In this document: positions 1 to 20,000 of the stretch, piece after piece
Position numbering within the stretch: position 1 is the first letter of the stretch
Layout: each line of letters begins with the position of its first letter
Virus record (IMG/VR): IMGVR_UViG_2706794523_000001
Coordinates: 53,303-73,302 of that record
Length of the DNA: 20,000 nt
Direction: 5' to 3' (one strand)
From: an uncultured virus (IMG/VR IMGVR_UViG_2706794523_000001)
Taxonomy: Duplodnaviria; Heunggongvirae; Uroviricota; Caudoviricetes; Schitoviridae
Position numbers and translations under genes: made by a program
The notes under the pieces: model-generated
Database searches by the model: none
The model's input: the letters and a program-made list of their open reading frames with translations, nothing else
What the model was told of the DNA's origin: nothing

Positions 1-1190
1 ACGCCGACACCCTGCGGCCGGTACTTCTGAACCAGGCGGAACAGCTCGTTGATCGACACGTCCATCGTCGTGCGCTCGCAGAAGCCGTCGACCCAGAACC
101 AATCGCCATTGGAGTTGTAGGCCCAGACCGAGATGACCGAGAAGTCGGCCGTCTGCTTGTCGGAGGTCGCGAAGTCCGTGGTGATATAGAAGTTGAACTG
201 GCTCTGGCGCTCCATCAGCTGGATGCGCGAGAACTCGCGGATCTCCTTGTCCTGGACCAGGCGCTCTTCGTCGGAGGAGATGCGCAGCATCAGCTCCTGC
301 ATGAAGCCCTCGACCTTGCCGGTCAGGACCGCGTCCTCGTACTGCTTGACGATGAAGTCGTAGGTGAAGCGATCCTCCCAGGCGCCGCGGAACTCTTCGC
401 GCGAGCAGGGGAAGCGTTCGCACACCGGCCAGACGTTGACGTCCCAGGCGCCGGACTCTACCGCCTCGACCATGATGTCTTCGAGGTTGAAGGGCGTGCC
501 GTTGAAGACGATCTTGCGGCGGGTCGGATCGAGCGCGTAGTTGATGCCCTTGTAGACCGTGTCCTTGATCGCCTGCATCGAGGCCTTCGACTTGGCGTCG
601 TCGTCGGACACGAGATCGTCGAGCACCGCGAGAGGCGGCCGCTTGCCGAAGATCTTCGTTCCGCGGATGCCGGTCTTGGCGCCGAACATCTTGATGCCGA
701 ACCGGTGGCCGTCCTTGTTGGTGAACTCCAAATAGTTGTCGGTGAAGTGCGCCTCCGGCAGCCACTCCTGCAGGAACTCGCTGTTTTCGTAGCGGAACTG
801 GACGTTCTTGCGTGCCGACTTGACGCCGTTCTCCATCGAGTCGGAGACGTAGATCATGGCCGACAGCTTGCCGAAGCCAGGCAGGTAGCCGAACACGGCG
901 ATGAACAGGACCAGGTATTCGAAAAAGAGCGTGGTCTTGGCCGCGCCGCGAAAGCACAGGTTCGCGATCTGTTCCGATTTTGAAGTGGCCAGCTTGTCGA
1001 GCATCTTCAGATGCACCGGCGGGGTCTTGTGGCTCTCGCCCTCGGCGCCATTCACCAGCTTGATGAAGTTCATGAAGATGAGCGCGAACTGCGACGGCAC
1101 ATAGGATCCGTCGCTCAGCGCCCCGTAGTCGACCTCATCCAGCCACTCGTCGAGCTTCTTCTGGACGATGACGCGATCGGACAGCTCCAT
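1..1190 (-). CDS. terL: Terminase large subunit, N4 gp68-like (3' end runs off the window)
   Basis: Manual translation from ATG 1190 (absent from the ORF track): MELSDRVIVQKKLDEWLDEVDY...FIKLVNGAEGESHKTPPVH...CFRGAAKTT (Walker A-like)...RPPLAVLDDL (Walker B)...FNGTPF...FYITTDFATS (nuclease). This is the typical N4-like TerL signature. Confidence 0.93.
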   Translation of the reverse strand, partial: MELSDRVIVQKKLDEWLDEVDYGALSDGSYVPSQFALIFMNFIKLVNGAEGESHKTPPVHLKMLDKLATSKSEQIANLCFRGAAKTTLFFEYLVLFIAVFGYLPGFGKLSAMIYVSDSMENGVKSARKNVQFRYENSEFLQEWLPEAHFTDNYLEFTNKDGHRFGIKMFGAKTGIRGTKIFGKRPPLAVLDDLVSDDDAKSKASMQAIKDTVYKGINYALDPTRRKIVFNGTPFNLEDIMVEAVESGAWDVNVWPVCERFPCSREEFRGAWEDRFTYDFIVKQYEDAVLTGKVEGFMQELMLRISSDEERLVQDKEIREFSRIQLMERQSQFNFYITTDFATSDKQTADFSVISVWAYNSNGDWFWVDGFCERTTMDVSINELFRLVQKYRPQGVG

Positions 1191-1200
1191 CCGTGATGTC

Positions 1201-2001
1201 TCACTCGACATCGGTCACCTCTTCCTTGTTGACGAGGCGAGCGCCGGCGACGTCGATGGTCTTCATCTGGCCGCCCTGGATCAGGCTCTGCTGCTGGTCG
1301 GCGAGCTTCTCCAGCATCTCGCGCATGTCTTTCATGCCCGAGTTCTCGGACTGGTTGAGGTTGATCTGGAAGCCGGCCTTCATCTCGGGCTTCTTCAGAT
1401 GCGTGAGCAGTCCGATCGCCGCCTCGGCTTGGACCTTCTCGGAGTTGGCGTTCATCATCAGCGTTGCGAGCTGGTTGATCGCCTTCTGGTGGATATCCTG
1501 GTTGAGCACCCAGGTCGGAACCAGGGATTGCTCCATGATCAGGTTGACCAGCTTGCCCCGGGCAAAGGCCGACACGTAGGCCGAGATGTCTTTCTTCGAG
1601 GCGCCCTTGGCGAGCAGCGCGGAGTAGCGGGTCGGGAACGTCTTGGCGTAGGCGTCCTCGTTGTTGTGTCCCATCAGCTTGAACGACACATAGGTGACGG
1701 CGCTGAGATAATCCTCGGTCTTGAATTTCCCTTCCTTCAGCACGGCCGTGTAGCTGATGAAGTTGTCGCGGATGTTCTCGGCGATGATCGGGTCGGCCGA
1801 GATCTGGTTGAGGGTCTGAACCAGGTTCGGGGTGACCGATGCCCGCAGGTGCGTGGGCAGCGCCCGCTTGACGTCGTCTTCCGTCAGCGGAACCAGATTG
1901 GAGGGGACCGGCGCCGCGGGAGCGGGCGGCAATGGCGCAACAGCTGGGGCAGCCACAGGCTTGGGCGCCAGCGGCGGATTATTAAAAAGCGAGGACGTCA
2001 T
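1201..2001 (-). CDS. N4 gp69-like conserved protein (possible terminase small subunit)
   Basis: ALPTHLR...IRDNFISYTAVLKEGKFKTEDYLSAVTYVSFKLMG...TFPTRY...KLVNLIMEQSLVP matches the recalled N4 gp69 family. It lies directly upstream of terL, and AAGGA precedes ATG 2001. Confidence 0.8.
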   Translation of the reverse strand: MTSSLFNNPPLAPKPVAAPAVAPLPPAPAAPVPSNLVPLTEDDVKRALPTHLRASVTPNLVQTLNQISADPIIAENIRDNFISYTAVLKEGKFKTEDYLSAVTYVSFKLMGHNNEDAYAKTFPTRYSALLAKGASKKDISAYVSAFARGKLVNLIMEQSLVPTWVLNQDIHQKAINQLATLMMNANSEKVQAEAAIGLLTHLKKPEMKAGFQINLNQSENSGMKDMREMLEKLADQQQSLIQGGQMKTIDVAGARLVNKEEVTDVE

Positions 2002-2097
2002 TTTATTTCCTTGCACGCAATTATTTTTATGGTAATCATAATAGCATATTCGTCAAGCGCGGTATTCAAAATCAATTTCTGATTATCTATTGTAATC

Positions 2098-2181
2098 CCC
2101 TCCGGCGTTTTGTGGGTTTCCGCCGTTGAGGGTTTAGAGGCCGAGAGCGTTTGTCCCCCCCGTTTGGACGCTCTCGGCCTC
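2098..2181. other. Two strong intergenic stem-loops (terminator or RNA-processing site)
   Basis: CCCTC-CGGCG...CGCCG-TT-GAGGG (2098-2132) and GAGGCCGAGAGCGTTT (2137-2152) / GGACGCTCTCGGCCTC (2166-2181). Confidence 0.55.
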
Positions 2182-2188
2182 GTTCGTT

Positions 2189-2521
2189 TCAGGCCTCCTC
2201 CCGAGTCTTCCGCCAATCAGCCAGCTTCTCGACACTCGTGGTCGAGTTGGCCATGATGCTTTCCGGCTTGTCGTCGATCCAGACGTCGGGGATGAACCCG
2301 TCGCCGAAGTGATCGAGGAACCACTTCTTCGCGATGCCGCGGCAGTAGATGACGGGGAAGTGCTGCTCTGCTTCGATCAGCGGAGCCGTGCGGTCGAACT
2401 CGTTGTTCCTGGCGGTGACGATGCGGACATCGTGGCCCCGACGCTTGGCCGCCCGGCCAAAGGCCTGGAACAACTCAGGATCGGCCGAGTAGGTCATGTC
2501 GTAGTCGAGTGCGATTTTCAT
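2189..2521 (-). CDS. HAD-superfamily hydrolase/phosphatase, 110 aa
   Basis: MKIALDYDMT (DxD motif I), IVTAR (motif II), K (motif III), WIDD (motif IV). The likely start is ATG 2521 with AGGA upstream. Confidence 0.8.
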   Translation of the reverse strand: MKIALDYDMTYSADPELFQAFGRAAKRRGHDVRIVTARNNEFDRTAPLIEAEQHFPVIYCRGIAKKWFLDHFGDGFIPDVWIDDKPESIMANSTTSVEKLADWRKTREEA

Positions 2522-2523
2522 AG

Positions 2524-2775
2524 TTAATCCTGGTGTTTGGTTACGACGACTCTGTGAGCATCGGTGTTGACGGTGCGGCCATCGCCGCGCTGGAGGCGTG
2601 TCTCGTTGTCCTCTCGGGTGGCCCGGAACTGCACCTGGCCATTCTTCCCGACGCGGAACTGCATGACGTGGACAAGGTCGCAGTCGCAGCAGCCCATGAA
2701 GTAGCGATCGGCTCGCGGCTGGACCCAACGGGACCAGCCGCTCTTGTTGGCCTTCTCCTTGCGGAAGCGGATCAC
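2524..2775 (-). CDS. Hypothetical Cys/His-rich phage protein, 83 aa
   Basis: GTG start overlapping the upstream stop; GWSRWVQP...MGCCDCDLVH...QFR motif suggests metal binding. Confidence 0.65.
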   Translation of the reverse strand: MIRFRKEKANKSGWSRWVQPRADRYFMGCCDCDLVHVMQFRVGKNGQVQFRATREDNETRLQRGDGRTVNTDAHRVVVTKHQD

Positions 2776-2873
2776 GACAGCCACCAAGCCATACCAGCGG
2801 CGCCGGCAATGAAGCCGACGCCCGCATAGACCCACTTCGTCGCCCAGGGGATGATCAGATCTTCGAGTCCCAT
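2772..2873 (-). CDS. Small membrane protein, 33 aa
   Basis: MGLEDLIIPWATKWVYAGVGFIAGAAGMAWWLS*; coupled to both neighbours by TGATG and GTGA overlaps. Confidence 0.6.
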   Translation of the reverse strand: MGLEDLIIPWATKWVYAGVGFIAGAAGMAWWLS

Positions 2874-4193
2874 CAGTCCCTCGCCAGGTTCTGGAATTGC
2901 TGGGCCTGCTGCTGCGCAGCCCGCTGGCCGGACACCAGCTCAAGCGCTTCCTGGCGAGCCAGGCGCCGGGACAGATGATGCTTGTGGAGCTCCATCGCAT
3001 TGACCTGCTGGTACATATCCCGGCGGTCGACAGACGGCAGACGGTTGAAGGCGTCGGTGCGGAGGAAGGCTTCGAGCTTGTCGTAGCGCTCGGTCAGCTG
3101 CTGGAGTTNCGGCAGACGGTTGAAGGCGTCGGTGCGGAGGAAGGCTTCGAGCTTGTCGTAGCGCTCGGTCAGCTGCTGGAGTTCGAGCTTGGCCCGGATC
3201 TGCCAGGTCTCGTCGCTGGTGTGGGTCTCGTCCTCACCGCCCTTGTTCATGAAGCGGGTCATGTCGTTCATAAGGGAGAGGAGGTTCTCGTCGAGATGAT
3301 CATCTTCGGGCAGGAGCTCCCGATAACAGCCGATTGGCTGGTCTTTGTATCGGAGCTTCATACGGAGGGATTTGCCTTCGGGACCGTCACGGAGAACGAT
3401 CTCGCCGAGCCGAGTCTCCTNATCGGAGCTTCATACGGAGGGATTTGCCTTCGGGACCGTCACGGAGAACGATCTCGCCGAGCCGAGTCTCCTTGCTCGC
3501 CTCACCGGTCCCTTCCGCGCTTGCGGCTGCCGGCTGCGCCTCTGCCGCGCGCACGGGCCGGTAGGCTCGCTCGAACACTTCCTTGGGGGACCAGGAGATG
3601 TAGCCCTTGAAACCGGGGACATGGGGAGGGTTCTCGACGCGGTCGGTGTATTCGACAATGTAGCCTGCATCGTTGCCGTCTTCATTGGACGGCAAGGTCC
3701 ATCCGCGCAGCTTGTTGTATTGCTGCCGGCTCATAGGCGTGGCGTTGATCACCTTGGTTCCGATGTAGGTCTCGAAGCCTTCCTGCGGTTCTACCAGGGC
3801 GCCACCGATCAGGCGTTGGTCGCGGGCCATCCTCGACTTGAGCTCGTAGCCCATCAGCGCCCACATCTTGGCGATGGCGTCCGACTTGGCCAGGCGCTTG
3901 CCGATCTCGGGGTTGAAGTTCTTCGGGTCGGCGCACGCGCTCTGACCCAGGACGGTGAAGCCGTTCCACAGGCGCAGCACACAGATAGTCAGGAGGCCGA
4001 GGTCCGGATCCAGTGGCAAAGGGTAAGCCGGCACGGAGCCCGTCTCGACGGCAGCATCGAGAAAGCCTGCTCGGGCGCCTTGTTCCGCACTGAAGAAGTG
4101 CTCGGAGATAATGGCTGCTTCGACGTCGGCGAGGGTAACCCGTTCGCCGCGGGCGCCGTCGATCAGCTCCTGCTCGGTGACATTCGTATTCAT
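2873..4193 (-). CDS. Multidomain protein (~390 aa after removing artefact duplications): N4 gp49/Sf6 gp66 domain + YIGTK..SWSPKxVF domain + unknown domain + crAss001_48-like helical domain; putative anti-defence nucleotide sponge
   Basis: Track ORFs 3387..4313 and 2873..3361 join in frame (...GKSLRMKLR|YKDQPIG...) once 73 nt (a 72-nt copy plus the N at 3421) are removed. 1321-73-75=1173 nt = 391 codons. AAGGA lies upstream of ATG 4193. Confidence 0.75.
3035..3183. repeat. Exact 74-nt tandem duplication separated by N (assembly artefact)
   Basis: 3035-3108 = 3110-3183, N at 3109. Confidence 0.9.
3349..3493. repeat. Exact 72-nt tandem duplication separated by N (assembly artefact, causes apparent frameshift)
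   Basis: 3349-3420 = 3422-3493, N at 3421. Confidence 0.9.
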
Positions 4194-4228
4194 GAAAGGA
4201 TTGTCCTTAAACATAGAGGGAGTTGGGC

Positions 4229-4444
4229 TCAGCCGGTAATGCCGTCGGGAGCGGGCGTGATGATGTGGTAGTCGACGCTCTTCTCGCGGATCAGGATGTA
4301 GCCCTCGTCGCACTGCAGGCGCACGTAGGTGCCCTTGGCATCCCAGCTTGTGATGTTGCGCAGGTTCAGGTGGTTGCCTGACTTGAATACGACCTTGCGC
4401 TTCAGTTCGAGGACGGGAACAGCTGCCTTCAGTTTATCGCTCAT
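4229..4444 (-). CDS. Hypothetical protein, 71 aa
   Basis: MSDKLKAAVPVLELKRKVVFKSGNHLNLRNITSWDAKGTYVRLQC...; AAGGA upstream of ATG 4444. Confidence 0.7.
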   Translation of the reverse strand: MSDKLKAAVPVLELKRKVVFKSGNHLNLRNITSWDAKGTYVRLQCDEGYILIREKSVDYHIITPAPDGITG

Positions 4445-4536
4445 AATATTTTCCTTGCATATGTCAAAGTGGTTATCTAATAATCCGACGATAGATTGTA
4501 GACCACCATTGGGTTGATAATGCAAGGGGTATTTTT

Positions 4537-4617
4537 ATGAGCGATTATGTTCTCTATATCGGGCTCGCGATCGACGCGGCCATCCTGGCCTGGCTTATCG
4601 TGCGGGACGTCTACTGA
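4537..4617 (+). CDS. Small membrane peptide, 26 aa
   Basis: MSDYVLYIGLAIDAAILAWLIVRDVY*; AGGGG upstream and TGATG coupling to the next ORF. Confidence 0.55.
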   Translation: MSDYVLYIGLAIDAAILAWLIVRDVY

Positions 4618-4865
4618 TGCCCCAGATCAAGCTGCTCGACCTGACTGACGCCGAGGTCTCCGAGATTCTGGGAGAGGAGCCAGAGGAAATGACCGTGGGG
4701 CTCGACAACGGCCTGACCCTTCCGGTGACCATGATGCTGGACAAGGATGGCAACCCCACCGACATCGTGTTCGATGCAACGACGCTTCTCGCCGGCTCGG
4801 CCGCGCTCGGCTGGTACGAGATCGACGTCGCCGACGGATCCTGGTCTCGTCCTCTCCTTCACTGA
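4617..4865 (+). CDS. Acidic hypothetical protein, 82 aa
   Basis: ORF with phage-like codon usage, coupled to the upstream peptide. Confidence 0.65.
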   Translation: MPQIKLLDLTDAEVSEILGEEPEEMTVGLDNGLTLPVTMMLDKDGNPTDIVFDATTLLAGSAALGWYEIDVADGSWSRPLLH

Positions 4866-4869
4866 GAAA

Positions 4870-5400
4870 ACGATAGACATCTTTCAGATTGATCGAGGGT
4901 GGGGCTTTACAGGCCCCCTTCCCTTTGTTAAAGAGCGTGCTCTTTACCACCGCCCCACGGCCTACCTCTGCATCTCCCCCCTACTGTTTTCTTTAGAAAG
5001 AAAATAAGAAAGAGAGAGATACGGACGGGCGAAGCTATATGTGGGTGACCCCACTGGGACCTGGGGGACTCTGGTTCATTAAAGAGATAATCATTACCAC
5101 AATGATTTGAAAACCATTAAGGTAAATCCTCGCGCTATTTTTAAGGGGATTTAATAGATAATGATTAGCCTGTTTTCTCTGGCTCATTATCTTGGTTCCG
5201 ATTTTGGCGATTATGCCGCCCATTATGCAGATAATATTATCTAGATTTTTGCAGTAGCCATTTTATCATAATGACGTTCTGGTGCTGTACATACACCGGG
5301 GGTGACCCTGTCAGATTTAAATACCCCCCCGGTCTAACACCCTCACACCCATACTCACCACCCCCTGTGTTCATGGCGCTTCGCGCCTTCTGGATCATTC
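4870..5400. other. Non-coding junction of genome right end and left end (probable terminal direct-repeat region)
   Basis: AT-rich and lacking convincing ORFs. It lies between terL/gp69 (end of N4-type genomes) and the first vRNAP promoter/gp1 (start of N4-type genomes). Inverted repeat ACCGGGGG (5295-5302)/CCCCCGGT (5326-5333). Confidence 0.65.
5375..5394 (+). promoter_or_regulatory. N4-type virion RNA polymerase hairpin promoter (early promoter 1)
   Basis: GGCGC-TTC-GCGCC-TTCT-GGA: 5-bp stem, 3-nt loop (GAA on template), 4-nt spacer, G at +1. Same architecture as N4 P2 (GAAGC-TCC-GCTTC-TTTT-GGA); directly upstream of gp1. Confidence 0.85.
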
Positions 5401-5424
5401 ATCCTAACATAGGAGCATACGCAT

Positions 5425-5751
5425 ATGGCTACCGTTCTCAGTGCATCTAACGCTACTGCCACGTCGATCCTGTCGACGGTGCAAACGCTGGCTCATACTG
5501 CTCAGCGTACCATAACCACAGCTGCTGCTGGGTTGGACATGCTGGACACATACGTCGAAGACGCTCGTGTTCGTCAGGCTGATCAGTCCAAGATCAACCG
5601 GCACAACTACCGTAAGTCGCTCATTCAGGAGTCTGCTCTGGAGCAGGCTCGCAAGGAGCATCAGCTCACACAGGAGATTGGTTCCAACCAGGTCCTGGCT
5701 AAGCTGTTTAATGACAATCATGCAGCTCTGGAGGCGCTTTTCGCCTCCTAA
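5425..5751 (+). CDS. N4 gp1-like early protein, 108 aa
   Basis: AGGAG RBS; first gene after the hairpin promoter. Length and the S/T/A-rich N-terminus followed by GLDMLDTYVEDARVRQ resemble N4 gp1. Confidence 0.7.
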   Translation: MATVLSASNATATSILSTVQTLAHTAQRTITTAAAGLDMLDTYVEDARVRQADQSKINRHNYRKSLIQESALEQARKEHQLTQEIGSNQVLAKLFNDNHAALEALFAS

Positions 5752-5762
5752 TGGAGCTCTAA

Positions 5763-5786
5763 GACTCAGCGCTTCGGCGCTGGGTC
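5763..5786 (+). terminator. Stem-loop with C(UUCG)G tetraloop after gp1 (terminator-like or stabilising)
   Basis: GACTCAGCGC-TTCG-GCGCTGGGTC; no clear U-tract. Confidence 0.5.
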
Positions 5787-5900
5787 ACACCATTATCTCG
5801 ATAGTATATTCAAATTATCGCGGTAATCCCCAACATACTGTGACGACAGACCATCGGTTCTGGCGCATCAATCAACCACTCAAATCGCGAGGAATTCCCA

Positions 5901-6101
5901 ATGGGCCGCAAGGACCAATCCCATTCTCATGGGGCAATGCCGTTCGACTATGAAGTCGATGCGGCTGCTCAACTGCGCCATCAGGCGTTCGGATCGCATT
6001 CGTTTCTCGATGAAGGCTTTGATGCCTTCGATCACGAGGACCAGATGCTCCAGGCAAATGGTCGGCTCAATCCCGTCTGGGAGATGAGCAATGCCCGTTA
6101 A
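5901..6101 (+). CDS. Hypothetical early protein, 66 aa
   Basis: GAGGA RBS; overlaps the next ORF. Confidence 0.6.
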   Translation: MGRKDQSHSHGAMPFDYEVDAAAQLRHQAFGSHSFLDEGFDAFDHEDQMLQANGRLNPVWEMSNAR

Positions 6102-6345
6102 GGCTCCTGCCGAGTTCAACCTCGACAAGATGTTCGTGGCTCACGAGCAGGACCAATACGAGACGGCTTGTCGTCTCGATCCTGAACCAATGGTCAAGGA
6201 CCAGCTCAACTGGGCCGAAGTACGCTTCGTGATCAGGAGCTTGATCCTGGTCGGCTGCATCACCATCGGCACTGTCATGGGCGTCTGCGCCATCTATGAG
6301 CGCACCGCACATCATCAGGCCATCGTCTGCCAGGAGGGCTGCTAA
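6091..6345 (+). CDS. Hypothetical membrane protein, 84 aa
   Basis: Hydrophobic segment FVIRSLILVGCITIGTVMGVCAIY; TAATG coupling to the next ORF. Confidence 0.65.
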   Translation: MPVKAPAEFNLDKMFVAHEQDQYETACRLDPEPMVKDQLNWAEVRFVIRSLILVGCITIGTVMGVCAIYERTAHHQAIVCQEGC

Positions 6346-6542
6346 TGCCCATCCTTAGCAAGAGCGAGCTCAAGGAGCTAATCGAGGCTCAATACACACC
6401 AAGCGAGGCTGCGATTATCACATCGGAGATCCTCGCTCGCATCCAAAATGATCCCGCACTGGCACATGAGATCGGCACTCTACTGATCGAGTGCGCAATG
6501 CGGGATGTCGCCGAAGCTTTGACCTCAACCCACAAGGACTGA
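6345..6542 (+). CDS. Hypothetical protein, 65 aa
   Basis: AGGAGG RBS, coupled start. Confidence 0.65.
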   Translation: MPILSKSELKELIEAQYTPSEAAIITSEILARIQNDPALAHEIGTLLIECAMRDVAEALTSTHKD

Positions 6543-6545
6543 ACC

Positions 6546-6677
6546 ATGAAGAAGATCATCATCCTCGCTGTTGCCCTGCTCTGTGCCGGTTGCGCCAGCG
6601 CCCGTTACAACGACCATTACGTCGGCGATTCCACTGGCTGCAGTGGCATTCCGTCCTGCTACAGCCCTGTCGAATAA
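6546..6677 (+). CDS. Small lipoprotein-like protein, 43 aa
   Basis: MKKIIILAVALLCAGC-ASARYNDHYVGDSTGCSGIPSCYSPVE*; AAGGA RBS; basic N-terminus, hydrophobic core and an AG|C lipobox-like site. Confidence 0.7.
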   Translation: MKKIIILAVALLCAGCASARYNDHYVGDSTGCSGIPSCYSPVE

Positions 6678-6680
6678 ACC

Positions 6681-6893
6681 ATGATGATCATCACAACCGA
6701 TGCGCTCAATCGTGAGCACATCGCCGATCGCATGGTAGTTGGCGGTATCCCCGACACACCAGAAAACCTCGATAAAGCCCAGGAGTTCTGCGACTGGGCT
6801 AACACCTTCAGCTGCAGTGATCATGGGGGATCCTTCTACCAGATCGTCGAAAACGGCCATCGCCTCTCACGAGGCATGGAAGATCTCATCTAA
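6681..6893 (+). CDS. Hypothetical protein, 70 aa
   Basis: ORF fills the operon up to the second promoter. Confidence 0.6.
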   Translation: MMIITTDALNREHIADRMVVGGIPDTPENLDKAQEFCDWANTFSCSDHGGSFYQIVENGHRLSRGMEDLI

Positions 6894-6918
6894 ATAACTG
6901 CAATCGCTTGTTTTGGTT

Positions 6919-6938
6919 GGCGCTTCGCGCCTCCGAGA
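6919..6938 (+). promoter_or_regulatory. N4-type virion RNAP hairpin promoter (early promoter 2)
   Basis: GGCGC-TTC-GCGCC-TCCGAGA, hairpin identical to 5375-5387, upstream of the gp2 homolog as in N4. Confidence 0.82.
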
Positions 6939-6977
6939 CCGTCATCATCAACCATGAAACCTCTGGAGCTACCACTC

Positions 6978-7436
6978 ATGAGCATTCTCGATTACACCCG
7001 TCCGGCTGCGCCGGCACCGACCTCGCGTTCGCCTTTCGCTGGCCTGACCAGCGTCACCAACGATCGTCCCAAGGCCAAGCTGTGGCTGAACACCGGCTAC
7101 GTCATCGCCGGCTCGGACAAGTTCATCAACCTGCCTGTCGGCCTGCCGATCGACACCATGGAACCGGCACCGGTGGGCGGCCAGAACGAAGACTGGCTGA
7201 AGCAGCGCCAGGCGCAGAACGAGTTCCTCAAGAGCCTGCAGGCTGCCGGCGCCGACATGGCACCGGGCGAGGAACGCGACATCATCCGTCAGGATATGGG
7301 CAATGGCATCACGCTTGTCGTTCGCCTGCGCCGCGTGAACGAAGAGCGGGCTGTCCCGCTGGCCACCAACGAATATGCCGTGAACTTCACGTCCATGTTC
7401 GCCAAGCCGGCGACCATGCCGGAAGCTGCCGAATAA
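6978..7436 (+). CDS. N4 gp2/Drc-like ssDNA-binding activator of RNAPII, 152 aa
   Basis: DRPKAKLWLNTGY...KFINLPVGLPIDTMEP...AQNEFL...MAPGEE...VRLRRV...NEYA matches recalled N4 gp2 (KPKAQFWLNIGY...FISLPTGIPLDTQEP...LEPGEE...VQLRRV). GGAG RBS before ATG 6978. Confidence 0.88.
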   Translation: MSILDYTRPAAPAPTSRSPFAGLTSVTNDRPKAKLWLNTGYVIAGSDKFINLPVGLPIDTMEPAPVGGQNEDWLKQRQAQNEFLKSLQAAGADMAPGEERDIIRQDMGNGITLVVRLRRVNEERAVPLATNEYAVNFTSMFAKPATMPEAAE

Positions 7437-7439
7437 GCG

Positions 7440-7953
7440 GCAACCAGTAACCCAACCCGTGGGTTGAACAGCATCTAAGCACCTGATCAATGCCGCGATG
7501 AACGAGATGCGATGCTCATTTAACTGCTCGCACAGGAGTCGTCGGGGTACGATCAGCTGCCAACGCAGGAGACTGCAACCATGGACGATTAGATCAGCCT
7601 GCCCGGAGCCATAGGCTCTTGGCAGGTAGGCTACCCAGCTTTTCATGCCCCAATGTGGGTATTCATAGCGCCCTCATATCGACCGCTCATTCGGGCACAT
7701 CTGGCGCACCGATTATCAACTAAATCATCTGATTGGCGTTCCAATCGACCGCGGCGACAATATCGATTCAGTTCGATCGCACCGCGCTAGAGCGTGTCTG
7801 CCATAATACCTCTCGCTGAATGCGGGTCCTGCCCATTGGACCTTAACTATGGCAGCCCCAGAGGCTCTAACCGTGCGAGTAAGCTGCAGCGTGAGTGCAG
7901 CACCTTGAGGAGGCGTTCCCGTGTGAAAGGGGGCGTCTCCTCCTTTTATTTTC
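7440..7953 (+). ncRNA. Candidate large structured ncRNA (~510 nt)
   Basis: No credible plus-strand ORF; more than 10 stem-loops including GNRA tetraloops; ends in an intrinsic terminator. Confidence 0.5.
7907..7953 (+). terminator. Rho-independent terminator
   Basis: GAGGAGGCGTTCCC-GTGTGAAA-GGGGGCGTCTCCTC followed by CTTTTATTTTC. Confidence 0.8.
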
Positions 7954-8105
7954 AAAAGGGATAGACAGGCATTATCTTTAAAAATAATGAGGAATATGCC
8001 TGTGGATAAGTCGGAGAATTTCGACTCGATTCCTACTTCCTGATTAACTTACTAAATGCTAATCCGACTTTTCTCCAAAAATCGGCGATAAGGAGCCTAA
8101 AATCC

Positions 8106-8399
8106 ATGGGTGCGAATTTCAAAACTCAATCCTTCGACGGCAAGCTGTCCAAGAAGGAACTCGAAACGGCCTTTGAGCGTGTCCAGGACCAGGATCGCTA
8201 CGAGAATGGGCACAGCTATTCCGGCGGCTTCGGCATGGCCCGTGGTCTGCAGATCGCGGACAAAACCTTCCGCGACAGGGAGATCGCTGAAGAGTACCTC
8301 GATAGCAATTGCGAGAAGTGGGAAGAGGCGATCGCCGTCGTCTACACCGACAAGGATGGAGCCAAGAAGTGGCTCATCGGCGCAGTGTGCGCGAGCTGA
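8106..8399 (+). CDS. Hypothetical phage protein, 97 aa
   Basis: AAGGAG RBS; YENGHSYSGGFG...CEKWEEAIAV...WLIGAVCAS. Confidence 0.8.
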   Translation: MGANFKTQSFDGKLSKKELETAFERVQDQDRYENGHSYSGGFGMARGLQIADKTFRDREIAEEYLDSNCEKWEEAIAVVYTDKDGAKKWLIGAVCAS

Positions 8400-8401
8400 T
8401 C

Positions 8402-8605
8402 ATGGACACCTATTACGGCGTCTATCGCGTGCTGAAAAATGGCGAGCATCGCTACGTCAGTCGCACCTGCACGAGCAGCAAGAAGCTTGCTGAAGAGATC
8501 GCCAGGGATTTCACCAATGGTGGGATCACCATGCCCGACGGCAGCACCAAGCGCATCGAGCCGCATCTCCACATCGCCAAGCCACTCCCGAAGGAGTTCC
8601 AATGA
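8402..8605 (+). CDS. Hypothetical protein, 67 aa
   Basis: MDTYYGVYRVLKNGEHRYVSRTC...; ATGA overlap with the next gene. Confidence 0.65.
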   Translation: MDTYYGVYRVLKNGEHRYVSRTCTSSKKLAEEIARDFTNGGITMPDGSTKRIEPHLHIAKPLPKEFQ

Positions 8606-8775
8606 ACAAGCGCGAGATCAAGAGGCGCATCGCGCTCATCGGCATGAAGCCCAACTACCGGGTCATCAACAACATGCCTGGTGGAGCGATCATCTGCTAC
8701 GTCGCCACCGCCAAGATTGGCCATGCCATCGTCCGTGCCCTGCGCGAGCTGGCCTACCAGGAGAACGCCAAATGA
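8602..8775 (+). CDS. Hypothetical protein, 57 aa
   Basis: MNKREIKRRIALIGMKPNYRVINNMPGGAIICYVATAKIGHAIVRALRELAYQENAK*; AAGGAG RBS; ATGA overlaps on both sides. Confidence 0.7.
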   Translation: MNKREIKRRIALIGMKPNYRVINNMPGGAIICYVATAKIGHAIVRALRELAYQENAK

Positions 8776-9233
8776 ACAAGAGAGTCGGCTTTTTTGGGCA
8801 GCCAACCAGGGCATCCGCAATGCAAGGGATTGCAAACTGGGATCGCCGAGCAGGCAGTTTGCCACTGCTCTCCTCGTGTCTTTTGGGGATGAAAGATGGT
8901 CCTCAAACGTGGTCATCTACGCATTCTTGGCCCTCGGTCAGACACGCGATGATAACCCTCGGATTGGCGCGCGAGTTGGAGCCGCTCCGAGAAGGCGGTC
9001 ATATCACCACTAGGACCCAAATTACGGACCTTGGTATTGAGGTTCGTGCTGCACTCGCCGCGCTCGGCAATGCTTACACGCCCGGCTCCGGCTCCGAAGT
9101 CCACCTCGTTCTCGGGGCGTCGGCACAGACCTTCAAGCCCTGCGAGAATCACCCTGAACGCTATTGCAACTGTGAGGGCTATTATCCGGCATGCCGTGAA
9201 GCCGCCCTCTCGACCACAGGAGAGAAATCATGA
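8772..9233 (+). CDS. Hypothetical protein, 153 aa (possible winged-helix region, Cys-rich C-terminus)
   Basis: AGGAG RBS, start MNKRVGFFGQ; LGLARE...TQITDLGIEV pattern. Confidence 0.65.
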   Translation: MNKRVGFFGQPTRASAMQGIANWDRRAGSLPLLSSCLLGMKDGPQTWSSTHSWPSVRHAMITLGLARELEPLREGGHITTRTQITDLGIEVRAALAALGNAYTPGSGSEVHLVLGASAQTFKPCENHPERYCNCEGYYPACREAALSTTGEKS

Positions 9234-9919
9234 GCGACACACTGGAAGCGGCGGCGAAAAGACTGGTCATCCAAGCGATGCAGTTGAAAGACTTTGGTCA
9301 TGAAGGGACCGGCGGTGAGTTCTGGACGAATGCCAGTAAGACCGCACTTCTCGAAGAGTGCGCCGAAAACGCCGCCCGTGCTGTTCTCGACCTCGTCACT
9401 CCCGGCAAGGCGCCGGCTGCGGCGGGGCCTTACGCGCACGAGTATGGCAAGACAAATGGCGACGGGACATTCAGTGTTGTCATCGAACGAGGCGAGCCCA
9501 AAAACCCTGTCCCTGACTGGCCGGTTAAGGCCCTCTATGCCTCTCCAGTCGATCACCCTGAAGTGGACGCGCCGGTCGCGTGGCAGAATATCGCTGCGCC
9601 ATACAGTATTCTGACGCCCGAGCAATACGGCATGCGCCTGCCCTTGATGCAGGGTAAGTTTCGCCCGCTCTATGCCTCTCCCGCTCCTGTCACCGCGGTA
9701 GCGCCCCACTCAGATGACGCTGCTGTGGATCGGTTCGCTGCCGCCATGAAGGCCAAACTTTCCAAGAAACGGGCAGAGGGTCGCGGCGGATGGGATGGGC
9801 CTGATTGCAGCGCCCAAATCCTGTCTGACCTTATGCGCACGCACGTCGATAAGGGCGATCCCGTCGATGTCGGCAATCTCGCGATGATGCTTCAACAGCG
9901 CGGCGAAAGGATAATCTGA
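9230..9919 (+). CDS. Mosaic temperate-phage protein (Ead/Ea22-like), 229 aa
   Basis: Repeated LYASP modules. The C-terminal HSDDAAVDRFAAAMKAKL..KR..GRGGW...HVDKGDPVDVGNLAMML domain is recalled from lambdoid/prophage accessory proteins. Confidence 0.7.
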   Translation: MSDTLEAAAKRLVIQAMQLKDFGHEGTGGEFWTNASKTALLEECAENAARAVLDLVTPGKAPAAAGPYAHEYGKTNGDGTFSVVIERGEPKNPVPDWPVKALYASPVDHPEVDAPVAWQNIAAPYSILTPEQYGMRLPLMQGKFRPLYASPAPVTAVAPHSDDAAVDRFAAAMKAKLSKKRAEGRGGWDGPDCSAQILSDLMRTHVDKGDPVDVGNLAMMLQQRGERII

Positions 9920-10245
9920 TGGGCAGTTCGTTCACTTGCAAGCTCAATCCATGCTGTGGCGACCGGCGCAACTGCGAACCGCCACCACAATACAGCGATC
10001 GCTACCGTGACGAACCTGTCGCTCTCTCGAAAGACACGTCACGTTTCAAGGCGCTTTCGTCGGTCGATGACGAGACCACTCCCGGAACACGTCGGGGCGG
10101 AGCGGGAGCGTCATCCGAAACGGCCCGGCTGGTTAGGGCCTCGCAATGGCTTCAAGACCGATGGGGCCAAAAGCACCCGAACACAGCGCATATCAGGCAG
10201 CTTGCCGAGTATGAGGCGTTCCTTTCCGCGATTCCCGCCCCGTGA
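9919..10245 (+). CDS. Hypothetical protein, 108 aa
   Basis: TGATG coupling to the upstream gene. Confidence 0.55.
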   Translation: MGSSFTCKLNPCCGDRRNCEPPPQYSDRYRDEPVALSKDTSRFKALSSVDDETTPGTRRGGAGASSETARLVRASQWLQDRWGQKHPNTAHIRQLAEYEAFLSAIPAP

Positions 10246-10263
10246 AGCCAAGGAACCATCAAA

Positions 10264-10521
10264 ATGAGTGAACCGATCACCATCGGTATCAAGACCATGC
10301 AGATGAGCGACAACCGTGAGGAATACTTCGTCTTCGTCAATCGCGGCGGCCGCGAGATCACACCGCACAGTTATCGCAGCCCGTATCGCAACCGGGCCGA
10401 ATACGAGGTGGCCTACTTTAAGCATGTGCTGCTCGGCCATCCCAAACCCGACCTCATGGATCCGAAATATGCTGATCCGGAGGACGAAGGCATCCCAGCC
10501 ATCACAGGAGATTTCAAATGA
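10264..10521 (+). CDS. Hypothetical protein, 85 aa
   Basis: AAGGA RBS; ATGA overlap downstream. Confidence 0.7.
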   Translation: MSEPITIGIKTMQMSDNREEYFVFVNRGGREITPHSYRSPYRNRAEYEVAYFKHVLLGHPKPDLMDPKYADPEDEGIPAITGDFK

Positions 10522-11117
10522 GCTACCTCGCATATGCCGGCATCGGCTCTCGTGAAACGCCGGCTGTGACCCTGGAGGTCATGCACCACATCGGCGCGTA
10601 TCTCTGCTCGCAGGGATGGACACTGCGCAGCGGTGCGGCTCCTGGCGCCGACACGGCCTTCGAGAAGGGCGTTGACGATCACATGGCCAACACCATGACC
10701 AATGGCACAGGTCAGTTCATCCGGCGCAAGGAGATCTATCTACCCTGGAAGGGCTTTAACGGCTCGACCTCGGATCTCCATCCCGCCAATGTGCCTTTCA
10801 CTGACGAGCAGATCTACGTGGCCCGGACCACACATCCGGCCTGGCATCGTTGCTCGCCATCAGCCCAGCGCATGCACACGCGCAACGTGAGCCAGATCCT
10901 TGGATCTGAATTCGTCAACGGCCCGAAAGTCGTGCCCGTCAAGTTCGTCGTCTGCTGGACTGAAGGCGGCAAGCTCAAGGGTGGCACGGCAATGGCCATC
11001 CGCATTGCCCAGGCATGCCAGATCGCAGTGATCAACCTTGGCGAAGCCAAGACCGCCAAGGAGCTCGAAGCACTCGTGCTCCAGGTCGACAGCCTGCAGG
11101 CTACGTTCAAGGGCTGA
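10518..11117 (+). CDS. SLOG/DprA-like Rossmann-fold nucleotide-binding protein, 199 aa
   Basis: YAGIGSRETP...LRSGAAPGADTAFE...IYLPWKGFN...HTRNVSQILG...GGTAMAIRIA. Confidence 0.82.
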   Translation: MSYLAYAGIGSRETPAVTLEVMHHIGAYLCSQGWTLRSGAAPGADTAFEKGVDDHMANTMTNGTGQFIRRKEIYLPWKGFNGSTSDLHPANVPFTDEQIYVARTTHPAWHRCSPSAQRMHTRNVSQILGSEFVNGPKVVPVKFVVCWTEGGKLKGGTAMAIRIAQACQIAVINLGEAKTAKELEALVLQVDSLQATFKG

Positions 11118-11177
11118 GCCATGTGCAACATGCGCCTTTACTGGATCATCCGAACAGCAAAACGAAGGAAGAACCAA

Positions 11178-11562
11178 ATGGCCAAAGAACAGGCCGATCT
11201 GAAGACCTGGCGTGTCACCGACACGCTGGGGAATGTCGAGATGATCAAGGCCCACTTTCTCTTCCGTGAGGAGAATGGTGGGATCACCTTCCGTTTCAAG
11301 ACAGACACTCAATCCTATGTGCCAGCCTGCTATGGCGCCGGCCAGTTCGTATCGTGCATCNACCTTCCGTTTCAAGACAGACACTCAATCCTATGTGCCA
11401 GCCTGCTATGGCGCCGGCCAGTTCGTATCGTGCATCCTGCTCGATCCGCCTGCCGAGCCTGCCGCTGCACCGACGGGCACCTTACCTCCCAAGCAGGCGC
11501 CCGTCATCCCATTCCACAAGCGAGGGCGCTACGCCCAGCTCGACGACGAGATCCCCTTCTAG
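11178..11562 (+). CDS. Hypothetical protein (~102 aa after removing artefact) ending in SSB-like DDEIPF tail
   Basis: MAKEQADLKTWRVTDTLGNVE...FVSCI|LLDPPAEPAAAP...YAQLDDEIPF joins in frame after removing the 76-nt artefact (75-nt copy plus N). Confidence 0.7.
11286..11436. repeat. Exact 75-nt tandem duplication separated by N (assembly artefact)
   Basis: 11286-11360 = 11362-11436, N at 11361. Confidence 0.9.
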
Positions 11563-11572
11563 GAGCAATCCC

Positions 11573-12022
11573 ATGCCCAAATACACCTTCGTCGCCGATG
11601 GCGAGCCCAGCTTCTACGGCGTCTACAAAGACGGGAACTGGTTCGCCAAGATCCAGTTCAATGGCGAGATCACCGTCGCTCACGAGGAGGTATTCCTCGC
11701 GATGATGGCGAACACGGCCGCCACGCTCGACGCCATGAAAAGCCTGATTGGAGACATCGATAGCATGCAGTCCGAAACCCAGCCGAACTGGTTCGGGCCT
11801 TTCGGGGTGTATGAGGACGCCGGCAGCTTCGGTGAGGATCAGGTCGAGATCGAGTGGCCCAACCTGGCCATCTCGGTCGAGAACCTGCAGAAGGCCATCT
11901 TCAACCTCAACACCGATCGTCAGATCGAGGGCGAGCTCACCAAGCAGGTCCTCATCTCCGGCAAGAAGGCCCAGGTCATCCTCACCGATGATCTGGATGC
12001 TGTGCTCAAGGACAGCAAATGA
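11573..12022 (+). CDS. Hypothetical protein, 149 aa
   Basis: AGGAG RBS, start MPKYTFVADGEPSFY. Confidence 0.75.
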   Translation: MPKYTFVADGEPSFYGVYKDGNWFAKIQFNGEITVAHEEVFLAMMANTAATLDAMKSLIGDIDSMQSETQPNWFGPFGVYEDAGSFGEDQVEIEWPNLAISVENLQKAIFNLNTDRQIEGELTKQVLISGKKAQVILTDDLDAVLKDSK

Positions 12023-12170
12023 GCGGGCGCTCCAACGAGAACCGCTACCGGCGCGACCGGTGATCGCCTCGCCATGGCCGAAATTGAAGGCCGACGCCGG
12101 CCCGAATACTCCCACGATTATATTCCCGATCTCTGGGATCCGGAACCATGGTCCGACAAGGAACAAAACG

Positions 12171-12656
12171 ATGAACCAGAAAGTGAAGACCACGTATCAT
12201 CGCCTGCTCGCCGAGCACGGCTTCATCATCAACGGTGAGGCAGCTGTTCCGCCGGCAGGAATGGGCGAGTTCACCGCAGCTGATATCATCCAGCGCTGCT
12301 GGCTCGACGCTCAGATCGAGGCCAACCGGGTCTTGCCCCACTGGCACGACCAGAACCCCTGGAACGACCGGCTCATGTATGTACCGATCGAGGAGCTGGC
12401 CGAATGCTTCATGGGCATCGGCCGGCTCGTCCATCTGAACGACAACGAGGTCACCATGTGTGACGTCGCCTTCGTCCTGCAGAACTGGGCGCAATATGGC
12501 GACAAGCTCGACGCCTACATCCTCACCGGCCCGCTGACCACGGCCAGCATCAGGTTCGGACCCGAAGGCCCGGACTATCTCTCACCAGGCTTCAGCCTGC
12601 CCAAGCTCAGAGCTCTCATGCTCAAGTACGGGAGCCAGAAAAGGAAATCCGCATGA
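12171..12656 (+). CDS. Hypothetical protein, 161 aa
   Basis: AAGGA RBS, start MNQKVKTTYH; strong GC3 bias. Confidence 0.75.
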   Translation: MNQKVKTTYHRLLAEHGFIINGEAAVPPAGMGEFTAADIIQRCWLDAQIEANRVLPHWHDQNPWNDRLMYVPIEELAECFMGIGRLVHLNDNEVTMCDVAFVLQNWAQYGDKLDAYILTGPLTTASIRFGPEGPDYLSPGFSLPKLRALMLKYGSQKRKSA

Positions 12657-12895
12657 GACCGACTGGGTCACGTTTCTGCAATGAGCCCGGGTGCAACCAG
12701 CGAGCTACCCATGGCTTCTCGAAATGCGAACCTCACGGCCTGGCCGCTCAACAGCGAAACCTGGCCGACAAGGAACGCTGGGCTCAAGAGGACCGACAGA
12801 GAGCCGAAAGCGAGCTGGAGACGTTGGCCAAGCTGTTCAATGTCGACACTTCCGCAATCGAGGCACTGGTCGAATACGTGAAGGAAAAAACATGA
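12653..12895 (+). CDS. Hypothetical Zn-finger-like protein, 80 aa
   Basis: C-x4-C-x10-C-x2-H; ATGA overlaps. Confidence 0.65.
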   Translation: MRPTGSRFCNEPGCNQRATHGFSKCEPHGLAAQQRNLADKERWAQEDRQRAESELETLAKLFNVDTSAIEALVEYVKEKT

Positions 12896-13155
12896 GCACC
12901 AAGCTTTATCTGGTCGAATCGACCGACAAGGAAGGCGAGAACGTCTCCGCTATCGTCGAGGCCACCGACGCCAACGATGCCGTCAATCAATGGCACGCCT
13001 GGCTGGCCAACTACCGCAAGAACGGTCTCGATCAAGTCGGGGCCGATGACGAAGAGACCCCTCCTCGCCAGGTATTCGAGCTGCCTGAGAAAACAGGATC
13101 TTCCTGTTTCTTTCGTTGGCATGCCGACGACGGCGTCATCGAGCACGAGATCTAG
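12892..13155 (+). CDS. Hypothetical protein, 87 aa
   Basis: AAGGA RBS, start MSTKLYLVEST. Confidence 0.7.
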   Translation: MSTKLYLVESTDKEGENVSAIVEATDANDAVNQWHAWLANYRKNGLDQVGADDEETPPRQVFELPEKTGSSCFFRWHADDGVIEHEI

Positions 13156-13165
13156 GAGCACCAGC

Positions 13166-13378
13166 ATGAAAATCAGCCAGGTCATCGAGACCCTCAAGCA
13201 GATCCAGGTCGAGTTCGGCGACATCGCTGTCACCGGCGGCACCATGATGGACGACTATCCCTTGTCGTCGATCTCGGTCACCGAGAAAGGCGGCATGGAG
13301 ATCTGGCCTCACGATCCCAACGGCATCACTAAGGATCCGAAATACAAGATCGAGATCGATGGGGTGTTCTTCCAATGA
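13166..13378 (+). CDS. Hypothetical protein, 70 aa
   Basis: AGGAG RBS, start MKISQVIETLKQIQVEFGDIAV. Confidence 0.7.
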   Translation: MKISQVIETLKQIQVEFGDIAVTGGTMMDDYPLSSISVTEKGGMEIWPHDPNGITKDPKYKIEIDGVFFQ

Positions 13379-13758
13379 GCCTCATCTTCGTCTTCGGCTC
13401 CAACACAGCCGGCCGGCACGGCAAGGGGGCAGCTCTCACTGCCCTGCGCCACCACGGCGCCATCTACGGCCAGAGCACCGGCCTCATGGGAAACGCCTAC
13501 GCACTGCCCACTTGTGACGCCGGCTTCAGATCGCTGCCGCTGCAGATAATCAGGCACGAAGTCCAGCATTTCATCGCGTTTGCTCGCTCTCGCAAGGACC
13601 TGGGCTTCCAGGTAACCCGAGTCGGCTGCGGCCTCGCCTACAACACGGACGATCAGATCGCCCCGATGTTCAAGGAAGCGCCTGCTTTGAACGTGTTCTT
13701 TGACGAAAAATGGAGGCCGTTCCTCGGGAACGGATATGACTATTGGGGAACGTTCTAA
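13375..13758 (+). CDS. N4 gp14-like protein (macrodomain-like fold)
   Basis: IFVFGSNTAGRHGKGAA...GAIYGQSTGLMGNAYALPT...FQVTRVGCGLA...IAPMF; syntenic just before RNAP1 as in N4. Confidence 0.85.
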   Translation: MSLIFVFGSNTAGRHGKGAALTALRHHGAIYGQSTGLMGNAYALPTCDAGFRSLPLQIIRHEVQHFIAFARSRKDLGFQVTRVGCGLAYNTDDQIAPMFKEAPALNVFFDEKWRPFLGNGYDYWGTF

Positions 13759-13818
13759 GACTGCTCATCCAGATCATCGGGATCTCGATCACCCTGGTTC
13801 GCCAGGCCCAACAACACC

Positions 13819-13849
13819 AAAGGTCGCTCAGCAATGAGCGGCCTTTTTT
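13819..13849 (+). terminator. Rho-independent terminator
   Basis: AAAGGTCGCTCA-GCAA-TGAGCGGCCTTT-TTT. Confidence 0.8.
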
Positions 13850-13931
13850 GCATCTATCACCGGCTACCGCACCGCTAGGCTTTCGCATCGAGCCGGCGCC
13901 AATCCCTGTTCCAACAATCGAGGAGAAAAAC

Positions 13932-14741
13932 ATGCTCGAATTCCAGATTGAGATCGAGAAGCTCTTCCACAAGAACCAGCTCTTCCCCAGGATCAAGGGC
14001 GAGTTCACCGGCTGCAAGGAGTTCGACTTCGCCAAGCATATGAAGGCGCACGGCATAGAGCCGGAGTTCGGCTACGATCTCCTGGTCCAGATGGTTCTCA
14101 ACAAGCGGGCGCCCCTGCAGACCCTGGTCGGCGTCCTACGCAAGCACTTCGGTGGCGACTGCCAGAAGACCGCTGACGCCCTCGTCAAGGCCTGTGAGGC
14201 CGATATGGTCGACTGGAACCCTGTCCAGCGCCAGTTCATCGTCCGCTTCGGCATCTCGCCGGACATCCAGGAGGATCTCGACCGCTACCAGTATCCCCTG
14301 CCGATGGTTGTCGAGCCAAAGGAGCTGACGGCCAACAACACCAGCGGCTACTATACCGGCAAGGACTCGGTCATCCTGCGCGACAACTACCACGACTACG
14401 ACGTGTGTCTCGACCACCTGAACGCGATCAACAAGACCAAGTTCAGGATCAACCAGCAGGTGGCGACCAAGGTCAAGAACAGCTGGCGCAACCTCGACAA
14501 GCCCAAGCCCGACGAAGACCGGGCCGAGTATGAAAAGCGGGTGCGTGCGTTCGAGAAATACGATCGCACCGCCCACGACGTCATGCATCACCTGGGTCTC
14601 GCCGGCGAAGGGGAGTTCTACCTCACCCACAAATACGATAAACGTGGCAGGACCTACTGCCAGGGCTATGTCGTCAACTACCAGGGCACGGCCTGGAACA
14701 AGGCAGTGATCGAGTTCGCCAACCAGGAGGTCATTGAATGA
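13932..14741 (+). CDS. N4-like RNA polymerase II subunit 1 (gp15), 269 aa
   Basis: GAGGAG RBS; YQYPLPMVVEP...SGYY...DVCLDHLN...FYLTHKYDKRGRTYCQGY (DxxGR motif). Confidence 0.95.
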   Translation: MLEFQIEIEKLFHKNQLFPRIKGEFTGCKEFDFAKHMKAHGIEPEFGYDLLVQMVLNKRAPLQTLVGVLRKHFGGDCQKTADALVKACEADMVDWNPVQRQFIVRFGISPDIQEDLDRYQYPLPMVVEPKELTANNTSGYYTGKDSVILRDNYHDYDVCLDHLNAINKTKFRINQQVATKVKNSWRNLDKPKPDEDRAEYEKRVRAFEKYDRTAHDVMHHLGLAGEGEFYLTHKYDKRGRTYCQGYVVNYQGTAWNKAVIEFANQEVIE

Positions 14742-14857
14742 AGTCACCAACCGGCCGGCTCCCAAGCGGGCCGAACATCCAGAACATCCTGATCCGGACA
14801 CCAGAGGTGAAGGCGATAAAAGACGCCCTCATCAAAAAGATCAAAAAACAGCGTTGA
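14738..14857 (+). CDS. 39-aa peptide resembling the DNA polymerase I TGRLSS..PNLQNIP motif
   Basis: MKSPTGRLPSGPNIQNILIRTPEVKAIKDALIKKIKKQR*; AGGAGG 7 nt upstream; ATGA overlap with the RNAP1 stop. Confidence 0.7.
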   Translation: MKSPTGRLPSGPNIQNILIRTPEVKAIKDALIKKIKKQR

Positions 14858-15078
14858 AACTGACAGATAATCGATTAGGATAATCAGGCCGAAATCGGAG
14901 AACGAAAATGTTCCGCTTTTTCTTCCTAATCTGGTTCTCCCACTCCCTTGAGAACCCACTGCGCGAAGCGGGAGCATCCTTCCCAGTGGTGATCCGGAGA
15001 AAGGAACGAACTAGACCCTGCCACAACGCCGGCTTCGTCTAGCGAGCGCCACCAGATGCTCCTTCCCACCTCAATACA

Positions 15079-15110
15079 GAGCAGCCCCATTCCGGGGCTG
15101 TTTCTATTTT
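15079..15110 (+). terminator. Rho-independent terminator
   Basis: GAGCAGCCCC-ATTCC-GGGGCTGTTT-CTATTTT. Confidence 0.7.
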
Positions 15111-15122
15111 GGAGATAATCCT

Positions 15123-15431
15123 ATGAGCGTTATCAGCAAACAACTGTTCGTCGGGCTCTTCGGTGAGATCTCCGGCCCCGACAAGCCAAGGGTCCACAAC
15201 AAGCACCATCGGACGGCGCCGGCAGATGCCGTCTACGTCGGCCGCGGCAGCCCATGGGGCAACCCCTGGAGCATCAACATCGACGGCTCTCGAGAATTCG
15301 TAATCGAGAAATTTCGTACCGAGATCCTGCCGACCCTCGACGTGACCCCGCTCAGGGGCAAGCACCTGGTTTGCTTCTGCAAGCCGGCGGCATGCCACGG
15401 CGATCTAATCCTCCAGGAGGCAAACAAATGA
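15123..15431 (+). CDS. DUF4326 family protein, 102 aa
   Basis: VYVGRGSPWGNPW...LRGKHLVCFCKPAACHGDLI. Confidence 0.85.
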   Translation: MSVISKQLFVGLFGEISGPDKPRVHNKHHRTAPADAVYVGRGSPWGNPWSINIDGSREFVIEKFRTEILPTLDVTPLRGKHLVCFCKPAACHGDLILQEANK

Positions 15432-15637
15432 GCTTCAAAAGCGTAGGCTACACCAGCGGCGGCAAAGTCGTCATCACGCTGGGCAACGGCACCGATCTCG
15501 TCCTCGACGAGAACGATCAGCTTTGCGTCATCGACTACTCAGGCACGCGCATCGAGCTCGGCAAGGGCACCAAGAAGCGCTTCGCCAACCTCAAGGAATA
15601 TCTCGGCCGACTGGCCGTCCACGCCACTGAGGAGTGA
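15428..15637 (+). CDS. Hypothetical protein, 69 aa
   Basis: GGAGG RBS, start MSFKSVGYTSGGKVV. Confidence 0.7.
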   Translation: MSFKSVGYTSGGKVVITLGNGTDLVLDENDQLCVIDYSGTRIELGKGTKKRFANLKEYLGRLAVHATEE

Positions 15638-15641
15638 CATC

Positions 15642-15920
15642 GTGGGCGATTTCAGCGTCGACTTGGATATCGACCTATGGGGACGCGGCAGAGGCGTTAA
15701 CGGACAACTCGGAAACCAATGGCTCCGGGACCACTATCCGCACGTCGATCTCTACGGAACCAAGTTCGGCAAGAACGAGCCCAGAACACTTGAAATACTC
15801 CAGGAGTTTTTCGAGCGGGATCACAACGAGCAATACCCGTTTCTGCTGAGATTCGGGGTCGTATTCTTCCAGGAAAAGGAACAGGCCGATCTATTCAGAG
15901 GCCTGCTCTACATCTATTAA
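15642..15920 (+). CDS. Hypothetical protein, 92 aa
   Basis: GAGGAG RBS, GTG start. Confidence 0.7.
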   Translation: MGDFSVDLDIDLWGRGRGVNGQLGNQWLRDHYPHVDLYGTKFGKNEPRTLEILQEFFERDHNEQYPFLLRFGVVFFQEKEQADLFRGLLYIY

Positions 15921-15944
15921 CCCAACCACAGGAGCGGCTACCAC

Positions 15945-17150
15945 ATGTTCCAGGAATTCACCGGACGCGAATATCTCAAGATCGACATCGCCAACAACTT
16001 TGGCCTCGACAAGCAGGACTGGGACGTTCGGCTCGATTGGTTCGACAAGAACGAGCACCAGCTGCACACCCTCCTCAACAAGGCGGAAGAGCCAGCCCTC
16101 TTCTACGCCGCCATCCTCGCCTGGGAAGCAGCCAAGGCCGGCAAGCCCTCGGGCTACCCGATCTCGCTCGACGCCACCTGCTCGGGCATCCAGATCCTGG
16201 CAGCCCTGGCCGGCGATCGTAAGGCGGCGCAGATCTGCAACGTCGTCGACACCGGTCATCGGGAAGACGCCTATGTCTCGATCTACCAGGACATGGTCAA
16301 CAAGCTGGGCGATGCTGCCAAGATCGACCGCAAGCTCACCAAGCAGGCCATCATGACCCATTTCTACAGCTCGACGGCAGTGCCGAAGAGCGTGTTCGGC
16401 GAGGGCCAGCTGCTCTCGATCTTCTATGACACCGTGCGCGAGAATGCGCCGGGAGCCAGTGAGATCACCGACACCATGCTGGCCATCTGGGACGAGACCA
16501 AGCTCGTCTACGAATGGGTCCTGCCCGACAACTTCCATGTCGTCGTCAAGGTCATGGGCTCAGTCACCGAGACCGTCCACTTCCTCAACGCACCGTTTGA
16601 CATCTCCTACAACGTCAATATGCCCATCAAGGGCGGCCGTTCGCTGGGCGCCCACAAGAACCACTCTGTTGACGGCATGATCGTTCGCGAGATGCAGCGG
16701 CGCTGCAACTACAACCCGGAGAAGATCCAGGAGCTCACCAAGCTCCTCGACGCCGGCGCAGCGGGCCGCAGCACGCATCGATACCAGGACAAGCTGCTGA
16801 TCACCCTGCTGGAGCACCACAGGCATTCCAGATTCCTGTCAGCGCGTGTTCTCGACTTGCTCGACATAGACAACCTGGGCCTGATCTCTCCGGCCCTGGT
16901 ATACGACCTGATCCACAGCCTGCCCAAGAAGCCTTTCGAGGTCATCTCGGTGCACGACTGCTGGAGATGCCTGCCCAACTATGGCAACGATCTGCGCCGG
17001 CAGTATAACAATCTGCTCGCTCTGATCGCGGAATCGGAGCTGCTGGGCTTCATCGTCGCCCAGATCATGAACCGTCCGATGTTCACCATCAACAAGCTCG
17101 ACCCTCACCTGGGCCGGGACATCCGCAATGCGAACTACGCTCTCTCGTAA
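15945..17150 (+). CDS. N4-like RNA polymerase II subunit 2 (gp16), 401 aa
   Basis: FTGREYLKIDIANNFGLDK, motif A LDATCSGIQ, motif B RKLTKQAIMTHFY, motif C SVHDCW, C-terminal ANYALS. Confidence 0.96.
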   Translation: MFQEFTGREYLKIDIANNFGLDKQDWDVRLDWFDKNEHQLHTLLNKAEEPALFYAAILAWEAAKAGKPSGYPISLDATCSGIQILAALAGDRKAAQICNVVDTGHREDAYVSIYQDMVNKLGDAAKIDRKLTKQAIMTHFYSSTAVPKSVFGEGQLLSIFYDTVRENAPGASEITDTMLAIWDETKLVYEWVLPDNFHVVVKVMGSVTETVHFLNAPFDISYNVNMPIKGGRSLGAHKNHSVDGMIVREMQRRCNYNPEKIQELTKLLDAGAAGRSTHRYQDKLLITLLEHHRHSRFLSARVLDLLDIDNLGLISPALVYDLIHSLPKKPFEVISVHDCWRCLPNYGNDLRRQYNNLLALIAESELLGFIVAQIMNRPMFTINKLDPHLGRDIRNANYALS

Positions 17151-17241
17151 ATACTGGTCTGATTATCAAAGATAATGTAATGTGGCCCCACTTCCTGATT
17201 TTCAGGGAGTGGGTCCACTTCATTATCAGGAAAAGATAGAC

Positions 17242-17787
17242 ATGATCACCTACAAGGTAAATCTCAGCGCCGACAAGAAGACGGTGTACGTCGGCAAGGA
17301 CACCGTTGCCTTCCCGGGCGGCGGCACCGATCTCGGCACCTACGTCCATGACGATCCGACGGATCCGTTGGGTGCGCTCAAGAGCGGCCACTCCCGGCAT
17401 TTCGAGCACATCCGGGAAATCCTCGGCCGCCGCAGCTGGGCGAATCCGGCCAATGCCGCCCTGTTCCCGAACAACATCATCGATATGGCGAGCATCAAGA
17501 TCGTGCGCTACGGCGCCGCGGAGACCGCCGATTATCTCAGCGCGGCCAACGTGACCCGAGCTGGCGCCGGCACGATCACCCCGGTGGTCAAGTACCGTAC
17601 CGAAGTCGGCGACGTCGGTGGCGTCAATGCGGTTCTGACCGACTTCAACTGGGTCTCGTCCGATCCGACCAAGGCGACCGTCAGTGCCGCTGGCGTCATC
17701 ACCTATGTCGCGGTTGGCGTCACCAACATCACGGCGACCGAGAAAAACGGCACCAAATCGGTGACCTTCAAGGCGACCATGACGTAA
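17242..17787 (+). CDS. Ig-like (Big_2) domain virion decoration protein, N4 gp17-like, 181 aa
   Basis: C-terminal WVSSDPTKATVSAAGVITYVAVGVTNITAT; position after RNAP2 as in N4. Confidence 0.75.
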   Translation: MITYKVNLSADKKTVYVGKDTVAFPGGGTDLGTYVHDDPTDPLGALKSGHSRHFEHIREILGRRSWANPANAALFPNNIIDMASIKIVRYGAAETADYLSAANVTRAGAGTITPVVKYRTEVGDVGGVNAVLTDFNWVSSDPTKATVSAAGVITYVAVGVTNITATEKNGTKSVTFKATMT

Positions 17788-17836
17788 TCAAAGAAAATCC
17801 CCACAAAATACTGTGGGGCATTAAAAACTTATCCAC

Positions 17837-17870
17837 AGCCTCCGATTTTTATTAATCGGGGGCTTTTTTC
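17837..17870 (+). terminator. Rho-independent terminator
   Basis: AGCCTCCGATT-TTTATT-AATCGGGGGCT-TTTTTC. Confidence 0.75.
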
Positions 17871-17925
17871 TTGGCCGGGTTTCGGTAATAAGCATCCCAG
17901 AAACTTTCAAAATGTGTAGAAAATC

Positions 17926-18561
17926 ATGACATACATGACTGACACCATGCGGGTTGAGCTGTCTCTGCCCGTCCACATTATGTTGAGCGTCCTGCTTTGC
18001 GGCGCCAACTGCGCTGAGCCGCCGGCAAGTCCCGGCCCCGAGATCGGGGCACTCCAGAAATGGATGGACGACTGGAAGCGCTTCAACGATCGCCTGGCGA
18101 CGGACAAGCTGTTCGCTGCCTCCTACAAGACCTTCCAGGCGACCAAGAACCATCTCATGGCCGCCTGCAATGAAGCCCTCGACGGTGTCTACCCCGACAG
18201 GAAGCAGCTCTCCCTGCTGCGCCGCATCGAGCGTATCCACGCCGAGATGGTCCAGCCCTACGTCAAGGACAAGGAAGCCGACCCAAGGAAGATAGGCCTC
18301 GTCGCCTTCTACCTGCTGCAGCACCTGGTCGAGACCCGGACGTTGATAGTCCCCGAGGATAGCCACTTCGGCAAAGCCCTCGATCACATGCTGCCAGCCC
18401 TCTCGCCCTGGGAAGGATCCACCGACCAGGAGATCCAGGACTACGACAACCTCAACCGCTCGGCCCGCAAGCAGGTCCGCAAGATCCTGCTCCATCTGCA
18501 GGCTGAGGGTTATTATCGGGGATTATCTCTCCCCGATTATCAAGAAAAGGAAGCTGCATGA
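17926..18561 (+). CDS. Hypothetical helical protein, 211 aa
   Basis: Long ORF with strong GC3 bias; ATGA overlap downstream. Confidence 0.75.
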   Translation: MTYMTDTMRVELSLPVHIMLSVLLCGANCAEPPASPGPEIGALQKWMDDWKRFNDRLATDKLFAASYKTFQATKNHLMAACNEALDGVYPDRKQLSLLRRIERIHAEMVQPYVKDKEADPRKIGLVAFYLLQHLVETRTLIVPEDSHFGKALDHMLPALSPWEGSTDQEIQDYDNLNRSARKQVRKILLHLQAEGYYRGLSLPDYQEKEAA

Positions 18562-18728
18562 CATCCCGCATCAACCGACAGGTTGAGAGGCTGACCAAGC
18601 AGATGCACCGCATCAATTCCGAGGCTGCCTCTCAAGCCTGCATAGAGTTGATGCTCACCGATCACACAACCGAAGAAGTAGTCACCTGGCTCCGTGCCTG
18701 GGCGACGTACCTGGAAGAACGTTCGTGA
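18558..18728 (+). CDS. Hypothetical protein, 56 aa
   Basis: MTSRINRQVERLTKQMHRINSEAASQACIELMLTDHTTEEVVTWLRAWATYLEERS*; AAGGA RBS; ATGA and GTGA overlaps. Confidence 0.65.
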   Translation: MTSRINRQVERLTKQMHRINSEAASQACIELMLTDHTTEEVVTWLRAWATYLEERS

Positions 18729-18958
18729 CACGCTCCCTCGCCATCTCCCAACGCCAAGTTCAGTCGCTGATTCGGGCGGCCGATGCCGAAAAAGCTATTG
18801 TAGAAGTCAAGGTCGGAAACGCTGTTTACCGACTTATCCCCAAATCTCTCGCCGATATCGCCGCACCGGCTCTTGACGAGAGTCCCTCTCCGTCCGCCTT
18901 TAAGAACCTGGATGAATACCGGGCTTGGAGGGAGAGGCACCGTGATCGTGAAGATTAA
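18725..18958 (+). CDS. Putative excisionase/recombination directionality factor, 77 aa
   Basis: Small ORF overlapping the integrase start. ISQRQVQSLIRAA...IVEVKVG..YRLIP resembles small proteins that precede alphaproteobacterial prophage integrases. Confidence 0.5.
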   Translation: MTRSLAISQRQVQSLIRAADAEKAIVEVKVGNAVYRLIPKSLADIAAPALDESPSPSAFKNLDEYRAWRERHRDRED

Positions 18959-20000
18959 GGGTATCCACAAGGTCAAGATGACGCTGGCTGATGGGTCGAA
19001 GGAGACCTACTACTACGCTTGGCGTGGCGGCCCCCGCATGAAGTCGGCGCCGCACACCGAGGCGTTTGCTCGCGAGCATGCCCGTCTCAAGGACAAGGCC
19101 GCCGAGATCTCCAAGGTCATGCCGACCCTGGATACCCTGATCGAATATTTCACCGGGCCGGAAGCCGAGCTCAATCCCGACTTCCTGGCTCTGGCCGAAA
19201 GCACTCGTGTCGATCACCAATATGCCCACAAGCTGATCCTCAAGGAATGGCCCGGGCTGCCCCTCTCCTTCACGCAAGCGAAGGGCTTCAAAGGCGACAT
19301 TCGTAAATGGCATCGCAGCATGCGAGCCAACCCGAGAAAGGCCGACAAGGCTCTTTTCTCCCTCTCGAAGGTGTTCTCCTACGCCATCGAGAATGAATAT
19401 GACGGGATAGACAAGAACCCCTGCACCGGCATCAACCGGCTCTACAAGGGATCCAGAAAGGACTTCCTGTGGACCGCCGAGCAGATAGCCATCCTGCGCG
19501 AGAAGCTTGAGGCGCACTTGTTGCTGCCATTCGAGATCGCACTCGCCACCGGCCAGCGCCAGGGTGACATCCTGTCAATGACCTGGAAGCAGTGGGACGG
19601 CATCTACCTGATGTTCAAACAGTCGAAGACCGGCAAGCAGCTCAAGGTCAAGGCTAACCCCCGGCTCAAGGCTCTGCTGGATCCGCTGGCTGTCACAAAT
19701 AGGGACAAGATCCGGGTCTGCCTCAATTCTCGCAGCCGGCCATGGACCAAGGATGGCTTCAAGACGTCCTGGGGCAAGGCGATGGCCTCCGAGGAGATCA
19801 ACATCAAGGGCGTCACGTACCACGACCTACGCGGGACGTTCATCTGCGATCGAGCCAGGGAAGGCTCATCGATCGAGGACATCGCCCGCATATCCGGCCA
19901 CTCGATGGCCGAGATCAAATCGGTGCTCGAAAAGCACTATCTGGCTACCGATCAGGGGCTCTCCGACGCGGTTATCGATCGCATGCAGAAGAACCCTTAG
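18942..20000 (+). CDS. int: Tyrosine recombinase/integrase, ~352 aa
   Basis: N-terminal YYYAWRGGPR arm-binding motif. Catalytic R (TGQRQGD), K (QSKTG), HDLR, SGH, KHY. GGAGG/GAGG before GTG 18942; TAG at 19998-20000. Confidence 0.93.
   Translation: MIVKIKGIHKVKMTLADGSKETYYYAWRGGPRMKSAPHTEAFAREHARLKDKAAEISKVMPTLDTLIEYFTGPEAELNPDFLALAESTRVDHQYAHKLILKEWPGLPLSFTQAKGFKGDIRKWHRSMRANPRKADKALFSLSKVFSYAIENEYDGIDKNPCTGINRLYKGSRKDFLWTAEQIAILREKLEAHLLLPFEIALATGQRQGDILSMTWKQWDGIYLMFKQSKTGKQLKVKANPRLKALLDPLAVTNRDKIRVCLNSRSRPWTKDGFKTSWGKAMASEEINIKGVTYHDLRGTFICDRAREGSSIEDIARISGHSMAEIKSVLEKHYLATDQGLSDAVIDRMQKNP

Follow-up and report, generated by a model that had tools for sequence, protein, structure and literature searches.

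Two open reading frames on the minus strand of the window (the whole 20,000-nt stretch of viral DNA that was analysed) belong to a single gene of an N4-like phage, and only two contig overlaps left unmerged in the record make them look separate. When both artefacts are removed, the gene (2873..4193, minus strand) comprises 390 codons and a stop, and its product is probably a single multi-domain counter-defence sponge with an Acb4 domain at one end, a Sequestin domain at the other, a dimerising or organising domain (module 2) between them and a clade-specific cassette (module 3) following it. Fusion of these two sponges is already known; the middle modules are uncharacterised.

The deposited sequence splits a single gene

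As deposited, the region reads as two minus-strand ORFs, 3387..4313 (with an ATG at 4193) and 2873..3361. The window contains three Ns in total, at 3109, 3421 and 11361, flanked by exact direct repeats of 74, 72 and 75 nt, respectively, and among the six direct-repeat families found in the window, these three N-flanking pairs are the only perfect repeats of at least 70 nt. Two of the Ns fall within the gene. Artefact A (3035..3109; strand not applicable) consists of a 74-nt repeat copy and the N (75 nt, in frame) and produces an apparent 25-residue duplication within the Sequestin domain, and artefact B (3349..3421; strand not applicable) consists of a 72-nt repeat copy and the N (73 nt, out of frame) and produces an apparent frameshift within module 3. 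Dropping the N and one repeat copy at 3109 and 3421 yields a 1173-nt ORF of 390 aa with no internal stops, which starts at the ATG at 4193, preceded by AAGGA at a distance of about 10 nt, and ends at a stop at 2873-2875.

A first-pass annotation, made from the sequence alone, had proposed that the two ORFs fuse into one protein of ~390 aa, and comparison with relatives bears this out. The collapsed protein aligns end to end, ungapped at both junctions, with P0001 (392 aa; 325/389 residues identical) and P0002 (393 aa; 289/387 identical), and the contigs encoding these two proteins (L009 and L010) carry all three gene pieces in a single frame. A Logan contig (73,497 nt, depth 44) was re-assembled from runs X1 and X2, which represent one sample and possibly the source of the record. 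In this contig, 3034 is joined to 3110 and 3348 to 3422 with no other letters between, such that exactly 75 and 73 bases of the record are skipped, subject to the caveat that an assembler using a k=31 graph could collapse a real perfect tandem repeat. Runs X3 and X4 (small share) contained related fragments only.

If the duplications were real, the region would instead hold one gene for a shortened protein of Acb4 and module 2 and another for a stand-alone Sequestin containing a repeat of 25 residues. This is how the deposited record reads, and because a perfect tandem repeat is in principle collapsible by k=31 graph assembly, the Logan contig is not fully decisive and alone constitutes no proof. 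However, the single-gene reading does not rest on that contig alone, since the relatives, the placeholder Ns and the recurrent flanking pattern carry the rest: an N is a placeholder rather than a base, the same 72-75 nt flanks occur at 3/3 Ns, and neither duplication is present in the relatives, which come from another sample and have a single frame. In addition, PF21825 matches the deposited DNA twice over the same model positions (1-38 and 12-61), whereas P0001 has one match (1-61). Real duplications are thus highly improbable. Collapse at the third N (11361) gave no clear single ORF and speaks neither for nor against the artefact reading. Leucine-rich repeat (LRR) matches of the deposited 181-aa piece were rejected as an effect of the artificial repeat.

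The terminal domains are Acb4 and Sequestin

Read from its N-terminus, the product begins with Acb4 (PF13876) and ends with Sequestin (PF21825), and the 179 residues between them hold module 2, the linker and module 3, in that order. The first-pass annotation had placed all four modules in agreement with the domain limits determined here, and the family relationships it had named proved correct: the gp49/66 family, PF13876, is Acb4 according to the literature; the crAss001_48-like family, PF21825, is Sequestin and includes T4 Y16Q, as stated by Tal et al. 2025 (10.1101/2025.07.12.664507); and module 2 does occur fused to DUF2829/Tad2, as the N-terminal domain of such proteins.

Module 1 (3819..4190, minus strand, aa 2-125) matches PF13876 over aa 19-121 (E 6.5e-23, 81.5 bits versus a gathering cut-off of 27), and this match was also found when the whole record was searched. 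Its similarity to a solved Acb4 (PDB 9e4w) is weak (E 0.0027), and on this weak match four of the nine aligned SPO1 Acb4 contacts are kept (F79, F93, N94 and I97, corresponding to SPO1 F48, F62, N63 and I66), mostly in the adenine pocket; the other five are changed (E49 to T80, V56 to C87, Y57 to A88, T70 to L101 and K81 to A112), and K36 is not aligned. The residues that its own clade conserves are present in module 1. All eight Acb4 homologs tested in published work bound 3'3'-cGAMP, and module 1 would be expected to form a tetramer and to sequester CBASS cyclic dinucleotides of the 3'3'-cGAMP type.

Module 4 (2957..3208, minus strand, aa 305-363; the span contains artefact A) matches PF21825 with an E of 5.7e-18 in the deposited reading (65 bits versus a gathering cut-off of 24.8). 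The spacing of R309, E313, Q347 and R361 (+4, +38, +14) equals that of the pocket residues R7, E11, Q45 and R59 of SequestinB (R8, E12, Q47 and R61 in SequestinA), and the four are kept in 62, 61, 64 and 64 of 64 domains, respectively. Tal et al. report that mutation of the E, the Q or the second R abolishes Sequestin activity and that 10 of 13 PF21825 proteins inhibit type I Thoeris. For the C-terminal domain, antiparallel dimers that sequester 1''-3' gcADPR, the signal of type I Thoeris, would be expected. A tblastn search of phage records with the 77-aa Sequestin piece returned no match, and sequence searches turned up no solved Sequestin chain. The C-terminal tail (2876..2956, minus strand, aa 364-390) is Gln/Ala-rich and 96-100% identical in P0001 and P0002.

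The position of the gene just upstream of terminase genes could suggest a role in morphogenesis or packaging rather than in counter-defence. Downstream, 10/10 related loci carry a homolog of the gene at 1204-2016 (271 aa), named small terminase in phage Arace01, and 9/10 carry terL. Nevertheless, each end domain is a member of a family for which sponge activity has been demonstrated, and the pocket of the Sequestin domain is intact. Close relatives also gain, lose and exchange the C-terminal half (26 state changes over 87 rows), a pattern that does not resemble a core morphogenesis gene; we therefore regard a function in morphogenesis or packaging as very unlikely. A megablast search of 7 kb against phages gave no match, and scans for promoters, terminators, tRNAs and Rfam families added nothing.

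Relationship to known sponge fusions

Acb4-Sequestin fusions of N4-like phages have been published and tested biochemically (Fedorova et al. 2026, 10.64898/2026.06.04.730250; Tal et al. 2025), examples being Ab09 gp59 (147 aa), its LIT1 counterpart gp64 and the fusion of phage YH6. Sequestin itself was found through guilt by fusion, with 91 Acb4-PF21825 fusions counted (Tal et al. 2025). The protein described here shares with the Ab09 gp59/LIT1/YH6 type an N4-like phage context and a single polypeptide in which Acb4 comes first and Sequestin last, with both Pfam cut-offs passed, and LIT1 gp64 (147 aa) is collinear with P0001 (46% identity and E 9e-18 for Acb4; 36% and E 0.002 for Sequestin). 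It differs in that the two sponges, joined directly in about 150 aa in the Ab09 gp59 type, are here 179 residues apart, and in that the gene lies beside terminase genes rather than in the hotspot between primase and vRNAP reported for Migulavirinae.

Proteins with three modules (Acb4, module 2 and Sequestin) occur in rhizobial and other N4-like phages, with the same domain order and the same location upstream of terminase genes. For example, the 252-aa protein of Rhizobium phage RHph_X3_15 (MW960038), which supplement file 7 of Tal et al. lists as Sequestin, is 46% identical over modules 1-2, but the long linker and module 3 are missing from such proteins. Neither ETRLGEI nor SAEGTG occurs anywhere in that file. 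Phage N4 likewise encodes Acb4 followed by module 2 in a genome of the same type, although in N4 these are two separate genes, gp48 (Acb4) and gp49, and its module 2 leads into Tad2 (PF11195), which is absent here; the PF11195 profile matched neither the protein nor any part of the 73-kb record.

The best reading is that the protein would act as a dual CBASS and Thoeris sponge, by analogy with the two-domain relative Ab09 gp59, a Pseudomonas phage tetramer for which this has been shown biochemically, with tight binding of gcADPR and weak binding of cGAMP. Like the 147-aa Ab09 protein, a single polypeptide would then counter two defences that depend on signalling. The first-pass annotation had put forward a hidden protein that neutralises several immune messengers; the dual activity stands as the best reading given the Ab09 gp59 precedent, but with 91 fusions and a three-module rhizobiophage protein already published, the arrangement is less hidden and less new than was claimed.

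Module 2 is a highly conserved companion of sponge domains

Module 2 (3555..3776, minus strand, aa 140-213) is a very conserved, sponge-associated domain without a name. It corresponds to the N-terminal domain of N4 gp49 (40% identity, E 3e-25) and of other DUF2829/Tad2 proteins, and holds the same position in 90/95 further carriers scanned. It is also homologous, over ~72 residues in both sequence and predicted fold, to the N-terminal domain of RyR Tad (gp68 of Pectobacterium phage vB_PatP_CB1), with an E of 0.003 by BLASTP and an E of 3.1e-16 for gp68 against the module 2 profile. The structural model (pLDDT 94.4) had five BFVD matches at E <= 0.001, and among predicted phage proteins it matched a Tad2-like-domain protein (E 3e-6) and an RyR-domain protein of Yersinia phage TG1 (E 8.7e-4, TMq 0.68). 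No PDB chain was matched by sequence or profile in a PDB copy that lacked the gp68 crystal structure, and the best Foldseek match of the model to the PDB had an E of 1.4. The Tudor-like domains of CarD and Mfd were considered as the fold of module 2 and rejected as too weak (best VIA Z 4.3).

The only experiment on a relative of module 2, and a distant one, concerns CB1 gp68, residues 1-86 of which have no anti-Thoeris I activity and a dimerising role; in the crystal, this N-terminal domain is a strand-swapped dimer element. On the basis of this one distant homolog, which lacks the conserved RGW..P.DE loop and has RyR rather than Acb4 or Sequestin as its partner domain, module 2 is most likely a dimerising or organising unit, and it may play the part seen in the RyR Tad structure.

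The conservation of module 2 would nonetheless leave room for a function of its own. Across the same 51 proteins, conservation was 0.615 for module 2 versus 0.500 and 0.392 for the sponge domains, so that module 2 is the most conserved part, to a degree that a mere spacer should not require. The residues that are invariant in it, including K147, R163, W165, E171, Y182, Y198 and W201, are for the most part aromatic or charged. In a census biased by how the proteins were retrieved, 186/190 module-2 proteins examined also carry a sponge domain (Acb4, Sequestin, Tad2, the Acb2/Tad1 hairpin or RyR), and in a sample taken without a length filter, a firm sponge domain was present in 20/31 module-2 ORFs, with short stand-alone forms making up 4/31. 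No Pfam family was found for module 2, so the Pfam-based fusion screen of Tal et al. was blind to it. Each of these points would suit an alternative, raised by the first-pass annotation through guilt by fusion, in which one or both of the middle modules would be candidate new sponge or cleaving families that bind additional signals or block additional defences, so that the protein would counter not two but three or four signals or targets. The inactivity of gp68 1-86 alone, its dimerisation in the crystal and the bias of the census argue against this alternative, as does the failure of module 2 to match the PDB by Foldseek.

Module 3 occupies a variable slot

A low-complexity, Ala/Glu/Pro-rich linker common to close relatives (3492..3554, minus strand, aa 214-234) separates module 2 from module 3 (3236..3491, minus strand, aa 235-295; the span contains artefact B). 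Only three sequences of module 3, an orphan, are known, and it has no relatives outside a small clade. An exhaustive HMMER search of 1.84 billion representatives gave no matches at E <= 0.001, a word-index search recovered P0001 as the sole match, and phage records contained none at E <= 1. Pattern scans retrieved only L089 (the contig of P0001) from viral contigs and nothing from metagenome and genome contigs; Pfam and NCBIfam gave no match, the best PHROG had an E of 0.095, and the ESM Atlas yielded no usable match. Comparison by hhalign with the Tad2, module 2 and Acb4 alignments was not significant (Tad2 probability 0.8%). The predicted structure, three strands followed by a helix, is of moderate quality (pLDDT 67) and has no recognisable fold (best Z 4.9 against PDB representatives, best E 0.13 against BFVD).

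Module 3 is under purifying selection, with a dN/dS of 0.093 relative to L009 (17 synonymous and 8 non-synonymous differences). In relatives, the slot that follows module 2 is filled by unrelated cassettes, and close relatives have exchanged or lost it; module 3, reached through a flexible linker, would be a small clade-specific cassette in that slot. Purifying selection on a segment that is nevertheless swapped in this way is reminiscent of arms-race cassettes and would favor additional signal-binding or defence-blocking units. Against such units, module 3 is acidic (pI 5.26), and the models of both middle modules failed to match any nucleotide-binding fold (best Z 4.3 and 4.9 for modules 2 and 3, respectively). 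We consider a third or fourth activity possible but rather unlikely, and prefer the dual sponge with an organising module 2.

A bolder and slightly more doubtful conjecture is that the middle is not filler at all. Module 2 would be a sixth anti-signalling unit, present on nearly every sponge family, that either binds a further conserved signal or host factor or is needed by the sponges, and what follows it would be a slot into which small, host-specific counter-defence cassettes with rapid turnover are plugged, module 3 being one of them. Module 3 bears a weak likeness to folds of the dsRBD type, of which Acb4 is also an example, and might itself be a second, very diverged Acb4-like unit.

Implications

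Overlaps left unmerged by a scaffolder can keep gene callers from seeing a long counter-defence gene, and resolving two of them here extends the published Acb4-Sequestin sponge fusions by a member with four modules. The gene draws attention to a domain without a name that is conserved above the sponges themselves and attached to five sponge families, and to a slot after it in which close relatives carry unrelated small cassettes. If neither module 2 nor the slot cassette is active, the protein would be a rather elaborate but otherwise ordinary representative of a known class. If either is active, the list of phage tools against nucleotide-signalling immunity would become longer, and the mining of fusion slots beyond Pfam-named domains would be validated.

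One gene divided by assembly artefacts

Three Ns occur in the window (3109, 3421 and 11361), each with an identical 74-, 72- or 75-nt stretch on either side, and these copies are the window's only perfect long direct repeats. An N between exact repeats is the signature of overlapping contig ends that a scaffolder has linked through a placeholder N without merging them. The minus strand of the deposited sequence reads as two ORFs between 2873 and 4193; dropping the N and one copy at each of the first two sites (75 nt in frame and 73 nt out of frame, respectively) gives a single 390-codon ORF, with its ATG at 4193 and its stop at 2873-2875. The proposal of the first-pass annotation that removal of the N-separated duplications would fuse two ORFs into one protein of about 390 aa was borne out by this ORF, as well as by relatives, a re-assembly and the pattern of Pfam matches. 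Two intact relatives encoded on other contigs, P0001 (392 aa; 325 of 389 residues identical) and P0002 (393 aa; 289 of 387), align end to end without a gap at either junction, and in their DNA all pieces of the gene lie in one frame. In the public Logan re-assembly, runs X1 and X2, which come from one sample and may be the source of the record, give a contig (depth 44) in which 3034 is followed directly by 3110, and 3348 by 3422, with no other difference. This contig alone is not proof, since de Bruijn assembly could fuse the copies of a genuine perfect tandem repeat. Finally, PF21825 matches the deposited DNA twice, over overlapping model positions 1-38 and 12-61, and matches P0001 once, over positions 1-61. 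Taking all of these lines together, we consider it almost certain that the duplications are assembly artefacts.

The third N (11361; 75-nt copies, 11286-11436) falls within the overlapping plus-strand ORFs 11121..11705 and 11354..12022. Collapsing it shifts the frame and changes the limits of both ORFs, and no clear single fused ORF results.

Two sponge families at the ends of the protein

The protein carries a PF13876 match near its N-terminus (aa 19-121; E 6.5e-23) and a PF21825 match in its C-terminal part (E 5.7e-18). The first-pass annotation had equated these families with the sponges Acb4 and Sequestin, correctly so according to three preprints (Chang et al., 10.1101/2024.12.30.630793; Tal et al., 10.1101/2025.07.12.664507; Fedorova et al., 10.64898/2026.06.04.730250). 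Acb4 (PF13876) is described as a tetrameric sponge for 3'3'-cGAMP-type signals, and 8 of 8 homologs tested bound cGAMP (Chang et al.). Tal et al. assign Acb4 to PF13876, Tad2 to PF11195 and Sequestin to PF21825. In their work 10 of 13 members of PF21825 inhibited type I Thoeris, and this family was the most frequent fusion partner of Acb4 (91 instances).

The only solved relative of the Acb4 domain that we found was SPO1 Acb4 (9e4w; E 0.0027). Four of the nine SPO1 contacts within the aligned stretch are kept (F48, F62, N63 and I66, corresponding to F79, F93, N94 and I97) and five differ (E49, V56, Y57, T70 and K81, replaced by T, C, A, L and A), so that the pocket appears only partly SPO1-like, with a ligand specificity that is not readable from sequence. 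In the Sequestin domain, R309, E313, Q347 and R361 have exactly the spacing of R7, E11, Q45 and R59 of SequestinB (Tal et al., supplement file 7); across the 64 Sequestin domains compared, these residues are conserved in 62, 61, 64 and 64, respectively.

A two-sponge protein of this type, the 147-aa Acb4-Sequestin fusion Ab09 gp59 of an N4-like phage, binds 1''-3' gcADPR tightly, cGAMP weakly and also 2'3'-cAA, forms a tetramer and triggers Panoptes (Fedorova et al.). LIT1 gp64, a 147-aa protein that occupies the position of Ab09 gp59, is collinear with P0001 in both domains (46%, E 9e-18; 36%, E 0.002). The window protein thus shares this two-sponge layout, with an insert of 179 residues separating Acb4 from Sequestin. 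Published work already covers the dual-sponge principle, fusions of Acb4 to Sequestin and fusion-based discovery. The table of Tal et al. includes a three-module rhizobiophage protein, and the module 3 and linker strings of the window occur 0 times in it.

Module 2 accompanies several sponge families

Module 2 (aa 140-213) matched no Pfam or NCBIfam family and, among PHROGs, only those of unknown function. N4 gp49, a protein whose C-terminal half is Tad2, has an N-terminal domain that shares 40% identity with module 2 (E 3e-25). A homologous N-terminal domain is also present in CB1 gp68, the RyR Tad of Pectobacterium phage vB_PatP_CB1 (BLASTP E 0.003; E 3.1e-16 against a profile built here). 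Fedorova et al. describe the latter domain as a fold of unknown function, often a separate ORF, which forms a strand-swapped five-stranded sheet in the dimer and has no anti-Thoeris I activity alone; the available literature on Acb4-Sequestin fusions and RyR Tad held no description of module 2 beyond theirs.

Among 190 module-2 proteins retrieved with module-2-containing queries, half with a 145-aa length floor, the partners were Tad2 (90), Acb4 and Sequestin (51), Acb4 only (37), Sequestin only (6), an Acb2/Tad1 hairpin (1) and RyR (1), and four proteins had no recognised partner. A second sample, for which species-representative genomes were searched without a length filter, yielded 37 loci spread over many phyla; six of these were dropped (match cut or split between frames). 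A firm sponge-family domain was present in 20 of the 31 remaining ORFs (Tad2 in 11, Acb4 in 6 and Sequestin in 7, with combinations counted per family), a weak Acb2/Tad1 hairpin match below the Pfam cut-off in two, and none in nine, four of which are stand-alone forms of 80-95 aa. Fusion to the Acb2/Tad1 hairpin is firm in one protein, P0196 (E 3e-16), and weak at two loci of gut MAG prophages, L098:3998-4537 and L120:3761-4489, the latter with an additional N-terminal DUF6275. Multi-sponge chains that begin with module 2 (L105:3992-4690, L106:2796-3494, L115:4001-4696 and L121:3992-4945) occur in Muribaculaceae and Lepagella genomes as module 2-Sequestin-Tad2 and in a Dysosmobacter MAG as module 2-Acb4-Tad2.

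Mean pairwise identity across the 51 three-domain proteins was 0.615 for module 2, 0.500 for Acb4 and 0.392 for Sequestin. The AlphaFold2 model of module 2 is confident (pLDDT 94.4, pTM 0.82), with four strand segments and two helices. Foldseek gave no match to it in the PDB (best E 1.4), VIA gave only weak matches (best Z 4.3, to CarD and Mfd Tudor-like domains), and no solved chain covering module 2 was found by sequence. Clear matches to the model came from predicted phage proteins, among them one with a Tad2-like domain (E 3e-6) and one from Yersinia phage TG1 with a RyR domain (E 8.7e-4, TMq 0.68).

Module 3 occupies a variable slot

C-terminal of module 2, a conserved low-complexity linker of about 21 residues leads into a slot that varies among relatives. 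It holds module 3 (aa 235-295) in the window protein, P0001 and P0002, a sequence weakly similar to module 3 in P0013 (E 3e-4 including the linker), an AIKEYRA-type cassette in P0004, P0005 and P0076, and other unrelated inserts in P0007, P0010 and P0031/P0024/P0049; it is empty in most relatives. No insert matched a Pfam family, and no further relatives of module 3 were found in any collection searched. P0005, P0007 and P0010 are encoded on 108-164 kb contigs that carry the NCBI name Mesorhizobium.

In a quick IQ-TREE analysis of the Acb4 and module 2 part (87 rows), the three module 3 proteins formed a supported clade (SH-aLRT 95) with P0003, which is without the cassette, and the next neighbours of this clade were differently equipped proteins. 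The tree required 26 changes of C-terminal state, compared with a minimum of 8 and a shuffled mean of 38, a count in which some rows scored as lacking Sequestin may be cut ORFs.

Despite its few relatives, module 3 is a real domain. Relative to L009, the contig of P0001, it has 17 synonymous and 8 non-synonymous differences (dN/dS 0.093, on small counts); the corresponding ratios, also on small counts, were 0.655 against L010, the contig of P0002, and 0.363 between L009 and L010. The window terminase (3-1211) is 97.6% identical to L010:4954-6057 whereas module 3 is only about 51-54% identical to L010:2989-3189, and synonymous divergence takes values between 0.16 and 0.76 along the gene; the region is, on these figures, a recombination mosaic.

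The model of module 3 is of moderate confidence (pLDDT 67.1) and consists of three strands followed by a helix. It had no fold match at Z 5 (best Z 4.9), and the best BFVD match had E 0.13. By title, 11 of the 50 matches listed were ribosome hibernation factors (4), release factors (4) or dsRBDs (3), at Z 3.3-4.1, and these are the reported neighbours of the Acb4 monomer (Chang et al.). Since small three-strand-plus-helix folds are common, we treat this modelled likeness as a weak lead that may give a hint and no more.

Genomic setting

The full record (73,302 nt; IMG/VR class provirus, estimated completeness 99%), of which the window forms the final 20 kb, contains a single Acb4/Sequestin locus, and no Tad2 was found in it. 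The gene set of the window is of the N4-like phage type, with the terminase large subunit (3..1211, minus strand), a two-part N4-like RNA polymerase (13743-14738 and 15945-17147), a DprA-like protein and, at the very end, a tyrosine integrase (18873-20000). Megablast found no close phage record; relatives at the protein level are N4-like phages of Rhizobium/Sinorhizobium, Pseudomonas, Klebsiella and Escherichia. Between the two N4-type RNA polymerase II subunit genes (13743-17147) lie a DUF4326 gene (15123-15428) and small ORFs. Although this N4-like phage has a tyrosine integrase and a provirus label, its Logan contig (73,497 nt) is about the size of the record, and the phage therefore appears to be its own contig in that assembly.

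The sponge gene lies in a leftward block, between about a dozen small family-less ORFs on its upstream side and the terminase genes on its downstream side. All 10 related N4-like loci compared have a homolog of the 271-aa gene (1204-2016) downstream, and 9 of the 10 have terL there. This place differs from the primase-vRNAP hotspot described for Migulavirinae. The small upstream ORFs (4229-7646, minus strand) had no Pfam or PHROG match and may be additional accessory or counter-defence genes. The divergence point of the leftward and the rightward block (7650-8105) contains a strong terminator-like hairpin of 14 pairs (7907-7942), and this stretch may correspond to the end region of an N4-type phage genome.

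A probable mode of action

The protein would most probably act as a homo-oligomer in which four Acb4 domains would form a cyclic-dinucleotide-binding tetramer and the Sequestin domains would pair into gcADPR-binding dimers. Pairs of module 2 would add dimer contacts, and the linker together with module 3 would let the parts assemble independently. That module 2 or module 3 has a target of its own seems to us rather improbable, a chance that we nevertheless keep because module 2 is more conserved than the ligand-binding domains and module 3 behaves as a swappable accessory.

Follow-up and report, generated by a model that had tools for sequence, protein, structure and literature searches.

A conserved structured RNA with a start-stop mini-ORF behind gp2 of an N4-like provirus and in two other phage lineages

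What does the half-kilobase behind gp2 of an integrase-bearing N4-like phage encode? The DNA analysed here (the window, 20,000 nucleotides) is the final 20 kb of the 73.3-kb provirus record G000, which is N4-like and in which profile annotation places a tyrosine integrase at the window end. An initial annotation had read positions 7440-7953 as a candidate structured, non-coding RNA on the plus strand, possibly a new large class. Large structured RNAs from the early regions of phages are so far few. We concluded that the element is a real and new conserved RNA motif, from which we infer a mechanism below, and that the RNA probably acts on the host cell.

Folding of the stretch behind gp2 and its homologs

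The plus strand of 7440-7953 folded better than shuffled controls (z = -4.36; 0 of 100 shuffles as good as the native sequence), in line with the continuous pairing seen by the initial annotation; for the minus strand, z was -2.15 and 3 of 100 shuffles were as good. Without the terminator, the z-score was -2.74. The folding signal came mostly from the terminator and the 5′ part, 7440-7660 (z = -6.08), and the part with the conserved core, 7655-7905, scored only -0.76.

Stems that had been read from the letters were fully paired at 7453-57/7462-66, 7537-43/7584-90, 7565-68/7573-76, 7645-50/7657-62, 7668-72/7703-07, 7731-36/7741-46, 7750-54/7782-86, 7798-7805/7848-55 and 7883-88/7896-7901. The terminator stem 7907-20/7929-42 paired at 14 of 14 positions, and the hairpin at 7597-7627 and the stem at 7825-7842 were present in the computed fold. 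Several of these stems were not conserved among homologs: the helix 7798-7805/7848-55 had no conserved support (mean z -0.17), and the stems 7537/7584 and 7565 would mask the Shine-Dalgarno sequence (SD) and the AUG described below, which was not seen as a conserved feature in homologs.

We collected 13 distinct sequences of the element, including that of the window, across three unrelated phage lineages, with pairwise identities of 41-66% in the alignment of homologs. A gp2 profile found seven IMG/VR loci, with the element present in L002, L004 and L008 and absent from L003, L005 and L006/L007; a first gp2 scan of IMG/VR and a gp2 scan of GTDB gave no matches. Pattern scans added L074; L092, L093, L098, L099, L100, L103 and L104; and L273. 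Two further loci, L106 and L227, were repeats of L104 and were not counted among the 13. In the scan yielding L092-L104, 12 of 16 matches were homologs, counting repeats, and four other pattern scans gave 66, 13, 83 and 55 loci, with L074 and L273 as the sole additions. A model based on 8 homologs recovered all 13 and found nothing in the gp2 loci of 7 non-carriers.

Five carriers are N4-like (the query, L002, L008, L273 and L004, the shortest homolog), six are siphoviruses of one group with genomes of about 80 kb, and two fall in a podovirus group. The element is not confined to Schitoviridae: 8 of 13 homologs were in non-N4 phages, and 7 of the 12 examined N4-like gp2 regions lacked the RNA.

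Searches with blastn for the element and its homologs found no homolog in 50,697 GenBank phage records or in plasmids. A block-A pattern gave five matches in GTDB, none a homolog, which is a weak negative because the strict pattern fits only some of the 13. Model R1 gave no match in 151 alphaproteobacterial genomes, a search that had no positive control and shows little; genome-wide negatives with R1 are imperfect, since it missed 2 of 7 known carriers.

Known families did not account for the element. Rfam 15 (E up to 5 and 10) gave no match in it when the window was searched, including ROOL, GOLLD, OLE and C4, and no match over the core in 12 homolog loci (E up to 10). ARAGORN found no tRNA or tmRNA in the window or in any of the 12 homolog loci.

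Table 1. Coordinates of the RNA element and its upstream neighbours in the window
Feature	Position	Strand	Basis or remark
Candidate N4-type virion-RNA-polymerase hairpin promoter	6919..6931	+	5-bp stem, 3-nt loop
N4 gp2/Drc-family gene, upstream neighbour outside the RNA	6978..7436	+	phrog_4099
P0, long irregular hairpin ending just ahead of the SD	7479..7560	+	Computed fold
SD (AGGAG) of the mini-ORF	7567..7571	+	SD recurs in homologs
Mini-ORF M-D-D-stop	7581..7592	+	Recurs in homologs
Two variable spacer hairpins	7597..7662	+	Fold; homolog spacer 7-72 nt
Core block A: invariant AUA, Pa 7668-7672/7703-7707, then A (12/13)	7665..7708	+	Covariation
Variable domain	7709..7812	+	Homolog comparison
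Core block B: U, 3-bp hairpin 7814-7824, Pe 7825-7828/7839-7842, UUAAC	7813..7847	+	Covariation
Pf, 3′ hairpin with GNRA-like loop	7883..7901	+	Similar hairpin in homologs
Intrinsic terminator, 14 bp and U run; ancestral gp2 terminator	7907..7953	+	Then GATAG 7960-7964

Conserved core, mini-ORF and 3′ end

From 5′ to 3′, the element consists of a hairpin, an SD, an AUG, one to four codons, a stop, the spacer, AUA with helix Pa, the variable domain, a U, a 3-bp hairpin whose loop reads UGA-N(N), helix Pe followed by UUAAC-like letters, a further hairpin or two, of which the last is capped by a GNRA-like loop, and the terminator. The three helices of the core, with 12 modelled pairs, were paired in 156 of 156 cells (13 sequences). 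There were 11 compensatory double changes, at four pairs, and the covariation score was reached by 0 of 500 shuffles. The structure guided the fitting of this alignment, but an anchor-based script gave identical counts, as did a plain MAFFT alignment in the case of Pe. Pa was paired in 13 of 13 homologs, with CG in 11 and UA in 2 at position 2, and CG in 9, GC in 3 and AU in 1 at position 4. For Pe, position 1 was GC in 8, CG in 4 and GU in 1, and position 3 was UA in 12 and CG in 1. The letters of the 3-bp hairpin never vary, so its pairing is unproven. Block B was set by the search pattern for 8 of 13 homologs, and its invariance is therefore partly built in; the remaining five all have block B.

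No reading frame was conserved across the core, 8 of 13 homologs had no open frame on either strand, and the spacing between blocks A and B occurred in all three phases. A protein-coding gene was rejected because no frame is conserved across the element. The covariation, the lack of an Rfam family and the lack of a conserved peptide spanning the core support the new class of plus-strand non-coding RNA proposed initially. The accompanying claim that the plus strand is free of coding was right for the core and wrong ahead of it, where the AGGAG and the three-codon ORF recur in homologs. That the element is no RNA at all, being a DNA-level element, a coding remnant or the work of chance, would suit the weak folding score of the core but is very improbable, given the spacing and missing frames just described, the location of the SD, the mini-ORF, the terminator and the G-U pair all on one strand, and the presence of block A in 7 of 7 homologs found by block B alone, compared with 1 of the 120 metagenome pattern matches listed (the sole real homolog among these 120 was a duplicate of L104).

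An SD with an AUG ORF was found in 12 of 13 homologs, and in 11 of 13 this ORF had at most five amino acids, compared with 36 of 3310 random 160-nt windows. The homolog mini-peptides (MCM, MR, MK, MTVTL, MKL, MKLI, MKI, MRKL, MKK and MRI) were unrelated in sequence, although the second residue was K or R in 8 of 11. The exceptions were L093, with an ORF of 27 amino acids, and L104, with neither SD nor mini-ORF. No conserved anti-SD pairing was found among the homologs. In L100 and L273 the stop is only 7-8 nt ahead of block A, so that a terminating ribosome would overlap the core. Judged from these sequences, what is kept is initiation and a quick stop, and the peptide is free to change.

Most homolog folds have a hairpin ahead of the SD, and L092 and L103 have the basal stem of P0 as well; P0 is, from its fold, a possible processing site or 5′ shield. 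The variable domain is probably closed by a helix at about 7732-7737 with 7800-7805, for which the modelling gave modest support (mean z -1.05; -15.1 kcal/mol for the native strands compared with -12.9 across homologs). Three rhizosphere metagenome runs gave contigs covering the region of the element. One of them matches 7551-7730 with 1 difference in 180 and has 86 other letters in place of 7731-7811, a hint only, since the contigs may come from different phages. Long-range pairings of the SD with the core, of the 5′ arm with the 3′ arm and of the core with the 3′ region had no support in homologs, and no antisense target near the RNA was supported.

A Pf-like hairpin lies 40-47 nt behind the core in 7 of 13 homologs. 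The terminator starts 59 nt after the core in the query, 58 in L004, 61 in L074, 62 in L092 and 60 in L103, that is, at 58-62 nt in 5 of 13 homologs spanning two lineages; in L002 the distance is 92 nt. A script found a canonical terminator in 6 of 13, inspection by eye added L008 and L273, and none was clear in L093, L098, L100 and L104. No conserved anti-terminator strand was found among the homologs. In L099 (1356-1445, minus strand), the terminator is replaced, at about +58, by a tRNA-like element with an 8-bp acceptor-like stem and a T-arm, which gave a weak tRNA-Sec match of 13 bits and no ARAGORN call. From its sequence, such an element at the usual terminator position suggests a defined 3′ end. 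In L098 (1555-1640), the RNA is followed by a very long, almost perfect hairpin that contains a repeated palindrome.

Genomic setting and carriers

The gene upstream had been identified as gp2, and its phrog_4099 match agrees with this; the family is annotated as 'RNAP1 subunit A' in N4-like phages. The hairpin at 6919, read initially as a virion-RNA-polymerase promoter, recurs ahead of gp2 in L002, L003, L004 and L008, and its resemblance to N4-type promoters makes it a candidate. A second candidate lies at 5375-5387, and a third hairpin fitting the pattern falls within gp2. Further downstream in the window, the scan found no N4-type hairpin promoter, the stretch from the terminator of the element to the RNA polymerase II subunit genes (13743-14741 and 15945-17150) included. 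Co-transcription of the RNA with gp2, also proposed initially, is not general, with a terminator or terminator-like hairpin between the two in L002, L004 and L273.

In four cultured lytic N4-like rhizobial phages, a terminator and GATAG follow gp2 within about 100 nt. Because these phages have the order gp2-terminator-GATAG, the RNA is an insertion ahead of the ancestral gp2 terminator. GATAG and the AT-rich stretch behind it (7960-8105) are conserved behind the gp2 terminator in relatives, whether or not these carry the RNA, and form a candidate middle promoter.

For a long time N4-like phages were regarded as strictly lytic, and members with an integrase are known from sequence descriptions (as stated in PMC10654107). 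In the window, the integrase and a small gene ahead of it, a possible excisionase, lie directly behind the RNA polymerase II genes (18725-20000), as the integrase does in three related N4-like records. The two genes mark G000 as a temperate N4-like phage, and the RNA offers a concrete, mutable element for the question of how an N4-like prophage transcribes its early genes. Elsewhere in the window, short tandem duplications around N letters (about 3035-3130, 3350-3440 and 11285-11380) look like assembly-gap artefacts. In the N4-like non-carrier G016 (L401/L402), the RNA polymerase II large-subunit gene is split in two, with about 770 nt between the parts, perhaps through an intron or insertion.

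Among the siphovirus-group carriers, G008, G011 and G012 have common portal, terminase and capsid families, and G001, G006 and G007 were placed with G008 through shared neighbouring genes. A T7-type polymerase was matched in none of the six. Genes downstream of the RNA were unrelated among carriers. No protein common to the three lineages was found (G000 compared with G008 and G010-G014; G008 with G010, G013 and part of G014), and no HTH repressor was clearly common to carriers. By source names, one N4-like and one siphovirus carrier have Mesorhizobium proteins, and cultured Mesorhizobium strains harbour two of the carriers as prophages. In G008, a T7 gp0.7-like protein kinase gene (L409:11-616) lies shortly behind the RNA, and an RtcB-type RNA ligase gene (L409:10037-11431) is in the same operon.

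A tyrosine integrase was present in 8 of 8 carriers that were at least 97% complete and in the half-complete G012, compared with 0 of 9 complete non-carriers. All 9 carriers with an integrase had the RNA on the strand of that gene, 9-20 kb upstream. No integrase was found in five fragmentary carrier records, G003, G010, G011, G013 (80% complete) and G014. Records G017-G020 (72-78% complete), with the same siphovirus upstream gene, had neither RNA nor integrase. An RNA polymerase II tree of 11 N4-like genomes did not reject a single origin of four carriers (p-AU 0.29), and the integrase correlation may rest on two independent origins because the N4-like carriers may be one clade. The RNA spans three unrelated virion types, goes with integrase-bearing genomes and retains a start-stop mini-gene with a freely changing peptide.

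Carriers also had a second candidate structured RNA, about 150 nt long (G000:C1:4746-4803, outside the window; L409:1898-1955; loci L416-L421). It has a covarying long outer stem, an invariant 8-nt segment complementary to an internal loop and a C/U-rich, anti-SD-like stretch; by their sequences, the two invariant complementary segments could form a pseudoknot. It folded with z = -3.06, had no Rfam match and was unrelated to the main RNA. Six of the 8 near-complete carriers, from two lineages, had this element, and 0 of 9 complete non-carriers did, barring one weak 18-nt match; it was not found in G004, G009 or any fragmentary carrier. Its pairing with the SD region of the main RNA was not significant (z -2.6 to +0.8). 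The co-occurrence of the two could be explained by a shared host gene pool.

Proposed function and known systems

We tentatively favour, with confidence slightly below even, a discrete early RNA whose 5′ end is shielded by ribosomes and whose 3′ end is shielded by the terminator, and whose core binds a host factor as a decoy. Such an RNA would be abundant, about 340-390 nt long, and act in trans. It would be made from a strong early promoter and, upon prophage induction, by the host polymerase. Ribosomes cycling on the mini-ORF would block decay from the 5′ end, so that initiation would matter and the peptide would not, and the terminator would set and protect the 3′ end. Blocks A and B would dock into one tertiary fold binding a host protein or RNP of rhizobia, and the likeliest role would be to act as a decoy for a host factor involved in RNA binding, translation or defence against phages; the RNA would then be a further class in phage host take-over.

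The free peptide, the kept initiation and stop, the unpaired SD, the fixed 3′ distance and the absence of a switch pairing argue for a discrete RNA with shielded ends. Action in trans on a host factor is supported by the absence of a phage protein common to the three lineages. The weak folding energy of the core, despite its conservation, would fit folding through tertiary contacts or stabilisation by a protein. As described in PMC5737220, a ribosome on a strong SD blocks a 5′ exonuclease in Bacillus subtilis, and protection in Escherichia coli needs translating ribosomes. The precedent for an SD shield comes from a Firmicute and could be carried over to the alphaproteobacterial host here only by analogy. 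In phage LUZ7, gp01 and Drc are described as making up 90% of early transcripts (PMC9163698); if LUZ7 is typical, the position behind gp2 would imply high early abundance. Against the decoy reading are the terminator found by script in only 6 of 13 homologs, the 27 codons of L093, the missing mini-ORF of L104 and the stops close to block A in L100 and L273, and it leaves the link to integrase-bearing genomes unexplained.

A broader reading, possible but somewhat unlikely, is that of a ribosome-loaded RNA traded among rhizobial phages, in which the mini-gene would couple host translation to a core that reprograms host machinery, with a bearing on prophage induction. Its target would be RNA polymerase read-through or a defence factor; it would help an N4-like prophage restart without an injected polymerase, and the second RNA may be its partner.

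The main rival, unlikely in our view, is a cis-acting antiterminator or attenuator like put of phage HK022, in which the nascent core would bind host RNA polymerase for read-through of early-operon terminators to xis-int. Upon induction, an N4-like prophage lacks the virion polymerase that injection supplies and would depend on read-through, the window scan gave no N4-type promoter between the terminator and the RNA polymerase II genes, and the mini-ORF would tie folding of the core to translation. The presence of the integrase in every near-complete carrier and in no complete non-carrier, the location of the RNA upstream on the same strand and the fixed distance from core to terminator fit as well. 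According to PMC9378689, put works without a phage protein and over distances of at least 10 kb. However, put is about 70 nt with two stems near a promoter, whereas the element is at least 300 nt and lies kilobases into the siphovirus-group operon. The integrase correlation may reflect two origins, the podovirus carrier G013 shows no tyrosine integrase at 80% completeness, and all early genes lie on that strand in any case. The tRNA-like element of L099 suits a 3′ end better than a target of read-through. Were the RNA an antiterminator, it would join put as a second solution made of RNA only.

A toxin RNA of the CreT or minigene kind is quite improbable. In it, the heavily translated mini-ORF, with ribosomes held by the downstream structure, would sequester ribosomes or tRNAs and so serve to take over the host or to enforce prophage addiction. 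The order of parts is the same as in CreT as described in PMC8501985 (strong SD, AUG, mini-ORF, downstream structure), and the second small RNA, given its distribution among near-complete carriers, could be the antidote. However, there were no tandem rare codons (as judged from the homolog codons; the only repeated codon was AAG AAG in L103), and codons vary among homologs. The conserved core far exceeds the single stem-loop that CreT needs, and the would-be antidote was not found in several carriers and did not pair significantly with the SD region.

Short invariant clusters, covarying helices, variable inserts and a GNRA-like loop are typical of catalytic and aptamer RNAs. The element has two such clusters and all these other traits, and it could represent a new ribozyme or an aptamer for some ligand, serving to cut or mature the early transcript or to sense a metabolite. 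We give this reading little credence, because no Rfam ribozyme or riboswitch matched at E up to 10, no conserved expression platform, neither anti-SD nor anti-terminator, was seen, and the downstream genes are unrelated among carriers. A riboswitch or attenuator was rejected for want of such a conserved pairing. HDV-like ribozymes have, behind P4, an unpaired C that never varies and, behind P3, the 3′ strand of P1; here the would-be catalytic C covaries as a pair (GC/CG/GU) and there is no room for the P1 strand. Resemblances to glmS, hatchet, twister-sister, the c-di-AMP riboswitch, group I/II introns and two-piece tmRNA had no Rfam or ARAGORN match. A retron or defence-RT RNA was rejected, with a reverse transcriptase in 0 of 12 carrier records searched (controls were detected in 3 of 14).

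A description of the motif was not found in the literature searched, most subscription journals being outside that search. The part compared of the viral RNA candidates of Fremin et al. 2023 (PMC10690425), the characteristic tables and lists, gave no match, and a fragment of the element may be among the 10,006 candidates reported there.

Among known systems, the closest in general build are several. ROOL, GOLLD and OLE are large orphan RNAs of phages and bacteria of unknown role. The element is like them in its multiple helices, conserved core, variable inserts and association with phages, and unlike them in being smaller, in carrying, by its sequence, a mini-ORF, and in having no Rfam match. 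LUZ7 has putative non-coding RNAs in an N4-like genome, but these are described as late, shorter than 250 nt and located between orf69 and orf70 (PMC9163698). With hbs of B. subtilis (PMC5737220), the element would share a ribosome on a strong SD that could shield the RNA behind it; there the SD protects an mRNA, whereas here a non-coding fold in an alphaproteobacterial host is proposed to be protected by analogy.

HK022 put, as described in PMC9378689, similarly occurs in the early operon of temperate phages, upstream of terminators and without a phage protein partner. By that description it sits at or within 270 nt of the early promoter, whereas the element is not promoter-proximal, is several times the length of the two-stem put, has a mini-ORF and also occurs in N4-like phages and a podovirus group; with no integrase seen in them, the podovirus carriers fit the temperate setting of put less. 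With CreT (PMC8501985), the element shares a strong SD, an AUG, a mini-ORF and a stop followed by structure (11 of 13 homologs) and, as far as described there, the irrelevance of the peptide. It differs in its codons, in its far larger core and in its location in a phage early region instead of a CRISPR locus; no cas gene was among the matches of partial PHROG scans. The element fails a defining test of every family tried: it is built like CreT and placed like put, and is a member of neither.
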